Part shown: in pieces, positions 1-64,000 of the stretch
Layout: each line of letters opens with the position of its first letter
How positions within the stretch are numbered: position 1 is the stretch's first letter
Sequence record: OZ035795.1
Length of the DNA: 64,000 nucleotides
Reading direction: 5' to 3' (one strand)
Source: Krischvirus LF73P4
Translations under genes and position numbers: made by a program
The notes under the pieces: model-generated
The model's database searches: none
The model's input: only the letters and a program-made list of their open reading frames with translations
Told to the model about the DNA's origin: nothing

Positions 1-1
1 A

Positions 2-142
2 CAAGCTATCATCGATGATAATCGTGATGCGTATATCTACGCTATCGGAAAGTTACGTGATATCTACAAACAGCCACACACGCCAGAACTGCTTTCTGCT
101 ATGTGGATTAGTACACGGCAAACGGTATTAAGTATGCTGTAA
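2..142 (+). CDS. 3' end of unidentified upstream CDS (5' end outside window)
   Basis: Frame open from window edge to TAA at 140-142 (46 codons); hairpin terminator follows. Confidence 0.3.
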   Translation, partial: QAIIDDNRDAYIYAIGKLRDIYKQPHTPELLSAMWISTRQTVLSML

Positions 143-163
143 TGGCTTTATAAGGGAGACTCT

Positions 164-189
164 GAAAGGGGTTTCCCTTTTTATTTTTC
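164..189 (+). terminator. rho-independent terminator
   Basis: AAAGGG (165-170) / CCCTTT (175-180) hairpin followed by T-run 181-188. Confidence 0.5.
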
Positions 190-232
190 TGTGATATAGT
201 GAGAGCATCGAAAACGAAGAGAGGAAGAGACT

Positions 233-1258
233 ATGAAAATTTTGCTTTTAGGTGATCTGCATACTGGTATCGGTGGCGATGATCCGTGGGTGCATGAGTA
301 TATTCTTGATACCATCAAGAAAGCGGTTGAATACTCCAAAGAGCATAATATTAAGACATGGATTCAAACAGGGGATTGGTTTGATTGCCGAAAAGCAATT
401 ACCCATGAAACCATGAAATTTAACCGTACTAAGGTCATCCCGTTACTGGAAGAGGCTGATATTACTTGTTATATCACGGTCGGGAATCATGATATGTTTA
501 AACGAAACAAGATCCAGCCTAACGCACCGCGCGAAGTGTTAAGCCAGTATGATTGCATTAAGGTTATCGATAAACCGGAAACAGTTACCTTTGATGGTGT
601 ATCATTTGATCTGTTCCCGTGGTTTTGTGATGACAATAAATCAGAGGTTTTAGAGTTTATTCAAAACTCATTCAGCGAATATTGTGTAGGCCATTGGGAA
701 TTGTCCGGTTACTATTTCTATAAAGGGCTAAAATCCGAAGGTTATAGCTCGGACTTCCTCAAGAAATACCGTGAAGTGTTTTCGGGTCACTTTCATACTA
801 TCAGTGATGGCGGTAACGTAACGTATATTGGTACACCATACACACTAACGGCGGGTGACGAAAACGATCCGCGTGGTTTTTGGGTATTCGATACCGATAC
901 ACACAAAAAAGAGTTTATTCAGAATGACAAAACTTATCATGTGCGTATCACTTACCCGTCAGATGATAAAATCGATGTAGAACGCTTTAAAGGGCTTAGT
1001 GTGCGTCTTATCGCAACGGTCGCTGATAATGGATTAACTAAGTTAGAAAGCGCGTTAGAGGCCGTTGTACACAAGCTAAAAGTGGTCCATAAACTGGAGA
1101 GTAGCGCATCACAGGAAACAGGTGTTATTGAAGTTAAAAGCACTATTCAGATGGTCTATGAATATCTGGAAGAACAAAACCTAGAACCGGAAGAACTTGC
1201 GGCGGTCAAGCGTATTTCTGATGAACTTTTAGCCGAAGTAAATAACGCAAAAAGTTAG
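233..1258 (+). CDS. 47: recombination endonuclease subunit gp47 (Mre11/SbcD-like metallophosphoesterase)
   Basis: 341 aa; phosphoesterase motifs GDLH, GNHD, GHFH; lies upstream of gp46 as in T4. Confidence 0.9.
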   Translation: MKILLLGDLHTGIGGDDPWVHEYILDTIKKAVEYSKEHNIKTWIQTGDWFDCRKAITHETMKFNRTKVIPLLEEADITCYITVGNHDMFKRNKIQPNAPREVLSQYDCIKVIDKPETVTFDGVSFDLFPWFCDDNKSEVLEFIQNSFSEYCVGHWELSGYYFYKGLKSEGYSSDFLKKYREVFSGHFHTISDGGNVTYIGTPYTLTAGDENDPRGFWVFDTDTHKKEFIQNDKTYHVRITYPSDDKIDVERFKGLSVRLIATVADNGLTKLESALEAVVHKLKVVHKLESSASQETGVIEVKSTIQMVYEYLEEQNLEPEELAAVKRISDELLAEVNNAKS

Positions 1259-1287
1259 TTGACGCGGGGAGAAATCCCCGTTATACT
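1259..1287 (+). promoter_or_regulatory. sigma70-type early promoter candidate (TTGACG-17-TATACT) with CGGGGA/TCCCCG inverted repeat in spacer
   Basis: -35 at 1259-1264, -10 at 1282-1287; starts right after gp47 stop. Confidence 0.45.
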
Positions 1288-1312
1288 CTCTAAAAATTGA
1301 TTGGAGGTTGTT

Positions 1313-1564
1313 ATGATTACTAATGCACTGAAAGAAATCAACGAAGGTTTATCGAAATTCACTAAGATCCATGTATTTGAGGTTGTGCGAGATGGTCAGT
1401 ATATGCTATCATTTCGGTCTAACTATGGTTTGTGGACTCATGACGAAATCCCATTTGATCGTGAAAATATCACCAAAGAGGGGCTAACAAACATCGTATC
1501 TCGTAAGGTTGCTGATATTACCCAGAATGTTATTGCTCGTGGGTCTATGGGGTCTGTACGATGA
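1313..1564 (+). CDS. hypothetical protein
   Basis: ORF with GGAGG 5 nt upstream of ATG 1313. Confidence 0.5.
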   Translation: MITNALKEINEGLSKFTKIHVFEVVRDGQYMLSFRSNYGLWTHDEIPFDRENITKEGLTNIVSRKVADITQNVIARGSMGSVR

Positions 1565-1878
1565 AAACACTTGCACAAAAAGTAATGGAATTTAATGCCG
1601 CGTTGCCTATGTTTGCTCGACGCAAGGGGATCTCCGTTGATGTATGGTATTCCAAAGAGCATGAAGAAGTTCGGATGATGGTCGAAAAGCGACTCACCGA
1701 TACTACTGTTAAGTGTAAGATTCGCTCTATTCCTCGCGCGGAAATAGAATTTGATGAAAGCTATTACTTTACGCTACGTCATACACTGAAACAAGCAGTG
1801 GATGAACTTTTAGAAGACCTGAAACAATATGAAATTGAACGAGGAACATATTATGAATACGACTATGGTCGCGGCTGA
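1561..1878 (+). CDS. hypothetical protein
   Basis: 105-aa ORF overlapping neighbours by a few nt (coupled). Confidence 0.5.
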   Translation: MKTLAQKVMEFNAALPMFARRKGISVDVWYSKEHEEVRMMVEKRLTDTTVKCKIRSIPRAEIEFDESYYFTLRHTLKQAVDELLEDLKQYEIERGTYYEYDYGRG

Positions 1879-2425
1879 TCCTGATTCGATAGCAATGGAA
1901 TATTTTATTGAATTGGTGCACGCGTACACACTAAAACAATCATATTACAAGAATCCGATCTATGGTTATCTGAAAGCGCGTATTGCTAAAATGTGGGGTC
2001 AGCCAGTGGTTAAGCTGTGGTATGATGACGGCTACCGTCGTTACCTTAAAGTGATTCACCCACAAGAATTGATGGTGACTATGGGCATTGGCGACTTTGT
2101 AAAAGACAAAGTAGAATCCATTATTAAGAGTGTGGTTGGTGAATATAATCCGATTGTATATGGTGCTTTCGTCCAGTGGAAACAATCCAGCAAATATTAT
2201 TTTCCGAATACTCCATTGACGCTAACAGGTTGGATCTCTGTCATGCATAGTGGGGTATTCCTGGAAGCGTCAGAGACGATGTATAAAGGGTATATTCTCC
2301 CACATCGACTGGTGAAGTGTGATTATCGCTTGACTGTAGGTGAATTTCGCGATATTCTGGAACAACAAGCGGAAGACCTGCAAGGTGAAATTGAAGAATT
2401 TTTAGAGGAACATAAACTAAAATGA
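1853..2425 (+). CDS. hypothetical protein
   Basis: ORF; GAGGA 7 nt upstream of ATG 1853. Confidence 0.5.
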   Translation: MNTTMVAADPDSIAMEYFIELVHAYTLKQSYYKNPIYGYLKARIAKMWGQPVVKLWYDDGYRRYLKVIHPQELMVTMGIGDFVKDKVESIIKSVVGEYNPIVYGAFVQWKQSSKYYFPNTPLTLTGWISVMHSGVFLEASETMYKGYILPHRLVKCDYRLTVGEFRDILEQQAEDLQGEIEEFLEEHKLK

Positions 2426-2685
2426 TTCTATCGATGACCTACCTTAGACACAGGGTTATAGAAGGTCTTCGCGAATATCTGGCATTGAATAAAGGGATTT
2501 ATGTTGATCCCTTTATGACATATGATCCGGCGACACTGGATTATGTGATCATGTTGCCAGATCGCAGAGACACACTAGTTAAAGTGAAGGCGGCAAGTGT
2601 TTACAACATTGATGAAGATGTGTTAGCATTTAATATTATGGAATGTGTGATTGCGGAGTGGATTAATGGCAAAGTTAAATTTTAA
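2422..2685 (+). CDS. hypothetical protein
   Basis: 87-aa ORF, ATGA overlap with upstream ORF. Confidence 0.45.
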   Translation: MILSMTYLRHRVIEGLREYLALNKGIYVDPFMTYDPATLDYVIMLPDRRDTLVKVKAASVYNIDEDVLAFNIMECVIAEWINGKVKF

Positions 2686-4348
2686 AACCTTGCGCTATCA
2701 AAATATAATGAGCGTGGGTGCTGAACCTGTTGAGATTCAGCTAGACGGATTCAAAAAGACACTAATCACTGGTGTTAACGGTGCTGGTAAATCAACAATG
2801 ATCGAGGCGCTTTGCTTTGTGTTGTTCGGTAAACCGTTTCGTAGTATCAAGAAAGGCCAATTGATTAACAGCGTCAACAAAAAGAAACTGTTAGTCGAAG
2901 TCTGGTTTGAACTGGACGGGAAAGAGTTTTATATAAAACGTGGTCAAAAACCGGAAGTATTCGAAGTGCATCGCGACGGTCAAAAGATCGACGAGAGCGC
3001 AAGCACCAAAGACTTTCAGGAATATTTTGAAGGTATCATAGGCATGAACCTAGCCAGCTTCAAACAGATCGTTGTTTTAGGCACTGCTGGTTATGTTCCG
3101 TTTATGAGTCTTCCGGCAGCGGGTCGCCGTAAACTGGTCGAGGATTTGCTTGATATTGCTACGCTAGGCGAAATGGATAAACTGAATAAAGCGTATGTGC
3201 GCGAGATTACCCAGAATATCCAAATGCAGGAAATGAAAGCTAATCACGTTCAGCAACAAATCAACACTCATAAAAAGTACATAGAAGACGCTAGCAAGGC
3301 GAGTGCCGAGAATCTCCAGCGTTTACAGAATATGTATGATAAAGAGGTAGAATCGGCTAAAGCATTTAAAGCCGAAGAAACGCGCTTGACCGATGAGCTA
3401 TTGGCTGTTGTTATGCCGGAAGATCCTAGCGCGGTATTGGCTAAAATTAATACTGCTATCGCACAGATTGGTGCGCAGATCCAGAACTTTGACCGTGTTA
3501 TCCATATGCACGAGAAAGGCGGGATCTGTCCTACGTGCACACAACCGATCATTCAGGGTAATGATCAGACTGTACGCGAACAAAAAGCACAAGCGGAACA
3601 TAAACTGTTTCTGATTGACGAGAAACGCGTAGAATACGCCGAGAAAGCAAATTCTTTCCAGGCAGCACAAACTAAGGTCTTGGAAATTAAACGCGCTATA
3701 GAGTCACAGAGAGCGAATTTAACGGCATCTGTAGGTCGTGCTAAACAGATCCAGAAAGCAATGCAGGAATTGCAAAAAGAAAGGGTTGACAATTCCGAAG
3801 AACTTGCTAAACTGGAACACGAACTGGTAGAGATTACTAATGAAAAATCAAAGCTAGTTCTTGAAAAATATCACCGTGGATTTGTAACAGAAATGTTGAA
3901 GGATTCCGGTGTTAAGGCGTCTATCGTCAAGAAATATATTCCATATTTCAATGATCGGATTGCGTATTATCTTGATATTATGGAAGCGGATTATATCTTT
4001 ACGCTAGATGAAGAGTTTAACGAAACAATCAAATCACGGGGGCGTGAATCGTTTTCGTATACATCGTTCAGTCAAGGCGAAAAGGCACGTATTGACCTTG
4101 CGATGCTCTTTACATGGCGTGATGTTGCTGGTAAAGTATCTGGTACTAATATTTCTTTGTTGGTACTCGACGAAATTTATGATGGGGCTACGGACGTTCA
4201 GGGCGTAAAAGCACTTGATTCCATCATTGACAAGTTAGATGATAACGTGTATATTATCAGCCATCGTGACCATAACCCTGATGATTTTAGCCGTCATCTC
4301 AAGATGGTTAAACGTGGGCGATTCACTGAAATGAATGTTAACATTTGA
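2666..4348 (+). CDS. 46: recombination endonuclease subunit gp46 (Rad50/SbcC-like ATPase)
   Basis: 560 aa from ATG 2666 (GGAG upstream); Walker A GVNGAGKST; N-terminus resembles T4 gp46. Confidence 0.9.
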   Translation: MAKLNFKTLRYQNIMSVGAEPVEIQLDGFKKTLITGVNGAGKSTMIEALCFVLFGKPFRSIKKGQLINSVNKKKLLVEVWFELDGKEFYIKRGQKPEVFEVHRDGQKIDESASTKDFQEYFEGIIGMNLASFKQIVVLGTAGYVPFMSLPAAGRRKLVEDLLDIATLGEMDKLNKAYVREITQNIQMQEMKANHVQQQINTHKKYIEDASKASAENLQRLQNMYDKEVESAKAFKAEETRLTDELLAVVMPEDPSAVLAKINTAIAQIGAQIQNFDRVIHMHEKGGICPTCTQPIIQGNDQTVREQKAQAEHKLFLIDEKRVEYAEKANSFQAAQTKVLEIKRAIESQRANLTASVGRAKQIQKAMQELQKERVDNSEELAKLEHELVEITNEKSKLVLEKYHRGFVTEMLKDSGVKASIVKKYIPYFNDRIAYYLDIMEADYIFTLDEEFNETIKSRGRESFSYTSFSQGEKARIDLAMLFTWRDVAGKVSGTNISLLVLDEIYDGATDVQGVKALDSIIDKLDDNVYIISHRDHNPDDFSRHLKMVKRGRFTEMNVNI

Positions 4349-4565
4349 CAGAGTAACGCAGCCGGAGTTAGAATTGTATACCTTAATCAATCTATATTCC
4401 GGTGAAGAATATGTAGTTAGTATGGGGGACATGAAAAACAGCATATACAGCGATGCAGACATAACAAAAATGTTGTCTTGTCGTCATCATGAGTTTATGC
4501 TGGTCCCCAAATTTGATAAACTTGATTACCCTGATGCTGGGGTTGCAACAAACTTTAGAACGTGA
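4335..4565 (+). CDS. hypothetical protein (uncertain)
   Basis: 76-aa ORF overlapping gp46 stop; no strong RBS. Confidence 0.3.
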   Translation: MLTFDRVTQPELELYTLINLYSGEEYVVSMGDMKNSIYSDADITKMLSCRHHEFMLVPKFDKLDYPDAGVATNFRT

Positions 4566-4571
4566 TATACT
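4543..4571 (+). promoter_or_regulatory. promoter candidate TTGCAA-17-TATACT
   Basis: -35 at 4543-4548, -10 at 4566-4571, upstream of ATG 4596. Confidence 0.3.
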
Positions 4572-4595
4572 GATTTTATTTTGGAGATTAATATT

Positions 4596-4973
4596 ATGAC
4601 TACTTCCGCAAACCTGGCTAAAATTACTGTAGCAGACATTCAGAACAAGAAAACCAGCCTCGAATTTGACCGAGCAATGAACAAGATCCGTAAAGCGTGG
4701 GTACTGCAAATGCCGGAAAGCGAGAAAGCTAAAATGAAGGTTATCCCGCAGCAAGCACGCTTTGAACTGTACGCGCATATTGATGATATGGTGCAAAAAG
4801 AATGGATCGCTGCAATGCGCAAGTATTACGATGATTCAATTGCTAAAGGCGCTAAAACTATTCGAGGTAAAGATATTCTCGAAAAGGGTTATCAGATTGA
4901 CACTGATGAACTGCTGATTGAAGCCGCTAGCGTAGTAGTAACTCGTCTGATCGCAATTGCTGATGGGAAGTGA
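4596..4973 (+). CDS. hypothetical protein
   Basis: ORF with GGAG upstream of ATG 4596. Confidence 0.5.
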   Translation: MTTSANLAKITVADIQNKKTSLEFDRAMNKIRKAWVLQMPESEKAKMKVIPQQARFELYAHIDDMVQKEWIAAMRKYYDDSIAKGAKTIRGKDILEKGYQIDTDELLIEAASVVVTRLIAIADGK

Positions 4974-4977
4974 TAGA

Positions 4978-5355
4978 ATGAAACGTATGAGCTTAAAAGA
5001 ACAAATGCTATTCATCCTACAAAATAGTAAATTATGTCATATTCCGTTTGACTATATCAAAGATAATGATGTAATGAACTACCGTCACGGGATAGAGTGT
5101 ATTGAGTGGTATTTTGTCCTAGATAAATTTGTTGATGATGTGATTCGTCGTAAACTTGCGTTTGATGTTCGTGGTGATCTGGTATATCTCGACGGAAAAA
5201 AGACCGCAAAGAATCCTGTTACTGTCTATGCTCTGCAACAATACTTGACAGCTTACATTGGATTGAAGTATACTCACTCATCCGATAAGGAAGCCGAGAA
5301 AAAATTTATCGAAAGAATGCTAAAGATTCAAAATGAGCACGAAGTAAACCCGTAA
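4978..5355 (+). CDS. hypothetical protein (sits where T4 has rpbA, immediately upstream of gene 45)
   Basis: 125-aa ORF; position only, no motif recognised. Confidence 0.4.
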   Translation: MKRMSLKEQMLFILQNSKLCHIPFDYIKDNDVMNYRHGIECIEWYFVLDKFVDDVIRRKLAFDVRGDLVYLDGKKTAKNPVTVYALQQYLTAYIGLKYTHSSDKEAEKKFIERMLKIQNEHEVNP

Positions 5356-5385
5356 TTAATTGATTAACATGATAAAGGTGATTTG

Positions 5386-6072
5386 ATGAAACTGACTAAA
5401 GAAACCATTGCTACCCTGAAAAACTTTTCCGCTATTAACCCAGGTATCATCCTGAAAAAAGGAAACGTCCTAATCACCAAAAACATGACAAACGTTGTAT
5501 ATGGTGAAGCGACTCTGAATCAAGAACTGGAACACGAAATCGGGATCTATGATCTTAACTCTTTCCTGGGCATTCTGAATCTGGTGGGCGATGAAGCAGA
5601 TATTACGGTTGATAACCGCACCGGAAACATTCGTGTGTCTAATGATCGTCTGAAAATTAATTATCCTGGTGCTAGTGCTGCTGCTATCGTATCACCGAAA
5701 GGCCGAGTTACTCCACCTGCAAGCGATGTAGATTACGAACTGAGCAACGACGATCTGAAACAGCTTATGAAAATGAGCAATCAGCTTAAAGTGGATCGCC
5801 TTGAATTTCTACCGATTGATGGTCGTCTGATGATCAAAGGCTGGGAAGAGATTGACAAAAATAATCCTAATGAGATGTTTTGTCTTGATATGGGCGAATA
5901 TACCGGAACCGCAGACTTCCATTTCTTTATTCGTAAAGATAACATGAAACTGGTTGCTACTGACTTCGGCGATTACAAACTGAGCTTCACTCGCCGTAAG
6001 GCTGTATGGCTGGCAAGTGAAACCGTATCTTATATGATCGCGTGTGACCTTGACTCCAGCTACACCGACTAA
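5386..6072 (+). CDS. 45: sliding clamp gp45
   Basis: 228 aa, same length and clear similarity to T4 gp45 as recalled; followed by clamp loader genes. Confidence 0.9.
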   Translation: MKLTKETIATLKNFSAINPGIILKKGNVLITKNMTNVVYGEATLNQELEHEIGIYDLNSFLGILNLVGDEADITVDNRTGNIRVSNDRLKINYPGASAAAIVSPKGRVTPPASDVDYELSNDDLKQLMKMSNQLKVDRLEFLPIDGRLMIKGWEEIDKNNPNEMFCLDMGEYTGTADFHFFIRKDNMKLVATDFGDYKLSFTRRKAVWLASETVSYMIACDLDSSYTD

Positions 6073-6084
6073 TATAATGTTTGT

Positions 6085-6104
6085 GGGGAGTGTAAATACT
6101 CCCC
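6085..6104 (+). terminator. stem-loop GGGGAGT-GTAAAT-ACTCCCC followed by GTTTT (possible terminator or processing site)
   Basis: Perfect 7-bp inverted repeat just after gp45 stop. Confidence 0.35.
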
Positions 6105-6137
6105 GTTTTAATGATGTAATTTGTGAGAGGTGATTAT

Positions 6138-7112
6138 ATGCTGAGTGTTAATGAAAATGAGTTTCAGTGGGAACAGAAATACCGTCCGAAATCAATTTCT
6201 GAATGTATTCTGCCGGAAGCAGATAAAAAGATCTTCGCGCAGATTGTTAAGCAAGGCCGAATCCCTTCTATGATCCTGCATAGCCCATCGCCGGGTACTG
6301 GTAAAACAACCGTTGCTAAGGCGCTTTGCGAAGATGTGGGTGTTGATTATCTGTTTGTTAACGGCGCAGATTGTAAGATTGATTTTATCCGCGATGAGAT
6401 TACACGCTTTGCGCAGAGTGTATCACTCGATGAAGAAAAACGAGAAAAAGGCAAAGTTGTTATTATCGATGAGTATGACCGAGCGGGGTTGGCTGACGCT
6501 CAAAGACACTTGCGTAGTTTCTCTGAGGCATACTCAAACAACGTGACATTCATTATCACAGCAAACGATCTAGAAGGTATTATCCCAGCGTTACGATCTC
6601 GATTTGATCCCATCACGTTTGGATCTCCGACTAAAGATGATCAGCTTCGCATGATGAAAGAAATGATCGTCCGGTGTAAAGCAATTCTTGATAAAGAAGG
6701 TGTGCCAGTAGAAGAAATGCGCGTATTAGCGGAACTGGTTAAACAGAACTTCCCAGACTTCCGACGCGTAATGAAACTTTTGGACCGCTACGCTAAACAT
6801 GGTAAAATTGATGCTGGCGTATTGAGCATGGTTATCGAAAGTAGCAATACCGAAGTAACCGATGTGGTGGAAGCACTTAAAACTAAACAGTTTGCTAATG
6901 TGCGTAAACTTGCACCGCGATATACCAATACATACGCTCAATTTGTCAAGAAACTTTATAATGAGTTGTATACTCAAGTTAAGCCAGCTTCTATTATTCG
7001 TCTGACCGAGATTATCGGTGAAAATAATCAGATGTTTGCGCACGCGGCTGATAAAGAGATTCACATTGTCTTTTTGTTAATGCAATTAATGGTTGAATTG
7101 GAGTTCGTATAA
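6138..7112 (+). CDS. 44: clamp loader large subunit gp44 (AAA+ ATPase)
   Basis: Walker A SPGTGKTT; GAGAGG RBS before ATG 6138; synteny 45-44-62. Confidence 0.9.
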   Translation: MLSVNENEFQWEQKYRPKSISECILPEADKKIFAQIVKQGRIPSMILHSPSPGTGKTTVAKALCEDVGVDYLFVNGADCKIDFIRDEITRFAQSVSLDEEKREKGKVVIIDEYDRAGLADAQRHLRSFSEAYSNNVTFIITANDLEGIIPALRSRFDPITFGSPTKDDQLRMMKEMIVRCKAILDKEGVPVEEMRVLAELVKQNFPDFRRVMKLLDRYAKHGKIDAGVLSMVIESSNTEVTDVVEALKTKQFANVRKLAPRYTNTYAQFVKKLYNELYTQVKPASIIRLTEIIGENNQMFAHAADKEIHIVFLLMQLMVELEFV

Positions 7113-7690
7113 TGTTAGGTCAATTTTTCGGTGAAGATGATACACAATTAAACGAGCATGAAATTGCATGGCGCTCTCGTGATTGGGAAAAGGTGTCTGA
7201 ATTAGCTGACACATTCACCGAGAAAACCGACAATGCATTATTTGCTCTGATGGATCATATCACCTTAGATAAACAGCGCGTTAATGTTGGGAACAATTCT
7301 GCATATAACCAGAGATGGATTAATACCGCTCTTTCCCAGCACGCAGATTGCCTATATAGCGCGTATGTGATGAATTTAATCGGTCATGGCCTCCCAGATC
7401 AAATGCATTTTGATTATCTCTTACAGAGTATTTCTAAGGGGAAACGATACGGTAAATGGGCTAAACTAACAGAAGAATTGGACCAAAAATTGGTTTTAAT
7501 GGCAGTGGCGAAAGCATATTGTGTAAATATGGATGACGCCCGGTTTTATCTCGATTTGGCTAATGAAAAGGGATATATGGACAAGTTATTGAAGCACATT
7601 AAACCGTATGCGACCGATGAACTTTTGGCGGGTGTTACTAAGAATCAGACAGAAAGGAAACGACTTAAAAAGATTATAGAAAGGTGGTAA
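7112..7690 (+). CDS. 62: clamp loader small subunit gp62
   Basis: 192 aa, TAATG overlap with gp44, position between 44 and regA. Confidence 0.7.
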   Translation: MLGQFFGEDDTQLNEHEIAWRSRDWEKVSELADTFTEKTDNALFALMDHITLDKQRVNVGNNSAYNQRWINTALSQHADCLYSAYVMNLIGHGLPDQMHFDYLLQSISKGKRYGKWAKLTEELDQKLVLMAVAKAYCVNMDDARFYLDLANEKGYMDKLLKHIKPYATDELLAGVTKNQTERKRLKKIIERW

Positions 7691-7691
7691 A

Positions 7692-8054
7692 ATGATTGAA
7701 ATTAATTTGATTAGTCCTGAAAACTTCCTTAAAATTAAGGAGACTTTAACCCGCTGCGGCATTGCCAACAATCGAGACAAGACGCTGTATCAGTCTTGTC
7801 ATATTCTCCAGAAGAAAGGGCGCTATTACATCGTTCATTTCAAGGAGTTGTTGAAATTAGATGGTCGTAGTGTTAAAATGACGTGGGAAGATGAATTACG
7901 CCGTAATAACATTGCAAAACTTCTGGCGCAGTGGAATCTGTGTACCCTGATTGATAGTGATTTTGAAACTACCGAAGTTAATAATTTCCGTGTATTGTCT
8001 TTCAAACAGAAAGAAGAGTGGACGCTGATCGAGAAATATCAGATCGGACGATAA
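7692..8054 (+). CDS. regA: translational repressor RegA
   Basis: 120 aa; strong similarity to T4 RegA as recalled (e.g. LYQSCHILQKKG). Confidence 0.9.
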   Translation: MIEINLISPENFLKIKETLTRCGIANNRDKTLYQSCHILQKKGRYYIVHFKELLKLDGRSVKMTWEDELRRNNIAKLLAQWNLCTLIDSDFETTEVNNFRVLSFKQKEEWTLIEKYQIGR

Positions 8055-8075
8055 GATACTGATGGGATAGGGGTA

Positions 8076-8104
8076 TTGACAAACTAAGTCGATTCCCCTA
8101 TAAT
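8076..8104 (+). promoter_or_regulatory. sigma70-type promoter TTGACA-17-TATAAT upstream of gene 43
   Basis: -35 at 8076-8081, -10 at 8099-8104. Confidence 0.5.
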
Positions 8105-8136
8105 GAGTGTCTTTCGTAAGTGAAGGAGTTTATATT

Positions 8137-10815
8137 ATGTATTTTCTGTCATGTGAGCGAGTGGGTGATAAGATCTACGAGCGTTATATTGATGATGCTG
8201 GACAAGAACAAGAGCGTTACGTTGAATATACGCCAACTTTATTTCATCATGCCGCGCCCGGTATGGTTACGAATTATAAAGATATCTATGGCAAGCCTTG
8301 CATTGCTAAAAAATTCCCATCTATGAACGAGGCCAACAAATGGCGTAAAAAGATGGGAGAAATGGGGCAGGAGGCACTAGGGATGGATGATTTTATCATC
8401 TCCTATCTGTCCGATACATATAAAGGCGAGATTCGATATGACCGAAATAAAATCCGTGTAGCCTGGGTTGATATTGAGGTCACTGCACCGGAATTTCCTA
8501 AACCAGAAGAAGCGAAATATCCTATCGATGCTATTACGCATTATGATTCCGTACATGATCGTTTCTTTGTATTTGATTTGAAAGGAAAAAACGGTGAAAT
8601 CTGGGAAGCAAGCAAGTCTATTCTTCGACCTGATATTGTAGAGCGCGTTGTTTATAACGTCTATGACACAGAAGATGAATTGCTGTTAGAATACATCCGA
8701 TTCTTTGAGGAAAACCGACCCGTTGGTTTCACTGGCTGGAACACAGAAACATTCGATATTCCATATATCATTAAACGTATCAGTAATAAGTTCGGAAGTA
8801 GAACCGCTAACCGTCTAAGCCCATGCGGTAAGATTAAATCCCGAATCTCGCAGGATGATTTTGGCAACGAGCGTGAAGCATTTACGATCATGGGGATCGA
8901 AAGCCTTGATTATATTGACCTGTACAAGAAATTTAGCTTTACGACTCAACCAACATATGCATTAGATTATGTTGCTGAATATGAGACCGGAATCGGTAAG
9001 GTTGATTATGATGGTCCGTTAAAGAAATTGCGTGATGACAACCATCAACTTTACATCGATTATAACATCGGCGACGTTGATCGTGTGCTGGCGATTGATA
9101 AAAAGCGTGGATTTATCGATCTTGTGTATAGTCTATGTTTCTATGCAAAGATTAAATTTAACCATGTTTATAACCCGATGAAAGTATGGGATGCTATTAT
9201 CTTCGGATCTCTGAAAGCAGAGGGTAAAGTAGTACCGGAAAATAAGATACAGCCTAAGCAGACTTATCCTGGCGCATTCGTAAAAGAACCTGTACCGAAT
9301 GCTTACCGTTGGATGATGAGCTTTGACTTAACAAGTCTGTACCCATCTATTATTCGACAGGTTAATATTTCTCCTGAAACAATCGCTGGATCTTTTGATG
9401 CTGCACCGATGCACGAGTATATCAATAAAACTGCACCACGTCCGAGTGATGAGTATTCTTGCTCGCCTAACGGATGGATGTATAGAAAAGATATTCACGG
9501 TATCGTACCGATTGAGATTAAAAAGGTATTCGATCAGCGTAAGCAGTACAAAAACATGATGTTGGCATGTGATCGCAATGCTGAACTCTGTAAAGCGATT
9601 CTACACGATGAAAATCATGTTTATGGGGGAACCATTAGCTATAGCGTTGAAGTGCGTCACGACTTCGATGAAGCGTTTAAATCGATGCTTTCTGAATTGA
9701 GCAAAGATGCCTTAGAGAAATTGCTGGAAGAATGTAAAGACGAGTCGATCTTGTGCAATACAAACCAGCTTTCTCGAAAAGTTTTGATCAACTCCCTTTA
9801 TGGTGCGTTGGGGAATCCTAAATTCCGTTTTTATGATCTCCGTAACGCTAGTGCGATCACACTGTTCGGTCAGCTTGCAATTCAGTGGATTGAGCGTAAG
9901 ATTAACGAATACTTAAACGAGCTTTGCGGAACGACTGATTTTGCATATGTTCGTTATTGTGATACTGACTCCGTTTATGTGCTGGTTAACAATGTTATTG
10001 ATAAGGTTGGCGGGGAAGACCGTTTCGACGATACCGAAAAACTTGTTGACTTCCTTGATAATTTCGGTAAACATCGAATGGAACCTATTATCGACAAGGG
10101 ATATCGCGAGTTATGCGAGTACATGAACAACTATGAGCACTTGATGTTTATGGACCGTGAGGCAATTGCTGGTCCTCCGTTGAAATCTGCGGGTATCGGT
10201 GGATTCTGGACTGGTAAAAAGCGTTATGCTCTTAATGTTTGGGATATGGAAGGAACGCGCTTTGCTGAACCTAAGCTAAAAATCATGGGCTTGGAAACGC
10301 AACGTAGCTCCACCCCTAAAGCATGTCAGAAATCACTGAAAGAATGTATTCGCCGTATGTTGCAGGAAGGTGAAGAGTCATTGCAGGAATACTACGGTAT
10401 TTTTGAGCAAGAATTTAGAAAACTTGACTATCTTGATGTTGCTGCGGTATCATCTGCAAACAACCTACAGAAATACAGCGATTCAAACGGGTATCCGATT
10501 AAGGGTTGTCCGTATGCGGTTAAGAGTGTATTGTGTTATAATCGTAATGCTCGAAAATTCGGACTAGACCCGATTCGTGAGGGTGAGAAGGTTATGATTG
10601 TACCGCTTAAAGACCGAAATCCGTTTGGAGAAATCTGTTTTGGTTGGTTGTCTGGTACTCGTATTCCACCAGAAATTGAATCAGAGGTGTTGAAGTGGTT
10701 GGACTGGCCTTTGTTGTTTAATAAGACTTTCGTCAAACCACTGGAGAACATTACCACGGCTGCAAAGCTGCAATATGAAAAAGTTGCTTCACTGACTGAC
10801 CTGTTTGACATTTAA
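8137..10815 (+). CDS. 43: DNA polymerase gp43 (family B, with 3'-5' exonuclease)
   Basis: 892 aa from ATG 8137 (AAGGAG upstream); motifs DIEV, SLYPS, YCDTDS; collinear with T4 gp43. Confidence 0.95.
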   Translation: MYFLSCERVGDKIYERYIDDAGQEQERYVEYTPTLFHHAAPGMVTNYKDIYGKPCIAKKFPSMNEANKWRKKMGEMGQEALGMDDFIISYLSDTYKGEIRYDRNKIRVAWVDIEVTAPEFPKPEEAKYPIDAITHYDSVHDRFFVFDLKGKNGEIWEASKSILRPDIVERVVYNVYDTEDELLLEYIRFFEENRPVGFTGWNTETFDIPYIIKRISNKFGSRTANRLSPCGKIKSRISQDDFGNEREAFTIMGIESLDYIDLYKKFSFTTQPTYALDYVAEYETGIGKVDYDGPLKKLRDDNHQLYIDYNIGDVDRVLAIDKKRGFIDLVYSLCFYAKIKFNHVYNPMKVWDAIIFGSLKAEGKVVPENKIQPKQTYPGAFVKEPVPNAYRWMMSFDLTSLYPSIIRQVNISPETIAGSFDAAPMHEYINKTAPRPSDEYSCSPNGWMYRKDIHGIVPIEIKKVFDQRKQYKNMMLACDRNAELCKAILHDENHVYGGTISYSVEVRHDFDEAFKSMLSELSKDALEKLLEECKDESILCNTNQLSRKVLINSLYGALGNPKFRFYDLRNASAITLFGQLAIQWIERKINEYLNELCGTTDFAYVRYCDTDSVYVLVNNVIDKVGGEDRFDDTEKLVDFLDNFGKHRMEPIIDKGYRELCEYMNNYEHLMFMDREAIAGPPLKSAGIGGFWTGKKRYALNVWDMEGTRFAEPKLKIMGLETQRSSTPKACQKSLKECIRRMLQEGEESLQEYYGIFEQEFRKLDYLDVAAVSSANNLQKYSDSNGYPIKGCPYAVKSVLCYNRNARKFGLDPIREGEKVMIVPLKDRNPFGEICFGWLSGTRIPPEIESEVLKWLDWPLLFNKTFVKPLENITTAAKLQYEKVASLTDLFDI

Positions 10816-10832
10816 GATAAAGTGTGTATAAT
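10805..10832 (+). promoter_or_regulatory. sigma70-type promoter TTGACA-16-TATAAT overlapping end of gene 43
   Basis: -35 at 10805-10810, -10 at 10827-10832; GGCGGGT/ACCCGCC hairpin at 10833-10859 downstream. Confidence 0.45.
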
Positions 10833-10876
10833 GGCGGGTGTTGGGTGACGATACCCGCCAATGTGAGAAATATATT

Positions 10877-11065
10877 ATGAGAGACATTGAAAAGATTAAA
10901 CGTGAACGTGAGGAAGGCATAGAGCATTTCAAGAAAGTTCACGGAAATCACAGCAACGAAGTATTTGTGACGATCAATGTTGATGCGATGAAAAAGTTAA
11001 TTCAAGAGCACTACAAAGATCGAATAACAATGAAGCAATTAAAGTATTACGGATTAACTGAATAG
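10877..11065 (+). CDS. hypothetical protein
   Basis: 62-aa ORF between gene 43 and uvsX. Confidence 0.4.
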   Translation: MRDIEKIKREREEGIEHFKKVHGNHSNEVFVTINVDAMKKLIQEHYKDRITMKQLKYYGLTE

Positions 11066-11076
11066 AGGTATTAATA

Positions 11077-12147
11077 ATGTCTGTACTGGAAAAACTGAAA
11101 AAGAACTCTACCCTGAAAACTACTGCGGTACTGTCTAAATCCAGCTTCTTTAACGAAAAAACAAATACTCGCACTAAGATCCCGATGCTGAATATTGCGT
11201 TTTCAGGTGATCTTAAAAAGGGCTTTCAATCTGGTCTGATTTTCTTTGCTGGTCCGTCTAAGCACTTTAAATCAAACATGGGATTAACTTGTGTTAGTGC
11301 ATACATGAAACAGAATCCTGATGCGGCGTGTTTGTTCTTTGATTCTGAGTTCGGTATTACACCCGCTTATCTTGAATCTATGGGTGTAGATCCTGATCGC
11401 GTGGTGCATGTTCCAATCAAGAACATCGAAGAACTTAAATTTGAAATCATGAACCAGCTTGAGCAAATTACCCGTGAAGATAAAGTGATCATCTTTATTG
11501 ACTCAATCGGTAACTTAGCAAGTAAAAAAGAAGTTGAAGACGCGATTAATGAGAAATCCGCACAGGATATGACGCGAGCTAAAGCACTTAAAGGCTTGTT
11601 CCGTATGGTGACGCCATATCTGACTATGAATGATATCCCGTGCATCGCTATTAACCACACTTACGAAACGCAAGAAATGTTTAGTAAGACCGTTATGTCC
11701 GGCGGTACGGGCGCGATGTATTCAGCCAATGAAGTTTTCATTATTGGTCGTCGTCAGCAGAAAGAAGGAACCGAAATTACTGGTTATGATTTTATCCTGA
11801 ATGCGGAAAAATCACGAACCGTTAAAGAAAAATCTAAGTTCCCGATTAGCGTAACATTTAGCGGTGGTATCGATCCTTATTCCGGCTTGCTGGAATTGGC
11901 TGTAGAGTTAGGCTGGGTAGTGAAACCGTCAAACGGCTGGTATTCTCGTTCAATCCTAAATACCGAGACCGGAGAGATGGAAACCGAAGAACGCAAGTTC
12001 CGTGCTAAAGAAACCAATAGCATTGAGTTCTGGAAACCACTTCTGACAAACGATAAGTTTAACGAAGCAATCAACGATCATTATAAGCTGGGGCAAGTGA
12101 TCAGCGACGAAGCAGTTGACAAAGAAATCGAAGATATGTTAGCATAA
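11077..12147 (+). CDS. uvsX: RecA-like recombinase UvsX
   Basis: 356 aa; collinear similarity to T4 UvsX as recalled (e.g. KIPMLNIAFSG, IAINHTYETQEMFSKTVM). Confidence 0.9.
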   Translation: MSVLEKLKKNSTLKTTAVLSKSSFFNEKTNTRTKIPMLNIAFSGDLKKGFQSGLIFFAGPSKHFKSNMGLTCVSAYMKQNPDAACLFFDSEFGITPAYLESMGVDPDRVVHVPIKNIEELKFEIMNQLEQITREDKVIIFIDSIGNLASKKEVEDAINEKSAQDMTRAKALKGLFRMVTPYLTMNDIPCIAINHTYETQEMFSKTVMSGGTGAMYSANEVFIIGRRQQKEGTEITGYDFILNAEKSRTVKEKSKFPISVTFSGGIDPYSGLLELAVELGWVVKPSNGWYSRSILNTETGEMETEERKFRAKETNSIEFWKPLLTNDKFNEAINDHYKLGQVISDEAVDKEIEDMLA

Positions 12148-12158
12148 CAATGGTAGTA

Positions 12159-12181
12159 AAGGGGCTACGTGCCCCTTTTTC
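12159..12181 (+). terminator. rho-independent terminator
   Basis: AGGGGC-tacgt-GCCCCT hairpin followed by TTTTT. Confidence 0.55.
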
Positions 12182-12202
12182 ATATCTAGAGAGGATTATA
12201 TT

Positions 12203-12520
12203 ATGGATAAGAAACCAACAAGTTTAGAAGAAGCACACAGCTTGATTCAAGAAGCAATGAAGACAGTTATCCAGGAACTGATAATTGTTGATGAAGAGGG
12301 AGAACATCATATTGTCTATATTCATAATGTTGAATACGATCCAGACACTAAAGGTATTATGGTCGACTACTCCACGCCGTCAGATCGTGATGTGGTATAT
12401 CCACACGTCATTAAGGCGTTAACCGCGCAGATCAAAGAAGCAGAAGAAAAGTTGAAAAAAGAAACTTTCTGGTATAAACTCAAGACCTTTGTTATGCGTG
12501 TAGTTGGGGGCTATGTATGA
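12203..12520 (+). CDS. hypothetical protein (at position of T4 gene 40)
   Basis: 105-aa ORF between uvsX and gene 41; assignment by position only. Confidence 0.4.
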   Translation: MDKKPTSLEEAHSLIQEAMKTVIQELIIVDEEGEHHIVYIHNVEYDPDTKGIMVDYSTPSDRDVVYPHVIKALTAQIKEAEEKLKKETFWYKLKTFVMRVVGGYV

Positions 12521-13929
12521 TTAAAACTATCTTTTCACAGTTGATTTACAATGGCGCATTCTTTACGAATGTATGGCCTCACCTTAAAGCGGACTACTTC
12601 ACCGAAGACGAAGAAAAACTGATTTATAAGCTGATTAAAAAGCACGTAGACGAATATTCCAATATTCCTACGCCAACAGCATTACAGATTGCTTTAGACA
12701 AGGAGAGAGGCAATCAGACAACATATGAAGGGGCGAAAACTCTTCTTGATTCGCTTGAGAATACACCGGAAGACCTTGATTGGTTAATGAAGGAAACCGA
12801 AAAATTTATTCGTGACCGCGCTATGTATAATGCAATGTCACGGGCGCTAGAGATTCAGGCGAACGCACAACTACCAAAAGAGAAACAGAATAAGAAATTG
12901 CCTAGTGAGGGCGCTATTCCTGAAATTATGCAGGAAGCACTATCCATTACGTTTGATTCTGATGTAGGTCATGACTGGTTTAATGACTTTGAAAAACGAT
13001 TCTTGCTATATCAGACTAAGGCGAATAAGATCCCATTTAAGCTGCCGATGTTGAATAAAATCACGAAAGGAGGGGCGGAAAGAAAAACGCTAAATGTGTT
13101 GCTTGCTGGTGTAAACGTTGGTAAATCGCTTGGATTGTGTTCTCTTGCTGCGGATTATATGGAATGTGGTTATGATGTATTGTATATCTCAATGGAGATG
13201 GCAGAGCATGTCGTAGCCAAACGTATCGACGCAAACTTGCTTGACATTACATTAGATGAATTGGATAATGGTAATGTTTCTTTTGCGGAATATTCCGCAC
13301 GCATGAAGCGTGTTAAGAATAAGAAGATCGGGGATCGTCCGGTTGGAAAATTGATGATCAAGCAGTATCCGACTGGTGGCGCGAACTCCAATCACTTTGA
13401 GGCGTTAATGAATGAATTGCGACTCAAGAAACAGTTTAAACCTGATGTTGTGATTGTTGACTATCTTGGGATTTGCGCATCGTCTCGCTTGCGTGTATAC
13501 TCTGAAAATAGTTACACACTAGTTAAGGCGATTGCGGAAGAACTGCGAGGATTTTTTGTTAAGTGGGATGTTGTTGGTTGGACTGCGGCACAGACTACCC
13601 GCGCTGGTTGGGATGCTTCCGACCTTAACATGAGTGATACCGCTGAATCAGCAGGTCTTCCGGCTACAGCCGACTTTATGTTGGGTGTTATCGAAACCGA
13701 AGACCTGGCTAAAATGGGCGTCCAACTCATGAAGCAGATCAAGTCTCGTTACGGTGATAAGAACTATTATTCACGGTTTAACGTTGGTGTGAAGAAAGGC
13801 AATCAGCGTTGGTATGAAGTACCAAACCAGATCGCAGATCAGGAGAACGCACAAGTTAAACCACAAAGCGCACAGCAAGCCGAGAAACGCGAAAAACTCG
13901 ACGAGCTAGCAAATACCATGACTTTCTAA
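12517..13929 (+). CDS. 41: replicative DNA helicase gp41 (DnaB-like)
   Basis: 470 aa; Walker A GVNVGKS; collinear with T4 gp41 as recalled. Confidence 0.95.
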   Translation: MIKTIFSQLIYNGAFFTNVWPHLKADYFTEDEEKLIYKLIKKHVDEYSNIPTPTALQIALDKERGNQTTYEGAKTLLDSLENTPEDLDWLMKETEKFIRDRAMYNAMSRALEIQANAQLPKEKQNKKLPSEGAIPEIMQEALSITFDSDVGHDWFNDFEKRFLLYQTKANKIPFKLPMLNKITKGGAERKTLNVLLAGVNVGKSLGLCSLAADYMECGYDVLYISMEMAEHVVAKRIDANLLDITLDELDNGNVSFAEYSARMKRVKNKKIGDRPVGKLMIKQYPTGGANSNHFEALMNELRLKKQFKPDVVIVDYLGICASSRLRVYSENSYTLVKAIAEELRGFFVKWDVVGWTAAQTTRAGWDASDLNMSDTAESAGLPATADFMLGVIETEDLAKMGVQLMKQIKSRYGDKNYYSRFNVGVKKGNQRWYEVPNQIADQENAQVKPQSAQQAEKREKLDELANTMTF

Positions 13930-13935
13930 TAAAAT

Positions 13936-13951
13936 GCGCCCTACGGGGCGC
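13936..13951 (+). other. GC-rich stem-loop (GCGCCC-tac-GGGGCGC) without T-run
   Basis: Inverted repeat directly after gp41 stop. Confidence 0.3.
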
Positions 13952-13979
13952 TGGTGAATGATTTGATAGGAGATATAAC

Positions 13980-14615
13980 ATGATCGCTAATGCTTTACCG
14001 CCAAAATGGATCGTAAGTCGCTTTTATACTCTCAAGGAAGGTAACGCACCTGATGGTCGTCCGATCCGAGATCTGTTTCTGGAGATGACTACAGCCGAAG
14101 CACAGTTTTATAATGATCTGACAGACGATAAGCCATTTCTCGTAAATTCGGTGGACCTCGATGGCAATGTCACATCAATCATCACACATGGTGGGGGAGT
14201 GAAAAATATTACTTCTCTGCGTGATCACGGTTGGGAAATTGCTTGTGTATTTCCTGCGGATGTACGCGGATTCTTTGATGAGGTATCTGATATTAAAGTA
14301 AATGCACTGGAACCATATGACGAGATCCCACCACTGAAAGAAGAAAAAGAGTTGACACCGGAAGATGTAGATAGTACACTACACCCCGACCTATTTAAGA
14401 AGATTAGCGGTTTATGGACTGTTACCCTGTATCCAACCGCATTAGGTCTAGAATTGGGTATGCCAACTTATTCTGATATTGATAATTGGACTAAGCATAT
14501 TGATAAAGATGTTGAAAAACAGCGAAATAATGCTAAAATGCAACTTAAAGAGAAACGCAAAGATCTTGAACGACAACTGAAAGAAACAAAACGTTTGCTT
14601 TCTACATTCGCTTGA
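13980..14615 (+). CDS. hypothetical protein
   Basis: 211-aa ORF, lysine-rich C-terminus. Confidence 0.5.
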   Translation: MIANALPPKWIVSRFYTLKEGNAPDGRPIRDLFLEMTTAEAQFYNDLTDDKPFLVNSVDLDGNVTSIITHGGGVKNITSLRDHGWEIACVFPADVRGFFDEVSDIKVNALEPYDEIPPLKEEKELTPEDVDSTLHPDLFKKISGLWTVTLYPTALGLELGMPTYSDIDNWTKHIDKDVEKQRNNAKMQLKEKRKDLERQLKETKRLLSTFA

Positions 14616-14645
14616 TCTATAATGAAACTCTAAGGAGACTATATT

Positions 14646-15023
14646 ATGAAAAATATGATTACGCCGGAAGATGTAGCATTCAAAACCGCATTCAACGGAG
14701 ATATTCTTATTTTTATCGACGGTAAACACGCCGGAATGATTGAACAGGAAGGTCGCTGGGGTGTTGCTGAACTATATAACGTGGCGGGTGTAGAAGGTCA
14801 TAAAACAGCACTTGTTTTCTTGTCGGATAAAGATCAAATGCGTCGAAAAATTGCTGCGCTCTATAATGAAGCAGTATATTTCTACGAACCGTTTCATCGT
14901 ATTAAAACGATCTCCCGCGTGACTCGAAAAGATGTTAATGCTTGTGTTATCAAGATTGTAGAGAATCAGGATAAACTGACGAAAGACCAGATTGTTGACT
15001 TACTGAAAGAGATTATTCTATGA
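14646..15023 (+). CDS. hypothetical protein
   Basis: 125-aa ORF with AAGGAG upstream. Confidence 0.5.
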   Translation: MKNMITPEDVAFKTAFNGDILIFIDGKHAGMIEQEGRWGVAELYNVAGVEGHKTALVFLSDKDQMRRKIAALYNEAVYFYEPFHRIKTISRVTRKDVNACVIKIVENQDKLTKDQIVDLLKEIIL

Positions 15024-15196
15024 TTGGATTTAAACAGTTTGTTGAAGAAAATAAACTCAAAGAAGATATGACCGCTGGCGATGCTGGCGGCAATCCTGAG
15101 AAGATCGCAGCAGGTGAAACGAGCGGATCTATTACCAATCGTGGACCTAGTGTAGCGGGTAAAGAAAAACGCAAAAAGGAGAAAGACGGTGCTTAG
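15020..15196 (+). CDS. hypothetical small protein (58 aa)
   Basis: ATGA overlap with upstream stop; below ORF-track size cut-off. Confidence 0.3.
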   Translation: MIGFKQFVEENKLKEDMTAGDAGGNPEKIAAGETSGSITNRGPSVAGKEKRKKEKDGA

Positions 15197-15347
15197 TATC
15201 ATCATGTTTATCGTTGGCTTGCTGTCCGCTATTATCGGTGTTGTTATTTTCGGATTATCTGGACACAAAACAAAAACAGAAAAGTTATCCGAGATCACAA
15301 TGTATGTTGGTGTAGTTCTCATTCTGTTGTCGGTGGCGCTTAAATGA
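15189..15347 (+). CDS. small hydrophobic protein, two predicted membrane helices (GTG start)
   Basis: AAGGAG 7 nt upstream of GTG 15189; hydrophobic stretches; stop overlaps next ATG. Confidence 0.35.
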   Translation: MLSIIMFIVGLLSAIIGVVIFGLSGHKTKTEKLSEITMYVGVVLILLSVALK

Positions 15348-15547
15348 TTACGATGAAATGTCTTAAAAGCACATATGCACTTTTTGAAGCCGGAAAAGAA
15401 TATGAATTTACAGAACTTGACCCGGTAGGCCGTTTTCGTGTATTCTCTTACACATCGCCAGATGGTAGTGTCTACAAATTTGGATTAGATGAGAACGGAG
15501 AGAATGAAAATGAAAGTGTAGGAACTTTCATGAAATTTGAGCTATAA
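15344..15547 (+). CDS. hypothetical protein
   Basis: 67-aa ORF. Confidence 0.4.
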   Translation: MITMKCLKSTYALFEAGKEYEFTELDPVGRFRVFSYTSPDGSVYKFGLDENGENENESVGTFMKFEL

Positions 15548-15556
15548 GAGGTTATT

Positions 15557-16585
15557 ATGATTTACTACGCAGATTATGAAATAGCGGAAAAAGCCATATA
15601 CGGCGAACGAAATTTTAAACGGTTGCATACTAGCTCATTTACGCTGGTCTGTAGTTGTCCGATCTGCGGTGACTCAAAGAAAAATCATACTCAAGCGCGA
15701 TTCCGTATCTATACCTATAAGGATAGTTTGCGTTGTGGTTGTTTCAACTGTAACTACAATCAGCCGTTAGGTGAATTTCTCAAACAGTATAAACCGGACC
15801 TATTCAGGGAATGGCTTATGGAGAGACGGAAGGAACAAGGCGACCACAAGAACACCACGTTCAAGCCACTGAAAAAGGTAGAAAAGCCGGAGATTAAGAA
15901 AGTGCAAACATTGCCTTTCTGCGAGAGATTAGATACTCTTCCGGCTAATCATCCTATAATAAAGTATGTCAGTGATCGTTGCATCCCTCACGATAAATGG
16001 GATCTTCTGTATTTCACGAGAGAATGGCAAAAGGTAGCAAATCACATTAAGGCTGATACTTTCAAGAACCCACAACCTGAACCGCGTTTAGTGATTCCTA
16101 TCTTTAACCGCGAGAACAAGATAGAATCCATTCAGGGGCGAGCATTGAGAAAGGATTACGGAAAGACCAAATATATGACGATTAAAACTCATGAGTTAGC
16201 GAGTAAGGTCTATGGTCTTGAACGCGCCGATCCGAGTAAGCCAGTGTATTTCTTAGAAGGTCCGATCGATTCATTGTTTATTGATAACGGGTGTGCAATT
16301 ACTGGCGGTACTTTGGGATTAGATGAAATACCTTTCCCAGACCAGCGAGTGTTTGTACTTGATGCGGAACCACGGTCTGCCGATACAATGCACCGACTGG
16401 AAAAGTTTATCAATGCAGGGGAAAAGATTGTATTGTGGGACCGTTGCCCGTGGCATTCTAAAGACGTTAACGCCATGATTCAGGACGAGGGCGCTACACG
16501 CGACCAGATCATGGAATATATCAAAGAGAACACCGTACAAGGTCTGATGGCTAAAATGCGGTTTATGAAATATTGTAAATTTTAA
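15557..16585 (+). CDS. 61: DNA primase gp61
   Basis: 342 aa; zinc ribbon CPICGDS...CFNC; strong similarity to T4 gp61 as recalled. Confidence 0.9.
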   Translation: MIYYADYEIAEKAIYGERNFKRLHTSSFTLVCSCPICGDSKKNHTQARFRIYTYKDSLRCGCFNCNYNQPLGEFLKQYKPDLFREWLMERRKEQGDHKNTTFKPLKKVEKPEIKKVQTLPFCERLDTLPANHPIIKYVSDRCIPHDKWDLLYFTREWQKVANHIKADTFKNPQPEPRLVIPIFNRENKIESIQGRALRKDYGKTKYMTIKTHELASKVYGLERADPSKPVYFLEGPIDSLFIDNGCAITGGTLGLDEIPFPDQRVFVLDAEPRSADTMHRLEKFINAGEKIVLWDRCPWHSKDVNAMIQDEGATRDQIMEYIKENTVQGLMAKMRFMKYCKF

Positions 16586-16599
16586 TTAATGAGGTGAAT

Positions 16600-17118
16600 A
16601 TGTCAGAATTTAATTCTTGTGCTGGTCTGGTTAACGAAAAAGATATTAACGCGGCTATCGCCGCATATCATCACGCTATTGCAGAAGGTAAAGATCCGTT
16701 TCAGGTGATGCTCGAAATGCAAACTGGTTTGCAGGTTGCATTATCCGAAAAATTTGATTGGGTCCCAAATCCAACTAAGCTAGAGACTTGCGGTGAAATG
16801 CTGGATTGGATGCAACGGATGGATGACGCTATCGCAGACGAAACACGAGAGCTTTACACATCGCTGGGTGGAATGTCCAATGGTAAAGATGCAAGTGCAA
16901 TCTGGAAAATGTGGAAAAAGAACCACGGAGAAGCGCGAGCGCGTAAATTCTCTGAACTGTCACCGGAAGATCAGCTTGAAGTGAAATTTGAATTTGTGGA
17001 CGCGATCCACTTCATTCTGTCAAAGATGATCCCGCTGGGTATTGACGCTCAAGAACTCTTTATTCTGTACTATCTGAAAAATGCTGAAAACTTCGCCCGT
17101 CAAGAACGCGGCTACTAA
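16600..17118 (+). CDS. hypothetical protein; possible all-alpha NTP pyrophosphatase (MazG/gp56-like)
   Basis: 172 aa; acidic ExxE / ExxD helices; product call tentative. Confidence 0.35.
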   Translation: MSEFNSCAGLVNEKDINAAIAAYHHAIAEGKDPFQVMLEMQTGLQVALSEKFDWVPNPTKLETCGEMLDWMQRMDDAIADETRELYTSLGGMSNGKDASAIWKMWKKNHGEARARKFSELSPEDQLEVKFEFVDAIHFILSKMIPLGIDAQELFILYYLKNAENFARQERGY

Positions 17119-17125
17119 AAATTAG

Positions 17126-17154
17126 TTGACACTAATCTATAATGGTTTTATTAT
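17126..17154 (+). promoter_or_regulatory. promoter candidate TTGACA-17-TATTAT
   Basis: -35 at 17126-17131, -10 at 17149-17154; abuts terminator hairpin. Confidence 0.35.
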
Positions 17155-17184
17155 GCCTCCCGTCGAAAGATTGGAGGCTTTTTT
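17155..17184 (+). terminator. rho-independent terminator whose 3' arm contains the SD of the next gene
   Basis: GCCTCC (17155-17160) / GGAGGC (17173-17178) hairpin + TTTTTT; ATG at 17188. Confidence 0.55.
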
Positions 17185-17187
17185 ATT

Positions 17188-17691
17188 ATGCAATTTACAC
17201 CAGAAGAACTTAACATCATTGATGAAGTGATGAACTCTAAAGAAAATATCGATATGTCGATCCTTAATGGATTGATCGAAAAGACTGAGCGGTTAGTGCA
17301 TCATGAAGCCTTGTATCGCGGTGTGAGCAAAAGAGAAGGCCGTAAGCTGGATACCTTAATTGTAGGTGATTCTTTCGTTGTAGAGCGTCCTATGAGCTTT
17401 ACGCCACTGAAATCAACAGCAGAGGACTTTGCAACCGATGTTTATGCAACAGGAAAGATTATTGCAATAAAACCTACCAAGCCTTGCATGAATTATTACG
17501 AACATGCTATTGACCGAGTGGTGTCTAAAGAGTATGACAATCCGACTACTCGACTGTCTTTGTATGCTATGTTGGCAGATGAGCGCGAGTGCATATACAA
17601 GACAGGGACGACCATGATCCTTGATGAGATCGAGGAAGTTTACGCGTGTAATGGCGAGCTGATAGAGATTTACAAATTTTCTTTAATTTAA
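17188..17691 (+). CDS. hypothetical protein (possible Mod-like ADP-ribosyltransferase)
   Basis: 167 aa; YRG, ST and ERE elements in the order of R-S-E ADP-ribosyltransferases; weak. Confidence 0.5.
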   Translation: MQFTPEELNIIDEVMNSKENIDMSILNGLIEKTERLVHHEALYRGVSKREGRKLDTLIVGDSFVVERPMSFTPLKSTAEDFATDVYATGKIIAIKPTKPCMNYYEHAIDRVVSKEYDNPTTRLSLYAMLADERECIYKTGTTMILDEIEEVYACNGELIEIYKFSLI

Positions 17692-17694
17692 GTG

Positions 17695-17723
17695 TTGACA
17701 GCACAAACCAGATAGACAATAAT
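17695..17723 (+). promoter_or_regulatory. promoter candidate TTGACA-17-AATAAT
   Basis: -35 at 17695-17700. Confidence 0.35.
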
Positions 17724-17752
17724 ACACACATACCAACTAAGGAGAATCAATT

Positions 17753-18508
17753 ATGAAACTGTTTGCTTTTAAATCTAACGAAGAATTGGCGCTGGTTGTT
17801 TTCCGGCTGAACTCTATCATGGCTGGTGCTTCACGTCGCAACAAAGACTTCTCTATGAGCTTAGTCACTGTGCGTAACATTTACCGACAGACTCATTGCG
17901 CCTATTCCGGTGAGGCTTTCGGTGAAGGTGATGATGGACTCTCCTTAGAGCGCATTGATTGCAATCTAGGATATGTTGATGGCAATGTAATTCCGGTTAA
18001 ACTGAAATACAATTCTTTCCGTGGCAATCACACTATCGAATCTCTTAAAGAGATCCAGGAACTAGGAACTAACGGTAAACTTTCTGATGATGAAATTGCC
18101 CTACGTGCGAAGTACATCGAGTGGATCGAACTTAACGAGAATCGCATCAAAAATCAGGAACTGGCAATCGAAGAAAAGAAATTAGCAATCGAGCGCCACA
18201 AAAAGCACAACGAACCTGAGAAAGCAGAGGCAGTCGAGCGAGCTATTAAAAATACTCTCTTCCGTATGGAAGAACGTTATCAGAAAATTGCAGATCTCAA
18301 GCAAGCCCTTAGCGAAATCAACAAGAAAGAAGAAAAACTTAAGGCTATTGCAAACAATACCGAAGTCGTGCTAAAATATACCAGCGTTTTGATTGAATCT
18401 CTTTCTAAGTATGAGAACTTAACGCCAGCACAAAAAGAACGCGTGAAATACGGGCTTCCGATTGATGCGTCGTGGATTGAATTGATGAAAGCGAAGGTAG
18501 GTTTATAA
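17753..18508 (+). CDS. hypothetical protein with coiled-coil C-terminal half
   Basis: 251 aa; AAGGAG upstream. Confidence 0.55.
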   Translation: MKLFAFKSNEELALVVFRLNSIMAGASRRNKDFSMSLVTVRNIYRQTHCAYSGEAFGEGDDGLSLERIDCNLGYVDGNVIPVKLKYNSFRGNHTIESLKEIQELGTNGKLSDDEIALRAKYIEWIELNENRIKNQELAIEEKKLAIERHKKHNEPEKAEAVERAIKNTLFRMEERYQKIADLKQALSEINKKEEKLKAIANNTEVVLKYTSVLIESLSKYENLTPAQKERVKYGLPIDASWIELMKAKVGL

Positions 18509-18822
18509 TGCATGTATTTGCTGTATGTTATCGTGATAAAGACGGATTCTTTCAATACTCAGTGGACGCGAAGGGTCGCGTCCTAACTTGCGAAACACAT
18601 GATGCTGCGTTAGCGTCAATGTGTGATCAGATAGATTATTGTGAGAGTCTATTGGCAGGTGAACCGAAATACAAGGTTGTACCTAAACGAAAATTTGGCA
18701 TAATCCGGTCTTCTGAAATTGTTCGGGATGGTATCGAATATAAAATTCCTGAATATGAAAAAGAACGGGTACGGCGAGAACTCAATACTATCTGTGTTCG
18801 CAAGGTGAGGATTTTAGGATAA
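18508..18822 (+). CDS. hypothetical protein
   Basis: 104-aa ORF coupled to neighbours. Confidence 0.5.
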   Translation: MHVFAVCYRDKDGFFQYSVDAKGRVLTCETHDAALASMCDQIDYCESLLAGEPKYKVVPKRKFGIIRSSEIVRDGIEYKIPEYEKERVRRELNTICVRKVRILG

Positions 18823-20213
18823 TGAGCAGAGTATTAACTTTCGATATGTTAACAGACGGGCAAAAACATGCTTTTGATGTTCTAATGAAACGCATTGAAC
18901 AAAAGAAGCATACAACTGTCCGTGGTGCGGCGGGTACTGGTAAAACCGCAATGATGAAATTCATTGTTCAGGAAATGGTCCGCCGTGGTGTAACTGGTGT
19001 GGTTTTGGCAACGCCTACCCACCAGGCTAAAAAAGTTTTGAGTAAAGCGGTAGGTCGTCAAGCATTTACTTTACATGCACTACTGCGACTAAACCCGACC
19101 AACTATGAAGATACTCAAGTATTTGAGCAAAAAGATACTCCTAAGCTAGATGATGTTCAGATCATCATTGTTGATGAAGCGAGTATGGTCGATAAGAAAC
19201 TATTTGATATTCTCATGAAGAGTATCAACGGTCGAATTGTTGTTATTGCAGTTGGCGATCCGCACCAGTTACGACCAGTTGATCCGAGCGGTGCAACGTC
19301 GATCTCTCCTTTCTTCACGGATGAAAATTTTCAAAACGTGGAGTTGACAGAAATTAAACGATCTAATGCACCGATCATTGATGTGGCGACCGCTGTCCGT
19401 AATGGTAAATGGGTATTCGAAAAGCAGTGCGGCAACGAGGGTGTATTCCATAGCTCAACTCTGCCGGAGTTTATGAAGCATTATTTCGAAACCGTTAAAA
19501 CGCCGGAAGACCTGCTAGAAAACCGTATTCTGGCCTACACTAACAAGAGCGTCGAAAAACTCAATGAAATTGTGCGTAAGCGCGTTTATAACACCGATGA
19601 ACCAGTGATTGTAGATGAAATTCTGGTTACTCAGGAACCATTGATCGAATATCTGCGAGATGAACGCGGGAAGAAGATTCCCAATGTTATTTTTAACAAT
19701 GGTGAGATGATCCGAGTTAAAGAGGTCATCCCGCGCGAATTTACATTACGTTGCACGGGGGTAGATCCGCAACCAGTTTTAGGCTATACTCTGAAAGTGG
19801 AAAGCGTCGATGATGACGAAGACAAAGAAATCCTAAATCAGAAAGTCGGTTTAGATGCAGTCGGAATCACTACAGATAAACCAGATTTAGTAGAAATCAA
19901 CATTCTGACAGAACAACGTCAGAAGAACATTTTCTCTATCTATCTGAATACGGTCGCCGGACAATATCGCGAAATGAAGAAAGAGAATCCAAAATTTAAA
20001 CCAGATTGGGATTCCTTCTGGACGATGAAGCGTATGTTCTTGAATGTAAAAGCATTACCAGCTTGCACCATTCATAAGTCACAAGGGATCAGCGTAGACC
20101 GCGTGTTCCTGTATACTCCTTGCATGTGTACAGACAATGTTGACTTTGAATTGGCAATGCAGTTATTATATGTGGGTGTTACCCGTGCGCGGTATCGAGT
20201 AGACTATATTTGA
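18822..20213 (+). CDS. dda: DNA helicase Dda (SF1B)
   Basis: 463 aa; Walker A GAAGTGKT; collinear similarity to T4 Dda as recalled. Confidence 0.9.
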   Translation: MSRVLTFDMLTDGQKHAFDVLMKRIEQKKHTTVRGAAGTGKTAMMKFIVQEMVRRGVTGVVLATPTHQAKKVLSKAVGRQAFTLHALLRLNPTNYEDTQVFEQKDTPKLDDVQIIIVDEASMVDKKLFDILMKSINGRIVVIAVGDPHQLRPVDPSGATSISPFFTDENFQNVELTEIKRSNAPIIDVATAVRNGKWVFEKQCGNEGVFHSSTLPEFMKHYFETVKTPEDLLENRILAYTNKSVEKLNEIVRKRVYNTDEPVIVDEILVTQEPLIEYLRDERGKKIPNVIFNNGEMIRVKEVIPREFTLRCTGVDPQPVLGYTLKVESVDDDEDKEILNQKVGLDAVGITTDKPDLVEINILTEQRQKNIFSIYLNTVAGQYREMKKENPKFKPDWDSFWTMKRMFLNVKALPACTIHKSQGISVDRVFLYTPCMCTDNVDFELAMQLLYVGVTRARYRVDYI

Positions 20214-20223
20214 GGAAATTATT

Positions 20224-20391
20224 ATGATTATGCGAAGTATCCCAGAATTTAATGATGTGACGGTAAGCCGTCACAATGGAACTGTTACCATGTGCTTTAG
20301 ATGGGGTCTATACGGCTGGAACGTGTCCGGCGATAGTGAAGCTGCATGTATCAATAAAATGATCGAGCATTTCACTAAGCGAGGGTTTTGA
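20224..20391 (+). CDS. hypothetical small protein (55 aa)
   Basis: GAGGA upstream of ATG 20224. Confidence 0.35.
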   Translation: MIMRSIPEFNDVTVSRHNGTVTMCFRWGLYGWNVSGDSEAACINKMIEHFTKRGF

Positions 20392-20392
20392 T

Positions 20393-20635
20393 ATGGTTGT
20401 TATTAATAATGTGGCTAATGTAATACATCTACAATCAATTGTCGCGTGGAACCGTCAAAAGATTCATTGTGACTATGCACAACATGTAATGAATTTTAAC
20501 AACAAAGTACGCGCATACATGGCAACGGAACGACTGTTAACCGATAATTACGGTAACGGGATTATTGATTGTAGCGGTTTCATTCTGGATAAAAACGATC
20601 TGGAGTTGTTCCGGCATATCGCGGAGGATATTTAA
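20393..20635 (+). CDS. hypothetical protein
   Basis: 80-aa ORF. Confidence 0.4.
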   Translation: MVVINNVANVIHLQSIVAWNRQKIHCDYAQHVMNFNNKVRAYMATERLLTDNYGNGIIDCSGFILDKNDLELFRHIAEDI

Positions 20636-20636
20636 A

Positions 20637-21305
20637 ATGCTTCCAGTGGATTTAATGATTGACTTTGAAAGTTTAGGTTATCCGCCCGATGGGGCGGTTA
20701 TCAATATGGCGGCAATCGGATTTAAAGAAGATCCGCACAATCCACCTACATTTAAAGAACTGGTCGACAATTCCTTTCTGGTAAAATTTGATATTCCTTC
20801 CCAGAAAGGTGTAAGGGTGTTTGATCATGGTGTGGTTGAATGGTGGAAGAATACCGCCTCAGAAGGTATGAGAAAGCAATTAATCACAAATGGTACGGAA
20901 GTATCAACTAAAGAAGGTTTAGCGCGTTTTAACGCATTCTGTGAAGCCGTAGGGGTAGATCCGGTTAAATCCGTAATGTGGTCACGCGGTAATGCGTTTG
21001 ATATTCCGTTACTAGTTGATATGATCCGCCGTGCACACAATACACGAGAGACGTTCAGCCTTGAACCTGTGCGATTCTGGAATATCCGAGATGTTCGCAC
21101 CGCCATTGAGCGTACATTGATGCATCGCGGGATGTGTGAGTGTCCGTTACCAATGGGTACGCTAGATGGTTTTATCGCACATGATGCAATTCATGATTGC
21201 GCTCGCGATATTCTTATGCTAATCTATGCACAACGTTATGCTATGGGTCTGGAAGACCTACCAGAAAATCCAGATCCAAATTCAGTTAAGAAACAAAGGG
21301 GATAA
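20637..21305 (+). CDS. dexA: exonuclease A DexA (3'-5' exonuclease)
   Basis: 222 aa from ATG 20637 (GGAGGA upstream); collinear similarity to T4 DexA as recalled. Confidence 0.85.
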   Translation: MLPVDLMIDFESLGYPPDGAVINMAAIGFKEDPHNPPTFKELVDNSFLVKFDIPSQKGVRVFDHGVVEWWKNTASEGMRKQLITNGTEVSTKEGLARFNAFCEAVGVDPVKSVMWSRGNAFDIPLLVDMIRRAHNTRETFSLEPVRFWNIRDVRTAIERTLMHRGMCECPLPMGTLDGFIAHDAIHDCARDILMLIYAQRYAMGLEDLPENPDPNSVKKQRG

Positions 21306-21306
21306 T

Positions 21307-21480
21307 ATGCCATTATACGATTATTCTTGTGAAGAACACGGTCAATTTCAGAAAATCCGCAAAATTTCCGAGCGTGAAAAGGCAGAATGCCCTGAATGCG
21401 GTAAAGAATGCAAACAGGGATTGACTGCCCCGCGCGGGATTAATGGCGGGTACTATGATAAAAATGTGCGCGTGTCATGA
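21307..21480 (+). CDS. small zinc-ribbon protein
   Basis: 57 aa with CxxH...CPECG cysteine pairs; AAGGGG upstream. Confidence 0.45.
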   Translation: MPLYDYSCEEHGQFQKIRKISEREKAECPECGKECKQGLTAPRGINGGYYDKNVRVS

Positions 21481-21578
21481 GTCATATACTTGACAATCAC
21501 TCAATTTTAATATGATTGTTGCAGCCGTCTTTGTGGCGGTTGCAGTAAGTTATGGTTATGTTATGAAGAGGTTTAATA

Positions 21579-23402
21579 ATGAGTGAGTTTCGCATTTTAT
21601 CTGATCGTGAGCATGTCCTTAAGCGTGCAGGAATGTATATAGGATCAACAACTTACGAAGAACATCAACGTTTCCTGTTCGGTAAATGGACAAAAATTTC
21701 ATATGTTCCTGGACTGGTGAAAATCATTGATGAGATCATCGACAACTCTGTAGACGAGGCGATTCGCACTAATTTTGAATTTGCCAATGTGATTAGCGTC
21801 GATATCCAAAACAATATTGTTACGGTAACAGACAACGGTCGCGGTATTCCTCAACATATGGTTACTACCCCAGAGGGCACGCAGATTCCGCAACCTGTAG
21901 CCGCATGGACACGAACAAAAGCAGGGTCTAACTTTGATGATACCAATCGATTAACGCAAGGGATGAACGGTGTAGGGTCGTCGTTGTCAAATTTCTTTAG
22001 CGATTGGTTTACTGGTGTGACCTGTGACGGCGAAACAGAAATGACCGTTCAATGTACAAACGGTGCTGAAAATATCACATGGTCATCGAAACCATCAAAA
22101 TTGAAGGGAACAAAGGTTACATTTTGCCCAGACTTCGACCACTTCGAAGGTTATATGATGGACAACTCTGTTTTAGATATTGTTCATGATCGTCTGCAAT
22201 CATTGAGCGTAATATTTCCTAAGATCACGTTTAAGTTTAATGGTAAACGTATTGTTAGTAAGTTCAAGGATTATGCTAAACTATACAATGATGATCCGTT
22301 TGTCATTGAAGATAAAAACTTTTCACTTGCCCTAGTTCCTGCGGTCGAGGGAGAAGGTTTTAAATCAGTATCCTTTGCTAATGGTCTGTTTACCAAAAAC
22401 GGGGGAACACACGTAGACTACGTGACAGATGATCTTTGTGAAGAGATTGTAAAACGAATCAAGAAAGAATATAAGGTTGATGTTACTAAAGCTGCGGTTA
22501 AATCTGGATTGACCTGTATTCTTATTGTTCGTGAATTGCCTAACCTTCGTTTTGATTCACAGACAAAAGAACGATTGACTAATCCAACTGGTGATATCAA
22601 GCGTCATATTGATCTTGATTTTAAAAAGCTGGCTAAAGTCATTGCGAAGAAAGAAAACATTATCATGCCTATTATTGCTGTAGTCCTGGCACGCAAAGAG
22701 GCAGCAGATAAAGCGGCAGCGACTAAGGCAGCAAAGGCAGCGAAACGGGCTAAGGTAGCAAAACACGTTAAAGCTAACCTTATTGGAACTGACGCAGAAA
22801 CTACCCTGTTTTTGACGGAAGGTGATTCCGCGATCAACTATCTGATCTCTGTACGTGATCAAGATTTACATGGCGGTTTCCCGTTGCGAGGCAAAACTCT
22901 TACAACGTGGGAACAACCGGAGGCAAAGATCGTTAAGAACGCCGAAATTTTTAACATCATGGCGATCACTGGCTTGCAATTTGGTGTTGATGCATTGGAA
23001 GTTATGCAATACAAAAATATTGCGATTATGACAGACGCTGATACTGACGGGATCGGGTCTATTAAACCTAGTCTGATCTCTTTCTTTGCTCGTTGGCCTG
23101 AATTGTTCGAAGATGGACGAATCCGGTTTATCAAAACACCTATTATCATTGCGGAACCAAAGAAAGGTGATGATGTTCGATGGTATTATGACCTAGAAGA
23201 TTTTGAGAACGACCGAGATAATATCAAAGGTTACAACATTCGATATATCAAAGGTTTAGCATCGCTCACAGAATCAGACTATCATCGCGTGATCAACGAT
23301 CCTGTCATGGAGATCATCACGTTACCGGAAAACTATAAAGAGCTATTCGATTTGCTCTATAGTGAAGATTCAGACATGAGGAAGGCATGGATGGCGTCAT
23401 AA
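21579..23402 (+). CDS. 39: DNA topoisomerase II large subunit gp39 (unsplit; includes the part T4 encodes as gene 60)
   Basis: 607 aa; GyrB-like ATPase N-terminus; length matches unsplit T2/T6-type gp39. Confidence 0.9.
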   Translation: MSEFRILSDREHVLKRAGMYIGSTTYEEHQRFLFGKWTKISYVPGLVKIIDEIIDNSVDEAIRTNFEFANVISVDIQNNIVTVTDNGRGIPQHMVTTPEGTQIPQPVAAWTRTKAGSNFDDTNRLTQGMNGVGSSLSNFFSDWFTGVTCDGETEMTVQCTNGAENITWSSKPSKLKGTKVTFCPDFDHFEGYMMDNSVLDIVHDRLQSLSVIFPKITFKFNGKRIVSKFKDYAKLYNDDPFVIEDKNFSLALVPAVEGEGFKSVSFANGLFTKNGGTHVDYVTDDLCEEIVKRIKKEYKVDVTKAAVKSGLTCILIVRELPNLRFDSQTKERLTNPTGDIKRHIDLDFKKLAKVIAKKENIIMPIIAVVLARKEAADKAAATKAAKAAKRAKVAKHVKANLIGTDAETTLFLTEGDSAINYLISVRDQDLHGGFPLRGKTLTTWEQPEAKIVKNAEIFNIMAITGLQFGVDALEVMQYKNIAIMTDADTDGIGSIKPSLISFFARWPELFEDGRIRFIKTPIIIAEPKKGDDVRWYYDLEDFENDRDNIKGYNIRYIKGLASLTESDYHRVINDPVMEIITLPENYKELFDLLYSEDSDMRKAWMAS

Positions 23403-23403
23403 T

Positions 23404-23967
23404 ATGAAAAGTGCGAAATTTTGGAATACTGAAATTCAAGAGGAATTAAAACGAAGATTTGGACACACGGAAGGTGTTCTATATCACAAAACAAATAGTC
23501 CGTCTTTTAATGGTCTGCCAGAGGGATATTTCTACCAAGTCGGTGATAAAGTAAAAACAAAAAAGTTAAATTACGGTCATTTGGCAATAGATGTTTACAA
23601 TAAGGTTAAAAAGAGAACATCTACATATCTTGTACATAGAATTGTCTGGTTTCTTGAATATGGAACACAGGTTAAGGTAATAGACCACATAGACGGGAAT
23701 CCAGAAAACAACAATCCACCAAATTTACGGGAGGCAACACAACAACAAAACATGTACAATAAAAAGAAAATGGACGGGTGCACGAGCATATATAATGGTG
23801 TTACTCATCGCAAAGGATCTAGCAAAAGACCGTGGCAAGCACAAATAAGGATAAACGGATACAGAAAATACATAGGATCGTTTGCTACTCAGGAGGAAGC
23901 CGCTAGAGCATATGATGAATATGCAAAAATTCATCATGGGGAGTTTGCATCTTTAAATTTTAGTTGA
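23404..23967 (+). CDS. HNH homing endonuclease with AP2-type DNA-binding domain
   Basis: HRIVW...IDHIDGNPENN...NLR HNH motif and YRKYIGSFATQEEAARAYDEYA AP2-like segment. Confidence 0.8.
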   Translation: MKSAKFWNTEIQEELKRRFGHTEGVLYHKTNSPSFNGLPEGYFYQVGDKVKTKKLNYGHLAIDVYNKVKKRTSTYLVHRIVWFLEYGTQVKVIDHIDGNPENNNPPNLREATQQQNMYNKKKMDGCTSIYNGVTHRKGSSKRPWQAQIRINGYRKYIGSFATQEEAARAYDEYAKIHHGEFASLNFS

Positions 23968-23991
23968 CACACAAGGGAGATTCTCTATAAT
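23964..23991 (+). promoter_or_regulatory. sigma70-type promoter TTGACA-16-TATAAT with GGGAGA/TCTCCC inverted repeat
   Basis: -35 at 23964-23969, -10 at 23986-23991; T-run 24003-24011. Confidence 0.45.
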
Positions 23992-24025
23992 GGGAGTCTC
24001 CCTTTTCTTTTATGAGGATTTAACG

Positions 24026-24325
24026 ATGAGCAAAAAGAATAACATGATGATGAGTATGGCAAAGTTCATGGAAGCAGACCTGATCAAAAATACAGTACAG
24101 CATGAACGCCAGCGAGAAGCCGCAGTGATTGCAGAACAAGGTTTTCAGGTTATCCGCAATCCACCTAAAGATACGATTAAATCGAAATACAGAGACGATC
24201 TGAAAGACCATGAAGTACGGGAACTGGTTAATGATCTGCGTGACATTGCCATCAAATATCATGGTTATCAGTGCTTACGAGAACTGATCGCAGAGCGAGT
24301 AATGGATGCCCTGAAAAAAGATTAA
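24026..24325 (+). CDS. hypothetical protein
   Basis: 99 aa; GAGGA upstream. Confidence 0.45.
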   Translation: MSKKNNMMMSMAKFMEADLIKNTVQHERQREAAVIAEQGFQVIRNPPKDTIKSKYRDDLKDHEVRELVNDLRDIAIKYHGYQCLRELIAERVMDALKKD

Positions 24326-24332
24326 AAATCTG

Positions 24333-24361
24333 TTGACGCTGGATCGGGGATATATCATAAT
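24333..24361 (+). promoter_or_regulatory. promoter candidate TTGACG-17-CATAAT flanked by GGGGA/TCCCC
   Basis: -35 at 24333-24338, -10 at 24356-24361. Confidence 0.4.
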
Positions 24362-24391
24362 GTCCCCATCGAAAACAAAAGGTTGACTTAT

Positions 24392-24586
24392 ATGAAACCG
24401 TTTAAGAATGAAGAAACTCAAAAATTTTGTGAAAAAATTGCAGAAATCTACTTGACAGGGGAAAAGGAAAAAGCTAATATTATGTTCAAAGAGTCGGTTT
24501 CTATGATGAAAGTAGCACGCTGGGAACTGATCGCAATGCAAGACCAAATTCGTTATCTAGTAACAAAGGAGAATCAAAATGCGTAA
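24392..24586 (+). CDS. hypothetical protein
   Basis: 64-aa ORF. Confidence 0.4.
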   Translation: MKPFKNEETQKFCEKIAEIYLTGEKEKANIMFKESVSMMKVARWELIAMQDQIRYLVTKENQNA

Positions 24587-24773
24587 CCATTACATCGAAC
24601 TGGCAAGCCGTAAAGTTTCAGACCTGAAAGGCGTAATTGCTTACTATGAAGAAGTCCTGAAAAACGAAATTGCGGAGTGGGAACGTAAAGAATACAGCAA
24701 GTGCTTAGAGAAAAGCCGCGCTGAACTGGTTGACGCAGAAGCCCATCTGCAATGGGTGATTGAAAATGTATAA
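24579..24773 (+). CDS. hypothetical protein
   Basis: 64-aa ORF coupled to upstream ORF. Confidence 0.4.
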   Translation: MRNHYIELASRKVSDLKGVIAYYEEVLKNEIAEWERKEYSKCLEKSRAELVDAEAHLQWVIENV

Positions 24774-24783
24774 GGAGTAGAAA

Positions 24784-25041
24784 ATGAGTCGAAGTTTTGA
24801 TTTTCTGATCGCCAAGTGTCATCGAGAAAAGAAATCGATGGACCTGTTTATGAAATGTTTGAGGTATGAATATGCACACCTTCGTAAACACAAAATTGAT
24901 CCGCAAGTTTCCTACGAAAACATCAAGAAATATGCGAAAGAAGTGATTGACAACGATTGCACCGTGACATATAATGCGTTTATTGATTTATGGGCGTGGG
25001 ATGTAATCTACGCAGAGATGGACAAAGAAGATTTTAATTAA
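24784..25041 (+). CDS. hypothetical protein
   Basis: 85-aa ORF. Confidence 0.45.
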   Translation: MSRSFDFLIAKCHREKKSMDLFMKCLRYEYAHLRKHKIDPQVSYENIKKYAKEVIDNDCTVTYNAFIDLWAWDVIYAEMDKEDFN

Positions 25042-25055
25042 GTGAGGATTATATT

Positions 25056-27164
25056 ATGAAAATGCATATCGATAATGAAGAAGTATTTGGCAGTGACCTG
25101 AGCGGTGCGGTTGATTTTTCACTGAAAGCAAGTAGCAAGGCTTTTATGGTGCTTTCTAAGAACACTTATCAATATTGTGAGCGTGCTTGCGTCCGTGAGT
25201 ATTCGTGCAATGCTACCGACACTCACAAAGAAGCCGGAACCTTAGATCGTCCGTTTGATATTCATTTACCGACTGCAATCGAACCGTATTTTTCTGTGCG
25301 TGATTATGGTACGGGTATTCCGTCTAAGAAAGAATTAGAACAACTGTTTACGGTTTACTTTGAATCAACAAAAGACCAGACTAATGATTATATCGGATCT
25401 TTTGGTTTAGGTGCGAAGTCTGCTTATAGCTATACTGACACCTTTACAATCGTAAACTACTACAATGGTCGCGCTTATGGCTTTACTGCATTTGTGCAAA
25501 ACTCTATGCCGAAAATGGTGCAGATTTTCGACGAACCGACCTATGAAGACAACGGTCTGAAAATCACTATTCCGGTGAAAGAAAAAGACATTCAGACATG
25601 GCATCGAGAAGCACAATTTGTACTTCGTCATTTTGGGGAACACAAACCTAATATCAATGCAATCGAAATTAATTATTTCCCTAGCTTTGATAATTATTAT
25701 GTTTGCAATGGGCGTGATAACGATTCCTATGTAGTATATGCAATCATGGGTAAGATCCAGTATCCGATCCCGTATGAATATGTTCGCGGAACATGGTTAG
25801 AAGCTGTAAACCGCCAGCACCAGACCATTTACATTAATTTTGATTTGGGTGATCTGGACCTGATGCCATCGCGCGAAGAAGTTCACTTGTCAATCGAGAC
25901 TAAAGCGAACATCGAAAAACGTATTGCAGAAATCAATGAAATGATGTTGGAAAAGGTTAAAGAAAAGATCGCCAACATTAAAACAGAGCGTAAACTTGCG
26001 CAATTTATGAGCGAGTATTCATCGACTCAACGCAATATTATTAGCAAGATGGGTAAGATCGGGCAGTGGGATGATCCGGTAGCAATCTATAATAAGTTTG
26101 TGAATGCGGGTAAAGATTCGCCTAGTGACGTAGAAGGTCAGGTGTATACTCTGTATCGTACTCGTCACACAATCAGTAAATTGCGCCCTGCTTTCGTTAG
26201 CAGTCAATACAACATTACGCATTTTGTATGGATGCATAAAGAAGATATTCTGTGTGTAATTGATGATACCGATAAACCGAAACTGCGTGCACTGACTCTT
26301 AACGGCATGGTCCAGGAATACGGAATCAATAAAAAGGTACTGGTGTTCCGTCAGCGCAACGAAAAACATATGGAGACTTTCGAGTACATCAAACAGTATT
26401 ATGATGAATCTGAAATGACCGTGATTAAGGTATCAGAGGCCGATGATCTGCGTGCTAAAGCAGTTAAACCGGAAAAGACCGAGCGTACACAACGTGAAGC
26501 GACTCCCAAGCTGCCTAACGTGTATATCATGGAAAAGATTGGTGACAGTTGGCATAAAACCAGCCATCACATGAAAGCGGCAGAGATTCGCGAGTTATCA
26601 GGCTTGCACATGTTCCGCGTAGGTGATGCATTCGAAAGCCGTAGTCGTAAATCGATCTATAGTGAAAATACATTACACACGGCGCTTGACTACTTCGGGG
26701 TAACAAAGTATATTATTACTCGAAACGAGACACAAAAATATCTCGTTGACGAACAATTGGAATGTGCGCTAGAATTTGTTCGCGGTAAGCTGGCTGGTCT
26801 GGCTAAGAAGGTTAAGACCAATCATCTGGGGTATGGCGAATATCTGGGTGTGATCACTATGTTGTTTCATGACGATGAACTAGAACGCTGTGTTCCAGAA
26901 TTTATTGACAGACTGTACGGTCGTCATTATAATAAAGAGGTTTCCAAGTTACTCCTTCGTACTCGTTGGATTATGGACGAAGAAACTAAAAAGATCTGTG
27001 ATGAAAAATTCACGGCAGCAAACGAACGAATTAAAGCAGTTTGTGCGAAGTTTAAAGAGAATAGCCCGTTACTGTATGATATTGTAGATAACTGGTATCG
27101 TATTCTGCATAACGACAAACGCGCACAAGACTTTATGAAACTGGTTAAGAATGTTAAATTTTAA
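25056..27164 (+). CDS. rIIA: rIIA lysis-inhibition/membrane integrity protein
   Basis: 702 aa; GHKL-like boxes (REYSCNATD, RDYGTGI, GSFGLGAKSA); adjacent to rIIB. Confidence 0.8.
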   Translation: MKMHIDNEEVFGSDLSGAVDFSLKASSKAFMVLSKNTYQYCERACVREYSCNATDTHKEAGTLDRPFDIHLPTAIEPYFSVRDYGTGIPSKKELEQLFTVYFESTKDQTNDYIGSFGLGAKSAYSYTDTFTIVNYYNGRAYGFTAFVQNSMPKMVQIFDEPTYEDNGLKITIPVKEKDIQTWHREAQFVLRHFGEHKPNINAIEINYFPSFDNYYVCNGRDNDSYVVYAIMGKIQYPIPYEYVRGTWLEAVNRQHQTIYINFDLGDLDLMPSREEVHLSIETKANIEKRIAEINEMMLEKVKEKIANIKTERKLAQFMSEYSSTQRNIISKMGKIGQWDDPVAIYNKFVNAGKDSPSDVEGQVYTLYRTRHTISKLRPAFVSSQYNITHFVWMHKEDILCVIDDTDKPKLRALTLNGMVQEYGINKKVLVFRQRNEKHMETFEYIKQYYDESEMTVIKVSEADDLRAKAVKPEKTERTQREATPKLPNVYIMEKIGDSWHKTSHHMKAAEIRELSGLHMFRVGDAFESRSRKSIYSENTLHTALDYFGVTKYIITRNETQKYLVDEQLECALEFVRGKLAGLAKKVKTNHLGYGEYLGVITMLFHDDELERCVPEFIDRLYGRHYNKEVSKLLLRTRWIMDEETKKICDEKFTAANERIKAVCAKFKENSPLLYDIVDNWYRILHNDKRAQDFMKLVKNVKF

Positions 27165-27175
27165 GAGGTGATATT

Positions 27176-27307
27176 ATGACTAAACTGACCGCTATCCAGA
27201 AAGAAACCATCCGTAAACAATACGCTCGCGGCTTGACTAAAGGCGAACTGGCACGAATCTATAATGTATCAGACCGCACAATCCGCAAGGTTGTAGAAGC
27301 AAAATAA
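27176..27307 (+). CDS. small helix-turn-helix protein (43 aa), resembles an rIIB N-terminal module
   Basis: AAGAGGTGA RBS; GLTKGELARIYNVSDRTIRKVV HTH-like segment. Confidence 0.45.
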   Translation: MTKLTAIQKETIRKQYARGLTKGELARIYNVSDRTIRKVVEAK

Positions 27308-27319
27308 TTCTGGTATAAT
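27291..27319 (+). promoter_or_regulatory. promoter candidate with extended -10 (TGgTATAAT) and weak -35 TTGTAG
   Basis: -10 at 27314-27319; GGGCG/CGCCC hairpin 27330-27347 in the leader. Confidence 0.4.
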
Positions 27320-27369
27320 GATGTGAATCGGGCGGCGATAGTCGCCCAACTAATAGAGGAATGAATACT

Positions 27370-28362
27370 ATGACTAAAGCAAAAATCACCGTCTCTGACC
27401 GTAACGTTCAATGCCTGGATTCTGCGAAACAAATCAAACTGGCTAAACAGTGGGGCGAAGGTAAGTTTACTACCCGCGAAGCACTTGCGGCAGCATTTGG
27501 TGTATCTCGTCGCACTGCCTCCCGTGTATTACTGATTCAGAAAGACGCAGTAGCGGAAGGTCGCAAGGCACTAGAAAAACGTAAAGCACGCCGTAAAACC
27601 AGTAAAGGAAAAGGCGGTGAACGCGCAAAAAAGCCCGTGACTACTTCCTCAAAAATCGTAGCCATAGCCTCAACTAAGTTTATTACTATTACATGTGGTG
27701 ACATTGTTTATACTGCTGATCCATCACATGTTAACTTTAATGAAGCACTGGAAGCGATTAAACATAATGATTTCATCAAAGCTATTACGCTGATTGACAT
27801 TAAGAAAGCGGTTGAAGTATATTATCACGGCGCTTTCCGTATCGAAAATGGTATTGTGTATTATCATAATATTGTTCTTGATAATAATCTGACTCGTCGA
27901 GTTGTGGAGTCGATTAAAGAGAATAAGCCATATACGCACTATCTGAACTTCTTTGAGAAGTGCAAGAAAAACCCTAGCCGTAAGGCCGTAGATCGTCTAT
28001 TTGACTTCTTAGAGCACAACGACATTGAGATCGTGGAAGATGGTTGTTTCTATGCATGGAAACGTGTTGATGTTGATTATAAAGATTTCTTTACGCATAC
28101 GTTTGATAATAGCCCAGGTCGCACGGTTAAAATGAAGCGTAAAGACGTGGACCCAGATGATGATCGCACTTGCTCTAATGGCCTCCACGTTGCAGCGAAA
28201 CACTATATTCCGCACTATGGCGGTGGACGAGGCCGAATCATTAAATGTAAAGTTGATCCGCGTCACGTTGTAAGTATCCCGAAAGATTATGCGAATGCCA
28301 AAATGCGCTGTCATCGTTACTATGTGGTTGAAGATGTAACCGAAGGTTTTAGCCATTACTAA
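27370..28362 (+). CDS. rIIB: rIIB protein
   Basis: 330 aa from ATG 27370; conserved C-terminal core matching T4 rIIB as recalled (KAVDRLFDFL...YVVEDVTEGF). Confidence 0.85.
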   Translation: MTKAKITVSDRNVQCLDSAKQIKLAKQWGEGKFTTREALAAAFGVSRRTASRVLLIQKDAVAEGRKALEKRKARRKTSKGKGGERAKKPVTTSSKIVAIASTKFITITCGDIVYTADPSHVNFNEALEAIKHNDFIKAITLIDIKKAVEVYYHGAFRIENGIVYYHNIVLDNNLTRRVVESIKENKPYTHYLNFFEKCKKNPSRKAVDRLFDFLEHNDIEIVEDGCFYAWKRVDVDYKDFFTHTFDNSPGRTVKMKRKDVDPDDDRTCSNGLHVAAKHYIPHYGGGRGRIIKCKVDPRHVVSIPKDYANAKMRCHRYYVVEDVTEGFSHY

Positions 28363-28376
28363 CAGAGGAATTAATT

Positions 28377-28703
28377 ATGGTTGATATGAAAGTTACTTGC
28401 GAAAGTGCACATGTTGAAGTTGAAAGTAGCCAATATTCATTGCGTCCGTCCGGTCGTGTTACTGTGACTATGGATGATGTTGATTTGGTTAATAATGTTA
28501 GTGTTGAAGATATCGTTAATGAGTATGATCATAGCGAACTGCTAGACGCAATTCCTGAACATGTTGTTATCCAGCACGTAGTAAGCAATAATGATCCATC
28601 GACTTTCATTAAAGAATATGGCGCTGATGAAATGCTCGATGAAATTGGCGAAAAGATTGTTATTGCATGGCTTGAAAACAACGGTTATACTGTAGAACAA
28701 TAA
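28377..28703 (+). CDS. highly acidic small protein (candidate DNA mimic)
   Basis: 108 aa with 23 D/E versus 5 K/R by my count. Confidence 0.5.
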   Translation: MVDMKVTCESAHVEVESSQYSLRPSGRVTVTMDDVDLVNNVSVEDIVNEYDHSELLDAIPEHVVIQHVVSNNDPSTFIKEYGADEMLDEIGEKIVIAWLENNGYTVEQ

Positions 28704-28710
28704 TCAACAT

Positions 28711-28734
28711 AGGCCGCTTTGCGCGGCCTTTCTT
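28711..28734 (+). terminator. rho-independent terminator
   Basis: AGGCCGC-tttgc-GCGGCCT hairpin followed by TTCTT. Confidence 0.5.
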
Positions 28735-28748
28735 AGAGGGAATACATT

Positions 28749-29042
28749 ATGACAGTCACGGTTATTACCAAATACGACGACGAAAATGTGATTTACGGTG
28801 ATGTGGTTGTTGTTCACGGTCGTAGCATGAAAGTTACTGGCAATTGTAAAGATGGTGCTATTATTTGCGGTGAATTGGTGAGAACAGTCAATCCTATCAC
28901 CGACGAACAAAAGCGAGTCATTATCAGAAAACTTAAAGACAGTGGATATTGTAACGTCGTGGTGATTCAAGAAAAAATTGAAGTAGGCCAATTATACACA
29001 AATCAGAAAACAATTCCGGTATCAATGGTTAAAGGCGGTTAA
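28749..29042 (+). CDS. hypothetical protein
   Basis: 97-aa ORF. Confidence 0.45.
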   Translation: MTVTVITKYDDENVIYGDVVVVHGRSMKVTGNCKDGAIICGELVRTVNPITDEQKRVIIRKLKDSGYCNVVVIQEKIEVGQLYTNQKTIPVSMVKGG

Positions 29043-29044
29043 TA

Positions 29045-29407
29045 ATGCTAGGTCATTCTAAAATAGAAGATTGCTCATTCAGAGCAATGAAAGATGATTT
29101 TTCGGTCCTGTACGCGTCTATCCGAGAGTTGTTTGTAGATTTTAAGCAATTCAGAGAATACAAAGGAGTTAAGATGCGGGAGTGGGTATTCTGGCCTTTC
29201 TATATCATTACTCTGTTTTCTATGGTATTTTGTTTTGTCGGGATCACTATCGCTAGTTTTGTCACTTGCGTTTTCCTGATTATCAGGTGTATCATGTTTG
29301 CTTTGATTGCTGCCCCGTTTATTGTGTCAATCCTTCCGTTAAAATGGCTATTGGATTGGGCTGATAAATCTGATAAAGTAAAGAATGTGATTTGTAAGCG
29401 TGTATGA
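29045..29407 (+). CDS. hypothetical membrane protein
   Basis: 120 aa with long hydrophobic segments. Confidence 0.5.
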   Translation: MLGHSKIEDCSFRAMKDDFSVLYASIRELFVDFKQFREYKGVKMREWVFWPFYIITLFSMVFCFVGITIASFVTCVFLIIRCIMFALIAAPFIVSILPLKWLLDWADKSDKVKNVICKRV

Positions 29408-29414
29408 GGTGAAG

Positions 29415-30761
29415 ATGAATAAATCAGTTACTTACCGCAGCCTTGAAAGCATTGTACATAATGAAGCTAAGGAATATGCGATCTATTCTGCCGAGGAACG
29501 CGGGATTCCTCAATTAGTAGATGGGCTTAAACCAGTGCAACGCTTTGTTATGGAATGTGCTTTGCAAAAGAGTAAAGGCGACCGTAAGAAATTCCGTAAG
29601 ATGGCAGATATTGGATCTGGTGTTGCTGAGTTGGGTTATCACCACGGGGAAACTAATGCCGTAGAAGCCGGATCACTCATGGCGAATACATGGAGCAATA
29701 ATACTCCACTGCTTGACGGTCAAGGTAACTTCGGATCTCGTTTAGTCCAGAAAGCAGGTGCAGCACGTTATATCTTTGCTCGTGTGCATGAAAACTTCTT
29801 TAAAATCTATAAAGATATGAATTGCGCACCTAAGCACGAAGATCTGGAACACATCCCGCCAGCGTTCTACTTGCCAGTTGTGCCAATGGTATTGGCTAAT
29901 GGTATTAGTGGTATTGCTACAGGGTATAAAACTGACATTTTACCGCATTCACTGGAAAGCCTCATTGAATGCACAGAGCTAGCACTTGCCGGAAAACTGG
30001 ATAAAGAACCTAGTGTTCAATTCCCGAAATTCACGGGTAAAGTTATCCCGCGAGATGATCGCGATGGTGTGATTCTTGAGGGTACATATGAACTAAACGG
30101 CAAGACTAAACTGACAATATCAGAAGTTCCTTATAAGTTCGACCGTGAAGAATATGTAGCGGTACTGGATGCACTGGAAGAAAAAGATCTGATTGTATCG
30201 TATAATGACCGTTGCTCTAAGGACGGATTCAGATTTGAAGTAACACTGAAACGCGATTATTTCAAAAGCGAAGATGAATCCGCTCGACATGAGCAAATCA
30301 TGAAGGATTTTAAACTAACGCAGTTAGTAGCCCAGAATATCGTAGTGGTTAATGAACGTGGTTTAGTAGAAGTATTCGAGAAAGCGAGCGATCTGATCCG
30401 TCGATTCGTCGAAATCCGATTAGGGTATGTTGATAAACGCATTGAATTGATGCAAGCGGAAACGCTGGAAGCATACAATTATGCAATGGCTAAAGCCGAA
30501 TTTATCGATCGCGTAATTAAGGGCGAAATCGAGCTACAGGGCAAGAAAAAGGCCGAGGTAATGCAATCCATCAATGGACATGAAAAACTGCGTCCATACG
30601 CCGATAAGCTAGTTTCTATGCCATTGTATAGCGTTACTCAAGAAGAGTATGATCGACTGGTCAAAGATGCCAATAAACATCATAGTGAATATGAGTATTG
30701 GACAAAGACGACAGCAATGAAGGAATATAAGAAAGATCTTAAAGAACTTAAGAAGGGTTGA
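29415..30761 (+). CDS. 52: DNA topoisomerase II medium subunit gp52 (GyrA-like)
   Basis: 448 aa from ATG 29415; conserved blocks (GLKPVQRF, GYHHGE, LLDGQGNFGSR) as in T4 gp52. Confidence 0.9.
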   Translation: MNKSVTYRSLESIVHNEAKEYAIYSAEERGIPQLVDGLKPVQRFVMECALQKSKGDRKKFRKMADIGSGVAELGYHHGETNAVEAGSLMANTWSNNTPLLDGQGNFGSRLVQKAGAARYIFARVHENFFKIYKDMNCAPKHEDLEHIPPAFYLPVVPMVLANGISGIATGYKTDILPHSLESLIECTELALAGKLDKEPSVQFPKFTGKVIPRDDRDGVILEGTYELNGKTKLTISEVPYKFDREEYVAVLDALEEKDLIVSYNDRCSKDGFRFEVTLKRDYFKSEDESARHEQIMKDFKLTQLVAQNIVVVNERGLVEVFEKASDLIRRFVEIRLGYVDKRIELMQAETLEAYNYAMAKAEFIDRVIKGEIELQGKKKAEVMQSINGHEKLRPYADKLVSMPLYSVTQEEYDRLVKDANKHHSEYEYWTKTTAMKEYKKDLKELKKG

Positions 30762-30967
30762 TTATGAAAGAATATCCAGAAGGCGGTTATATTGCATTTG
30801 TGTACAACAATAAAAAGATTGTGCCAATGGTCGTTGAGACTATGGAAGAAGCCAACCGGATCACTATTGAATCTCTGAATAAGTTAGCAGAGATAACAAA
30901 CACACCAGAACACAGAGCAACGATAGACTATTTGATGAAAGAATTTTTGGAGGGAAAGTATGACTGA
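30758..30967 (+). CDS. hypothetical protein
   Basis: 69-aa ORF. Confidence 0.45.
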   Translation: MIMKEYPEGGYIAFVYNNKKIVPMVVETMEEANRITIESLNKLAEITNTPEHRATIDYLMKEFLEGKYD

Positions 30968-31352
30968 ACGACGCATCACTTCAAATGGTTTGGGTACTCA
31001 TCATGCCTGGATGGTTAATCCAGACAAAAATCCTTATAAACTTTACGATACAACGATTAAACCGTGGAATAATGACGTATGGAAATCATCACCATCAATT
31101 AATCCGATGACTGATCCGAGACCGATTAGCCCAATGGCGGACCCAGTACAGATCAAGCCGTTGCCTTACCAGATAACGACGAATAGCATAGCCAACAAAC
31201 AAGAAAATGATATTGATATGATCTACGAGATGATTAAACTTTGGCGTGATGTTTATCTGGGTGTTCTATGCAACACAGATAAAAGTGCACATGCGGCAGC
31301 GGTGCTGGCATCTCATGCAGTAGACGAAGCCAAAAAGAAATTTAGTAAGTAA
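30960..31352 (+). CDS. hypothetical protein
   Basis: 130-aa ORF. Confidence 0.5.
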   Translation: MTERRITSNGLGTHHAWMVNPDKNPYKLYDTTIKPWNNDVWKSSPSINPMTDPRPISPMADPVQIKPLPYQITTNSIANKQENDIDMIYEMIKLWRDVYLGVLCNTDKSAHAAAVLASHAVDEAKKKFSK

Positions 31353-31361
31353 CTGACTATT

Positions 31362-31388
31362 AAGCCGATCCTTGTGGTCGGCTTTTTT
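31362..31388 (+). terminator. rho-independent terminator
   Basis: AAGCCGATC / GGTCGGCTT hairpin followed by TTTTTT. Confidence 0.55.
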
Positions 31389-31402
31389 ATTTGAAAAGTT
31401 GT

Positions 31403-31431
31403 TTGACTTCCATAATCCAGCATTGCATAAT
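31403..31431 (+). promoter_or_regulatory. sigma70-type promoter TTGACT-17-CATAAT
   Basis: -35 at 31403-31408, -10 at 31426-31431. Confidence 0.45.
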
Positions 31432-31462
31432 ACACACAGTGAAACAAAAAGGAGATTCAAAA

Positions 31463-31669
31463 ATGAAAGTACGTTGCATTGAAACAGATCACATCAATTA
31501 TAGCTTTAGTGTTGGGTGTGATTATGATGTTGATGTATTCACGGACAATAGCGGAAACACATTTGATGTAGTTCATGGTGACTATATTTGGTTTTACTTT
31601 GACAAACAACAACTTACTGCAACCAAACGAAACGGTGATCCGGTAGCAAAATTTGAAATAATCGAATAA
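31463..31669 (+). CDS. hypothetical protein
   Basis: 68 aa; GGAG 8 nt upstream of ATG 31463. Confidence 0.45.
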   Translation: MKVRCIETDHINYSFSVGCDYDVDVFTDNSGNTFDVVHGDYIWFYFDKQQLTATKRNGDPVAKFEIIE

Positions 31670-31675
31670 AGTCTA

Positions 31676-31710
31676 TTGACACCAGAACAAGGGAGTAGTA
31701 ACATACTCCC
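31676..31710 (+). promoter_or_regulatory. repeated promoter + stem-loop cassette, copy 1 (TTGACA-17-TAACAT; GGGAGTA/TACTCCC)
   Basis: -35 at 31676-31681, -10 at 31699-31704, inverted repeat 31691-31710. Confidence 0.5.
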
Positions 31711-31735
31711 ATACCAAACAAAAGGAGAATCAAAG

Positions 31736-32008
31736 ATGAACAACGAAAACAGCAAGGTGTTAGCAATTGCCGATAAAGTAGGTTACTGGAAATGCTGGGA
31801 TGATATGGAGAAATTAGGCGGTCGCTATCTCGATAACTTAGAGTTGCATTATTGCCAAGCGCGTAATGCAGAAGTTGCGGGAGTAGCAATCGAAGATATT
31901 CCGTCTAAAGTCTTCGGATTCTCTAAAGATGATACTCTAGAATATGTTTTCAAGGCTGTTATGGATCAAGCATGGGAAGACGCAGAGACACGCGCTCTTG
32001 ATTGGTGA
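31736..32008 (+). CDS. hypothetical protein
   Basis: 90 aa; AGGAG upstream. Confidence 0.45.
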   Translation: MNNENSKVLAIADKVGYWKCWDDMEKLGGRYLDNLELHYCQARNAEVAGVAIEDIPSKVFGFSKDDTLEYVFKAVMDQAWEDAETRALDW

Positions 32009-32012
32009 TAAT

Positions 32013-32183
32013 ATGAACTGGTATAAAATTTGGAAAAATCAGGTGGAGGCTTATCTAGGGTATAAGCCCACCGACGAAGAATTACTTGAAGCAATGTACG
32101 AAGACGGAATAAATCCGAAAGTAGCCGCGCAAGAATACGCGGAATGGATGAAGGTCGAAGATAACATAAAGGGGAAACTATGA
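32013..32183 (+). CDS. hypothetical protein
   Basis: 56-aa ORF. Confidence 0.35.
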   Translation: MNWYKIWKNQVEAYLGYKPTDEELLEAMYEDGINPKVAAQEYAEWMKVEDNIKGKL

Positions 32184-32380
32184 AGAAAATGATTGCAATT
32201 GCTTTGCTGGCTAGTGCATGTACTGTAAATGCTAATACCGCAGCGATGGTCGCGGCTGTAACTGCCGCAAATGCTTCCGTTATGGCATCGCAAGAGGCAG
32301 CACGCCAGCAAGCACAACAAGAAGCCCAGCGAAAAGCGCATGAGGCGACGAAAAAATTTCACGAAAATAACAAAAATTAG
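32180..32380 (+). CDS. small exported protein (signal peptide; possible lipoprotein)
   Basis: MKKMIAIALLASAC N-terminus; Ala/Gln-rich helical remainder. Confidence 0.45.
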   Translation: MKKMIAIALLASACTVNANTAAMVAAVTAANASVMASQEAARQQAQQEAQRKAHEATKKFHENNKN

Positions 32381-32415
32381 TTGACTCCAAAGGTCATCGG
32401 TAGTATTATACTCCC
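32381..32415 (+). promoter_or_regulatory. repeated promoter + stem-loop cassette, degenerate copy 2 (TTGACT-17-TATTAT)
   Basis: -35 at 32381-32386, -10 at 32404-32409, imperfect repeat ending TACTCCC 32409-32415. Confidence 0.45.
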
Positions 32416-32442
32416 ATACCGAAACGAACTGGAGGAATTAAA

Positions 32443-32685
32443 ATGGTTAAAGTTAATGTTATCGAAGTTGCACTGTATGACGCTGGTATCTTCCTGAATG
32501 AAAAAGAAGCTGCCGTTCTCGATGAACTGAAAACTGTTTTTGTTCCTGTAGTAGAAGACGTAGAAGCAATCAAAATCGCTTCTCGTAAACTGTCCCGCGA
32601 AGCATTCGATATGATTGATCCGGTTTTCAAAGTTATGCACGAATGCGCGGTTATGATGACCGAAGAAGAAGCGAAAAATTTCTAA
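32443..32685 (+). CDS. hypothetical protein
   Basis: 80-aa ORF; GGAGGA upstream. Confidence 0.45.
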   Translation: MVKVNVIEVALYDAGIFLNEKEAAVLDELKTVFVPVVEDVEAIKIASRKLSREAFDMIDPVFKVMHECAVMMTEEEAKNF

Positions 32686-32692
32686 AAACTAG

Positions 32693-32727
32693 TTGACGTA
32701 AAGATAAGGGAGTAGTAACATACTCCC
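32693..32727 (+). promoter_or_regulatory. repeated promoter + stem-loop cassette, copy 3 (TTGACG-17-TAACAT)
   Basis: -35 at 32693-32698, -10 at 32716-32721, inverted repeat 32708-32727. Confidence 0.5.
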
Positions 32728-32750
32728 ATACCAAACGAAAGGAGAATCAC

Positions 32751-32963
32751 ATGAAATCTATCGAGCAAGTAGTAACAGAGTTTATGAGCTACGAAGGAAA
32801 CCGCATCTTTGGACGTTCTCAAGTTCGCGAGATCGTAGAAGAAGTTGCGGGAGAGTTTGCGGAATCTGGTCACGTTATCACGCAAGAACGTAAAGAAGAA
32901 GCAGTAAGCCAGATCATGGCTATGCAGAAAATGCGTATTAATGCACGAGCGGGTAAAAATTAA
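32751..32963 (+). CDS. hypothetical protein
   Basis: 70-aa ORF; GGAG upstream. Confidence 0.45.
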   Translation: MKSIEQVVTEFMSYEGNRIFGRSQVREIVEEVAGEFAESGHVITQERKEEAVSQIMAMQKMRINARAGKN

Positions 32964-32973
32964 AAAATAGTTG

Positions 32974-33008
32974 TTGACACAGGATTAAGGGAGTAGTAAG
33001 ATACTCCC
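32974..33008 (+). promoter_or_regulatory. repeated promoter + stem-loop cassette, copy 4 (TTGACA-17-TAAGAT)
   Basis: -35 at 32974-32979, -10 at 32997-33002, inverted repeat 32989-33008. Confidence 0.5.
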
Positions 33009-33036
33009 ATCAAGACAAAACATTGAGGAATATATT

Positions 33037-33795
33037 ATGAAAAACATTATCGCTGCTATCGTTCTTTCCGCTACTGCTTTCGGTGCTAATGCTGCGTCCT
33101 TTGATTGCGCTAAAGCTACTACCAAATCAGAGAAGTTTATTTGTGCTAATGAGTCTATCTCCGCACTGGACTCTAAACTTCATGAAGTGTATGTTAAGGC
33201 TGTTAAGATTGATCCGTCTCTGAAACAAGAGCAACGAAACTGGAATAAAACTGTTCGTGATACAATGATCAATATCGGGCAGATTCAGCCACTGGAGGCT
33301 GTATACAACGCTCAAATCCAAAACTTGATGAATGTATTACCTAAAGAAGAAACCGCGTCAGAAAGCGATTCAGAGACTTCTGCGAAGGTTGAAGAAGAAC
33401 AACCGAAACAGGAAGCAAAAGTGGTAGAAGAACCGAAGGTCGAAACTTTTACCTATCAATGCACCGTTCGTTATGAGTGGAGTATGAAAGATGGAATTTC
33501 CACAAAAATTAAAGAAGCGCCACTGTATGCCAAATATGGAAATCAACCAGGAGATCTTAAAGTAACCATTAAAAATGGGAAGATGGTTGATTTTGTATAC
33601 ATTGATGAATACAACGTACACAAAGCAAACGTACAAGAAACCGTTATGACTAAAGGCGGGTTTTATAAGAATGTTGGCAAGAAAGATCTATATGAATACT
33701 CCGTTTTCGAACCAAACGACGGAACTATTCGATTCGAAAAACGTCATCCTACATTCGGTGGCGCAATTGATGTAGATCAATACGTTTGCAAGTAA
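33037..33795 (+). CDS. exported protein with DUF1311/LprI-like N-terminal domain
   Basis: Signal peptide ending ANA; FDCAKATT..EKFIC..ESISALDSKL..Y motif; acidic/lysine linker. Confidence 0.55.
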   Translation: MKNIIAAIVLSATAFGANAASFDCAKATTKSEKFICANESISALDSKLHEVYVKAVKIDPSLKQEQRNWNKTVRDTMINIGQIQPLEAVYNAQIQNLMNVLPKEETASESDSETSAKVEEEQPKQEAKVVEEPKVETFTYQCTVRYEWSMKDGISTKIKEAPLYAKYGNQPGDLKVTIKNGKMVDFVYIDEYNVHKANVQETVMTKGGFYKNVGKKDLYEYSVFEPNDGTIRFEKRHPTFGGAIDVDQYVCK

Positions 33796-33806
33796 GAGGT
33801 TAAATT

Positions 33807-34094
33807 ATGAAATTCAATAACATGAAGATCACAAAAGATTGGTGGGATGCGATGCGAGATACTCCAGAAACCAAATTGAATGAGACCACAACAACAATAC
33901 AAGTTGATTACGAAGATCCGAAAGACATATACAGAGAGATTTTAATCAGAGATCTTATAAAAGCTGGAAACTATCAAACACCAGATGGCCTTATTGACAT
34001 GATGGTTAAAGGTCTGTATAGTGGTAAAAATACAGATATTTTACCGTGGTACGAGGGATATTTTAAAACATATCGTGACCACAACCGAAAATAA
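33807..34094 (+). CDS. hypothetical protein
   Basis: 95-aa ORF. Confidence 0.45.
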   Translation: MKFNNMKITKDWWDAMRDTPETKLNETTTTIQVDYEDPKDIYREILIRDLIKAGNYQTPDGLIDMMVKGLYSGKNTDILPWYEGYFKTYRDHNRK

Positions 34095-34117
34095 TTTGTT
34101 GACGTGAGGATTATATT

Positions 34118-34309
34118 ATGGTAATTTTTAATCGTGATGGTATTATAGTTCGACAGCATCCATTCCTTGAATACTATCAGGTTGAACAATGGGGATATGG
34201 AGATTGCAACCGCTCATACGGTCAAAGCTGGGGATACCGTACAGTTTTTGAATCAACTAATATTGACAAAGTACGACAGAAAGTTTTAGAACTTCTTAAC
34301 GATAAGTGA
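34118..34309 (+). CDS. hypothetical protein
   Basis: 63-aa ORF; GAGGA upstream. Confidence 0.4.
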   Translation: MVIFNRDGIIVRQHPFLEYYQVEQWGYGDCNRSYGQSWGYRTVFESTNIDKVRQKVLELLNDK

Positions 34310-34319
34310 GGATTACATC

Positions 34320-34688
34320 ATGGAAATTCAAAACAATTACGAAAAATGTGTTATTATCAATGATTTGCAACGTCAATTGCATCATTACGAAACCGATTAT
34401 AAAACAGCAACCAAAACCGGAAAGTTGAAAGTGTGGGAAGTATGGTATAACCGAAACTATCTGGGAAGTATCCACAAACTTGATCGCAGTGATGTTTATA
34501 CAATGCATGTAGGCGCTTGTGGTGAATCGGATGTAGCATCTAATTTCATGGAAGCACTTGCATTCTATGTAGAATATCTGGTAGACTATATCGAGTTGGA
34601 AGAGGAAGTGGTAGAATTGCTTCCTCCACCGGAAGAAGCGCCGGAAGCAACGATCCTGAAAGCATTAAAGAAAATCTTTGTTAAGTGA
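34320..34688 (+). CDS. hypothetical protein
   Basis: 122-aa ORF. Confidence 0.45.
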   Translation: MEIQNNYEKCVIINDLQRQLHHYETDYKTATKTGKLKVWEVWYNRNYLGSIHKLDRSDVYTMHVGACGESDVASNFMEALAFYVEYLVDYIELEEEVVELLPPPEEAPEATILKALKKIFVK

Positions 34689-34696
34689 GGTGAACT

Positions 34697-35029
34697 ATGA
34701 AAAATGTACTGATTGTGTGGGAACTGATTCCAGAAACTACTGAATTATACATGGTACAGGTTGATAATAAAGAATTTGAAATTCTGAAACGCGTCAACTG
34801 CAAATATATTAACATTGATGACATGACCCCAGAAATGGACTATGTAAACTATGCTCTCATGCAGCCTAGTTGGATTATGGATGAAACCAAAGCAGACGCC
34901 GAATCGCTGGGTGTACCGGAAGAAGTATTAGCGAAATGGCATCAATTCAAAGTTGAAATAAAAGAGGGCGAACCGTTTATTCCTAGCGGTATGATCGATG
35001 CGGTGATCGTAACAGGTTTTCATCTGTAA
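34697..35029 (+). CDS. hypothetical protein
   Basis: 110-aa ORF. Confidence 0.45.
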   Translation: MKNVLIVWELIPETTELYMVQVDNKEFEILKRVNCKYINIDDMTPEMDYVNYALMQPSWIMDETKADAESLGVPEEVLAKWHQFKVEIKEGEPFIPSGMIDAVIVTGFHL

Positions 35030-35041
35030 GGAGATTATACA

Positions 35042-35374
35042 ATGTTTAACTATGACAAATATGAATCATGGAAAGCGACCGAATTGAAAGAGGCAGCGCG
35101 GTTAATCACACCGCGTCTTTATCCGGTGTTGTTTAGCGCCGATAAAGTAACAAGGGAAGTAAACGAGGCGCTATCGGTTTTAGGCTATCTGATCGATAAA
35201 GTAGAGAAAACATCGGTATTCACAAATAGCGTAGAATATACCCGGTATCGAGTGTTTTTAGATTCCTTGCTCGTTGTCATTAAAGCACTAAATGATCATA
35301 ACTACACCATGAACATGACGAAAATAATCGACGAAGCAAGAATTATGACAGAGAATATTTTCGGTAAATTTTGA
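35042..35374 (+). CDS. hypothetical protein (paralog of 35489-35812)
   Basis: 110 aa; C-terminus ...DEARIMTENIFGKF matches neighbour's ...NDARKLAENVYGKF. Confidence 0.5.
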   Translation: MFNYDKYESWKATELKEAARLITPRLYPVLFSADKVTREVNEALSVLGYLIDKVEKTSVFTNSVEYTRYRVFLDSLLVVIKALNDHNYTMNMTKIIDEARIMTENIFGKF

Positions 35375-35488
35375 TTATGAAAGATGATGAATCATTGAAA
35401 ATTGCACTGGTTATGCTATTACAAGGTATAGAATTAGCAAACCACGAAAAAATGTTGACACAACAGCGTGAAATTATGAGAGGTGATT

Positions 35489-35812
35489 ATGATCGAGTTT
35501 GAAATTGACAACTTTCACGAAAAAGCAGAAGACTTAACCAAAATTTTGATTAGTCGAGGTGCATATAATACGAAAGATATTATAAAAGAAGTTAATGTAG
35601 CGATGGACGCGATCCAAAAGGAATTTAAACATATTTCAGCGATTGGAGAAAATGGTCATCTTGAAGATGTTGAGCTGGTAGCACTGCGACGCTATTACTT
35701 CTTTGTTGATTGCATCATTGATCTAGCTAAAAATTATAGTCATTACATGAAAGATATTGTAAACGATGCACGTAAGTTGGCAGAGAATGTTTACGGGAAG
35801 TTTCCAGAATGA
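35489..35812 (+). CDS. hypothetical protein (paralog of 35042-35374)
   Basis: 107 aa; GAGG upstream of ATG 35489. Confidence 0.5.
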   Translation: MIEFEIDNFHEKAEDLTKILISRGAYNTKDIIKEVNVAMDAIQKEFKHISAIGENGHLEDVELVALRRYYFFVDCIIDLAKNYSHYMKDIVNDARKLAENVYGKFPE

Positions 35813-36057
35813 AATTAGAACAAGCGATTGTATACTTTGAGATGGGCTATGATATTGCTCGTGTAGAGTGGGAAGATGGTGATTTTGTCCGATTGATTGA
35901 TCTTCCAGAAACAGCTATTGCACTGGTCAAAGTAGAAAACGGCATACAACGAAATTACGCGTTTTCTGACGAAGACAAACAAGCCGATGACTGGTACGCT
36001 ACATGTTTTCATCATACAGCGTCAAAATGCGATTCAGGCGCGTCTATGCGTCAATAA
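35809..36057 (+). CDS. hypothetical protein
   Basis: 82-aa ORF. Confidence 0.45.
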   Translation: MKLEQAIVYFEMGYDIARVEWEDGDFVRLIDLPETAIALVKVENGIQRNYAFSDEDKQADDWYATCFHHTASKCDSGASMRQ

Positions 36058-36069
36058 ATGCGTCAATAA
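36046..36069 (+). repeat. perfect 12-bp tandem duplication ATGCGTCAATAA x2
   Basis: Read directly; duplicates last three codons plus stop of ORF 35809-36057. Confidence 0.8.
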
Positions 36070-36103
36070 AAAAGAAGGGGAGGCCGAAAGGCTTCCCCTT
36101 TAA
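36068..36103. terminator. bidirectional terminator between convergent early block and holin t
   Basis: AAGGGGAGGCC-gaaa-GGCTTCCCCTT hairpin flanked by A-run (5') and T-rich (3'). Confidence 0.6.
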
Positions 36104-36104
36104 G

Positions 36105-36761
36105 TTATCTAATCCTTCCGAGGATTCTGGCAGATTGATTGCAAAGAGTATCTAAATTCTCAATGTCAATATCCGGTTTATTCTTCCATGCAATGGAGAT
36201 ACTACCAGAATAGACATTATCGAGATTGAATATAGGGCAAGAATACATAAACCCTATATCGATACTCTCTAATTTCTTTTCTCTTGATGGAATATACTGG
36301 AAATCTTTATCGGTAAAATATGATTTACCTAAAAGATGCCTACGATATTCTTCACTCGTTTTATTGATAGGGAATCCGCCTAAATTTTTTTCATCGATTG
36401 TATGCGGTAACTTTCCTTCATATGCCACCAAATCAACAAAATAGTTTAGGTTTTTCGGACGAAAACTAAAAACAGCAGAAAAATCGGCATCAGCCGACAC
36501 ATGAACTATCTGTAACTGCTCCTGTGCTGCATTATCAAAATTGCGGTCTTTCTCTACCTGGAGAACGTGAGCATAAGTCTCATAACGAGTCTCTTTATAA
36601 AGCGCAAATAACTCGTTTTTACTATAAACGACAAATGCTAATATAGACAACACGACGGCAGCAAAAACACGAAGTACGAGCAACTCCGTGCTTTTAGTTG
36701 TGAAAATAGCGCGCAGGACATTTGAGATAGCAAAGTCTTTCCCTTTTTCAGAAACTTGCAT
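36105..36761 (-). CDS. t: holin T (lysis protein t)
   Basis: 218 aa, same length and strong similarity to T4 holin as recalled (LQIVHVSADADFSAVFSFRPKNLNYFVD...). Confidence 0.9.
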   Translation of the reverse strand: MQVSEKGKDFAISNVLRAIFTTKSTELLVLRVFAAVVLSILAFVVYSKNELFALYKETRYETYAHVLQVEKDRNFDNAAQEQLQIVHVSADADFSAVFSFRPKNLNYFVDLVAYEGKLPHTIDEKNLGGFPINKTSEEYRRHLLGKSYFTDKDFQYIPSREKKLESIDIGFMYSCPIFNLDNVYSGSISIAWKNKPDIDIENLDTLCNQSARILGRIR

Positions 36762-36794
36762 ATAATGCCCTAAGATAACTATGACAGTGTACTC

Positions 36795-37034
36795 TTATTT
36801 AGGTAGTTGACTATCACTATTTTTATTTTGCTCGTTGCTATCTTCTGACTGATCTTTATTAAACTCCTTATAAAGTTCTTCCACAAAACGATCATCAATT
36901 GGCGTATTGGTATAAGCCGCAAGACGACGAGCGCAATAGAAGAAAATTTTAGTGAGCATCTTTTCACTAATTAACTTTGACAATAGTTTCATTCCGAAAT
37001 TAGACAAAGCACCAATGACGATATTATAGACCAT
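36795..37034 (-). CDS. hypothetical protein between adhesin and holin
   Basis: 79 aa; AAGGAG 8 nt upstream of ATG; hydrophobic N-terminus, acidic tail. Confidence 0.5.
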   Translation of the reverse strand: MVYNIVIGALSNFGMKLLSKLISEKMLTKIFFYCARRLAAYTNTPIDDRFVEELYKEFNKDQSEDSNEQNKNSDSQLPK

Positions 37035-37097
37035 AGCCGTTTCTCCTTAGTAGTTCCCTTCCGTGGGAGTTTTCCTTAATTCTTTTTATAATTGCGT

Positions 37098-37880
37098 CTA
37101 AACAGCCGGTCCGTAAATAGCTCCGCGATTTTGCCACGTTGGAGAAGACCCTATAACAGCATATCCAGAATCGCCGCCATTATATTCAGATCCTTGACCA
37201 CGAATATTACATCTACCTCCTGCGGCGCCTACCTCACCACCGCTTCCACCATTATAGATACCGTTCACGGACCCCGAACCGGGCGCATAAAGAGTACCAG
37301 CAGTTGCGCCTGATTGCATATCAATAGATCCGCCCGGCGCACCAAACGGACGCCCACCGCCACCGCCAAAGGTTAATCTCATTTGTGAAAAAGGAGAATA
37401 ATACCCGCCACCGCCACCGCCACCGCCACCTGCAATAGCTCCACCATTATTAATTCTTAGTCTCCCACCAATATCATTTTGAATACAATGCCCCCCGGCT
37501 GATCCAGGACCATTGCTACCGCCATTCCCGCCACGACCATACATCGTTACGCCATGTATATTCAACTGAACATATTCATTCGGTGTATCTCCGTACATAA
37601 AGAATAAAGGAACATCTTTAGAATATGATACTAAATCTCCAGTGATATTAAACACTATAGGTGTACTACCTGCTTCAAAGCATCTATCACGGAACCACTG
37701 ACCGTTGAAGTTATGGTCTGCACCAAGTGTATGAATAATTTCTCGCGAGCGACCTGCAAATTGACTCATCCAGCAAGGAACACCCAATCTTAATTGACCA
37801 GCCGCTTGACTCATCCATCGTTGTCCTGTTTCATTTGCGGCTGAACTTCCAATCCAACCAGGAACACCAACTACTGCCAT
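37098..37880 (-). CDS. 38: long tail fibre tip adhesin gp38 (T2-type, glycine-rich motifs)
   Basis: 260 aa; conserved N-terminal domain then poly-Gly runs separated by variable segments. Confidence 0.9.
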
Positions 37881-37893
37881 AATTTATACTCCA

Positions 37894-37912
37894 AAGGGGG
37901 CAACGCCCCCTT
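37894..37912 (-). other. tight stem-loop AAGGGGGC-aac-GCCCCCTT between gene 37 and gene 38
   Basis: Perfect 8-bp inverted repeat with 3-nt loop. Confidence 0.4.
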
Positions 37913-37916
37913 GTTG

Positions 37917-40697
37917 TTAGAATTTAAAATATTTACTAATTTTGCGAGCAATTTTAGTAAAGAAAGGAGTTTTCAATTCTTTAATTTCTTCACTCATTTC
38001 CTGAATAGCCTTAATTAAAAGAGCATTCACTGCCGAGTTAGAAATTGTCAGAACATCAGATCCATCAACTTCAACTTTAGATACAGCTTCCGGCAATTCT
38101 TTTTCAAGATCCTGAGCAATAATACCAGCTTCACGTTTAATCACACTACGATCTTTAATAGACTTAACTTTATCGTAAGTATAAACTTTCAGACGGCATA
38201 CTTTTTCAAGTGCTCCGTTTTCTAACTCTTCTTTATTAATCTTAAGACGGGAGTCAGAACGAATATACACATCGCTAAAGCTACCATTTCCTGGTGTATA
38301 AAAGAACCCATCATGATGGAATTCAAACACAGCTTGTGGGTGTCCAGCATCAGGAGAAGCCTCCGTGGATCCGACACGAATGATTGCTTGCCCCCACTGT
38401 GATGGAATACGACGCATACCAAAGTCAACAGCGGTGCTATATCCTTGATTGGTTATAACGCTTCTTGCTTTAAGAATAGGATAATAACTATCTTGACCAA
38501 CATAACCATGATCAACGAATAATGGAGCTTCTACTCGCCATTGGTTGCCCCAATCACCTGGTTGTCTGGCAACCCAACTTGCACCATTGATATACATACG
38601 ATCGCGGTTAACGTTAACCATTAAGGTATTTTGCGGGTTTAAAGATATCTCGCCAGAATTTGTAATATAAATTGCAGAATTACTAGCATAACTAAAAAAC
38701 CCTAATCCGTTATCAGCGCCTCCTTTCCCTATATACCAATTATTATTACCATCACAACTACCCAACAAATAAACCGAATCTCCAGATGACGGAGCATTCA
38801 AAACTATTGCGTCCGAACCACGATTAACAGTTATTTTATCGGAAGATTCTATTTGACCAAAGAATTTAGTTTTAATTGCACCAGTCGCTAAAGTACGTTC
38901 AGTGGAAAAATGAGCGCCTTTGCTATCTTCTAACTGAATAATGTTATCACGAGCGTTATTGCTATCACCCCAATGGTTAAATTTAAAATAATCTCGTGAT
39001 CCTAAACGTCCGGCGTCAAAAGTCATCAAGCCTTTCATGTTAATATCACCACCAAAAAATGCGGTGAGAGAATCACGTTTTAATTTTAAAACGTTAGCAC
39101 CACTAGTACCACCCAAAGTAACATCACCAGTTCTTAATTCATAACGGAAAGGTCTATTTGTATTAAAGTTTCCATCTTGATCATTTTCGTCGGTGGAAAG
39201 AATATAAAGACTCTCTCCATCATTACGTAAAAATGCACCAAATTTTCCGCCATACATACGGAATGCATTCAACGAGCGGAATTTAACTTCTGTTTTAAAT
39301 GTGGTAGTGTTATTAAGGTTAACAGTAGAGTTAAAGTTAACTGCGCCATTAAAATCTTGTTTAGCAGTCCAAGTATGTGATCCGTCTTCAAGAACAACAC
39401 GGCGAACTGTACAAGTTCTATTTCCCGGATTACCAGCAACACGAACGACAAAATAACGGTAGTTTGTCTGGGATACAGTACCACGCCAAACCTGAACAGT
39501 ACGCCCTGTGCCAGTGTGTTCGCTAGGACCGACAGAAAACATAACCAAGTTTCCGTCAATCGCACCCCAATCCATATTTGCTGGCATGTTCTTTATTTTG
39601 TTCAAAGGAACACTAAACATACTACCAGGGACAAAATCAAAGGTTTGCCAGTCTAGCTCCGCTAATTGAGATTTAACACCACCCATACCCAGAGTGATCG
39701 GCATAGAATAGGACGTATATACTTCGTACCAATTTCCCCAGATGTTATTTGTCATCGCACGTTCAAACACGCGAGATCGCGTAGTTGCACCCGTTCCTGC
39801 GGTAGTGAAACGTTGGAAAATAGCGGCACCGGAAGCACGCTGTTTAACCTCAAGCAATCCGGTCATCTCAACCGGAACACCTTCTGCAACTGGACGGTTA
39901 ATAACGGCATCAGTCCCTAAAATGTTATACAAGCCAGGAGAACGAAAATTATTAAGATCCCCGTCATAGAATGTGTTTGGAGTAACCATACCTACTTGTT
40001 GCCACGGTCCCCAATTCGGAGCTTCTGGATCCCATGCACCAGCAAGACAACGAACATATACAACACCCATTCGGGTAGTATAACGTTGCGTGCGAGAATA
40101 GTTACCACCTTCATAAATTTCTAAAAGACCTTGCGCGAGACCACCTTCTTCTGGGTAATTTCGAGAAAATGATGCAATGGAACTTAAACTATTTCGCCAT
40201 AACCCAAAATGAGAAGCATCACCTAAAGTATTCAAGTCTAGTGTAGTTGATAGTGGACGTGTGCCAGTTTGAATATTGCGCCACGGACCCCATGGACCAT
40301 CTACGCCATTCCATTTAGCAGACAAAGAACGGATATAAACGTTACCAGACCGAACAGTATAACGCTGAGTGCCAGCAAATTGACCAGCCACAAATACTTC
40401 TAATACACCTACAGCATTCTCTTCTGGGAATTTATTTGCTGGCTGCGCATTTGTTGAAGTTGATTTAGACCAAACGCCAGTAAATTTACCAGTAGGTCCA
40501 TAATTATCTAAATTTGCATCAGATGGCAACTCACCGCGAAAGTGTCCCAAAGTAATTACATTATTGCTGTCATCTTTTGTATATAGTTCTCGATCCGCTA
40601 GGTTAATAGCAAGTTCACCCGGAGTTAGAATATTCGCATCCGGCTTGCGACCTGCCGTACTTGTTCTTTTAAATTGGATTCTCTGTAAATCTGCCAT
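37917..40697 (-). CDS. 37: long tail fibre distal subunit gp37, with C-terminal intramolecular-chaperone-like segment
   Basis: 926 aa; N-terminus QRIQFKRTSTAG...GELAINL like T4 gp37; SDSRLK motif about 113 aa from C-terminus. Confidence 0.9.
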   Translation of the reverse strand: MADLQRIQFKRTSTAGRKPDANILTPGELAINLADRELYTKDDSNNVITLGHFRGELPSDANLDNYGPTGKFTGVWSKSTSTNAQPANKFPEENAVGVLEVFVAGQFAGTQRYTVRSGNVYIRSLSAKWNGVDGPWGPWRNIQTGTRPLSTTLDLNTLGDASHFGLWRNSLSSIASFSRNYPEEGGLAQGLLEIYEGGNYSRTQRYTTRMGVVYVRCLAGAWDPEAPNWGPWQQVGMVTPNTFYDGDLNNFRSPGLYNILGTDAVINRPVAEGVPVEMTGLLEVKQRASGAAIFQRFTTAGTGATTRSRVFERAMTNNIWGNWYEVYTSYSMPITLGMGGVKSQLAELDWQTFDFVPGSMFSVPLNKIKNMPANMDWGAIDGNLVMFSVGPSEHTGTGRTVQVWRGTVSQTNYRYFVVRVAGNPGNRTCTVRRVVLEDGSHTWTAKQDFNGAVNFNSTVNLNNTTTFKTEVKFRSLNAFRMYGGKFGAFLRNDGESLYILSTDENDQDGNFNTNRPFRYELRTGDVTLGGTSGANVLKLKRDSLTAFFGGDINMKGLMTFDAGRLGSRDYFKFNHWGDSNNARDNIIQLEDSKGAHFSTERTLATGAIKTKFFGQIESSDKITVNRGSDAIVLNAPSSGDSVYLLGSCDGNNNWYIGKGGADNGLGFFSYASNSAIYITNSGEISLNPQNTLMVNVNRDRMYINGASWVARQPGDWGNQWRVEAPLFVDHGYVGQDSYYPILKARSVITNQGYSTAVDFGMRRIPSQWGQAIIRVGSTEASPDAGHPQAVFEFHHDGFFYTPGNGSFSDVYIRSDSRLKINKEELENGALEKVCRLKVYTYDKVKSIKDRSVIKREAGIIAQDLEKELPEAVSKVEVDGSDVLTISNSAVNALLIKAIQEMSEEIKELKTPFFTKIARKISKYFKF

Positions 40698-40741
40698 TTT
40701 ATAAAATCCTTAACGGTTGTTAGAATAATATTATTTAGAAA

Positions 40742-40760
40742 AGCGGGGATTATCCCCGCT
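40742..40760 (-). terminator. stem-loop AGCGGGGA-tta-TCCCCGCT, partial terminator/attenuator between gp36-like gene and gene 37
   Basis: 8-bp perfect inverted repeat; short U-run follows on - strand. Confidence 0.4.
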
Positions 40761-40764
40761 AGAA

Positions 40765-42255
40765 TTAGAAAGTACCAAAATCAATTACCGCATTAAGCGG
40801 AACAGCGCCAACATCATCAGGAGTTGGTTTGTGTCCTTCGTGGTATAATTCAAATGTATCGGTGTCCTGAGTATTGTTGCGTGATTTAACGAAAATAATT
40901 TTAGAATCATGTGTGATGCCTAGTTTCTCGTGCGCTTTAATATCACTAACACGATGAATCATTGCTGTGCCATCTAAGCTATTAAGTCCAGCGTAGCAAT
41001 TATCACCATTATAGTTAGCTTTTGCGGTACGAACGCCGTTTGCAGCGGGAACTGTCAAAGCACCTCTCATGGTATCGCCAGTCACATTAACATAGCGAGC
41101 ATCAGCCAATTTACGGTGATCTACATAGTTCCATGCGGTCCATGATTCATTAGAACAAGAACGCCAGCACATCGGATGATCAATAGATTCAGGATAGTAT
41201 ACCTGAACAATTCGACGAGTACCGACCGCATCTTCTGGGCGATATACCATCAAAACGCCGTTATAATAGCTATCAGACGGTTTATTAGTACCTGATCCAG
41301 CATTTTCCACACGATAGATACCGCGATTAATAAGAGTGTTCCAATCAACGTTTCCAATGATTGTTGGATTTGCTACCATTGATTTTTTCTCAAAGTAGCT
41401 CAAACGAACCAATTCATTAGGACCAGCAGGATCGTTTGTCGCCAACATTCTAGGCGCTTGCAAGTTACCTTCCATAATATCACCAGCACGTTTAACCTGT
41501 GCATCATTGGTGACATTACCTAGTCCAACATCGGCTTTAGTCGGTTTATTGTTGGTGTGGTAGAATCTACCTGCCTTGCCATTAACAGAAATTGTCGGCT
41601 CGTTTTTGCTACTGAATGCCAAAGTATCAAGACTATTTCCAAAATAAATGGCATTAGAATCGAAAGCAATGAAACCACGATCCCGCGCAAGTATTTTCGA
41701 ATTAACATCAAGTTTAAATGTAGCCGTGTTTAAATTATACGTTCCCGTGAGAGTATCACCGCGACGAGACACCAAATCCAAATCATTGTTTGTCGGCTTA
41801 TTAACAGGACTATAGACGCGTTGACCAGTGTCTTTAATGGTTGTCCCTTCGATGGTCCCTTTAGTTTTAAAATCACCTGTGGTAGTGTCAATATAAGCCA
41901 TGATAACATCATCACGAGCATTAACAAAACCAATAGATTTCCACGAATGCAAACCCCAACTTACACCATCAAAGTTAGCCGCATCGCTCTTTCCTTTAAA
42001 GATCCCGTTCTTTTTGGTTTCTCCACCGGATGCGCTACCTACGCTTAAACCTTCCTCAAAATGGACCAGTTTCTGAAATGTACCACCCTCAGATGCACTA
42101 ACAGCATCAAAATCGGCAGCCGAAGGTTTATCAAAAGCGGTATAGATTTTATGACCTTTATAGAAAAGCTGATCACCCGCTGGCTGGATCGTCAAGTTTC
42201 CTTGCGTCCAAATGGGAGATCCGCCTACAGTAGATCCATGTTTCAAATCTGCCAT
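40765..42255 (-). CDS. 36: long tail fibre hinge/connector protein, gp36-like (enlarged)
   Basis: 496 aa; N-terminus MADLKHGSTVGGSPIWTQGN...PAGD resembles T4 gp36; directly upstream of gene 37. Confidence 0.6.
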   Translation of the reverse strand: MADLKHGSTVGGSPIWTQGNLTIQPAGDQLFYKGHKIYTAFDKPSAADFDAVSASEGGTFQKLVHFEEGLSVGSASGGETKKNGIFKGKSDAANFDGVSWGLHSWKSIGFVNARDDVIMAYIDTTTGDFKTKGTIEGTTIKDTGQRVYSPVNKPTNNDLDLVSRRGDTLTGTYNLNTATFKLDVNSKILARDRGFIAFDSNAIYFGNSLDTLAFSSKNEPTISVNGKAGRFYHTNNKPTKADVGLGNVTNDAQVKRAGDIMEGNLQAPRMLATNDPAGPNELVRLSYFEKKSMVANPTIIGNVDWNTLINRGIYRVENAGSGTNKPSDSYYNGVLMVYRPEDAVGTRRIVQVYYPESIDHPMCWRSCSNESWTAWNYVDHRKLADARYVNVTGDTMRGALTVPAANGVRTAKANYNGDNCYAGLNSLDGTAMIHRVSDIKAHEKLGITHDSKIIFVKSRNNTQDTDTFELYHEGHKPTPDDVGAVPLNAVIDFGTF

Positions 42256-42288
42256 AAAGTAACCTCAAAAATTAGTTATAGTTCCGAG

Positions 42289-42296
42289 TATTTATA
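42289..42296 (-). promoter_or_regulatory. T4-type late promoter box TATAAATA
   Basis: Exact TATAAATA on - strand, 33 nt upstream of gp36-like ATG. Confidence 0.55.
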
Positions 42297-42465
42297 GAAT
42301 GTTAACAAAATATCGCTTCGCGACGTGCCGTAGGCACTGACTACTTTTTAACCGAAACAAATTTTCTATTATTCTAAAGATCTTTCTTCGTTTTGGTTAT
42401 GTTTTAACCAATAACTATATTTTTATACAGTAATAAATAAAACGGGTACTATACGAGGACTTCTT

Positions 42466-42720
42466 ATGACAGAAGACATTTTGTTAAAACTCTATGATCG
42501 TCTGGATAACGAATTAGCAACATTGCGGGGTGAAGTTCTCTATTTGTCTAAATGCAATACAGATCTGCTTAAGCAGATTGCAGAAAGGGATGATCAAATA
42601 AAATCCCTTTCAGGTGCATTACGTGATCGCGACAAGGCATTAGAGATTTTACAGCGTGTTACCAATAAGGAAGAATTAAAAGACTTCTTACATGGTTATG
42701 CTCATGCCATCGATCTATAA
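42466..42720 (+). CDS. hypothetical coiled-coil protein
   Basis: 84 aa; GAGGA 6 nt upstream of ATG. Confidence 0.45.
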   Translation: MTEDILLKLYDRLDNELATLRGEVLYLSKCNTDLLKQIAERDDQIKSLSGALRDRDKALEILQRVTNKEELKDFLHGYAHAIDL

Positions 42721-42746
42721 TAAAAAAGCCCGTCAATGACGGGCTT
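42721..42746 (-). terminator. rho-independent terminator ending the gene 4 - gene 2 transcript
   Basis: AAGCCCGTC-aat-GACGGGCTT hairpin; on - strand followed by TTTTTTA. Confidence 0.6.
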
Positions 42747-42750
42747 AATG

Positions 42751-43572
42751 TTATGCATCCTTCCAAACTTTCCTTGCGTCGTATTTCTTGCCTTTTGACA
42801 TAAACTGATATGTAGGCATATAGATAATATTGCTCCAGTCTTTCGGGCTAATCTCAACAAGTTTTGTTTTAATGTGTCCCGGTAGATATGCTTTGATCAT
42901 GTGATCACTTCCACGCATACCTTTTACATCGCTCCATTTGATTTTTAAGCGTGTTTTATTGCTCAAGGTAGGAGTAGATGCATATTGCTTTAAAAGTGCC
43001 TCTAAAAACTGCTGACGGGCTTTAGGCGTTACATAGTGTAAGTTAAGACCCAGCATTACAGTATTACCCGCCTTTGTCTTAGAATCACCCAGACAAATGA
43101 TCAGCGGGAAAACATCCCAATATGGTAAAGTGTCTTTATACTTCGCATCATACATAAAGGTATAGATTCGCCCTACTTGCGGTTTTACAATCTGGTGTCC
43201 CTTTATTCCCGCTTTTATTGTTTTAGTAAACCACTCCTGTGATTTTTCTTTAGGACGACTCTTTGATACAGCACGCATAGACGCACGAAAATCATTAATC
43301 ATCATCATTGCGCGTTGCTGCTTATTGAGACCCTTTGCACCTTTCCCTTTTAGTTTTTCAACTTCTATTGCTGTTTTAATTTCGCTGGCATAACGAGACA
43401 TACTTTTAGTGAAAGTCGCATAGGCTATTCCCTTAGAATCTGCAAATGCTTTAGCTGTCATGCCTTTGGCTTTTGCTTTCGCAAATTCTACACCCAATTC
43501 GACCCACTGTTTAGACTTTCTTTTTTGGGGAGACGGCTTTTCGTCTTCTGTGATTATTTCAAATACGCTCAT
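42751..43572 (-). CDS. 2: DNA end protector protein gp2
   Basis: 273 aa, basic; size and position next to gene 4 as in T4. Confidence 0.65.
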   Translation of the reverse strand: MSVFEIITEDEKPSPQKRKSKQWVELGVEFAKAKAKGMTAKAFADSKGIAYATFTKSMSRYASEIKTAIEVEKLKGKGAKGLNKQQRAMMMINDFRASMRAVSKSRPKEKSQEWFTKTIKAGIKGHQIVKPQVGRIYTFMYDAKYKDTLPYWDVFPLIICLGDSKTKAGNTVMLGLNLHYVTPKARQQFLEALLKQYASTPTLSNKTRLKIKWSDVKGMRGSDHMIKAYLPGHIKTKLVEISPKDWSNIIYMPTYQFMSKGKKYDARKVWKDA

Positions 43573-43583
43573 AATATTATCCT

Positions 43584-44057
43584 CTATTTGTTAAGCCCTT
43601 TAAAGCCAAACACTTTCTTTAATGCATGTTCGGTGATGATCTTAAACTCCATGTTATGCTTTTGGCATAATTTCACGGCAGCTAACCATTTTTCAGTATT
43701 TTTTGTGTATGTCCATACTTCATGCATATATCGTTGCTTTGTCTTCGCGGTCATTCTTTTTGGCTTTTCCGGTGGCCTTGTCTCTTTAGCTGGTTTAACT
43801 TCCCATAAATGCTCCTTGCCATCATCAAACTTAACGTAAAAATCCATAAAGTATCTGTGTCTTTTTCCGTCTGTTGATGACTCATAAGGAATTACTACGG
43901 TCTCAGATCCCCATTTTGCAACTCTAGGATTGCGGTCTAGCCACTGCATGATCCATCTTTCCCAGCTTGAACGGTATGTGATCTTACGTATATCCCCTTT
44001 ATACTTTTCCTTATTCTCAGGAACATACTTGCCCTTATAAGTGTTAGATCCTCCCAT
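43584..44057 (-). CDS. 4: head completion protein gp4
   Basis: 157 aa; divergent from gene 53 as in T4. Confidence 0.65.
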   Translation of the reverse strand: MGGSNTYKGKYVPENKEKYKGDIRKITYRSSWERWIMQWLDRNPRVAKWGSETVVIPYESSTDGKRHRYFMDFYVKFDDGKEHLWEVKPAKETRPPEKPKRMTAKTKQRYMHEVWTYTKNTEKWLAAVKLCQKHNMEFKIITEHALKKVFGFKGLNK

Positions 44058-44072
44058 TTTAGCACCCTTTAT

Positions 44073-44080
44073 TATAAATA
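44073..44080 (+). promoter_or_regulatory. T4-type late promoter box TATAAATA for gene 53 operon
   Basis: Exact TATAAATA, 32 nt upstream of ATG 44113. Confidence 0.6.
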
Positions 44081-44088
44081 CATAATAC

Positions 44089-44096
44089 TATTTATC
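44089..44096 (-). promoter_or_regulatory. possible late promoter variant GATAAATA for gene 4
   Basis: 7/8 match on - strand, 31 nt upstream of gp4 ATG. Confidence 0.3.
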
Positions 44097-44112
44097 AATT
44101 GAGGGTGCTAAA

Positions 44113-44667
44113 ATGCTCTTTTCTTTCTTCCCTGCCATTGAATACAATGGCAAGATGATTACTGACATTGTGCGCAATTACCGCGCATATTTCAACGCAA
44201 TAATTTCTGATTATAACATACAAACATATTACATTCAAGGTAGTCCACGACCGGAACAAGTTGCATATGAAGTATACGGAAACCAGCAACTTTATTGGAT
44301 CTTGCTGATGCTTAATGACGTATACGATCCGTTTCATGACTGGATCACTGATCAAGAGACAGCATATGAATCAGCCGAACAGCGATATGCAAATGTAGGA
44401 GGAAATCAAGTATTATACCACGTTGATATTGACGGAAACAAGTATTGGAATCTTACCGAATATCCGAAAGGATCAAGCAATTGGTATGATAAAGGGGATA
44501 TTCATCACCGTTATTTGCAGTTTCAGGGTGCATTATCGGCAGTAGACACACTGGAAGATGCGATCCTCCGTAATGAGGAACGACGCAAGATCAAGATCAT
44601 AGATCCTACACAAATTAAACAATTTATTAACGCATTCATTCGAGAAATGGAAAAGGCTGATGTGTAA
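44113..44667 (+). CDS. 53: baseplate wedge protein gp53
   Basis: 184 aa; first gene of late operon, upstream of gp5. Confidence 0.7.
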   Translation: MLFSFFPAIEYNGKMITDIVRNYRAYFNAIISDYNIQTYYIQGSPRPEQVAYEVYGNQQLYWILLMLNDVYDPFHDWITDQETAYESAEQRYANVGGNQVLYHVDIDGNKYWNLTEYPKGSSNWYDKGDIHHRYLQFQGALSAVDTLEDAILRNEERRKIKIIDPTQIKQFINAFIREMEKADV

Positions 44668-44678
44668 GGTGATTAATT

Positions 44679-46478
44679 ATGCTAATGTTTAATAACTCCG
44701 TTAAATGGTTTACCGGAATTGTAGAAAACAGGGAAGATCCATTAATGTTAGGCCGAGTTCAGGTTAGGATTCATGGTATACATCCCTCGCTATCCGCACA
44801 CGGTGACATTCAAGGTCTTCCAACCGAAGATCTACTATGGATTACGCCAGTACAAGATATTACAAGCGCGGCGATCTCCGGTATAGGTCAAAGCCCTACT
44901 GGTATTGTTGAAGGTTCAATGGTATTTGGTTTGGCTTTAGATGAACGTTATTTAAACTGCGTTATTCTTGGTACTATTGCCGGACAATATACAGAGAAAC
45001 CACTCACTACAGAAGGTTTTTGCGACCCTTCTGGTGCATATCCTCGTTATATTGGTAATGATGTTAATATTCTTGCTCGTGGCGGTATTAACCCAGAAAC
45101 CGGGCAAACAACAAAACCTGATAGTGTCTATATTCGAGATGAAAACACTGGAGTTGCAGTAAATCCAGACGACGAGCCATTAGATCAAATTCCGGTTGAT
45201 GATAATCCTGATTTTACAATAGAAAAAATGCTGCGTGGCGATGAGGGGTATCGCGAGAAATGGTATCTTGATTCAGAAGGATATCCGACAATAGGCATCG
45301 GGCATCTGATCATTTATAAGAAAACCAGTGATCTTGGTATTATCAATAATGAACTTTCTAAGCTGGTAGGGCGTGAAGTTACAAACGGAAGACTTACTGC
45401 CGAAGAAGTTAGTAAAGTATTTGCTGACGATATAGAAAAGACTCGTCGTGATATGCGCAAACATCCACGAATTGCACCTGTCTATAATAAATGTAATGCC
45501 TCACGTCGTATGGCATTAGAAAATATGGCGTTTCAAATGGGTGTTGGTGGATTGGGTAAATTTAAGAATAGTCTTGCTGCGATGTTAGCGGAAGAATGGA
45601 AACAAGCCTATGATGGATTACGTCAATCTGTATGGGCTAACCAAACTCCAGGACGATCCAGCCGTGTTTCTAAAATTATTTTAACTGGTAACTTAGAATC
45701 ATATGGCGTAATTGCTCCAAAGAAAGAGGAATCAATTTCGGATGATCCGCGAGCACGTTTAAGAAATGCCCGTATTGCTGCCTATAAGACGCAGAGAGCA
45801 GAAGAAGACCCAGAAGCACCGTTTACCCCACAAGACACACGAATCATGTTTAAAGAGCCTAAGAGTTCGTATTCTGCAAGGTATCCTTATAACCATGTGT
45901 ACGAGTCAGAGAGCGGTCATATTATCGAGATTGATGATACTCCTTCTCATGAGCGATATCATCGTAAACATCCTTCTGGTACATTTGAAGAAACCAGACC
46001 GGACGGAACGAGGGTAGAAAAGATTGAAGGTGATGACTATTTGATCGTTAAGCAAGGCCGCAAAGTCAACGTTAAAGGCAATCTGCAAGTTGTTGTTGAA
46101 GGTGACGCGCAAGTTTATTATATGGGTAATGTAATGCAAACCGTTGATGGTAACGTCACGGAATTTATTCGTGGCAATGTTAATCAGACCGTTGAGGGTA
46201 CAGCTAATATGCATGTTGTAGGTGATGTTACCGCACAGCTTGACGCTAATTTGACGGCTAACGTCAAGGGTAATGCTGAATTAATGATCGAGGGTAACAC
46301 TACCGAAACAATTAAAGGTAACTATGATTTAACCGTTGAGGGTAATTTTAATATGACCGTCAATGGCACTAAATCAGATCAGGTTAATGGTGACTGGTCC
46401 CGTAATTGTGGTGCAAGCGTTAAAGATATTGCATCTGGTACAGTTAAAATTGATGGTAGCCGTATTGATCTTGGGTGA
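44679..46478 (+). CDS. 5: baseplate hub / tail lysozyme gp5
   Basis: 599 aa; lysozyme motif EGYPTIGIGHL; C-terminal VxGxxxxT beta-helix repeats. Confidence 0.9.
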   Translation: MLMFNNSVKWFTGIVENREDPLMLGRVQVRIHGIHPSLSAHGDIQGLPTEDLLWITPVQDITSAAISGIGQSPTGIVEGSMVFGLALDERYLNCVILGTIAGQYTEKPLTTEGFCDPSGAYPRYIGNDVNILARGGINPETGQTTKPDSVYIRDENTGVAVNPDDEPLDQIPVDDNPDFTIEKMLRGDEGYREKWYLDSEGYPTIGIGHLIIYKKTSDLGIINNELSKLVGREVTNGRLTAEEVSKVFADDIEKTRRDMRKHPRIAPVYNKCNASRRMALENMAFQMGVGGLGKFKNSLAAMLAEEWKQAYDGLRQSVWANQTPGRSSRVSKIILTGNLESYGVIAPKKEESISDDPRARLRNARIAAYKTQRAEEDPEAPFTPQDTRIMFKEPKSSYSARYPYNHVYESESGHIIEIDDTPSHERYHRKHPSGTFEETRPDGTRVEKIEGDDYLIVKQGRKVNVKGNLQVVVEGDAQVYYMGNVMQTVDGNVTEFIRGNVNQTVEGTANMHVVGDVTAQLDANLTANVKGNAELMIEGNTTETIKGNYDLTVEGNFNMTVNGTKSDQVNGDWSRNCGASVKDIASGTVKIDGSRIDLG

Positions 46479-46486
46479 GGTAACTA

Positions 46487-47053
46487 ATGGTTGAAATTCT
46501 TCCGATGAGTTCAAAATTGGAGGATATCAGCGAGCGAGAAATCTTTGAGGTGGTGTTCTCTTATAAAGCAACGCCACCGGATGCAAATACCACATACACG
46601 ATTAAAGAGTTTAAGATCAGCGAGTATCGCCCTAATAAGGGCGTTACCGTTGAAGAAACTAAAATATCTGGTGAGTATCGGGATAGTTTTTCGCTTGGCG
46701 CGGATTCTCTTAAATATATAACGAAAGATAGAATTAAAAAATCTGCCGGAAGTTTTGATGATTTACCAGATCCAACTACCGCAGATCTATATTATTTTAA
46801 CGCTCCTACACGTCTACAGGAGGTTTATACTTATAAAGTAACCCTAACCTATATCCAATCTGTTTCAGAGTCTTCTGGTGGTTCTGATGAAGGAAATAGT
46901 GGTGGTTCCAATAGCCGAGAGGGTGCTGGTGAAACTAATCCGCCTCCGGTAGTAACCGAGCACACAATAGAGAAAGTTTATACTCAAACCGTTTTTGGAA
47001 ATTGGGATGTGTGGGCGCAGCAACTAAGAGATTATGTACATAGGGGTGTTTAA
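46487..47053 (+). CDS. hypothetical protein (position of T4 5.1)
   Basis: 188-aa ORF between gp5 and PAAR protein. Confidence 0.5.
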
Positions 47054-47346
47054 TGGCTGGATTATCCTACGATAAAGCTAAAACTACAGGGCACGGAAAC
47101 TACCCACCTACGGTAATTAATGCAACTCAATCTAAGGTATTTGTTGAGGGTATCCCTGTATTAGTCGAAGGAGACCCAATTACACCACATACAAAAACAA
47201 CAAAGCCTTATGATACACACGGGGGAACTACGGTCGCCAGTACCCCGAAAGTATTTGTTACCGGAAAGAAAGCAATTCAAATGGCAGATCGTATTAGCTG
47301 TGGCGATACCGTCGCTATGGCATCACCGAAGGTATTCATAAAATGA
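47053..47346 (+). CDS. 5.4: PAAR-type spike tip protein gp5.4
   Basis: 97 aa, same size and position as T4 gp5.4. Confidence 0.7.
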
Positions 47347-49247
47347 CAAAGCAAAAGATTACACAAATTCCTGATATTTTTAATGCTGCTACGTTTGATG
47401 AAATTAAAAGCGCATTAACAGACTGGATGAGAAACCAGGAAGAATTTAAAGATTTTGATTTTAATGGTGCTGGCATTAACGTATTGATGGACTTGCTCGC
47501 ATATAACACTCTGTATATTCAGCAATTCGCTAACGCCGCGCTATATGAATCTTTTATCAGAACGGCAATTAAGCGTAGTTCAGTTGTTCAAGCCGCGCAA
47601 GATTTAGGATATTTGCCAGCAAGTAAAACTAGTGCATCGACCACAATTATGTTGCACGTATCACATCCGCGAAATCCGGCAAGTATTCGAATCCCACGAG
47701 GAACTAAATTTATTGCAAGTGTGGATCGCCAGACTTCTTACCCATTTGTTACTACAGAGGACGTCGTAAGCGTTTTAGGTTCAAATGGTTTATATACGCC
47801 TATGCTTAAAGTCGCACAAGGTCGTATTGTTCGTACAGAAATGTTATTTGATCCGAAGAAACAAATTCTGATCCGTGATCCTGATATTGACCGCGCTCAG
47901 GTTAAGTTGTGGGTAGATGGTGCTGAATGGAAAGACTGGACGCGAGAAAGTATTGTTAATGCAACTGGCGCTAGTAATATTTTCTATATGCGTGAAACCG
48001 TAGACGGACATACTGAAATTTTCTTTGGTGAGGGTGAATCAACTTTATCTGCCGCTGGCGGTGCACTGGAAGCAAATTATATTGGTGGACTTAAGCCGTC
48101 AACTGGTGCTAATATTGTTATCGAATATATCAGCACTAAAGGCGCGGAAGCAAACGGTTCAGTTAATTTCACATACGCGGATACATTGGCATCAATTTCT
48201 ATTGTTAAAATTATTGAGAATCCGACAAATGATCGTGATTATGTCGGTGCAGATGGTGGTGGTGATCCTGAATCAATCGAACGTATCCGTGAACTTGCTC
48301 CGGTAATGCGTGAATCTCAGCGTCGTTGTGTGACTGCTTCCGACTATGAGGCTTTTGTGTCTAGCCGTTTTGGTAGTATTGTTCAGGCGGTACAATGTTT
48401 CACCGACCGAGAAAAACCGGGTTATGCTTTTGTTGCTGTTAAGCCTAAATCTGGCTTGCGCTTGACAACCGTTCAAAAAGAAGATATGCGGGATTATCTG
48501 GCAAAATATAACCTTGCCCCTATCACGCCGAGCATCATTGACCCTAACTATCTGTATATTAAACAGAATATTAAAGTTTCCTATTCAATCAACGACTTGT
48601 CAGAATCAGAGCAGTGGTTGCGCGGTGCGGTTATTGATCAGATTGATGCATATTATACCGACGAAGTGGAAATTTTTAACCAGACATTTAGTAAGTCTAA
48701 AATGCTTGCTCGTATTGACAAAGCTGATGTATCTGTGATAGGTTCTAGTGCAGAAATCGAGATGGTGCGAGAGATCGACAACTTCTATAAAGCACCGATG
48801 GCGGGAATCAAGTTTTTAAACCAGTATAAGAGCGGAATCAAGTCTAGTTCATTCAACTTCGAAAAGGACGACAAGCAATATCCGATCCATTATGTAAGTA
48901 CAGAAATGAACAAAGAATCCGGTTTAGCTAAATTGCTGGTTGGACCTTTCCCTGTTGATTCTACAATCGCTTTACCGCACTATTCCGGCACTGATTTTGA
49001 TAAAGAGATTATCGACGGTGCGGACCTATACTTTGAGGTTGGAGAGGTTCAGCATTATGAAGACCTTATTTCATGGGATCTGGGTAAACTGAATATCAAT
49101 AGCGATCGCTTTACTGGTTCATATATTGAGTTGACAGCTAAACCGATTGCTGATAACATTTTTACTAAAGACGGTTCTTTGATCGTGTTTGAAAACGATC
49201 TCCGTCCTCAGTACACAACTATTAGTCTGGAGGCAATTGCTCAATGA
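47343..49247 (+). CDS. 6: baseplate wedge protein gp6
   Basis: 634 aa; size and order match T4. Confidence 0.8.
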
Positions 49248-52200
49248 TTAAAGCGCCTAGTGTAACTAGCTTGACAATAGAAAAATTGTCTGCTAATCAG
49301 GCGTATATCACATGGGATGACGTAGGCGAAAACTTCTTTTATTTTGTGGAGTTAGCCGAAACCAGAACACGAGACGGGGAGATCATCCCCGTCGATGAGT
49401 TAAGCTGGGTAAACCTGGGATATACTGCCGACCAAAACTGGTTTGAGGATAAAAACCTTTTTCCAGAATATTATTACAAGTTTCGTGTAGCAGTAGCCGC
49501 AGAAGGATTTGAACAAAGTAAATGGGTTGAAACAGAAGAGTTTCAGACATTTAAAACAAACGCATATAATTTTTCTATGATGCGAGAGTTCAACCTTGCA
49601 AACGAGTTTATAAAGGAAAAATTTACATACGATAATCGAGAGTATGTCAAGTTTAATACTGACCTGATTCAAGCATCATTAATGAAGGAAGATTTTGTCT
49701 TTAGTCCTGAATATGCAAACATGACAAATATCTCAAACTACATTGTAGTGGATGAGAACTTTCATGAAATACAGGATCACATAGAAAAAGTTTGTACTGA
49801 TATAAACCGCACTATGTTAGCGGAAATGAACGGTGTTTTGTACCTTTTCGAACGGTTCCAGCCGATCGTGAAAGTGTCAAATGATAAAGGCCAATCATGG
49901 AAAGCATACAAGGCTTTTAATGACCGTGTAGGGAATCCGGTTTCCCGTACATGCGTTTATCAGTCTAAAACCACTACTTACGTTTTAGGATATGACCGAA
50001 TCTTTTACGGACGACAAGCGAGCGATACTCGATGGAGCGCGGACGATGTTCGATTTAGTGATGATACGATCACTTTTGCAAAGGTCGGTGACGAAAACGA
50101 TTTAGGCTTTGACGTTGAGGTCTTTGGTGTATTTTCCAGATTAACAGGTGATACCACAAAATACGCCGAAGCTATGGCGTGTAGTGATGACTATTTGTGG
50201 GTTGGTGCTAAAGATGTTATTCGCAGGATTCGTCTTAAGAATACTCCTGTTGATACCGTACAGGGTTCGCCTACGTTTGGAGAAAAAATATTCGATCCTG
50301 ATGTTATCCGAGTAACAGGAAATGATAAAGCTGTCATTCAGAAAATGGATGTGATCGACGGTAAATTGCTTGTATTTGTTACGGGTGAAGTTAAACAGCG
50401 TTATCAAGATCCAACTAAACCAGAAAACGTTGTTCCGTCAGATGATGCGGGTGTATACTTAATAGGGAGTGATGGTCTGTCTTTTCAGAGAGTATTTGGC
50501 AACACTCCGCAGGAAAGGGAATATATTCAGCATGGGTTCAGTAATATGTCAACCAATGGTGATGAGGTGTTCATAAGCCATTATAATCATCACTTCGAAA
50601 GCATTTTACCTGATCCAGAAACTGCCGAGAAATATGAATTGGGCGAAGCTGTAAAATATTCTCAGGAGCCAACTTATCTAACTGATAAGAAAATACATCA
50701 AACTACTTTCAGAGCAAGTTATGATGATTTGCGTATTTGGGAGTTAGGACCGCAAGCGTATTATAACGAGGCTGATTATACATGGATGCGTCGAAACGGT
50801 GTCCGTGTGTGGATCACAAATGATAATCGCCCGTTGGTTGTTTATCCAGAAGTTGTCTATACGCAGGAAGTTGATACTTCCGGCATTCTTGATAAAAACA
50901 GAATTAACCGTGAAGTTTATGATAAAGGGACCGTGACCTGTTATCTTAACAATGTTAAATTTGAAGGATTCAAACAATATGCATCCGGTGTAATGTTCCA
51001 TAAAAACACGGGAGAGATCATAGGATTCTATCAATTTAACTATCGCGTTCGTGATCAGGTTGGTGTATATTGGAAACCTACAAATGTAGCATTTGTTGCT
51101 GAATTGCAAAATCAGGTTCGAGAGGTTCCCTGGGTTCCGGTTCACTACGATCGAGAACAAGACCCAGATTTGCGACCTTTACTGAATAAGATGACACCGG
51201 ATAGCTTTTTACTTGAGAACGAAAATTTCAGAAAATTCTCTGAATATTATCTGCAATTCTTAAGTGATGGTTCTGGAACATATTATAATAAACTAAAAAA
51301 TCTGATTAAAAACAAATATCCACGCGAGCAAGATGCATATGAGTATCTTTGGTCAGAGATGAACAAACGAAACATCTATGCAGATAAAAACAAGCGAGAT
51401 GCGGTCGTAAGATTCTTTGAATCCCGCAAATCAGATTTTTATTCCACTAAGGGCGTGGAGGCTTCTTATAAGTTCTTGTTTAAGTTACTTTATAATGAAG
51501 ATGTGGAAATTGAGGTTGAATCACAAGCCGGACTAGAGTATGATATTGTTGTTAGTTCAACGAACATTGACGAGGATATCGTAGGTCGCACGATTTATAC
51601 CCCGACCGGACGGGCTAACGTGACTTATCTTGAAAGGGAATATGAAGGTGGACGTCTACGCTGGCGAGTAACCATTCATAACCTGATCGGGCGGTTCGAA
51701 GAAGGTCAAGTGATCAAATCAGAGAAAACAGCGTTTGAAGGGATGATCCTTGTTGGTGTACGTGGTAAAGAGTTGCTGAGTAGTTCAATCGACTATATCA
51801 ACCGATCACGAAGCCAATACACCATGAAGATTAAAAGTGCATTGCCAGTTTCGCGCTATGCAAATGATGTAATGCGATTCGTTCATCCTGTCGGCTTTGG
51901 GTTTATCGGTGTTACCCTGCTTACGATGTTCATTAACAGCGGGTTGAGCATGAAGCACACCGAGACTATAATTCAATCTCTGAAAAATTATAAGTTTGAC
52001 AGCGGATTGCCTAGCGTGTATCCTGATCGGGTGGCAGACCTTGATGTTGATGGAAATATTAAGATTGACCCACTAACAGGGAAACCATTATACTTAACGT
52101 CACCGACAATTGGCGAAGAGTTCCCTGTTCCTCCTGAATATGATCAGGAGAACAGCGAATTGTTCCACGGACTTAAAGCAAGCGAACGAAGATTTGCAAT

Positions 52201-52330
52201 GAGTCCACTGTTTGACCAGTCGGCGGTAACATTCTCTATGTTCCGTGAACTTGTAGATAAAAGGTTGAAGGATAATATAGGGAATCCACGCGATCCGAAG
52301 AATCCGACACAGAGGAAAATTAATGGCTAA
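49244..52330 (+). CDS. 7: baseplate wedge initiator gp7
   Basis: 1028 aa; size and order match T4. Confidence 0.8.
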   Translation: MIKAPSVTSLTIEKLSANQAYITWDDVGENFFYFVELAETRTRDGEIIPVDELSWVNLGYTADQNWFEDKNLFPEYYYKFRVAVAAEGFEQSKWVETEEFQTFKTNAYNFSMMREFNLANEFIKEKFTYDNREYVKFNTDLIQASLMKEDFVFSPEYANMTNISNYIVVDENFHEIQDHIEKVCTDINRTMLAEMNGVLYLFERFQPIVKVSNDKGQSWKAYKAFNDRVGNPVSRTCVYQSKTTTYVLGYDRIFYGRQASDTRWSADDVRFSDDTITFAKVGDENDLGFDVEVFGVFSRLTGDTTKYAEAMACSDDYLWVGAKDVIRRIRLKNTPVDTVQGSPTFGEKIFDPDVIRVTGNDKAVIQKMDVIDGKLLVFVTGEVKQRYQDPTKPENVVPSDDAGVYLIGSDGLSFQRVFGNTPQEREYIQHGFSNMSTNGDEVFISHYNHHFESILPDPETAEKYELGEAVKYSQEPTYLTDKKIHQTTFRASYDDLRIWELGPQAYYNEADYTWMRRNGVRVWITNDNRPLVVYPEVVYTQEVDTSGILDKNRINREVYDKGTVTCYLNNVKFEGFKQYASGVMFHKNTGEIIGFYQFNYRVRDQVGVYWKPTNVAFVAELQNQVREVPWVPVHYDREQDPDLRPLLNKMTPDSFLLENENFRKFSEYYLQFLSDGSGTYYNKLKNLIKNKYPREQDAYEYLWSEMNKRNIYADKNKRDAVVRFFESRKSDFYSTKGVEASYKFLFKLLYNEDVEIEVESQAGLEYDIVVSSTNIDEDIVGRTIYTPTGRANVTYLEREYEGGRLRWRVTIHNLIGRFEEGQVIKSEKTAFEGMILVGVRGKELLSSSIDYINRSRSQYTMKIKSALPVSRYANDVMRFVHPVGFGFIGVTLLTMFINSGLSMKHTETIIQSLKNYKFDSGLPSVYPDRVADLDVDGNIKIDPLTGKPLYLTSPTIGEEFPVPPEYDQENSELFHGLKASERRFAMSPLFDQSAVTFSMFRELVDKRLKDNIGNPRDPKNPTQRKING

Positions 52331-53318
52331 TGAAAATAGTGTGATCTATCGCTCAATCATTACTAGCAAATTCAGAACAGAAAAACTTCTGAACTTCTAT
52401 AATTCTGTAGGCGATGGAGCAAATCAAATTACAATTTATGGAACGTTTGGACGTTCGGAGCCGTGGTCAGAAAACGAAAAAGAGGTGGGCTTTGCCCCAC
52501 CTTATCCGACCGATTCAACGGCTGGTGTTGTTGACATGTGGACCCATATGATGGGGGCGGTTAAGATTAACAAATCACTTCTTGATGCGGTTATCCCTCG
52601 TAAAGATTGGGGTGATACCGGACAGGATAACCCGCGCACGTTCTTTATCAATGACATTGTTGTCGTAAACTCAGCACCATATAACCGTACAGATGTTGGT
52701 AGCGGCTGGATGGTTTACCGTGTAACTGATGTTCCTGATCGCGGTTACTGCTCGATTTCAAGCATTGACGCTAAAGTAGAGTGTTTGAAGTTGGGCGGAA
52801 AGTGGACACCTACCCATGAATCAATTGCGCCACCTGTAGGAAAGGGCGATTCTATTGATATGGGTGATGGGTATCGTTGGGAATATCTGTACACAATTCC
52901 GCCTGATGCGGCGATCAACCGTTGCACCAATGAACATATTGTTGTACCGTTCCCCGATGAACTGCGACAAGATCCGGCGCGTTGGGGCTATGACAATGTG
53001 ATCACCTGGTATAATGACTATAATCTGCTTTATCGGCTGAAAGTAGTAACTTTGCGTTTTCAGGCTTATATGGACTCTGCGCAATTCCCAACTACCGCGT
53101 TAGTGGGTAATACTGGTTTCCGTCAGTTAAGCATTATCCTTAACCCATTGGAAAAGAAAGCACGCCCTAGCGATCCAGACGTTAAAGCGGTTAAATATAA
53201 GTACCGACCGCAAGACTTAGAGCCACACTCAGGAGAAATGATCTACATGGAAAACCGACAACCTATCGTTCGGTCATTAGATCAAACAGAACTTGTTTCT
53301 GTATTGTTTGAGTTCTAA
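52323..53318 (+). CDS. 8: baseplate wedge protein gp8
   Basis: 331 aa; size and order match T4. Confidence 0.8.
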   Translation: MANENSVIYRSIITSKFRTEKLLNFYNSVGDGANQITIYGTFGRSEPWSENEKEVGFAPPYPTDSTAGVVDMWTHMMGAVKINKSLLDAVIPRKDWGDTGQDNPRTFFINDIVVVNSAPYNRTDVGSGWMVYRVTDVPDRGYCSISSIDAKVECLKLGGKWTPTHESIAPPVGKGDSIDMGDGYRWEYLYTIPPDAAINRCTNEHIVVPFPDELRQDPARWGYDNVITWYNDYNLLYRLKVVTLRFQAYMDSAQFPTTALVGNTGFRQLSIILNPLEKKARPSDPDVKAVKYKYRPQDLEPHSGEMIYMENRQPIVRSLDQTELVSVLFEF

Positions 53319-53331
53319 GTGTATGATTTTA

Positions 53332-53366
53332 AAAGCCAATTCGAGAGAGTTGGCTTTTTCCATTTT
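53332..53366 (+). terminator. rho-independent terminator after gene 8
   Basis: AAAGCCAA / TTGGCTTT hairpin followed by TTTTT. Confidence 0.55.
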
Positions 53367-53371
53367 TGGTG

Positions 53372-53399
53372 TTGACAATATTATTTGGTAAGGTATAAT
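53372..53399 (+). promoter_or_regulatory. near-consensus sigma70-type promoter TTGACA-16-TATAAT
   Basis: -35 at 53372-53377, -10 at 53394-53399, 30 nt upstream of ATG 53429. Confidence 0.55.
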
Positions 53400-53428
53400 G
53401 CTCACATCTAAACAACGGAGGATAAATT

Positions 53429-53686
53429 ATGGCACGTCGTAAATTTACAGATAATTGTGAAGCAATTCAGGTATCCCCTTGCGGTTGGTATGTGATCGCG
53501 AACGGTGAAAAGATCGGAGAGATCATCGATCATACTCATTCATCACTAGCCGATTACACCGATGAACTATGGGAGGGTATCAACTTCATGAATGACACTA
53601 AACGATTCAAGACTATCGACGAAGCTATCTATTTTGTGTATAATCCAACTTTCGGTATGTGGGGAACTAGAAAATGGCACGCGTAA
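53429..53686 (+). CDS. hypothetical protein (cassette gene 1)
   Basis: 85 aa; GGAGGA 6 nt upstream. Confidence 0.5.
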   Translation: MARRKFTDNCEAIQVSPCGWYVIANGEKIGEIIDHTHSSLADYTDELWEGINFMNDTKRFKTIDEAIYFVYNPTFGMWGTRKWHA

Positions 53687-54003
53687 ATATTAAACTGCAT
53701 TATACAATGGGTAAACCAAAACATCCAATGCATAAAGTGTTTTGGGGCTTGCATCTTCAAGAAAAATGGCATGATAACTATTGGTTTTGTGACCATGATA
53801 AGAAGTGGCATTCTCAAGATGAAGTTAATGCGATGATGGAACATGGTATAAAATTTAATTACTCTAATTATGACCATAGCATTACTTGTATTCGAAAATT
53901 GAAACGGTTTATTCGAAAGAATCCGCAATTTAAAAACTTTGTGTTCTTTATGTCTCATGTTTATTTGGGGCATAGCGTTACCGTAACAGCAAAGGTTAAA
54001 TAA
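53674..54003 (+). CDS. hypothetical His/Trp-rich protein (cassette gene 2)
   Basis: 109 aa; start overlaps upstream ORF. Confidence 0.5.
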   Translation: MARVNIKLHYTMGKPKHPMHKVFWGLHLQEKWHDNYWFCDHDKKWHSQDEVNAMMEHGIKFNYSNYDHSITCIRKLKRFIRKNPQFKNFVFFMSHVYLGHSVTVTAKVK

Positions 54004-54842
54004 TGGCACGACTTTCTAAACAAGAGCAAAAATTACACGATCGGGCGATGGAGCTAATCAATTCAGATCGCCCATTGACCTATGAAGAAAAAGAATTTTG
54101 CTATAACAACTATCATGGCGATGGGCTAGGTGGTTCCGGTGCATTCTTTACCCCAGAAGGGCTTGCCTGGGATTTTACCATTGATGCACACTGCACCGGA
54201 AAAGTATTGGACCTTTGTGCTGGGATCGGTCGTTTATCTTTTTGTATGTTGCATCGCTGTAAGCCAGAAAAGATCGTATGCGTCGAACTCAATCCAGAAT
54301 TTGCGAGGATTGGCAAGCGACTATTACCGGAGGCAGAATGGATCACCAGCGATGTATTCGAATTTGAGTCAAACGAGAAATTCGATGTTGTAATTAGCAA
54401 TCCACCTTTCGGGAAAATCAATACAACCGACACAAAGGATGTATTTGAGTACACTGGCGGCGAATTTGAATTTAAGGTTATGACATTAGGCCAGAAGTTT
54501 GCCGATGTAGGTTATTTTATTGTTCCTACTGGTTCCGCTGGTTTTGCCTATTCCGGTAGACCTTATTATGATGGATCAGTGAAGTCTAATAAATATCTAA
54601 AATGGAGCAAACAAACTGGTTTGGTGACTTATGCCGGATGTGGGATCGATACATCAATCTATCGCGATGAATGGCACAGTACCAACGTTTTAACAGAAGT
54701 GGTTGAGGTTCGGTATTACGAGAAAGAAGCCGTAGAAGCGCCTAAATCGCGTCCTAACGAACAAATAGAAGAAAGTAAGGAGATTACCTTACCGGAACAA
54801 GAAACAGCGTCTGGGACGCTCTCAGACTTGTTTGACATTTAA
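54003..54842 (+). CDS. gamma-class N6-adenine-type DNA methyltransferase (cassette gene 3)
   Basis: 279 aa; motif X GAFFTPEGLA, motif I VLDLCAGIGRL, motif IV VISNPPFG. Confidence 0.75.
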   Translation: MARLSKQEQKLHDRAMELINSDRPLTYEEKEFCYNNYHGDGLGGSGAFFTPEGLAWDFTIDAHCTGKVLDLCAGIGRLSFCMLHRCKPEKIVCVELNPEFARIGKRLLPEAEWITSDVFEFESNEKFDVVISNPPFGKINTTDTKDVFEYTGGEFEFKVMTLGQKFADVGYFIVPTGSAGFAYSGRPYYDGSVKSNKYLKWSKQTGLVTYAGCGIDTSIYRDEWHSTNVLTEVVEVRYYEKEAVEAPKSRPNEQIEESKEITLPEQETASGTLSDLFDI

Positions 54843-54846
54843 TTAT

Positions 54847-54872
54847 AAGCCGTCCTCCTGGGCGGCTTTTTT
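54847..54872 (+). terminator. rho-independent terminator after methyltransferase
   Basis: AAGCCG...CGGCTT hairpin followed by TTTTTT. Confidence 0.6.
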
Positions 54873-54882
54873 GTATGTATTT

Positions 54883-54890
54883 TATAAATA
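54883..54890 (+). promoter_or_regulatory. T4-type late promoter box TATAAATA for gene 9
   Basis: Exact TATAAATA, 27 nt upstream of ATG 54918. Confidence 0.6.
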
Positions 54891-54917
54891 ATACATCATA
54901 ACATGAGGAATTAAACA

Positions 54918-55772
54918 ATGGCACAAGTTCCAAAGAAAAGAATAGACACAGGTACGGTCGGCAATCCATCGACTGGCGATATCTTATATGATGGCGGTAA
55001 TAAAATTAACGATAACTTTGATTCAATATATGACGCATTTGCTGATCAACGTCTAAAAGAGATTGATCATGGTGCTGGTCGAATGGTTATTCATGCCACG
55101 GGATACTATCAGAAACACCCACGACAAAGCTATGCAGGATCGGCGGTAGAGATTGGTAGCTTACATGATATTGACACAACTCAAGGCGCATTAATAGCAA
55201 TTCTTCCTAAAGCTAAAGTTGGTGAGGGTGTTGTGTTCATAAATAGTAACGGTAGCTTTTCGGCAACAACACCACTAAACATTAGAACTCAAGCAGGAGA
55301 TTCTATTAGCGGGTATTCCGGTGACGCGGTAATAACTCAACCTTTCTCAAAAGTCACCGTCTGGTGTACTGCCGTCGAAGGTAGTAGAGTTACCTGGCGG
55401 CTGGGCATCGAAAGTATGTTTACCGACACAACCACACCACTAGATAGGACAGTTAATGTAACTGGAGTTGCAACCAACGTTGCTATTGCAGCAAAAACAG
55501 AATATGTATCAATTAAACTATTAACAACCGCTAGCAATACGACGGGTTCAAAAATGCGCTCAAGCGAAACTCTATTGATGATTGATGCCAGAGCCGGAAA
55601 AGTTTACGCGACAGAATATGCGGTTTTACAGAAAACAGAAGACGAATTATACACGGTTCGTTATTTCATTGGTTCCGGCGATAAAGTATATGCAGAGTAT
55701 AAGGCTACTGGCGAAAATATTCGTTTAGCAGTTAAAGCCACAGACACTATTAAAATCGGGGTTGCTACATGA
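54918..55772 (+). CDS. 9: baseplate wedge / long tail fibre socket protein gp9
   Basis: 284 aa; size and order match T4. Confidence 0.8.
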   Translation: MAQVPKKRIDTGTVGNPSTGDILYDGGNKINDNFDSIYDAFADQRLKEIDHGAGRMVIHATGYYQKHPRQSYAGSAVEIGSLHDIDTTQGALIAILPKAKVGEGVVFINSNGSFSATTPLNIRTQAGDSISGYSGDAVITQPFSKVTVWCTAVEGSRVTWRLGIESMFTDTTTPLDRTVNVTGVATNVAIAAKTEYVSIKLLTTASNTTGSKMRSSETLLMIDARAGKVYATEYAVLQKTEDELYTVRYFIGSGDKVYAEYKATGENIRLAVKATDTIKIGVAT

Positions 55773-57571
55773 AACAATTAATTAATATCGGTAACGTTGT
55801 AGATGACGGTACTGGTGATTATCTAAGAAAAGGCGGTCAAAAGATCAACGACAACTTTTCTGAACTTTATACTAAGCTGGGGGACGGCGATACCCCCCAC
55901 GCATCCGGTGCATGGAAAACGCATACAGCGCCATTATTAAAGCCTAATTTTGGTGATGCGTGGGCTATCAATACAACAAACAACGCGGTGTCGGTAGAGC
56001 TTCCTAAAGGTGGAGTTGGTGATTATAACAAGACAATTAAACTTCGTGATGTTTGGCGCTCGTGGGCGTCTCATAACGTAACACTTAAGCCAGCACAAGG
56101 CGATACAATTAAAGGATCACCAATTGACCGAGAATTGTATAAAGATTTTATGGATGTTGAACTGGTTTATTGTGCGCCTGGGCGCTGGGAATATATCGAA
56201 AACAAGCGAGTTGACACGATCACCACGTCTGACCTAAGCACAGTAGCTAAGGAAGTTTATATTGCCACAGAAGGGCAAACAGATTTCCCTAATGTATTTG
56301 GTTCTAACACATATAACACTCGAAATGTTGAAGTATATTATCGAGGAAACCTTTTATATTATGGTAAGTCTTTTAGTAATGACTCTAACTACGGTTCAAT
56401 TGGTGAGGATGGATCACTTGTTGAACTTGATGGCAAAAGCATAAAACTTCGTTTTCCTTGTTCGGCTGGGGACACCGTTCAAATTATTACATACATGGAC
56501 GGAATTGCATCATTCCGATCTAGTTATATCACACACACAATTAGAGTGTATGATACCGGAATGACAGCACTAGAAACTATTCCGGGTGAAGTGTGGGTAG
56601 GTGATTTATCGACGAAAAAAGAATTTACCAATGCTGATTTGGGAGTTAGTAAACGTGATATAATTAACCCAAATTCATTTGAGTTATTAATAAATGGTAC
56701 TCAAATGATTAAAGCTGGTGATGCTGATCTTCCTTCGTTTGTCTGTGAAGGTGCTGACGGAGAAACCGAAGAGAGTTGCGCACTTGCTGGCGGTCAGTGG
56801 GTACAGTCTGGAGAAGATTATTCACTGGTATTTGATGAGAATAGCATTGTAACAGGGATTAAATTAGCTAAAGCGTTGGACAATAGAGATACTATAACAA
56901 TTCGTTGGTTTAATAACGATATCGGAACTCTATTAGAATGGGATGGTGTCGGCGGAATTAAAGAAAAAGCAGACAAGATTTATCTCAATAACGAAGACGA
57001 AGTTAATTTAACAAAACAAATTGAATATACAGACTTCCAGAATCCTAGTCAGAAAAACACTCGTCCGGCAGAAGAGTATTCAGGTCGAATTATGGATATA
57101 TATTCACTGTTTGATATTTTTCATCCGGTCGGCACGATATACGAAAACGCACATAACCCAGCTAACCCAGCGACCTATATGGGGTTTGGTATCTGGGTTC
57201 GGTATGCGGAAGGAGAATTTCTTGCTGGTTGGTCTTCCGATGCCAGCGACCAGAATTTTGCATTAAACAATAACGATCTTGATATTCATGGACAACCTAC
57301 ACACACCGCTGGTGGTACTGGTGGTGAAGTTGCCTATCAAATCAAGAAAGATATGATTCCTGAATTACAATCCAGCGATCGTGTTTTGGTGAAAGACGAT
57401 ACAGGGTCAATTATCATTGGTGGCTGTCAAGTTGATCCTGATGCGGCAGGTCCAGCGTTTACGAAATATAGAGAGGATATCGTAAAAGTTAATTCTGGAA
57501 ATGCTGATCCATCAATGATGGGTATTCTTCCTCCATATCGCACCGTTCATCGCTGGTTAAGGGTAGGTTAA
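55769..57571 (+). CDS. 10: baseplate wedge / tail pin protein gp10
   Basis: 600 aa; size and order match T4. Confidence 0.8.
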   Translation: MKQLINIGNVVDDGTGDYLRKGGQKINDNFSELYTKLGDGDTPHASGAWKTHTAPLLKPNFGDAWAINTTNNAVSVELPKGGVGDYNKTIKLRDVWRSWASHNVTLKPAQGDTIKGSPIDRELYKDFMDVELVYCAPGRWEYIENKRVDTITTSDLSTVAKEVYIATEGQTDFPNVFGSNTYNTRNVEVYYRGNLLYYGKSFSNDSNYGSIGEDGSLVELDGKSIKLRFPCSAGDTVQIITYMDGIASFRSSYITHTIRVYDTGMTALETIPGEVWVGDLSTKKEFTNADLGVSKRDIINPNSFELLINGTQMIKAGDADLPSFVCEGADGETEESCALAGGQWVQSGEDYSLVFDENSIVTGIKLAKALDNRDTITIRWFNNDIGTLLEWDGVGGIKEKADKIYLNNEDEVNLTKQIEYTDFQNPSQKNTRPAEEYSGRIMDIYSLFDIFHPVGTIYENAHNPANPATYMGFGIWVRYAEGEFLAGWSSDASDQNFALNNNDLDIHGQPTHTAGGTGGEVAYQIKKDMIPELQSSDRVLVKDDTGSIIIGGCQVDPDAAGPAFTKYREDIVKVNSGNADPSMMGILPPYRTVHRWLRVG

Positions 57572-57572
57572 T

Positions 57573-58217
57573 ATGATTTCTAAAACACGTTCTAAAGCAA
57601 GCGTATTTTCTAGCGACGCAGCATTCATTTCATACGATCCGGGGTCGAAAGACCCCATTATTGGTGACATTCGCCCAATTGGTGGATTAAACGTAGACCA
57701 ATCTCGCAAAGGTTCTTTTATTAACAACGTACAATCAGCCATTGATGATTTGTATAGCATTTCTATGCTTAATGTCGGTGATGTATTGGTAACTACAAAT
57801 TCAACTCCACCGGAAGCGGCGGGACAAATAGAAACTCTTTCTTTCACTGGAACGGTAACAAATAAACACGATCCAGCCGCGACAAAAGTTGTAATTGAAG
57901 TTTTGGGTTATCCATTTGTTGTTAATGTTGGAACATCGAATGTTGCATTATGCGAAATGGTCACAACAAAATTTACTGAATTGAAAGACAAAAGTATCTT
58001 ATTCTCTAGAGTTGAGAGGAAAGGTACTGGCAACGATAAAATAGAGATTCAGTATATTGATTCAAATGCACACGAAGCAACGGTCGTAGAAAAATATGGT
58101 ATTAGCGTTCGTGGGGAAATAAATTCCCCTGCTCGTTATGGTTATGGTGCATGGTCCAGAATGGGAACGGAAGAAAAATTTGGTTCAACACTATTTTATT
58201 TTAAGCGTATTGCGTAA
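57573..58217 (+). CDS. 11: baseplate wedge / tail pin protein gp11
   Basis: 214 aa; size and order match T4. Confidence 0.8.
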   Translation: MISKTRSKASVFSSDAAFISYDPGSKDPIIGDIRPIGGLNVDQSRKGSFINNVQSAIDDLYSISMLNVGDVLVTTNSTPPEAAGQIETLSFTGTVTNKHDPAATKVVIEVLGYPFVVNVGTSNVALCEMVTTKFTELKDKSILFSRVERKGTGNDKIEIQYIDSNAHEATVVEKYGISVRGEINSPARYGYGAWSRMGTEEKFGSTLFYFKRIA

Positions 58218-58227
58218 GGTGTAAATT

Positions 58228-59631
58228 ATGAATAACACTATTAATCACGTAAAAGACGATGCACAGTATGTTAAGTTTGACCCTACCGGAAATTGGCCTA
58301 GCAATATAAAAAACGTACAAGCGGCATTAGCCGCTATTCAGGGGTTTGCTATTGCAGGTCTTCCAACGGCAACCGAAGAAACAGCGGGTATTGCTGAAAT
58401 TGCTACTCAAAAAGAAGTAGATGATGGGTTGGATGGAACTAAAATTGTTACCCCAAAAACATTGGCTGTTAAGCTGTCAAGACCGGACGCAACAAAACTT
58501 GTCAAAGGGATCACTCGCTATGCTAATAACGATGAAGCTATGGGCGATACTCCAAATATTGCAATTGGTCCTGATACATTAACCCATGTATTCGAGAAGA
58601 AGAAGGCAACGGAAACCGTACAGGGTACAATTAAAATCTGTTCTATGGATGCGGCAAAAATCGGTAGTGATGACACTATGGCGGTTACGCCTAAAAAGAT
58701 GCACGCTGCTATTGCTCAGATTGTTCCTGGATTGATCCCAGAGCAAAATACCGCTTCCGAATCCCGTGAGGGTCTAGTTAGGCTGGCAACAAGCCAACAA
58801 ACGCTTGCTGGTACTATCAGAGAAGGATTTGCCGTTAGCCCATATGCATTTTCCAACGCAAGAGCCAATGAAAATCAGGCGGGTACTGTTAAAATTGCGT
58901 CATCCCAACAAATGATTGACGGTAATGACAACACAGTAGTAGTATCAGCACAAAAATTTGCGAACACTAAAGCAACCACTGGACAATTCGGTGTTGTTAA
59001 GCTAACAGATAATCCCGGTTCCGGTGAAGCAAATGCTGCGTTATCTGCAAATGCTCGTGTATTGCCTCTAAGCGGTGGTGTCGTTACTGGTGATGTGTAT
59101 CGTCATAGTGGAGGTGACGGAAACCAGTTTACCACTAAAAACGAAATGGATGCATGGTGTATGCCAATTGGTGCAATTATTCTAACTGCATTCAACAGCA
59201 ATGATCATGGCGCATTTAAAATTTGTAACGGGCAATGGTTGAATAAACACCAATATCCTACGCTATTTGCTCGCATCGGATTTACATATGGTGGTGACGG
59301 TGGAGATCATTTCGCTGTTCCAGATATGCGCGGTCTTGTTGCTCGTGGGTGCGATTGGGGAAGAGGTTTAGACCCAGGTCGTGGATTTGGTACTTATCAA
59401 GACGACACCATGCAACATATGACAGGTAACTTCCCTGTAGCTAACCGTTGGCGCGGTTGGACTGGTGGTGCATTTGCCATCACAGGTGGTCAATGGAGCA
59501 CGAACTATAAAAACGGTGGTGGTGATGATTGGGGTAGTATTGTTAACTTTGACAGCGCAAGACAGGTTAGAACGTCTGGCGAAACTCGCGTTAAAAGCCT
59601 TGCATTAAACTACGTTATAAGGGTACAATAA
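58228..59631 (+). CDS. 12: short tail fibre gp12
   Basis: 467 aa; N-terminus YVKFDPTG and C-terminal AVPDMRGLVARG resemble T4 gp12. Confidence 0.85.
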   Translation: MNNTINHVKDDAQYVKFDPTGNWPSNIKNVQAALAAIQGFAIAGLPTATEETAGIAEIATQKEVDDGLDGTKIVTPKTLAVKLSRPDATKLVKGITRYANNDEAMGDTPNIAIGPDTLTHVFEKKKATETVQGTIKICSMDAAKIGSDDTMAVTPKKMHAAIAQIVPGLIPEQNTASESREGLVRLATSQQTLAGTIREGFAVSPYAFSNARANENQAGTVKIASSQQMIDGNDNTVVVSAQKFANTKATTGQFGVVKLTDNPGSGEANAALSANARVLPLSGGVVTGDVYRHSGGDGNQFTTKNEMDAWCMPIGAIILTAFNSNDHGAFKICNGQWLNKHQYPTLFARIGFTYGGDGGDHFAVPDMRGLVARGCDWGRGLDPGRGFGTYQDDTMQHMTGNFPVANRWRGWTGGAFAITGGQWSTNYKNGGGDDWGSIVNFDSARQVRTSGETRVKSLALNYVIRVQ

Positions 59632-61400
59632 TGATCGAACAATTAAACATTCGAAAGATCCCTAACGTCGATGGTGTCCCTGGAGAGGGACAACATTCTA
59701 TTAGCTGGATTAAAAATGGTGAATGTCTAAGCGCAGCAACCACAGAAACAGGACACGAGGGGACGCTTAACCGCGCCCCTTATGCGATTCAAGAAAATAT
59801 TGTTCGTTTGGATGAAAATTCTAAGACAACGGTAACAAAAGTTAACGAAGTTGTTACAGCAGTTAATGATATTAAAACTACTTTAGGCGCGGTTGCTGAT
59901 GGTAGTATTATTGATATTGTCAATCAAACTATTGCAAAGGTTGAGTCTGTAGAAGAAAATTTAGGAGAAACTTCAAGGACATTACAAACCACAGTAGATG
60001 AACTGGCGGAGACAGGAAAGAAAATTGGTGTTCGTCCGGCAGCAGATCCGAGTACACGAACAATATATGATGATATTTCTTTCATCAAACAAGAATTGGG
60101 CGCTTTCCCTAACTTCAATATCAACGGTTATCCAGATCCAGGTAGTTCCGGTTCCGGTATCAAATATAGAGTTATCCAGAATACGGAAGCATTAAACAAC
60201 CACGGTCAGCGAATCCGCCAACTAGAAAACGACTGGCAAGATTCTGACGTTGGAGAGCTAACAGAACAAGTTAACAAAATGCGAAGCGAGCTAGGAGACA
60301 CATCACTAGCAACACAGGACAATGTTTATCTTCGTCTTCGCACAAACACTCGCAATATCGCTAGTATATCAAACGAAGTTCAGGAAGTAAAGAAAGCGAT
60401 TCTATTTGAATCAATTCCCGATATCGGGACTAAAGTAACTAAGCTACAATCTGATTATACACAGCTTAATGATGAAGTCAACGGCTTTGACGCTGGTATC
60501 CGTCCTCGTTTAACTCTTCTGGAAAATAAGATCGGCAATCCTCAAGCCGCTGGAAGTATTGATTATCGATTGACCAATCAAGAACTGGAATTTGTAGATC
60601 TTAAATCTATTGTCGGTGTCAGTGGTGCTGATGGCCTACGTGGTGAGGTTGCACGAATCTCTAACACAGTTGGTACTGACAGTGAGCGTCATACTATCGC
60701 AGGTCGTCTAAAAATTGTAGAAAACACACAGGGACGACTAGAAGCTAGCGTACAGGATATCGAGCAAATGATCGGCGATCGAGATTCCGGTCTAACCGCC
60801 GGGGTTATTAAGCTGTCAAGCGACATGTACGGCAATCCAGAAGGAAGCACGCAGCTTGAACAAGATGGGATCGTGAAAACTGTTAAGGCATTGAGCACAT
60901 CAAATGCAAGCAAGGTAACAGACGTTCCTGATGATGGTTTCCATTATCTACGTAAGCACGGGGAATGGGTTCAGGTCGCATGGGCGGCTGGTGCATTTAA
61001 AAACACCGCTCAGATTGATATTACTCTCGACGGACAAGATCAATACAAAGGAATCCCGCTAAACGATATGACCGAAGAAGTTCCTGCGCGTGGAATGGTT
61101 AAGAGCGAATCTCTTGTTACGGTTAACGACAAAGGCTTATTCCGTTGTGTTTTCCGTTGTTCTGTAAATGCGGCACATAACGCTACTTTCGTAGTCGGTA
61201 TTGCTAAAAATGGTCAGATTGTACATGAGGTACGAAATGGTCATTATGGAACTGATGATTTAATTAGCTATTCTACCAGTGCTTTCCTAAATATTGAAAA
61301 GGGCGACCGGATCGATATTCGCATTAAGGGCGTATCCGAAGAAGCATTAGCGCAACAGCTACAAATTAAAGAGTTCCTCTTTGGAATTTCTCCGGTATAA
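59631..61400 (+). CDS. wac: fibritin (whisker) Wac with extra C-terminal domain
   Basis: 589 aa; N-terminus like T4 fibritin (EGQHSISWIKNGE); internal foldon-like PDDGFHYLRKHGEWV. Confidence 0.8.
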   Translation: MIEQLNIRKIPNVDGVPGEGQHSISWIKNGECLSAATTETGHEGTLNRAPYAIQENIVRLDENSKTTVTKVNEVVTAVNDIKTTLGAVADGSIIDIVNQTIAKVESVEENLGETSRTLQTTVDELAETGKKIGVRPAADPSTRTIYDDISFIKQELGAFPNFNINGYPDPGSSGSGIKYRVIQNTEALNNHGQRIRQLENDWQDSDVGELTEQVNKMRSELGDTSLATQDNVYLRLRTNTRNIASISNEVQEVKKAILFESIPDIGTKVTKLQSDYTQLNDEVNGFDAGIRPRLTLLENKIGNPQAAGSIDYRLTNQELEFVDLKSIVGVSGADGLRGEVARISNTVGTDSERHTIAGRLKIVENTQGRLEASVQDIEQMIGDRDSGLTAGVIKLSSDMYGNPEGSTQLEQDGIVKTVKALSTSNASKVTDVPDDGFHYLRKHGEWVQVAWAAGAFKNTAQIDITLDGQDQYKGIPLNDMTEEVPARGMVKSESLVTVNDKGLFRCVFRCSVNAAHNATFVVGIAKNGQIVHEVRNGHYGTDDLISYSTSAFLNIEKGDRIDIRIKGVSEEALAQQLQIKEFLFGISPV

Positions 61401-61407
61401 GAAATTA

Positions 61408-61428
61408 AAGGGGCGTTAAGCCCCTTTT
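61408..61428 (+). terminator. rho-independent terminator after wac
   Basis: AAGGGGC-gttaa-GCCCCTT hairpin followed by TTTT. Confidence 0.5.
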
Positions 61429-61446
61429 CCGTTTATAGGTGATATT

Positions 61447-62379
61447 ATGTCAGGATATGTAACCAATAACCCAAGAGAATTAAAAGACGCTATTCTGCGT
61501 CGTTTAGGCGCACCAGTAATTAACGTAGAAGTCACAGAAGACCAGATTTACGATTGTATTCAGAGAGCACTAGAACTCTATGGGGAATATCATTTCGATG
61601 GTGTGAATAAAGGATATAAAGTATTTCGTGTTAGTGCAGAGCAAGCGCAACACGGGGTATTTGATTTAAGCGATTCTGGAGTATTCGCAGTAACTAAAAT
61701 AATTCGAACAAACGTAGGTAGCGCGGCTACGATGGATGGCACTGCCGTTTATCCGTGGTTTACTGACTTTCTGTTGGGTTTAGCGGGTGTAAATGGCGGT
61801 TTAGGATCTGGCTGTAGTAAATTTTATGGTCCAAATGCAATGGGTGGTGATCTAGGATATTTCGAACAGCTTATGAGCTATCGAGCCACTATGCAAAATA
61901 TGCTTAATCCACTGCCAGACTATTGGTATAATAGCGCAAACGGACAACTTAAGATTACAGGAAACTTCCGAGAAGGTGATCTCATTGTTGTTGAATTATA
62001 TGTTAAAAGCTATGTAGACGTTCCTGATATGATCGGCGCGGTTGCTGGTTATGCTCATGCAGGAGGATGTTCTACCGCTGGTGGGATTAGTGCCGTTTAT
62101 GATAACCCAACCGCAGGATTGAGCGGTATTGTTGCTGGTATGGGACCGATCCGTGATAACAAGCAGGGCGCATATAATAACCGTTGGGTTAAAGACATGG
62201 CAACCGCTTTCACTAAGGAGGTGTGGGGGTCCATCATGGCTAAACATCAAGGTCTGCAATTACCCGGCGGTGTCACTGTTGATGGTATACGAATCATTGA
62301 AGAAGCACGCGCCGACATTGAGAAATTGCGACAAGAACTAGAATTATTAGATCCTCCGTTCGGCATCCTCATGATTTGA
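61447..62379 (+). CDS. 13: neck protein gp13
   Basis: 310 aa; size and order match T4. Confidence 0.8.
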
Positions 62380-62384
62380 TTTAT

Positions 62385-62402
62385 TGGGGGAGTATTCCCC
62401 CA
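62385..62402 (+). other. stem-loop TGGGGGA-gtat-TCCCCCA between genes 13 and 14
   Basis: 7-bp perfect inverted repeat followed by TTT and the gene 14 SD. Confidence 0.4.
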
Positions 62403-62415
62403 TTTGGAGTAACAT

Positions 62416-63156
62416 ATGTTTAACAACACTCTTTTTGCTCGCCTTGAATCGCAAAAGGATTATGAGAATACACGACAAACAGAGATTCTTAATCCTTATG
62501 TGAACTTTCACAAATATACAAATACTCAGACGTTAGCCGACGTTATGGTCGCCGAAGCTATTCAGATGCGAGGTGTAGAATTATATTACATCCCTCGTGA
62601 ATTTGTCAAACCAGATATGATCTTTGGTGAGGATGTTCAAAGCAAATTTACTAAAGCATGGAAATTTGCGGCTTATGTTAACTCATTTGATGGGTATGAA
62701 GGAGCGGGTAATTTCTTCTCTAGTTTCGGGTATCAAGCTAATGATGAACTAACTTTTACGGTTAACCCCAACCTATTCAAGCATCAAGTAGATGATCAAG
62801 AGCCAAAATCAGGTGACTTAATTTATATTCCAATGAGTAATGATCTCTTTGAAATTAATTACGTCGAGCCATATCAGCCGTTTTTTCAGGCTGGCAAAAA
62901 TGCCATGCGTAAAATTATTGCAGAGAAATTCGTGTATAGCGGTGAGGAATTGCGACCAGAATTACAACGCAATGAGGGAATTAATGTTGATGAGTTTGCG
63001 GATCTGGATCTTGCACCGATCACTAATCTGGACGGGTTAACAGATATCAACTTAGATCAGTACAAAGAAGATAAGCAATTCAGAAGCGAAGGACAAGATT
63101 TTATTGATCCGTTTGATCCTATTAATGGCAAGGGTTCACCTTTCGCCGATTTTTGA
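62416..63156 (+). CDS. 14: neck protein gp14
   Basis: 246 aa; size and order match T4. Confidence 0.8.
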
Positions 63157-63182
63157 TAAATACTCATAAACAAGGGGGTCAA

Positions 63183-64000
63183 ATGTTCGGTTGGCACTAT
63201 AATTCGTCAATTAGAAGGTATATTGTATTGCTGGGTAATTTATTCTCCGGCGTACAAATTAAAAGGGTGCGTAGTGACGGTGAGCGTTTTATTAAAGTTC
63301 CTATCACCTACGCAAAGAAAGAAAAATTCATGATGAGTCTGGACAAATATAACAATATCTTAAGCGAGGAAGACGTAGCAAAGGTAGAAACTATTTTACC
63401 TCGTATGTGTCTTTCTTTGATTGATATGACATACGCCCAGAACTTTAAAACCAATATTGCAAATAAGACAGTACCAAAATATACAGCGGATGGAATCAGG
63501 AGCGTAACACAATATAATCCTGTACCATATAAGTTTACTTTCGAGTTAGGGATTTATACGCGTAACGAAGATGATATGTTTCAGATAATTGAACAGATTC
63601 TTCCTTACTTCCAGCCTCATTTTAACTGTAAGATTAAAGAACTACACGGTAATGATGTATGGATTGATCGAGATATTCAGGTCACAATTAGTTCTATTAC
63701 TCCAGATGAACAGGTAGGCGAAGATAAGTTTTCTCGTCGTCGTCTTGAGTGGACCATTATGTTTGAGTTCATCGGGTTTATCTATCCTCCAGCTACCGAC
63801 GTTAAGGGGGAAATCAGAACGATTTATCTTGATTTTCATGCTAATTCTCGTGAATTAAATCCTAGCGGTAATTTTGAATCAGTGGACCATGAAGTTGTTA
63901 AACGTGACGTCGAGCAAGAAGAATGGGATGGAACTGTCAAAGAATCATATTCTAGTGATATTCCAATACCAGTTGCACCGACTCCACCGGGTCCACGTAT
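63183..64000 (+). CDS. 15: tail sheath stabiliser/completion protein gp15 (3' end outside window)
   Basis: Collinear similarity to T4 gp15 as recalled (ETILPR, ILPYFQPHFN, PPGPR); runs to window edge. Confidence 0.85.
   Translation, partial: MFGWHYNSSIRRYIVLLGNLFSGVQIKRVRSDGERFIKVPITYAKKEKFMMSLDKYNNILSEEDVAKVETILPRMCLSLIDMTYAQNFKTNIANKTVPKYTADGIRSVTQYNPVPYKFTFELGIYTRNEDDMFQIIEQILPYFQPHFNCKIKELHGNDVWIDRDIQVTISSITPDEQVGEDKFSRRRLEWTIMFEFIGFIYPPATDVKGEIRTIYLDFHANSRELNPSGNFESVDHEVVKRDVEQEEWDGTVKESYSSDIPIPVAPTPPGPR

Follow-up and report, generated by a model that had tools for sequence, protein, structure and literature searches.

To our knowledge, the function of rIIA and rIIB has remained unsettled for about 70 years. 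In classical T4 genetics, the N-terminal helix-turn-helix (HTH) of RIIB lies within a segment that is dispensable for growth on lambda lysogens (the r1589/B1 segment). In the T4-type protein (PF26926, PHROG 609) this HTH bears a tri-helical signature (...G-x-T-K-x-x-L-A-x-x-[FY]-x-V-S-x-R-T-I-x-R-V...) and is fused to the rIIB core, and in other genera rIIB starts 0–1 nt after rIIA or overlaps it. RIIB also triggers the bacterial gasdermin and Tmn defences (10.1101/2023.05.28.542683; 10.64898/2026.03.01.708804). Phages of the RB49 type, which are T4-like, carry promoter-early stem-loops (PeSLs), i.e. shuffling elements that flank small ORFs and mediate indels in RB49 and phi1 (Arbiol et al. 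2010, PMC2839356; Comeau et al. 2014, PMC4122927). The rII junction is mentioned in neither of these two papers.

The window analysed here, a 64-kb stretch of DNA, is Krischvirus and RB49-like at 99% identity. In the Krischvirus-like clade the rII locus consists of three genes, namely rIIA, a small HTH gene, and rIIB (Table 1). The small ORF is already annotated; what is new, and modestly interesting, is a variant arrangement of a known rII locus. It does not amount to a novel type of system, as domain duplication, fission, and small phage HTH proteins are all common.

Table 1. Features of the rII locus, with positions in the 64-kb window
Feature	Position	Strand	Basis
rIIA, 702 aa, upstream gene	25056..27164	+	ORF list; annotated rIIA in relatives
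Candidate early promoter, perfect sigma-70 consensus TTGACA-17-TATAAT	26905..26933	+	Consensus scan, 12/12 matches
Shine-Dalgarno (SD) of the small ORF, AAGAGGTGA, 4 nt before ATG	27163..27171	+	Sequence
Small ORF, free-standing three-helix HTH gene, 43 aa	27176..27307	+	RB49ORF272c, PHROG 15481
Spacer, 62 nt, PeSL anatomy	27308..27369	+	Sequence
Extended -10, TGgTATAAT	27311-27319	+	Sequence
GC stem-loop GGGCGGC(GATA)GTCGCCC, 7-bp stem	27330-27347	+	Sequence
rIIB SD, AGAGGA	27355-27360	+	Sequence
rIIB, 330 aa	27370..28362	+	ORF list, AF2; PF26926 in homologues
rIIB HTH, residues 11-54, preceded by N-terminal cap	27400-27531	+	Profile, AF2
rIIB basic helix and disordered linker, residues 58-93	27541-27648	+	AF2
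rIIB conserved core, residues 96-330	27655-28359	+	PF26926 in homologues

An earlier sequence-only reading of the window had singled out the small ORF as a separate gene with its own strong SD, and its coordinates, sequence (product MTKLTAIQKETIRKQYARGLTKGELARIYNVSDRTIRKVVEAK), and SD proved exact. The ORF begins 11 nt past the stop codon of rIIA, a gene with weak GHKL ATPase matches at residues 75–140, and directly follows it; it thus occupies the position where rIIB begins in other genera. The rIIA stop codon (27162–27164) overlaps the small-ORF SD, and GAGGTG or GAGGTA is retained 5' of the homologous ORF in L009, L011, L014, L015, and L016. These belong to the five divergent metagenomic lineages (L008, L009, L011, L014, and L015/16; rIIB identity 56–65%) in which the ORF is found at 43–45 aa, and it is intact in 58 Krischvirus records. 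Across lineages the small ORF is better conserved than both of its neighbours (73–86% identity vs 38–44% for rIIA and 56–65% for rIIB), and its dN/dS is 0.02–0.33 (pS 0.5–0.85 vs pN 0.05–0.24). All lineages share a stop codon (27305–27307 in the window), then the spacer in another frame, and a separate rIIB SD and ATG, so that the small ORF is not joined covalently to the rIIB core. It is a gene in its own right, subject to purifying selection, and no artefact of a frameshift. Each Krischvirus genome has a single place with any tblastn match to the small ORF, and a scan of IMG/VR with the small-ORF alignment found nothing beyond two Krischvirus contigs and an unrelated HTH from a high-GC phage.

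The product is named "HTH psq-type domain-containing protein" in UniRef, and Pfam CENP-B_N matches it at 26.0 bits, above the gathering threshold of 21.2 (E 7e-6). Its AF2 model (pLDDT 90.7) is a three-helix HTH with helices at residues 6–18, 22–28, and 33–41, and the order of helices is alike in the HTH of rIIB. The best structural matches of the model are the DNA-bound HTHs of IstA transposase, resolvase, CENP-B, and NarL, with a Foldseek TM of 0.79 and an rmsd of 1.0 Å to the IstA HTH. Sequence searches of solved structures with the small-ORF profile and with rIIB gave no significant match. The likeness to generic families (CENP-B_N/HTH_psq/Sigma70_r4/resolvase HTH_7 and the IstA N-terminal HTH) is one of fold and class only, and is silent on the rII context.

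The same reading proposed that rIIB itself carries a second HTH, followed by a basic linker before the core, and this is borne out. The rIIB start, MTK at 27370, agrees with the annotation of RB49 and W115; another ATG in the same frame, at 27361, directly adjoins the SD and probably does not serve as a start. In the AF2 model (mean pLDDT 87), the HTH helices (residues 18–29, 36–42, and 47–56) reach ~97 and are followed by a basic helix (58–81) and a disordered stretch (81–93, pLDDT below 50). Residues 11–54 score 33.0 bits against a profile of rIIB N-terminal HTHs, and residues 34–54 have weak Pfam HTH matches. Before helix 1, this phage's rIIB has the cap x-V-(K/Q)-(C/I)-(L/V) (NVQCL), as do T4 (NIKCL) and modules 2 and 3 of L008. 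The small ORF starts M-T-K-L-T and lacks it.

How closely are the two modules related? The rIIB N-terminal profile was made of 115 rIIB N-termini, all non-Krischvirus, and the small ORF scores 42.8 bits against it (relatives 41.9–50.5). Among 1.84 billion proteins, its 149 best neighbours have a median of 25 bits on this profile, and 147 of them score below the small ORF; one of the other two is an rIIB. A six-frame scan of the whole window with the profile gives two matches only, which are adjacent (E 2e-12 for the small ORF and 7e-10), and the small ORF and the rIIB N-terminus match the same columns of PHROG 609 (about 743–801). These profile comparisons assign the small ORF and the rIIB N-terminal module to one HTH family. 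The small ORF carries the T4-type signature, and its tail, ...V(V/I)E(A/E)K, is that of many rIIB HTHs. It departs from the T4-type HTH in that it ends in a stop followed by a promoter and stem-loop, is unfused to the rIIB core, has no x-V-(K/Q)-C-L cap, coexists with an rIIB HTH, and exceeds rIIB in conservation.

The direct likeness of the two copies within the genome is weak. Their pairwise alignment, by which the duplication was to be judged, gives an SW score of 41 that 14 of 2,000 shuffles reach, which at z 3.2 is only marginal (32% identity over profile-aligned columns). Of the pattern that the sequence-only reading saw in both, the C-terminal half, (Y/F)-x-V-S-x-R-T-x-x-(K/R)-V, is correct, but the N-terminal half is off register, with a 2-residue gap and the Glu unaligned. 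The claimed resemblance of the small ORF to the N-terminus of T4 rIIB holds up (SW 47, z 5.4, 0/2,000 shuffles) but is not unique to it, as the HTH of this phage's rIIB is closer to T4 (SW 67, z 9), with the N-V-(Q/K)-C-L cap retained. Both copies strongly match the N-termini of genuine rIIBs with a single HTH: for the small ORF, a Jiaodavirus-like (Klebsiella-phage) rIIB N-terminus gives SW 80 and z 13.3, with 21/44 residues identical, and the closest rIIB module, P0091 from another phage, is 51% identical. The rIIB HTH of the same genome ranks only 60th of 128 modules and is no nearer to the small ORF than the HTHs of other genera. The two in-genome copies are thus not each other's closest relatives, which leaves a lineage-specific duplication undemonstrated. 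What stands of the proposed duplication and split is a shared family, the position, an independent gene, and the amplification of this module in other phages; that one copy arose from the other in this lineage, by duplication and a later split, is plausible but not established.

The spacer between the small ORF and rIIB has the layout of a PeSL, with a putative promoter and a stem-loop. As in described PeSL cassettes, the order is stop, sigma-70-like promoter, GC-rich stem-loop after or over the -10, SD, and start (PMC2839356). All five relatives with a complete spacer have a promoter-like motif and a GC stem-loop of different sequence; their promoters read TTGACA-17/18-TAnAAT, with the -10 within the loop. 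By contrast, the spacer -35 in this window is poor (TTGTAG, 3/6 consensus positions) though its -10 is extended, and because of this -35 the consensus scan passed over the site. The element also differs from PeSL cassettes in lying in the conserved rII locus and not in a hyperplastic region. A 1-nt spacer indel in SSG23/SFHK24 shows that the spacer is under no frame constraint. We considered the hairpin as an intrinsic terminator, but it has no T-run and the consensus scan found 0 terminators, so the PeSL stem-loop reading fits better. The palindrome is also unlikely to be an operator for the small HTH, because the stems vary while the recognition helix is invariant. A further motif, the perfect consensus at 26905, lies in the 3'-terminal part of rIIA, ~240 nt 5' of the small ORF, and is a candidate for the early promoter of a transcript covering the small ORF and rIIB.

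Among other phages the number of HTH modules inside rIIB varies, with 3 in-frame tandem copies in L008, 2 in P0186, and 0 in P0045. Amplification of the rIIB N-terminal HTH module therefore does occur, and L008 has the small gene besides its three rIIB modules. No intermediate was found; such a genome would have an rIIB of the Krischvirus-like type carrying two HTHs in frame and would lack the small ORF. P0045, whose rIIB has no detectable HTH, was considered as a second fission and set aside, as no separate upstream HTH ORF was called there. The contexts of two other free-standing HTHs (P0253 and P0197) are unrelated to rII and uninformative. When the affinities of rIIA and rIIB were compared as a test of mosaicism, rIIA and the small ORF leaned towards Jiaodavirus-like phages and the rIIB core towards Slopekvirus-like ones, by margins too slight to be decisive.

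In T4-like phages, the typical insertion site of homing endonucleases is between conserved genes, which counts in favour of the small ORF being an imported generic HTH gene that came to lie beside the HTH of rIIB by coincidence. It could be the domesticated DNA-binding domain of a free-standing homing endonuclease formerly located between rIIA and rIIB, or a mobile ORFan-plus-PeSL cassette. The best single-domain matches to the small-ORF profile among the 1.84 billion proteins are the C-terminal HTHs of HNH_3/NUMOD4 and GIY-YIG homing endonucleases (P0144 at 48.8 bits, with others in P0162, P0220, P0228, and P0195). They share the pattern "KLT-x-x-Q ... ELA-x-x-YNVS-x-x-TI", and in raw similarity they reach SW 113 (P0144) and 100, whereas no rIIB exceeds 86. 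Generic HTH families also score equal to or above the rIIB family when the libraries searched are unbiased. Free-standing HTHs of the same class, 49–60 aa long, are known in unrelated contexts, and PeSL-flanked ORFans move in RB49 and phi1 (PMC2839356). Against this, the nuclease HTHs score ~28 bits on the rIIB N-terminal profile vs 42.8–50.5 for the small ORFs, and because the nuclease comparison set is ~10^7 times the rIIB set, a closer chance neighbour is expected there. The 43 aa are HTH alone, with no nuclease domain or nuclease Pfam hits, and the 11 nt upstream and 62 nt downstream leave no room for a nuclease remnant. The PeSL lies on one side only where cassette insertion expects both, and the single tblastn place per Krischvirus genome means that a donor gene is absent. 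We also estimate at ~2% the chance that a random intergenic insertion would fall beside the sole other module in 64 kb. On balance, an import strikes us as rather unlikely. Still less probable, in our judgement, is that the small HTH protein has a job outside rII, e.g. as an early regulator at sigma-70-type early/PeSL promoters or as a helper binding the PeSL stem-loop. Such a role would agree with the matches to Sigma70_r4 (21 bits), Mor, and antitermination-Q-type HTHs, to a late transcriptional activator PHROG (24.7 bits), and in fold to transposase and resolvase HTHs. RB49 has no motA and no middle promoters, the ORF is confined to a clade with sigma-70-type PeSLs, and a specific stem-loop-binding protein was proposed as an idea by Arbiol et al. 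(PMC2839356). These family hits are nevertheless below or near curated thresholds and generic to tri-helical HTHs, and PeSL stems differ among lineages while the recognition helix does not. This alternative concerns a predicted function and does not conflict with derivation from rIIB.

The least probable alternative by far is that the split is unreal, either through sequencing or assembly error or because translation links the two ORFs, by a frameshift or by bypassing of the gene-60 type over the stem-loop. The idea came from AAGCAAAA, which is found at the end of the small ORF (27297–27304) and at rIIB codons 3–5 (27377–27384), with a stable hairpin between the two copies; the hypothetical fusion, ...VVEAK-ITVSDRN..., resembles T4 ...AEEAKRPKVTISGD.... 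But matching take-off and landing codons are absent from L008, L011, L014, and L016 and occur only in this window and partly in L009, spacer length ranges from 52 to 78 nt among lineages, with the 1-nt indel in SSG23, and the hairpin lies 23 nt downstream of the stop, not at the take-off site. Moreover, rIIB proper has a complete HTH and from residue 11 aligns with single-HTH rIIBs. The same stop, spacer, and separate rIIB SD and ATG in 58 independent genomes and 5 divergent lineages, together with the low dN/dS, rule out an error or a pseudogene. Sequencing error and recoding are effectively refuted.

We therefore favour, with moderate confidence, the reading that the small ORF is a real, expressed-type gene for a predicted free-standing tri-helical HTH domain that descended from the 5' module (N-terminal HTH) of an rIIB gene. 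Most likely, the rIIB N-terminal module was once present twice at the rIIA/rIIB junction, either because the module was duplicated in tandem, like the in-frame copies of L008 and P0186, or because recombination replaced rIIB and left one module behind. The first copy would then have been set apart by a stop codon and a PeSL element, with rIIB keeping the second, more diverged HTH. The small protein would most likely be made early, by translational coupling on rIIA read-through and/or from the 26905 consensus promoter, while rIIB would be transcribed from a spacer promoter of its own, with the stem-loop attenuating read-through. Through helix 3 (SDRTIRKVV) the protein would probably bind DNA and supply in trans the canonical DNA-binding function that other T4-like phages fuse to rIIB.

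The rIIB N-terminal HTH is thus a separable module, present in 0 to 3 copies, of which one clade keeps a free-standing copy. This copy is more conserved than rIIA or rIIB. Together, these three findings provide an experimental handle on rIIA/rIIB function: the 43-aa protein can be deleted, expressed alone, and used for DNA-binding assays with the rIIB core untouched. The finding also carries PeSL-mediated remodelling beyond hyperplastic regions and into a conserved locus. More speculatively, and we regard it as an unlikely reading, the N-terminal HTH of RIIB may be an autonomous unit able to work in trans, which in Krischvirus-like phages has become a third rII gene, the most constrained of the locus. 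Its target could then be DNA of the phage or of the host, or else the sigma-70/PeSL promoters of a MotA-less phage. If this is true, the target of the HTH would be key to the action of RIIA and RIIB and to their interplay with RexAB, gasdermin, and Tmn.

The sequence-only reading held that an HTH (helix-turn-helix) module at the start of rIIB had been duplicated and that one copy had split off as a 43-aa ORF (hereafter the small ORF) between rIIA and rIIB; all its coordinates and peptides agree with the sequence. In a formal alignment, the residue pattern it proposed for both copies holds from (Y/F)-x-V-S onward, while the register N-terminal to that is wrong. Aligned directly, the small ORF and its own rIIB N-terminus yield a marginal score (SW 41, z 3.2, reached by 14 of 2000 shuffles). 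The proposed resemblance of the small ORF to the T4 rIIB N-terminus is borne out (SW 47, z 5.4, 0/2000 shuffles), rIIB residues 1-70 align with T4 rIIB 1-90 (SW 67, z 9.0, 0/2000), and the small ORF matches the rIIB N-terminus of a ~166-kb Klebsiella phage at 21 of 44 residues (SW 80, z 13.3, 0/1000).

We built a profile of rIIB N-termini (rIIB-N), seeded with T4 residues 1-50 and iterated solely on 115 rIIB proteins outside the Krischvirus-like clade. It scores 42.8 bits against the small ORF, 41.9-50.5 bits against its relatives, and 33.0 bits against the HTH of the adjacent rIIB (residues 11-54). In a six-frame translation of the 64-kb window these two mutually adjacent segments are the only matches, and both occupy the same columns of PHROG 609. 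As such, sequence comparison establishes that the small ORF and the rIIB N-terminal HTH are homologous, transitively through the rIIB-N and PHROG 609 matches rather than from the direct pair. The rIIB segment also has weak Pfam HTH matches, and its predicted structure places helices at residues 18-29, 36-42, and 47-56 (pLDDT about 97); residues 58-81 are modelled as a basic helix and 81-93 as disordered, ahead of the conserved core.

Coordinates of the rII locus and of the spacers between the small ORF and rIIB
Feature	Location	Strand	Remarks
rIIA	25056-27164	+	first in gene order
Small ORF, 43 aa	27176-27307	+	second in gene order
rIIB	27370-28362	+	third in gene order; annotated start, MTK, at 27370
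Three small ORFs, then topoisomerase gene 52			3' of rIIB
Spacer, window	27308-27369		PeSL anatomy
TGgTATAAT	27311-27319	+	window spacer, promoter-like
Stem-loop GGGCGGC(GATA)GTCGCCC	27330-27347		window spacer, 3' of TGgTATAAT
Spacer, L008	4133-4202		PeSL anatomy
Spacer, L009	2705-2769		PeSL anatomy
Spacer, L011	3449-3500		PeSL anatomy
Spacer, L014	1712-1789		PeSL anatomy
Spacer, L016	1708-1776		PeSL anatomy

The separation of the two modules is real and not a sequencing error, as the small ORF is found in all 58 Krischvirus records and in divergent lineages. Specifically, tblastn recovers all 43 residues at 97.7-100% identity in 58/58 records, and the metagenomic relatives L008, L009, L011, L014, and L015/16 each carry between rIIA and rIIB a 43-45-aa ORF with its own Shine-Dalgarno (SD) and stop codon, then a 52-78-nt spacer. 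Across these lineages the small ORF retains 73-86% identity, compared with 56-65% for rIIB and 38-44% for rIIA, so that no other gene of the locus is under tighter constraint; its synonymous sites approach saturation (pS 0.5-0.85), with pN of 0.05-0.24 and dN/dS of 0.02-0.33. The spacer has a 1-nt indel in two Shigella phages. The octamer AAGCAAAA recurs in the last small-ORF codons (27297-27304) and rIIB codons 3-5 (27377-27384), which prompted us to consider a gene-60-like bypass; this was rejected because relatives do not conserve the repeat, which Lys codons, being rich in A, have probably produced by chance. A 32-aa metagenomic protein (P0159) shares the first 13 residues of the small ORF and diverges afterwards, as if a frameshift or chimera at the level of the reads had corrupted the same gene.

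The small ORF is a real, conserved gene that has been annotated already, as RB49ORF272c ("hypothetical protein") in GenBank, "DNA binding HTH domain protein" in phage W115, "HTH psq-type domain-containing protein" in UniRef, and a PHROG of its own (15481, unknown function). The surrounding region (26900-28400) is 98-99% identical to RB49, phi1, JSE, Sf20, and 54 other Krischvirus genomes, and the small-ORF SD, AAGAGGTGA, overlaps the rIIA stop codon. The searched papers on promoter-early stem-loops (PeSLs) and on T4-family genomes make no mention of kinship with rIIB; this kinship, and the PeSL-type separation from rIIB, appear to be previously undescribed. We regard the locus as a variant of a known one, of moderate interest.

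In all six lineages, the spacer holds a promoter-like motif and a GC-rich stem-loop of 6-9 bp just 5' of the rIIB SD, with stem sequences that differ among lineages; the spacers of L009, L014, and L016 have a perfect TTGACA followed after 17-18 nt by a -10 box within the hairpin loop. This anatomy is the same as that of the PeSLs found by Arbiol et al. in RB49 and phi1, which are strong sigma-70 promoters and terminators through which small ORFs are inserted, deleted, and replaced (PMC2839356). RB49-type phages have neither MotA nor middle promoters (PMC1524935), so rIIB must rely on sigma-70-type promoters. Other PeSL-type sites in the window include those at 6050, 10805, 24947, and 23964-23991, the last being TTGACA-16-TATAAT, whose -10 box falls within the loop closed by a 13-bp stem (AAGGGAGATTCTC/GGGAGTCTCCCTT). 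Perfect TTGACA-17-TATAAT consensus sequences occur just upstream of rIIA (24947-24975) and inside its 3' end (26905-26933), ~240 nt 5' of the small ORF.

Duplication followed by a split is supported in part, by the shared HTH family, but as a match to the small ORF its own rIIB HTH comes 60th among 128 (32% identity), and rIIB HTHs of other phages reach 51%. Either any duplication is old, or recombination brought the copy from the rIIB of another phage. In comparisons with L004 and L005, the closest similarities of rIIA and the small ORF are to ~166-kb Klebsiella phages (Jiaodavirus-like) and those of the rIIB core to ~177-kb phages (Slopekvirus-like), by small margins; these similarities hint weakly at a mosaic rIIA/rIIB junction.

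The rival reading, an imported HTH, generic or nuclease-derived, draws support from an exhaustive profile search over 1.84 billion proteins: HTHs of this class occur widely, C-terminal HTHs from HNH_3/NUMOD4 and GIY-YIG homing endonucleases give the best single-domain matches, and the highest whole-protein scores belong to proteins built of 4-10 tandem HTHs. However, the rIIB-N profile fits these global neighbours much worse (median 25 bits), only 2 of the 149 best reach the small ORF's score, and one of those is an rIIB. A nuclease remnant would have no space here, and the small ORF is unlikely to lie by chance beside the only further module of this kind in the 64 kb. We consider import unlikely and favour, with some reserve, derivation of the small ORF from rIIB. 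The tandem-HTH proteins (P0126, P0128, P0132, P0138, and others) lack the rIIB core, and P0126 has a hydrophobic C-terminal tail.

Exactly one N-terminal HTH is present in 117 of 122 rIIB proteins. L008, the Krischvirus-like contig that diverges most, carries the small ORF together with an rIIB (P0009, 4203-5582, 459 aa) in which three modules lie in frame and in tandem before the core, two of them 67% identical to each other. A giant rIIB homologue from the global search (P0186, 775 aa) has two tandem N-terminal modules, the phiAS5-type rIIB N-terminus is likewise repetitive, and the rIIB P0045 has no detectable HTH module. In P0186, a ~450-aa insertion separates the modules from the core. 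In other genera rIIB directly abuts rIIA, with no small ORF. These layouts indicate that the module is amplified repeatedly among rIIBs and that possession of a free-standing copy is a derived character common to the Krischvirus-like clade.

The small ORF is confidently predicted to form a three-helix HTH (pLDDT 90.7) with an invariant helix 3 (N-V-S-D-R-T-I-R-K-V-V); in fold it comes nearest to the DNA-bound HTHs of IstA transposase, resolvase, CENP-B, and NarL, with E-values that fall short of significance owing to the small size of the domain. Iyer et al. (PMC7824862) take RIIA to be a GHKL ATPase and see in RIIB a specific transcription factor, and RIIB triggers gasdermin and Tmn defences (10.1101/2023.05.28.542683; 10.64898/2026.03.01.708804). 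The small ORF may be expressed early, coupled to rIIA and/or from the candidate promoter at 26905, and its product would bind DNA through helix 3, acting in trans in the rII pathway and complementing the more diverged HTH of rIIB itself. Crick et al. (1961), and Champe and Benzer (1962) with their r1589 deletion, reportedly found that T4 can grow on K(lambda) without the initial segment of the rIIB cistron. Such dispensability would be in keeping with a module that is separable and plastic in evolution.

Follow-up and report, generated by a model that had tools for sequence, protein, structure and literature searches.

Phage proteins that counter host defenses by mimicking DNA often have a broad spectrum, and they often set off back-up immunity; Ocr and Gam, for instance, trigger PARIS or retron Ec48. 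T7 Ocr (gp0.3), an all-alpha, banana-shaped dimer of about 110 amino acids per chain with a pI of about 4, is a DNA-mimic inhibitor of type I R-M and BREX whose gene is early, transcribed by host RNA polymerase, and a single-gene accessory function. T4 Arn, a small, acidic, early protein encoded downstream of motA, is a DNA-mimic inhibitor of McrBC and carries 16 Asp/Glu and 7 Lys/Arg residues (net charge, -9) in 92 amino acids. In lambda, the early-left stretch that runs from N to the recombination genes is the classic region for host-modulating and counter-defense accessory genes, and ral sits in its N-to-cIII accessory region; Ral itself is a basic protein, rich in Cys, that acts through the stimulation of methylation. 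The EVADES collection lists 11 DNA-mimic anti-defense proteins, and about a dozen are catalogued overall.

Within the 64,000-nucleotide (nt) stretch of Krischvirus LF73P4 that was analyzed (sequence record OZ035795.1, hereafter "the window"), an ATG-initiated gene on the plus strand (28377..28703, stop codon included) encodes an acidic protein of 108 amino acids, designated ORF108, which is the ortholog of RB49ORF270c and matches phrog_14049. A first-pass annotation, which proposed that this product is a DNA-mimic anti-restriction factor, had counted 23 Asp/Glu against 5 Lys/Arg residues, and a recount of the translation returned exactly these values. The protein has a pI of 4.09, a net charge of -18, 4 His residues, and an Asp/Glu content of 21%, a composition high in Asp/Glu and low in pI, as in DNA mimics. 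Among the 133 open reading frames of at least 60 amino acids in the window, ORF108 ranks first in net negative charge per residue (0.167; the next highest is 0.10). The bulk of this charge resides in the predicted helical two-thirds of the protein (residues 34 to 108; 18 Asp/Glu and 2 Lys/Arg), and residues 1 to 33 are nearly neutral to mildly acidic (5 Asp/Glu and 3 Lys/Arg).

The gene follows rIIA (25056-27164, +), a 43-amino-acid helix-turn-helix frame (ORF43; 27176-27307, +), and rIIB (27361..28362, +; 333 amino acids; phrog_609 RIIB, E = 3e-106), with 14 nt separating the rIIB stop codon from the ORF108 start. A Shine-Dalgarno sequence read from this interval (AGAGGA, 28364..28369, +) ends 7 nt before the ATG, and a ribosome binding site is annotated at the matching site in phage Makalu_003. 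The placement of ORF108 between rIIB and gene 52 in the first-pass annotation is correct as to position, but two more frames intervene before gene 52 (topoisomerase II medium subunit; 29400-30761, +), namely a 97-amino-acid frame (28749-29042, +) and a 120-amino-acid predicted membrane protein of phrog_16033 (ORF120; 29045-29407, +). ORF120 is kept in a divergent Krischvirus-like contig (L010, 1215-1586), its last 8 nt overlap gene 52 when the latter is read from its longest possible start, a GTG, and the location of ORF120 corresponds to that of the small membrane proteins Ac and 52.1 of T4. ORF43 is a bare helix-turn-helix (CENP-B_N, E = 7e-6; sigma-70 region 4, E = 2e-4) with a weak likeness to the N-terminal helix-turn-helix of rIIB (31% identity over 39 amino acids, E = 0.016; phrog_609 positions 756-795), and it may be a duplicated or split-off N-terminal module of rIIB.

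A perfect sigma-70 consensus promoter (TTGACA-17-TATAAT; 26905..26933, +) lies within the 3' end of rIIA and, judging by its position, likely drives an early unit comprising ORF43, rIIB, and ORF108; another perfect TTGACA-17-TATAAT promoter precedes rIIA at 24947 (+). The whole window contains seven perfect TTGACA-N16-18-TATAAT sites, where chance would give 0.09; the plus strand has six (8076, 10805, 23964, 24947, 26905, and 53372) and the minus strand one (62580), and these consensus matches probably mark the early transcription units of the phage. Because perfect sigma-70 promoters occur upstream on the same strand, early expression of ORF108 by host RNA polymerase is plausible. The terminator that the first-pass annotation assigned to the end of the gene is borne out in part: a GC-rich hairpin (AGGCCGC-TTTGC-GCGGCCT followed by TTCTTA, 28711..28735, +; stem-loop, 28711-28729) has a 7-bp stem with six GC pairs and a centroid energy of -13.6 kcal/mol (z = -2.4 versus shuffled sequences), but the U tract that follows it is weak (UUUCUU), and a scan for consensus terminators lists the hairpin on the minus strand only. 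Annotations of phages G2494 (ARNOLD, -13.5) and Makalu_003 mark the equivalent hairpin as a putative terminator. It is best described as a putative intrinsic terminator, probably partial, or as an RNA-stabilizing hairpin.

The source phage is a Krischvirus, an RB49-like "pseudo-T-even" T4-type coliphage: positions 27300-29500 of the window are 99.8% identical to Escherichia phage vB-Eco-KMB43 and 98 to 99% identical to RB49, Phi1, JSE, and other Krischvirus members. Orthologs of ORF108 are present in 58 of 58 Krischvirus genomes at 86 to 100% identity and are labeled "hypothetical protein" in all 58 records. For well-diverged pairs among five Krischvirus orthologs, dN/dS ranges from 0.10 to 0.16 (Nei-Gojobori method) at dS values of 0.47 to 0.58. 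Residues 55 to 108 are almost invariant among the five, with RB49 alone differing, at two positions, and most differences within the genus map to the loop that joins the two strands of the hairpin predicted at the N terminus. ORF108 is a real gene under purifying selection. One 48-kb Logan contig (P0007) carries a variant of the Krischvirus gene in which a frameshift replaces the last ~30 residues; this variant is a pseudogene, or else it stems from an assembly error.

The family to which ORF108 belongs was previously unstudied and has no characterized member. The phrog_14049 profile matches ORF108 over its full length (residues 1 to 108 of a 108-position profile, E = 5.2e-66) and phrog_7311 matches it weakly (E = 4.5e-7); both profiles are without functional annotation, so that membership says nothing about mechanism. 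A word-indexed search retrieved only the copies from Krischvirus, and when 1.84 billion representatives were searched exhaustively with a HMMER profile, just 10 matches reached E <= 0.001. A repetitive Thr/Ser-rich surface protein of 1156 amino acids (P0015) that the exhaustive search also brought up is a spurious match. Two more profile searches enlarged the family to about 90 sequences. None of these has a Pfam domain, and all those named by a source are called "hypothetical"; a literature search for RB49ORF270c, its accession, and the sequence motifs of the family found no mention of them.

Family members occur in two length classes. The short form is mostly 70 to 80 amino acids and is found in Yersinia, Serratia, Citrobacter, Cronobacter, E. 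coli, Enterobacter, Lelliottia, Pantoea, and Izhakiella, with a weak match in Vibrio; the form from Yersinia matches phrog_14049 (E = 2.4e-13) and, weakly, phrog_7311 (E = 2.2e-4). The long form (103 to 108 amino acids) is found in Krischvirus and two contigs, the divergent Krischvirus-like L010 (82% DNA identity) and the 135-kb L007, which is ~70% identical to Phapecoctavirus-type phages. In family alignments, the long form corresponds to the short form plus a 31-residue insert, and this stretch of about 31 residues that the short form lacks contains an acidic helical repeat (repeat 1, residues 47 to 71, VNEYDHSELLDAIPEHVVIQHVVSN; 28515..28589, +) that aligns with a second one (repeat 2, residues 78 to 102, IKEYGADEMLDEIGEKIVIAWLENN; 28608..28682, +). 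The self-alignment score of the two repeats is 48, compared with 21.2 +/- 4.0 in 500 shuffles, none of which (0/500) reaches it. Repeat 2 is the most conserved part of the family, with the motif LLDEIGExxVIxWLExxGYTV. By this alignment evidence, the long form is the product of a tandem duplication of the acidic helical motif.

Acidity is conserved across the family while the sequence drifts. Net charge lies between -9 and -20 in 37 of the 37 aligned members, and charge per residue is held between -0.14 and -0.19 in the 14 short forms that are nonredundant at 70% identity and whose median pairwise identity is 41%. In ORF108, the conserved acidic residues include E49, D57, E85, D88, E89, E92, and E100.

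AlphaFold2 gave an unusable model of ORF108 from a 7-sequence alignment (pLDDT 44) and a weak one from a 37-sequence alignment (pLDDT 69, pTM 0.29). The latter consists of an N-terminal beta-hairpin (strands at residues 10 to 17 and 26 to 33, within residues 1 to 33; 28377..28475, +) followed by six short helices, the hairpin loop being the part that varies within Krischvirus. In four of five predicted helices, acidic residues lie 130 to 166 degrees off the hydrophobic face, which suggests that the helices are amphipathic with exposed carboxylates. A fold search with this weak model found no match. An EF-hand or dockerin-like Ca-binding loop was considered for DDVDLVNNVSVED and rejected by eye, its spacing misfitting the canonical 1-3-5-12 pattern.

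ORF108 resembles the known mimics in composition and genomic setting only. It is like T7 Ocr in its size, pI, and accessory single-gene character and in its plausible early transcription by host RNA polymerase; in contrast to the all-alpha Ocr dimer, it is predicted, from the weak model, to combine a beta-hairpin with short helices, and the two share no sequence similarity that is detectable with Pfam or, up to E = 10, among PDB chains. T4 Arn is encoded in the same broad early arm of a T4-type genome, but its gene does not occupy the rIIB-gene 52 interval, and the protein is less acidic than ORF108. Searches with BLASTP and hmmsearch against Arn and 11 other small T4 proteins of the rIIB-asiA arm produced no E value better than 0.085, and homology to Arn or to another protein of that arm was rejected. 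The lambda stretch that contains ral and gam also holds, in prophages, short-form homologs of ORF108; there is no homology between these and Ral or Gam, and no Ral Pfam match was found in the N-to-cIII region of the prophage loci examined.

Wider searches agree with these comparisons. Pfam contains no family that matches ORF108 at E <= 1 and, for the 37 family members, no Ocr, Gam/GamL, or other family at E <= 5 beyond chance; NCBIfam gave only scattered chance matches for ORF108 and the 37 members, and such matches in the family libraries are exemplified by Chlamy_scaf (E = 0.07). No PADLOC anti-phage defense profile matches ORF108 at E <= 1, and the 37 members likewise yield nothing beyond chance. 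When two family profiles were compared with all PDB sequences, none of the mimics (Ocr, ArdA, Arn, Gam, Ugi, or others) came up at E values as high as 10, and the best matches, bacterioferritin (E = 0.024) and ASF1/Lsm5 (E of about 0.5 to 1), were judged to be due to chance. Membership in the ArdA or ArdB-KlcA families, whose genes lie in the leading regions of plasmids or ICEs, was rejected on the same grounds (no Pfam, NCBIfam, or PDB match) and on the lack of plasmid homologs: a set of 72,556 plasmids searched by tblastn with one short-form protein gave none. The idea that the family replaces Gam in prophages that lack it, as the sole RecBCD inhibitor beside the recombination genes, was also discarded, GamL co-occurring with a family member at one locus (L017); a 97-amino-acid frame at the Gam position in other prophage loci has no Pfam match.

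The short form was placed in context at 15 prophage loci (given as L003-L006 and L011-L020). All 15 belong to lambdoid or Rac-like prophages of the Enterobacterales that carry the short form in the early-left operon, downstream of cI or N and upstream of a recombination module (ERF/SSB, Rad52, Bet/YqaJ, or RecE/RecT), and the neighbors of the short form include cIII, kilR, Nmad5, and small genes without known function. IMG/VR adds 36 further loci, 2 from Krischvirus and 34 from others, many of them on contigs of prophage size (40 to 50 kb). In L010, the long form is again directly upstream of the ORF120 homolog and gene 52; there it follows DUF5499, and no rIIB is called on the 0.9 kb of contig upstream. 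When regions of +/-7 kb from T4-type, Phapecoctavirus-like, and lambdoid loci were compared all versus all in six frames, the acidic protein was the only shared product, bar one unrelated pair. This pattern indicates that the family travels as an autonomous one-gene cassette among three unrelated phage lineages, virulent T4-type, Phapecoctavirus-like, and temperate lambdoid, and that, as far as gene order reveals, its place in each is an early operon. Since no other neighbor is common to the lineages, the partner of the protein is argued to be a host component and not a phage protein.

Two features of the Yersinia prophages may be recorded here. An identical 72-amino-acid short form occurs in two lambdoid prophages of one Yersinia chromosome (CP139925.1; L004 at 3.58 Mb and L005 at 2.33 Mb), which differ in their recombination modules (ERF/SSB and Rad52). 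The short form in Yersinia prophages is usually followed, after a gap of ~80 nt, by a phrog_1376 protein of 317 to 339 amino acids with no Pfam domain (L004, 8300-9253; L005, 8301-9254; L006, 8300-9274; L013, 6304-7278; L015, 6307-7260). At L014 the phrog_1376 gene (6518-7537) is one gene further on, with a 67-amino-acid gene intervening, and L003 is without it, as are the T4-type and the Serratia and E. coli contexts. The phrog_1376 protein could be a lineage-specific functional partner.

Published phenotypes bear on what such a gene could do in Krischvirus. Most phages of the genus, including TB34 and RB49, have canonical cytosines and no hmC pathway or hmC synthase (PMC13390438), and protein-based counter-defense would be useful to them for this reason; by the same token, their mostly unmodified DNA makes McrBC no obvious threat. 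Two Krischvirus phages that are 99.96% identical, TB34 and SAP, differ in that the former has canonical C and the latter glucosylated methyl-dC, with no modification pathway identified (PMC13390438). TB34 holds a 98.1%-identical copy of ORF108. It is nonetheless restricted 10- to 100-fold by the type I BREX system of Salmonella and ~10^4-fold more strongly by a delta-brxL variant of that system, and T7 Ocr or Sp6 Gp5 supplied in trans fully restores its plating (PMC11341690). An EPEC island in which DarTG2 lies embedded in a type I R-M system restricts TB34 ~10^4-fold, as it does lambda-vir, the contributions of the two systems not being separated (PMC12255303). Because a phage that carries an ORF108 copy is sensitive to BREX until Ocr is supplied, an Ocr-like role against BREX is disfavored: the BREX results argue that the native ORF108-type gene gives no such protection, and type I BREX is an unlikely target, as is a general Ocr-like spectrum. 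The island results are at best neutral for type I R-M. Given that both BREX and the R-M/DarTG2 island restrict TB34, any anti-defense target of ORF108 would lie elsewhere.

A further candidate counter-defense gene occurs on the same strand of the window. An acidic, 82-amino-acid Tad2-like frame (35809-36057, +) scores 27.9 bits in Pfam against a gathering cutoff of 25 (E = 3.4e-6) and is 49% identical to a Tad2-like frame in L010. On this profile match it is a probable anti-Thoeris gene, and it belongs to the same early block, ~7 kb downstream of ORF108.

The reading that we favor, tentatively and at somewhat less than even confidence, is that ORF108 is an early accessory decoy or sequestering inhibitor that binds a conserved host protein of the Enterobacterales through its acidic face, with BREX an unlikely target. 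The protein would probably fold into a small structure in which an N-terminal beta-hairpin is joined to duplicated short amphipathic helices that expose Asp and Glu, and it would most likely act stoichiometrically. With its conserved negative surface it would bind, and so block, a host protein that is common to the Enterobacterales, positively charged, and probably a binder of nucleic acid, and this decoy activity or sequestration may serve host takeover or counter-defense. We infer both that a host protein is bound and that the acidic surface is the interface. The conserved extreme acidity, the early position of the gene, the three-lineage cassette, and the Tad2-like gene in the same block all fit a decoy or anti-defense role. 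Weighing against the decoy reading, acidity unrelated to mimicry is widespread among small early phage proteins, and no homolog was found among the 72,556 plasmids, where ArdA-type anti-restriction genes are common. That the family constitutes a structurally unprecedented class of nucleic-acid-mimic decoy, carried as a one-gene cassette, tuned in length by duplication, and directed against a non-BREX host DNA-binding defense or nucleoid protein, is unlikely on present evidence.

Several other accounts of ORF108 can be set against decoy or sequestering inhibition. It is possible, if doubtful, that the protein binds, with no nucleic-acid mimicry, a host factor such as a protease, a protein of the membrane or of division, or one with a metabolic or regulatory function, its acidity serving solubility or a specific interface. 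The arguments from distribution and autonomy apply equally to such a binder, the lambdoid early-left region also contains host modulators that are not mimics (e.g., kil and cIII), and the predicted fold is unlike that of any known mimic; yet net negative charge is conserved at positions that vary, as one would sooner expect if selection acts on a charged surface than if it acts on one specific interface, and the tandem duplication of an acidic helix in the long form looks like the extension of such a surface. The original proposal, by which ORF108 is an Ocr/ArdA/Arn-type mimic that occupies the DNA-binding groove of type I R-M, BREX, or type IV enzymes, is favored by its pI of 4.09, its 21% Asp/Glu, and an acidity exceeding that of T4 Arn, by the early gene and the usually unmodified Krischvirus DNA, and by the occurrence of prophage copies in the N-to-cIII region, where lambda ral sits. 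We consider it improbable, however, in view of the failure of PDB searches up to E = 10 to show sequence or profile likeness to any chain of Ocr, ArdA, Arn, or Gam, the lack of a match to T4 Arn, of a fold match, and of plasmid homologs, and the behavior of TB34, which despite its 98.1%-identical copy is restricted by BREX and rescued by Ocr or Gp5 in trans (PMC11341690) and is restricted ~10^4-fold by the type I R-M plus DarTG2 island (PMC12255303).

A role internal to the phage, in which ORF108 serves a basic phage protein, such as rIIB or a product of the downstream genes, as chaperone, assembly factor, or regulator, would accord with the basic, Lys/Arg-rich linker of rIIB, with the tight coupling of the two genes (14-nt gap) and the lack of a promoter of its own for ORF108, and with the phrog_1376 protein that nearly always follows the Yersinia prophage copies. 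We give this account little credence, seeing that the lambdoid and Phapecoctavirus-like contexts have no rIIB and the T4-type ones no phrog_1376, that no neighbor is common across lineages, and that L010 is without rIIB on the 0.9 kb upstream. Finally, the absence of a known domain and the one frameshifted natural variant (P0007) might be taken to mean that ORF108 is functionless, either a fortuitous reading frame or a decaying hitchhiker, which is very improbable: a dN/dS of 0.10 to 0.16, a good ribosome binding site, presence in 58 of 58 Krischvirus genomes, and recognizable homologs in distant phages all oppose it, and the signature of selection effectively refutes it.

ORF108 defines a new uncharacterized family of a familiar sort, the small, acidic, early accessory proteins of phages. 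It is a reasonable and cheap candidate for an anti-defense screen and not a discovery, and nothing about it would surprise a specialist; the spread over three lineages and the variation in length through duplication are mildly interesting. That spread takes in three unrelated phage lineages and many prophages of Yersinia, Serratia, Citrobacter, Cronobacter, and E. coli. Should ORF108 neutralize a host protein that binds DNA, the short list of mimics would gain both a fold and a target that are new to it, and the family would then also help to explain how Krischvirus phages cope with host defenses despite their mostly unmodified cytosines.

Follow-up and report, generated by a model that had tools for sequence, protein, structure and literature searches.

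Composite elements of promoter and hairpin known as PeSLs ('promoter-early stem-loops') were described in phages RB49 and phi1 by Arbiol, Comeau, Kutateladze, Adamia & Krisch (2010, Genome Biol Evol 2:140; PMC2839356). The available text of that paper lists 51-52 elements and distinguishes five positions of the stem-loop relative to the promoter, including one that overlaps the -10 hexamer. It reports promoter activity of PeSLs in lacZ fusions (~13,000 Miller units), blocking of lacZ by the PeSL211/210 stem-loop (SLS) about equal to that of rrnB T1, and mini-circles detected by inverse PCR at PeSLs, with none for control genes. As far as that text goes, the experiments concerned PeSLs 193/192, 206/205 and 211/210, with circles of ORF192 and ORF210, and not copies with the GGGAGTA/TACTCCC arms considered below; the tested stems (GGGGAT..ATCCCC) lie between -35 and -10, whereas ours lie over the -10.

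PeSL/PmSL elements of T4/PST and KVP40/nt-1 (Comeau, Arbiol & Krisch 2014, PMC4122927) represent the same composite promoter-terminator linker near indels; they differ in their consensus (TTTACW.. or TTGYVH..), in having stems usually 5' of the promoter, and in hosts and lineages. Nolan et al. (2006, Virol J 3:30; PMC1524935) had previously listed RB49 early promoters, among them homologues of those studied here and copies in the nrdB region (131514, 131739 and 132020); their account covers promoters only, and a stem-loop or a role in recombination is unmentioned.

PeSLs give a concrete molecular form to the 'linker' model that Botstein put forward for modular evolution in phages. As with morons, Botstein-Campbell linkers and integron cassettes, PeSL units are self-expressed accessory genes swapped at conserved boundaries, and a circular intermediate has been proposed for them as for integron cassettes. 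Morons, however, are not known to be mobilised through their regulatory sequences. An integron depends on an integrase together with attC/attI sites; PeSL exchange, in contrast, appears to use general homologous recombination, with no integrase or att sites known.

Promoter-hairpin elements between gene 52 and the tail-fibre genes

We analyzed 64,000 nucleotides of Krischvirus LF73P4 (OZ035795.1; hereafter the window), which derive from an RB49-like Krischvirus with 96-98% identity to other Krischvirus genomes, KMB43 among them. The repeat block studied here is the counterpart of RB49 ORF267-ORF262, 3' of gene 52. It lies in the hyperplastic region between gene 52 and the holin/tail-fibre genes, and its repeats stand directly 5' of ORFans. 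Very probably, these repeats are PeSLs of the subclass with the stem-loop over the -10, with the promoter, hairpin and recombination roles proposed for that family. PeSL cassettes have been known from RB49 and phi1 since 2010, and nothing here is new in kind. ORFan263.1, phi1-specific according to the available text of Arbiol et al. (PMC2839356), belongs to the same block.

The preliminary description had read four elements out of this block, each with TTGAC(A/G/T), a 17-nt spacer and a -10 hexamer, and all four were found in place on the + strand. Copy 1 (31676-31738) comprises the -35 hexamer TTGACA (31676-31681), the -10 hexamer TAACAT (31699-31704), hairpin arms at 31691-31697 and 31704-31710, a predicted +1 near A31711, the SD GGAG (31724-31727) and an ATG at 31736. 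The degenerate copy 2 (32381-32445) has TTGACT (32381-32386), TATTAT (32404-32409) and an ATG at 32443; it keeps the 3' arm TACTCCC (32409-32415), and its 5' arm is lost (ATCGGTA). Copy 3 (32693-32753) carries TTGACG (32693-32698), TAACAT (32716-32721), arms at 32708-32714 and 32721-32727, an SD and an ATG at 32751, while copy 4 (32974-33039) carries TTGACA (32974-32979), TAAGAT (32997-33002), arms at 32989-32995 and 33002-33008, and an ATG at 33037.

The -35/-10 spacer measures 17 nt in every copy, and all four hexamer pairs score 9-10 of 12, as near-consensus sigma-70 early promoters. A+T makes up 80-90% of the 20 nt 5' of each -35 (59% across the window), and the upstream gene's stop codon lies 4-8 nt 5' of the -35 or, in copy 2, abuts it. 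ACTCCC and a ribosome-binding site are common to all four, with GGAG or GAGG followed by ATG 29-34 nt past the -10. An ATACC 3' of the stem, attributed previously to the whole set, occurs in copies 1-3 only, with CCCATCAAGAC in its place in copy 4. Copies 1 and 3, so numbered by their order along the genome, were correctly singled out as nearly identical and as each preceding a different small ORF: a stretch of 44 nt (AAGGGAG...GAATCA) differs between them at a single A/G position, and overall they agree in 50/57 nt.

The inverted repeat GGGAGTA-N6-TACTCCC, at 31691-31710, 32708-32727 and 32989-33008, forms a 7-bp stem with a 6-nt loop in copies 1, 3 and 4 (RNA dG -11.9 kcal/mol, z -4.2 to -4.9), and most of the -10 falls inside the loop. 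The hairpin had been ascribed to all four elements; this holds for these three, whereas copy 2 has no stable hairpin over its -10 (dG -6.2 kcal/mol, z -0.8). Copy 2 is a degraded PeSL, resembling the 'degraded' half-PeSLs of Comeau et al. 2014 (PMC4122927). It is kept hairpin-less in every genome with the downstream gene c80, and the hairpin is thus dispensable for promoter maintenance. Judging by its sequence, copy 4 is a chimera of the upstream part of PeSL264/263 and the core of PeSL263/262, at a site without the ORF263 cassette.

A fifth composite element, 5' of the 68-aa ORF a68, had been missed. It is made up of a terminator and a promoter, both on the + strand. The terminator (31362-31391; AAGCCGATC..GGTCGGCTT with a T-run; dG -12.7, z -3.8) has, unlike the PeSL stems, the make-up of an intrinsic terminator; its counterpart is annotated in GEC-3S, G37-3 and Makalu_001, with a TransTerm match at RB49 159775-159793. 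The early promoter (TTGACT-17-CATAAT, 31403-31431) is followed by a leader, an SD and the ATG of a68, the whole spanning 31403-31465, and its RB49 homologue is the predicted early promoter Pe:159769.

All genes of the block lie on the + strand. The cassette gene a68 (31463-31669; phrog_9122, a PHROG without a function) is present in 11/21 genomes of the comparison below. It is followed by o266 (90 aa, 31736-32008), o265 (56 aa, 32013-32183) and b66 (66 aa, 32180-32380; N-terminus signal-peptide/lipoprotein-like), a trio spanning 31736-32380 with no promoter in between. Next come the cassette gene c80 (80 aa, 32443-32685), which is without family match, and o264 (70 aa, 32751-32963; function-less phrog_14966), found in 21/21 genomes. 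On the right, the variable block is anchored by the conserved o262 (252 aa, 33037-33795), with a signal peptide and an N-terminal LprI/DUF1311 domain (PF07007, E 1.4e-5), the sole informative Pfam or PHROGs match among the cassette genes; the seven small ORFs of the block have no Pfam match or only PHROGs of unknown function. The ORFs flanked by PeSLs show no similarity to one another.

The earlier comparison of these elements with RB49 PeSLs agrees feature by feature with the anatomy in the available text of Arbiol et al. (PMC2839356): an AT-rich tract with an upstream stop, near-consensus sigma-70 hexamers, a G-rich/C-rich stem-loop, an SD and an ATG, in the same genus and at the same locus (RB49 ORF267-262), in a hyperplastic region, 5' of ORFans and with indels bounded by the elements. 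Nothing essential separates the two. The RB49 homologues are the predicted early promoters Pe:158760, 158983, 159267 and 159769 (Nolan et al. 2006, PMC1524935), Pe:159267 corresponding to copy 3 and Pe:158760 to copy 4 (Additional file 3). The same authors state that mapped 5' ends are in accord with the RB49 consensus, which has C at -3 to -1 and T or C at -12. Promoters are annotated at the same sites in the GEC-3S record. The preliminary interpretation is thus supported, with a caveat as to novelty only; by homology, promoter, terminator and mini-circle functions would extend to the copies in the window.

Gene gain and loss among relatives

In the proposed mechanism, each element would provide a strong host sigma-70-type early promoter (AT-rich tract, TTGACN, 17-bp spacer, TANNAT, CCC at -3 to -1). 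Next come a short leader, a ribosome-binding site (GGAG) and the ATG with which a small accessory gene begins, so that every cassette would carry its own expression signals. We infer this promoter role of the window copies from their sequence and from tested or predicted homologues. The hairpin ends just 5' of the predicted start and would therefore form only in RNA reading through from upstream, where it may attenuate or terminate transcription or protect 3' ends, insulating the cassette; this is the weakest step of the explanation. Finally, the efficient homologous recombination of the phage would cross over between these near-identical direct repeats of 45-70 nt, 0.3-1 kb apart, so that intervening genes are deleted, inserted or swapped and a single chimeric PeSL is left. 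With self-contained cassettes exchanged at regulatory repeats, T4-like phages could sample accessory genes while their core transcription units stay undisturbed.

Building upon the suggestion that the repeats act as recombination substrates for cassette shuffling, we compared the region from ORF267 to ORF262 (block of ~2 kb) in the window and 20 relatives. These 21 genomes display 14 gene orders, and each pair of the cassettes a68, b66-c80 and ORF263 shows all four combinations of presence and absence. Gene-content breakpoints in the relatives lie inside or adjoin PeSLs, as had been anticipated: in five of the seven junction classes, both ends fall within PeSL elements, which cover ~20% of the block; one class has a PeSL at one side, and one has none. 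G37-3 carries the predicted copy 1 x copy 3 recombinant, with the crossover within the 5' arm. The junction of ECD7 joins the promoter at 31403 to copy 3, and that of UPWr_E1 joins copy 2 to copy 3. The promoter at 31403 and copy 1 delimit the a68 cassette, where the exchange took place at ATAC.C, directly 3' of the -10; in junction classes A and C, this promoter is one of the crossover partners. Two PeSLs enclose the ORF263 cassette, and two different junctions are seen where it is absent, which indicates at least two events. Comparative genomics hence shows PeSL-by-PeSL recombination and confirms that small genes are gained and lost at PeSLs. The original evidence, from two genomes, is extended to 21 genomes at this locus, with recurrent independent junctions and a natural copy 1 x copy 3 recombinant. 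Since the gene content of such blocks is unstable, this is useful for Krischvirus annotation or therapeutic use.

It is conceivable, though we consider it doubtful, that the elements are ordinary early promoters only, sharing a promoter, leader and SD consensus and descending from local copies. Indels ending at them would then reflect no more than the readiness of T4-type recombination to use any short homology and the removal, by selection, of junctions within genes; a 'mobile cassette' would over-read the data, and the hairpin would be a generic RNA 3'-end element. Junction enrichment in intergenic promoters is indeed partly expected from purifying selection alone, and two junction classes arose via non-PeSL microhomology: at 32170/32672 a PeSL adjoins the right side only, and 32172/32330 is an in-frame coding fusion at CGAAAA. 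Recombination outside PeSLs is allowed by Comeau et al. 2014 (PMC4122927), no recombinase is associated with PeSLs, and the hairpin-less copy 2 is still a junction partner in UPWr_E1. However, copies 1 and 3 are alike beyond the consensus, their 44-nt stretch including non-consensus spacer and leader. Both the share of junction classes with two PeSL ends and the inverse-PCR circles obtained from other PeSLs and not from control genes, as given in the available text of Arbiol et al. (PMC2839356), argue in the same direction. The difference from the PeSL interpretation is mostly one of emphasis.

For a copy 1 x copy 3 crossover, the predicted circle would measure 1,017 bp. The -10-loop alleles of copies 1 and 3 are identical within the genome in 4/10 genomes, against ~2 expected, and ten genomes are too few for a claim of concerted evolution between the two loops.

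Conservation of the hairpin arms and spread of the elements

The hairpin arms are identical in 46/64 instances while adjacent spacers vary, a sequence conservation far above the need of a purely structural constraint. Compensatory changes are found in TGGAGTA/TACTCCA (JK32) and GGGGGTA/TACCCCC (RB49 PeSL227/226), and a G.T intermediate exists. Double changes affect three arm pairs, a number equalled in only 2/500 shuffles, which shows that the arms are under selection for pairing. A U-tract 3' of the hairpin was seen in 0/64 instances; what comes directly 3' of the stems is ATACCAAAC or ATCAAGAC, and the tested PeSL211/210 stem is likewise without a U-run. Scanning the + strand, we found no PeSL stem that combines a GC-rich hairpin with a U-tract on the transcribed strand, and the terminator scan flagged PeSL stems on the non-coding strand only. 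TransTerm left the PeSL hairpin uncalled in RB49, and ARNOLD calls it a terminator in G2494. We therefore rejected a canonical intrinsic terminator on the coding strand. A known structured RNA was rejected as well, Rfam 15 giving just a spurious HOTAIR_2 match (E 0.17).

An alternative that we regard as unlikely takes GGGAGTA-N6-TACTCCC as a double-stranded DNA operator, at which a dimeric phage or host protein shuts off at least ten small early genes, the hairpin being incidental. Such a reading would fit arms that stay conserved 5' of at least ten unrelated genes while spacer and leader diverge, a site over the -10 (the classic position of a repressor), and the absence of the U-tract needed for intrinsic termination; a stem-specific DNA-binding protein is also speculated on in the available text of Arbiol et al. 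(PMC2839356). However, other PeSLs of the same genomes have the stems GGGGATCG/CGATCCCC, GCGGGGA/TCCCCGT and AGGGAGATTCTC/..., and the place of the stem with respect to the promoter varies among them, which points to structure rather than to one operator sequence. The compensatory double changes keep the pairing yet alter both half-sites, the RB49 promoter consensus, with its C residues from -3 to -1, accounts for CCC in the 3' arm, and no candidate regulator was identified. We likewise give little credence to a broader version, in which the palindrome is a sequence-specific site for a transcriptional regulator or a recombination-targeting protein and marks at least ten dispersed promoters of Krischvirus ORFans. 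If true, it would explain why identical arms stand beside diverging spacers and leaders and, through short-tract gene conversion between copies, why the two central -10 positions in the loop are hypervariable.

In the window, the inverted-repeat pattern has 4 matches in 64 kb (0.01 expected), the 25-nt core 2 (0 expected in window shuffles) and the promoter-frame pattern 5 (0.12 expected in window shuffles). That the repeats resemble each other by coincidence, or arose as a side effect when genes were duplicated in tandem, is therefore extremely improbable, with nothing beyond the shortness of the elements in its favour: 2-5 matches against 0-0.12 in shuffles reject chance or a low-complexity artefact, duplication is rejected as the source because the flanked ORFs are unrelated, and PeSL elements are conserved across 58 phage genomes.

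The fourth match to the inverted repeat is a related hairpin, GGGGAGT..ACTCCCC at 6085-6104, the only further relative of the subfamily in the remainder of the window. The preliminary description had staked its interpretation on copies beyond the block, and these were found at RB49 ORF228-225 and in IMG/VR contigs; the RB49 copies of the nrdB region fall outside the window. Subfamily copies precede other unrelated small genes elsewhere in Krischvirus genomes. In addition, the layout with the -10 as the loop recurs within the window at 23964-24012, where the stem is unrelated and a true T-run is present; to judge from these features, it is an independent recurrence of the PeSL design.

Promoter–hairpin elements of the variable block

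Each of the four plus-strand elements lies where the preliminary description placed it, with a TTGAC-type hexamer, a 17-nt spacer and a -10 box: copy 1 (31676; TTGACA, TAACAT), copy 2 (32381; TTGACT, TATTAT), copy 3 (32693; TTGACG, TAACAT) and copy 4 (32974; TTGACA, TAAGAT). A repeat search of the window assigned all four to one family. The inverted repeat said to be common to them, GGGAGTA-N6-TACTCCC, is present in copies 1, 3 and 4 but not in copy 2, the copy described as degenerate, which has lost the 5' arm and folds into no stable hairpin. Bases 1–5 of the -10 hexamer lie within the hairpin loop and its final T starts the 3' arm; the RNA folding energy of each of the three intact hairpins is -11.9 kcal/mol (z -4.2 to -4.9). 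When the motif was searched for in three formulations, 2, 5 and 4 matches were obtained, against 0, 0.12 and 0.01 expected from window shuffles. Copies 1 and 3 agree at 50 of 57 nt; within a 44-nt part of this match, one A/G change is the only mismatch, in line with the 43-nt near-identity reported earlier. The initial inventory was correct for these four elements but overlooked a fifth, composite one, in which an intrinsic terminator (31362-31391) is followed by a promoter (TTGACT-17-CATAAT, 31403-31431) preceding a 68-aa ORF (a68, 31463-31669).

The region is 93–97% identical to 58 genomes of Krischvirus (RB49-like T4-type) coliphages, with vB-Eco-KMB43 as the top match, and the block is the counterpart of RB49 ORF267-ORF262, directly downstream of gene 52 (topoisomerase II). 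Among its seven small plus-strand ORFs, no Pfam domain was found save LprI/DUF1311 in the 252-aa secreted ORF262 homologue; the others match only PHROGs without known function. Because the seven ORFs are mutually unrelated in sequence, including those flanking the repeats, we ruled out that the repeats are remnants of gene duplication. The ORF262 homologue (33037-33795) combines a signal peptide with an N-terminal LprI (DUF1311, lysozyme-inhibitor-like) domain, and the 66-aa ORF b66 (32180-32380) begins with a stretch resembling a signal peptide or a lipoprotein N-terminus (MKKMIAIALLASAC). Each of the two is possibly an accessory protein targeted to the envelope.

The RB49-type 'promoter-early stem-loop' cassettes (PeSLs) mentioned in the preliminary description do exist, the layout with the stem-loop over the -10 included. 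They were defined in RB49 and phi1 by Arbiol et al. 2010 (PMC2839356) as an AT-rich tract that includes the stop codon of the preceding gene, then a sigma-70 promoter close to consensus and a stem-loop, which may take any of five positions (one 'overlapping the -10 box'), and finally an SD and an ATG. RB49 and phi1 carry 51 and 52 of them, clustered in hyperplastic regions preceding ORFans. The same authors showed that PeSL206/205 is active as a promoter and that the PeSL211/210 stem-loop acts in a terminator-like way, found mini-circles by inverse PCR, and proposed that indels arise by PeSL x PeSL recombination; phi1 ORFan263.1, which they list as phi1-specific, lies in the same block as the window's elements (PMC2839356). 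At the RB49 homologues of these elements, early promoters Pe:158760, 158983, 159267 and 159769 had been predicted (Nolan et al. 2006, PMC1524935). The window elements are thus of the same class, in the very lineage in which it was defined. The observation is confirmed and its interpretation supported; as the element class was already in print, this is a rediscovery, to which we add confirmation across 21 genomes at this locus and evidence of compensatory stem evolution.

Gene content and junctions among 21 genomes

We extracted the same block from 20 relatives and mapped genes and promoters, giving 21 genomes with the window. Between ORF267 and ORF262 they show 14 distinct gene orders. For the cassettes a68, b66-c80 (c80, 32443-32685) and ORF263, every pair occurs in all four presence/absence combinations, a pattern pointing to recurrent events, or else to reticulate exchange, within 2 kb.

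Seven junction classes (A–G) were recognised. In class A, the a68 cassette, present in the window, lies between the 31403 promoter and copy 1; RB49-type genomes retain one chimeric promoter, with the switch at ATAC.C, directly 3' of the -10. Class B (G37-3), the product expected from the near-identity of copies 1 and 3, fuses these two copies directly, with loss of four genes and a crossover that maps to the 5' arm and -10. In class C (ECD7), the 31403 promoter is joined to the copy 3 leader and five genes are lost, and in class G (UPWr_E1) copy 2 is fused to copy 3. Class F concerns the copy 4 site, where many relatives have an additional ORF263 cassette with a PeSL of its own (TTGACAGGGGATCGGCGATCCCCTATACT), some also ORF263.1, and kaaroe an ORF263.1 homologue in place of the ORF263 cassette. 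Copy 4 in the window is chimeric, its crossover falling inside the -35; GEC-3S, pEJ01, 011D4 and AV108 also lack ORF263, with an upstream junction unlike the window's, and at least two events are therefore required. Class D, the absence of 32170-32672 from RB49, Phi1, JSE, pEJ01 and AV108, has its right end in the AT-rich tract, ~20 nt before the -35 of copy 3, and its left end outside any PeSL. Class E, the absence of 32172-32330 from 011D4 and E26, joins coding sequence in frame at CGAAAA microhomology and involves no PeSL. Overall, five of the seven classes are PeSL x PeSL, one is half so and one is non-PeSL, in support of the proposal that the repeats serve as recombination substrates at which gene content changes.

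A left breakpoint at GGTCGAA (~32165) is common to two different deletions among relatives (32160-32175 versus 32330-32345 or 32672-32690), namely the in-frame ORF265-b66 fusion (011D4, E26) and, in RB49-type genomes, the deletion that removes b66 and c80. Each of the two lies at microhomology of the CGAAAA type, marking the site as a non-PeSL hotspot.

Stem pairing and hairpin function

Across 64 instances, the arms read GGGAGTA/TACTCCC in 46, while the two central -10 (loop) positions (AC, AT, TT, AG or AA) and the spacer from -35 to stem vary. Two clean compensatory changes were found, TGGAGTA/TACTCCA (JK32) and GGGGGTA/TACCCCC (RB49 PeSL227/226), the latter with a G.T intermediate in an adjacent copy. 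Double changes affect three pairs, a number equalled in only 2 of 500 shuffles, and paired cells reach 94% versus 40–71% with partners slid. These sequence comparisons lend modest support to selection on stem pairing. The arm sequence itself is very strongly conserved, so that sequence-specific recognition is also conceivable; a protein site of this kind is a possible, if unsupported, reading of the stem.

What the hairpin does is the weakest link of our account. In RB49 promoters, positions -3 to -1 are preferentially C and position -12 is preferentially T or C, which fits 5'-end mapping (PMC1524935). The CCC that ends the 3' arm takes up -3 to -1, which puts +1 at the A directly downstream; RNA starting at the element's own promoter would therefore lack the hairpin, and only transcripts reading through from upstream would contain it. 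No instance examined has a U-tract after the stem, a consensus terminator scan flagged the hairpins on the non-coding strand only, and TransTerm left them uncalled in RB49; ARNOLD called the hairpin a terminator in G2494. Since the only PeSL stem examined by experiment (211/210) likewise has no U-run, the missing U-tract is compatible with the published attenuator role. As copy 2 illustrates, a promoter belonging to this family is able to persist and to recombine (class G) with no hairpin.

On the minus strand, the hairpins at 31691-31710 and 32708-32727 have T-rich tails (TTGTTCTGGT, TTATCTTTAC) and were picked out as resembling terminators; a block to antisense transcription is a possible role.

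Further elements and window order

The wider search for extra copies was productive: a 71-nt query found 4–9 sites per genome in 58 of 58 records, three same-subfamily copies precede ORF227, ORF226 and ORF225 near RB49 nrdB, and in IMG/VR contigs a subfamily element precedes three more unrelated ORFs. The RB49 copies mark a second hyperplastic region (131.4-132.0 kb, ORF228-225, nrdB-denA), outside the window.

PeSL-type elements with other stems lie within the window at 1259-1287, 6050-6104, 8067-8104 (element at 8076), 10805-10860, 17126-17190 and 23964, the first five belonging to other subclasses. The 1259 element has a stem GCGGGGA..TCCCCGT between -35 and -10; at 6085-6104, a stem GGGGAGT..ACTCCCC, related to GGGAGTA/TACTCCC, follows the -10 and precedes GTTTT; the 17126 element has a terminator-like hairpin and T-run between promoter and ATG. 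At 23964-24012 (TTGACA-16-TATAAT), the -10 hexamer is the exact loop of a 12-bp hairpin (AGGGAGATTCTC / GGGAGTCTCCCT), a design as in copies 1, 3 and 4 in unrelated sequence; as TTTTCTTTT (a T-run) follows the hairpin, this promoter sits inside a terminator of canonical form.

None of the 58 published Krischvirus genomes is collinear with the window, a discrepancy that reflects either a genuine 86-kb inversion isomer formed by inverted-repeat recombination or an assembly artefact; no published record spans the junction at 42302-42411. Here (context 40765-44057) the gp36 tail-fibre region gives way to the gp2/gp4/baseplate region: sequence up to 42411 corresponds to KMB43 ~149.2 kb, minus strand (upstream of gp36), and from 42302 to KMB43 63.3 kb, plus strand (in front of gp2, gp4 and baseplate genes). 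In KMB43 the 110-bp switch sequence occurs as two inverted copies, 149218-149327 and 63319-63426, which lie 86 kb apart and are 94.5% identical.

A translation-initiation context, TGAGGA(A/T)TATATTATG, recurs at 25039-25071, 33024-33052, 34105-34133 and 34303-34346 and is common to several unrelated small ORFs (three repeat families); a TTGAC hexamer at 34099 has an ATG merely 13 nt downstream.

Follow-up and report, generated by a model that had tools for sequence, protein, structure and literature searches.

The PeSLs (promoter-early stem-loops) of the phages RB49 and Phi1 associate a strong sigma70-like promoter with a terminator hairpin, and they are sites of modular shuffling (Arbiol, Comeau and Krisch 2010; PMC2839356). 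The ORFans flanked by these elements are the closest described relatives of the locus studied here as regards its genetic organization: same genus, same type of locus, small ORFans, and presence/absence polymorphism between near-identical phages. For the protein itself, the known terms of comparison are envelope proteins. Spackle of T4 (Sp, gp61.3) is a small, early, alpha-helical periplasmic protein of superinfection exclusion, cleaved from its signal and not lipidated (PMC7677548). Llp of T5 is lipidated on its Cys1, carries a Cys11-Cys58 disulfide, binds FhuA, and is encoded next to the receptor-binding protein gene (PMC9586334). Finally Lpp and the alanine-zipper lipoproteins such as OprI resemble our protein by their size, their richness in Ala, Gln and Asn, their single long helix—predicted in our case—and their Lys-rich C-terminus.

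Krischvirus phages are RB49-like T4-type coliphages, and one of them, LF73P4, is the source of the DNA stretch of 64,000 nucleotides analysed here (record OZ035795.1), hereafter the window. In its variable region, which extends from gene 52 to holin t and contains about 18 small ORFs of the + strand, the ORF 32180-32380 encodes the 66-aa protein MKKMIAIALLASACTVNANTAAMVAAVTAANASVMASQEAARQQAQQEAQRKAHEATKKFHENNKN, and is found exactly as the first-pass annotation gave it (Table 1). Holin t lies 3.7 kb from this gene. The 3 kb around the ORF are 95-98% identical to the corresponding DNA of KMB43, FL04, Makalu, GEC-3S, W115 and others. The gene has been annotated as a CDS in most of the GenBank records examined, and more than 20 records already carry it as “hypothetical” or “putative membrane protein”.

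Table 1. Coordinates in the window of the gene, its predicted parts and its surroundings.
Feature	Position	Strand	Remarks
Topoisomerase gene 52	29400-30761		
PeSL cassette, most likely promoter of the three-gene unit	31676..31732	+	TTGACA-17 nt-TAACAT, 10/12 match
First cistron, 90-aa ORF	31736..32008	+	phrog_7287; RB49p266 homolog
Second cistron, 56-aa ORF	32013..32183	+	phrog_8655; RB49p265 homolog
Shine-Dalgarno AGGGG	32170-32174	+	5 nt 5' of the ATG of the 66-codon gene; kept in the divergent ortholog
66-codon gene, precursor of a small exported helical peptide (predicted)	32180..32380	+	ortholog: GEC-3S BN201_0266 / W115_81
Predicted Sec signal peptide, residues 1-18	32180..32233	+	n MKK, h MIAIALLASA, c CTVNA
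Cys14 codon TGT of the lipobox-like LASAC	32219..32221	+	TTC (Phe) in the L002-type ortholog
Predicted mature peptide, residues 19-66	32234..32377	+	48 aa, 5.15 kDa (5153 Da), pI 9.5
Downstream PeSL-like cassette, degenerate stem	32381..32437	+	TTGACT-17 nt-TATTAT (32381-32409); starts one base after the stop of the 66-codon gene
Holin t	36105-36761	minus	Pfam Phage_holin_T

Its most divergent ortholog is that of L002, a metagenomic Krischvirus; the same divergent form is found in L003 and L004, from a second sample. The comparison with L002 gives 27 nucleotide differences, 19 of them at codon position 3, i.e. 17 synonymous and 10 non-synonymous changes, with a dN/dS of 0.125 for the whole gene and 0.089 for codons 19-66; the neighbouring genes range from 0.02 to 0.07. 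Among the 14 orthologous sequences, 11, 9 and 28 sites are variable at codon positions 1, 2 and 3 respectively. A Shine-Dalgarno (SD) sequence precedes the ATG, which shares bases with the TGA of the 56-aa ORF just before it (ATGA); with the low dN/dS and the codon-position bias added, this is a real coding gene under purifying selection. Two other gene calls were discarded. A 103-aa ORF of the reverse strand (32051-32362) is an artefact: the codon positions at which changes accumulate are those expected for the + frame, and the neighbours are all + strand genes. The start at Met4, annotated in phage FL37, is ruled out by the spacing from the SD and by the conserved Lys-Lys.

The “repeated promoter cassette” between copies of which the first-pass annotation had placed the gene is the already published PeSL. 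Four copies (repeat family D1) are present in the window, at 31676, 32381, 32693 and 32974; all have a -35 of the TTGAC type, a 17-nt spacer and a -10 box, matching the promoter at 9-10 of 12 positions. The flanking cassettes display what defines the class—sigma70-like -35 and -10, 17-nt spacer, stem-loop, downstream SD, repetition. The 7-bp GGGAGTA/TACTCCC hairpin occurs in three copies (for cassette 31676..31732, -12.3 kcal/mol, z -3.4), and its stem is degenerate in the copy at 32381.

The gene does have a cassette directly on its 3' side, but the nearest one on its 5' side stands 448 nt away, with two ORFs (31736-32008 and 32013-32183) in between. With these two ORFs our gene thus forms a three-gene unit, in which it is the last cistron, and it is not individually flanked by cassettes. 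The same annotation took it for an early accessory gene, which is consistent with the sigma70-like promoters of the PeSLs and with the presence/absence pattern described below. The promoter consensus and the reporter assays published for PeSLs suggest that the host sigma70 RNA polymerase transcribes the unit early, from the PeSL at 31676; the sequence shows that the 66 codons are then translated from their own SD, the ATGA overlap coupling them to the ORF before.

The downstream cassette, 32381..32437, is annotated as a promoter in GEC-3S and is the putative promoter of the next ORF (32443-32685, 80 aa). Its stem GGTAGTA/TACTCCC has one mismatch and a 3-nt loop, and the canonical hairpin is not part of the minimum-energy fold of 32381-32437; the z of the fold is -1.6, versus -2.2 to -3.4 for the other copies. 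Because the canonical hairpin is absent from this fold, termination after our gene may be weak, with some read-through into the 80-aa ORF.

The distribution of the gene is narrow. A search of 5.8 billion proteins returned four clusters only, all from Krischvirus, and an exhaustive HMM profile search of 1.84 billion representatives retrieved nothing besides the own family of the protein and P0005. The latter, a 651-aa repeat protein, is a spurious relative, matching through low-complexity stretches of Gln, Asn and Ala. No match was found in IMG/VR by protein pattern or by degenerate DNA pattern, nor was the gene found in E. coli genomes and plasmids; in metagenomes, the DNA pattern identified two near-identical contigs that carry it. 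No significant match came from PADLOC, NCBIfam, Pfam or, even at E<=10, PHROGs. The best match of the family libraries, the N-terminus of FkpA (E 0.22), was rejected since it amounts to a signal peptide followed by an Ala-rich stretch, and the sequence profile search of the PDB gave chance matches only (dynamin-like, EsxB, E>0.7). By these sequence searches, the protein is a strict ORFan, limited to Krischvirus in the databases searched.

Even within Krischvirus the gene is irregularly present: 27 of the 58 related records have it, and it is missing from RB49 (NC_005066), Phi1, JSE and about 20 others. In RB49 (NC_005066) the next 80-aa ORF is missing too. We note that the records labelled RB49 disagree, the gene being present in OZ035808.1 (“Krischvirus RB49”, L011) and absent from the reference NC_005066.1 (L005). 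In the E26-type phages (four records: E26, 011D4, phiS and PHB13) a clean in-frame internal deletion is found. It joins the 56-aa ORF, with the reading frame kept, to the 11 final codons of our gene (in E26, L006 1501-1695, corresponding to 32013-32380 of the window), and the fusion product ends with ...KVEKNLEETKNFHENNKN. The deletion apparently took place between short GAGG repeats; this type of loss is a microhomology deletion and not a PeSL-PeSL recombination. Together, the presence/absence pattern and the E26-type deletion show that the gene is dispensable for growth on laboratory E. coli, and, as read from the genomes compared, that it is a lineage-restricted accessory gene of Krischvirus phages. 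In L002 (4990-5045, compared with 32009-32183 of the window) it is the 56-aa ORF that is absent, so that the 90-aa ORF immediately precedes our gene; here again the indel lies elsewhere than at a PeSL. The extension of the L002 protein to 79 aa from an upstream ATG, proposed by the gene caller, is probably a wrong start.

The 3' end of the gene is also variable. One-base indels in A-runs (32355-32386 of the window; L001, L012-L018) generate three C-terminal isoforms: 66 aa ending with ...FHENNKN, 74 aa ending with ...FHENNKK[A/L]VDAKGHR, whose frame continues across the TTGAC -35 box of the following promoter, and a second form of 66 aa, ending with ...FTKITKN. A truncated variant of 52 aa exists as well. 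Across the isoforms the constraint is limited to residues 1-59, the last 6-8 residues being unconstrained. Such a frameshifted C-terminus, added to the truncated variant, to the repeated loss (31 of 58 records without the gene) and to homologs found nowhere outside Krischvirus, could evoke a decaying or spurious ORF, or else a cytoplasmic peptide whose N-terminus is merely signal-like. We regard this as very improbable: the dN/dS and the codon-position bias reveal a clear purifying selection, the SD is conserved, residues 1-59 are conserved across the isoforms, and the ORF is a CDS in most of the GenBank records examined.

What the product may be is mostly told by its N-terminus. Residues 1-18 have the organization of a Sec signal peptide cleaved by signal peptidase I (SPI): a basic n-region, an uncharged h-region within the usual 7-15 residues and a polar c-region. 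The Kyte-Doolittle hydrophobicity peaks at 3.16 over 7 residues and at 1.51 over 19 residues, the threshold for a stable membrane anchor or transmembrane (TM) helix being 1.6 over 19 residues. V16-N17-A18, followed by N19, obeys the (-3,-1) rule, small or neutral residues standing at -3 and -1. This site is invariant in all 14 sequences and in P0001-P0004: VNA/NTAAMVAAVTAANAS (the slash marks the predicted cleavage) is constant in every ortholog, and VNA/N19-T20 and the next 15 residues are unchanged in all sequences. By contrast with this invariant site, four of the five substitutions of the signal region fall at residues 11-15, C14F included; such a clustering next to an invariant VNA fits a cleaved h/c-region, not a lipid-attachment site. 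N-termini of this kind are uncommon in the window: a simple screen of the n- and h-regions of all its SD-preceded ORFs gave four signal-like N-termini, of which two are convincing signal peptides, that of our protein and that of the 252-aa ORF at 33037.

The presence of LASAC at residues 10-14 had led to the proposal that the exported protein is possibly a lipoprotein. Export is well supported by the sequence (MKK, 10-residue core, cleavage sites); lipidation is not. If it were a lipoprotein, Lgt would lipidate Cys14 and LspA would cut after Ala13; with Thr at +2, the Lol system would carry the 53-residue lipopeptide to the inner leaflet of the outer membrane, where it would mask or jam a receptor in the manner of T5 Llp or Cor. 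Receptor blocking by small lipoproteins of phages is well known (PMC9586334), the n-region is basic, and LASAC, which matches two patterns looser than the standard lipobox, the core of PROSITE PS51257 and G+LPPv2, is kept in all the close relatives (13 of the 14 sequences examined, the Cys being retained in 13/13). The standard lipobox is [LV(I)][ASTVI][GAS]C, and its Cys is “always present” in lipoproteins (PMC8048626). Our A(-3) S(-2) A(-1) C does not match this expression, failing by its Ala at -3. In addition Cys14 is badly placed, since the rule attached to PS51257 asks for a Cys between residues 15 and 35; the stretch before the 4-residue box, where an h-region of at least 7 residues is expected, is limited to the 7 residues M4-L10.

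In the L002-type ortholog, MKKIIAIALLVSSFSVNANT..., this Cys is replaced by Phe (LLVSSF-SVNA/NT in L002, L003 and L004). This ortholog was recovered from two independent samples and is itself under purifying selection, mature part included. The truncated variant P0004 moreover has Val at -1. A published prediction points in the same direction: the authors who described phage W115 used TMHMM, SignalP 4.1 and LipoP v1 (PMC9355613), and for W115_81, identical to our protein over residues 1-58, they recorded one TM helix and no lipoprotein, although the same pipeline marked the o-spanin “Yes” for lipoprotein (PMC9355613 supplement). As the protein has no homology to Llp or Cor, no second Cys for a disulfide, and a gene that does not adjoin that of a receptor-binding protein, we find a lipoprotein unlikely, and this label a mis-annotation to be avoided. 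Cleavage by signal peptidase I after Ala18, on the other hand, is a rule-based prediction that we hold as somewhat probable, because the (-3,-1) rule, the conservation of the site and the loss of the Cys in an ortholog converge on it.

The TM helix recorded for the W115 ortholog, together with the name “putative membrane protein” given by its authors, leads to the main rival reading, that of a small inner-membrane protein: an uncleaved N-in/C-out anchor, or a weakly hydrophobic SAR-like (signal-anchor-release) domain as in the T4 antiholin RI, the protein oligomerising within the membrane or at its surface by means of an Ala-rich zipper. Residues 4-37 are indeed a run of 34 uncharged residues rich in Ala, Ser and Thr, with a small-xxx-small periodicity typical of the packing of membrane helices, and holin t is in the vicinity (3.7 kb). 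We nevertheless find this location doubtful. TMHMM commonly scores signal peptides as TM helices; the hydrophobic core is of about 10-13 residues only, followed by Asn17 and Asn19; the Kyte-Doolittle value stays below 1.6 in all 19-residue windows; the V-x-A cleavage site that comes directly after this core is canonical and invariant; and no similarity was found to RI or to any holin/antiholin family.

Returning to a product cleaved after Ala18, its mature part would be a basic peptide with two halves of different composition. Residues 20-37 are uncharged, made of Ala, Val, Met, Ser, Thr and Asn, and small residues follow a strict i+4 small-xxx-small pattern on one face (A21, A25, A29, S33 and S37, flanked by A22, A26 and A30), which, going by the sequence, is a helix-packing motif. 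Residues 38-66 are rich in Gln, Ala, Lys and Glu and have a net positive charge. The Ala/Gln-rich helical segment announced after the signal is well there, with 14 Ala and 6 Gln in the 48 mature residues, and AlphaFold2 models one continuous helix from residue 3 to residue 65 (mean pLDDT 72). As the mature part has no Cys, there is no disulfide. The half formed by residues 20-37 is weakly hydrophobic (Eisenberg mean about 0.42), and the mature peptide may therefore be membrane-associated rather than soluble.

We thus favour, as a probable though not firm reading, a small helical periplasmic peptide that is not lipidated, encoded by a dispensable accessory gene and exported by an ordinary cleavable signal. 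LepB would cut the precursor after Val16-Asn17-Ala18 and release into the periplasm a basic (pI 9.5), all-helical peptide of 48 residues. There, the small-residue face of its uncharged Ala/Val-rich half would probably ensure helix-helix packing with itself, with an envelope protein or with the membrane surface. As to the role, our guess is that the likeliest would be non-essential and directed to the envelope, for example an interference with competing phages. The superinfection exclusion or receptor masking proposed in the first-pass annotation is, for the time being, a guess by analogy, and receptor masking by a lipoprotein would be the least likely form of it.

A more specific function can be imagined, that of a new, minimal type of periplasmic effector, a single amphiphilic helix that would use its Ala/Ser small-residue face either to dock on a protein of the envelope or to assemble with itself at the inner membrane. 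Its target might be the tail lysozyme, a component of a receptor or of DNA entry, or holin T through its periplasmic domain. If so, it would exclude competing Krischvirus or T-even phages, or modulate the timing of lysis, while being unrelated in sequence to Llp, RI, Imm and Spackle, and the natural non-carriers RB49, Phi1 and JSE would be the excluded competitors. So precise a function seems to us improbable; should the protein block superinfection or shift the timing of lysis, it would be an unusually small and non-homologous periplasmic phage effector. Nature has in any case provided the experiment, as near-identical phages exist with the gene, without it, and with its clean in-frame deletion.

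For the way the product would be made and where it would be sent, Spackle appears as the best analogy. The likeness stops there: Spackle is a compact helical bundle of 75 residues with a disulfide, widely conserved with 178 homologs, whereas our protein would be a single predicted helix of 48 residues with no Cys in its mature part, encoded by about half of the Krischvirus genomes; no PHROG, Pfam, NCBIfam or PDB-sequence match relates it to Spackle or Imm. Llp and Cor are, like it, small (about 60 aa) phage-encoded envelope proteins, and the lipobox-like LASAC invites the comparison. It differs from them by the non-conserved Cys, the unmatched lipobox, the negative LipoP prediction and the lack of disulfide; PHROGs and Pfam gave no match to them even at E<=10, and its neighbours, unlike those of Llp, are small ORFans located between gene 52 and holin t. 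An Lpp-like protein is ruled out by the lack of any Pfam match at E<=1, a range that covers the Lpp and alanine-zipper families, by the non-conserved Cys, and by the variable C-terminus: the terminal Lys that would serve for peptidoglycan attachment is not conserved, since the isoforms differ.

On the genetic side, we see in this gene, already present in GenBank, an ordinary case of a known class, the PeSL-associated ORFans in the hyperplastic regions of T4-type phages. It differs from the ORFans described by Arbiol, Comeau and Krisch (2010) in that RB49 and Phi1, the two genomes on which their analysis was made, lack it, and in having a PeSL on its 3' side only. At least one of its losses, that found in E26-type phages, moreover results from an internal deletion by microhomology and not from recombination between PeSLs.

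Two neighbouring genes deserve a mention. The 252-aa ORF 33037-33795 (+), conserved in all the Krischvirus examined (RB49p262), starts with a classical signal of the SPI type (MKNIIAAIVLSATAFGANA/AS) and matches the Pfam family LprI (lysozyme inhibitor, PF07007) with 25.8 bits for a gathering threshold of 22; no PDB sequence match was obtained for it. From its sequence, this protein could inhibit lysozyme in the periplasm and would then be a functional analogue of Spackle. The 82-aa ORF 35809-36057 (+), which lies just before holin t, matches the Pfam family Tad2-like (Thoeris anti-defence 2) with 27.9 bits for a gathering threshold of 25 (E 3.4e-6).
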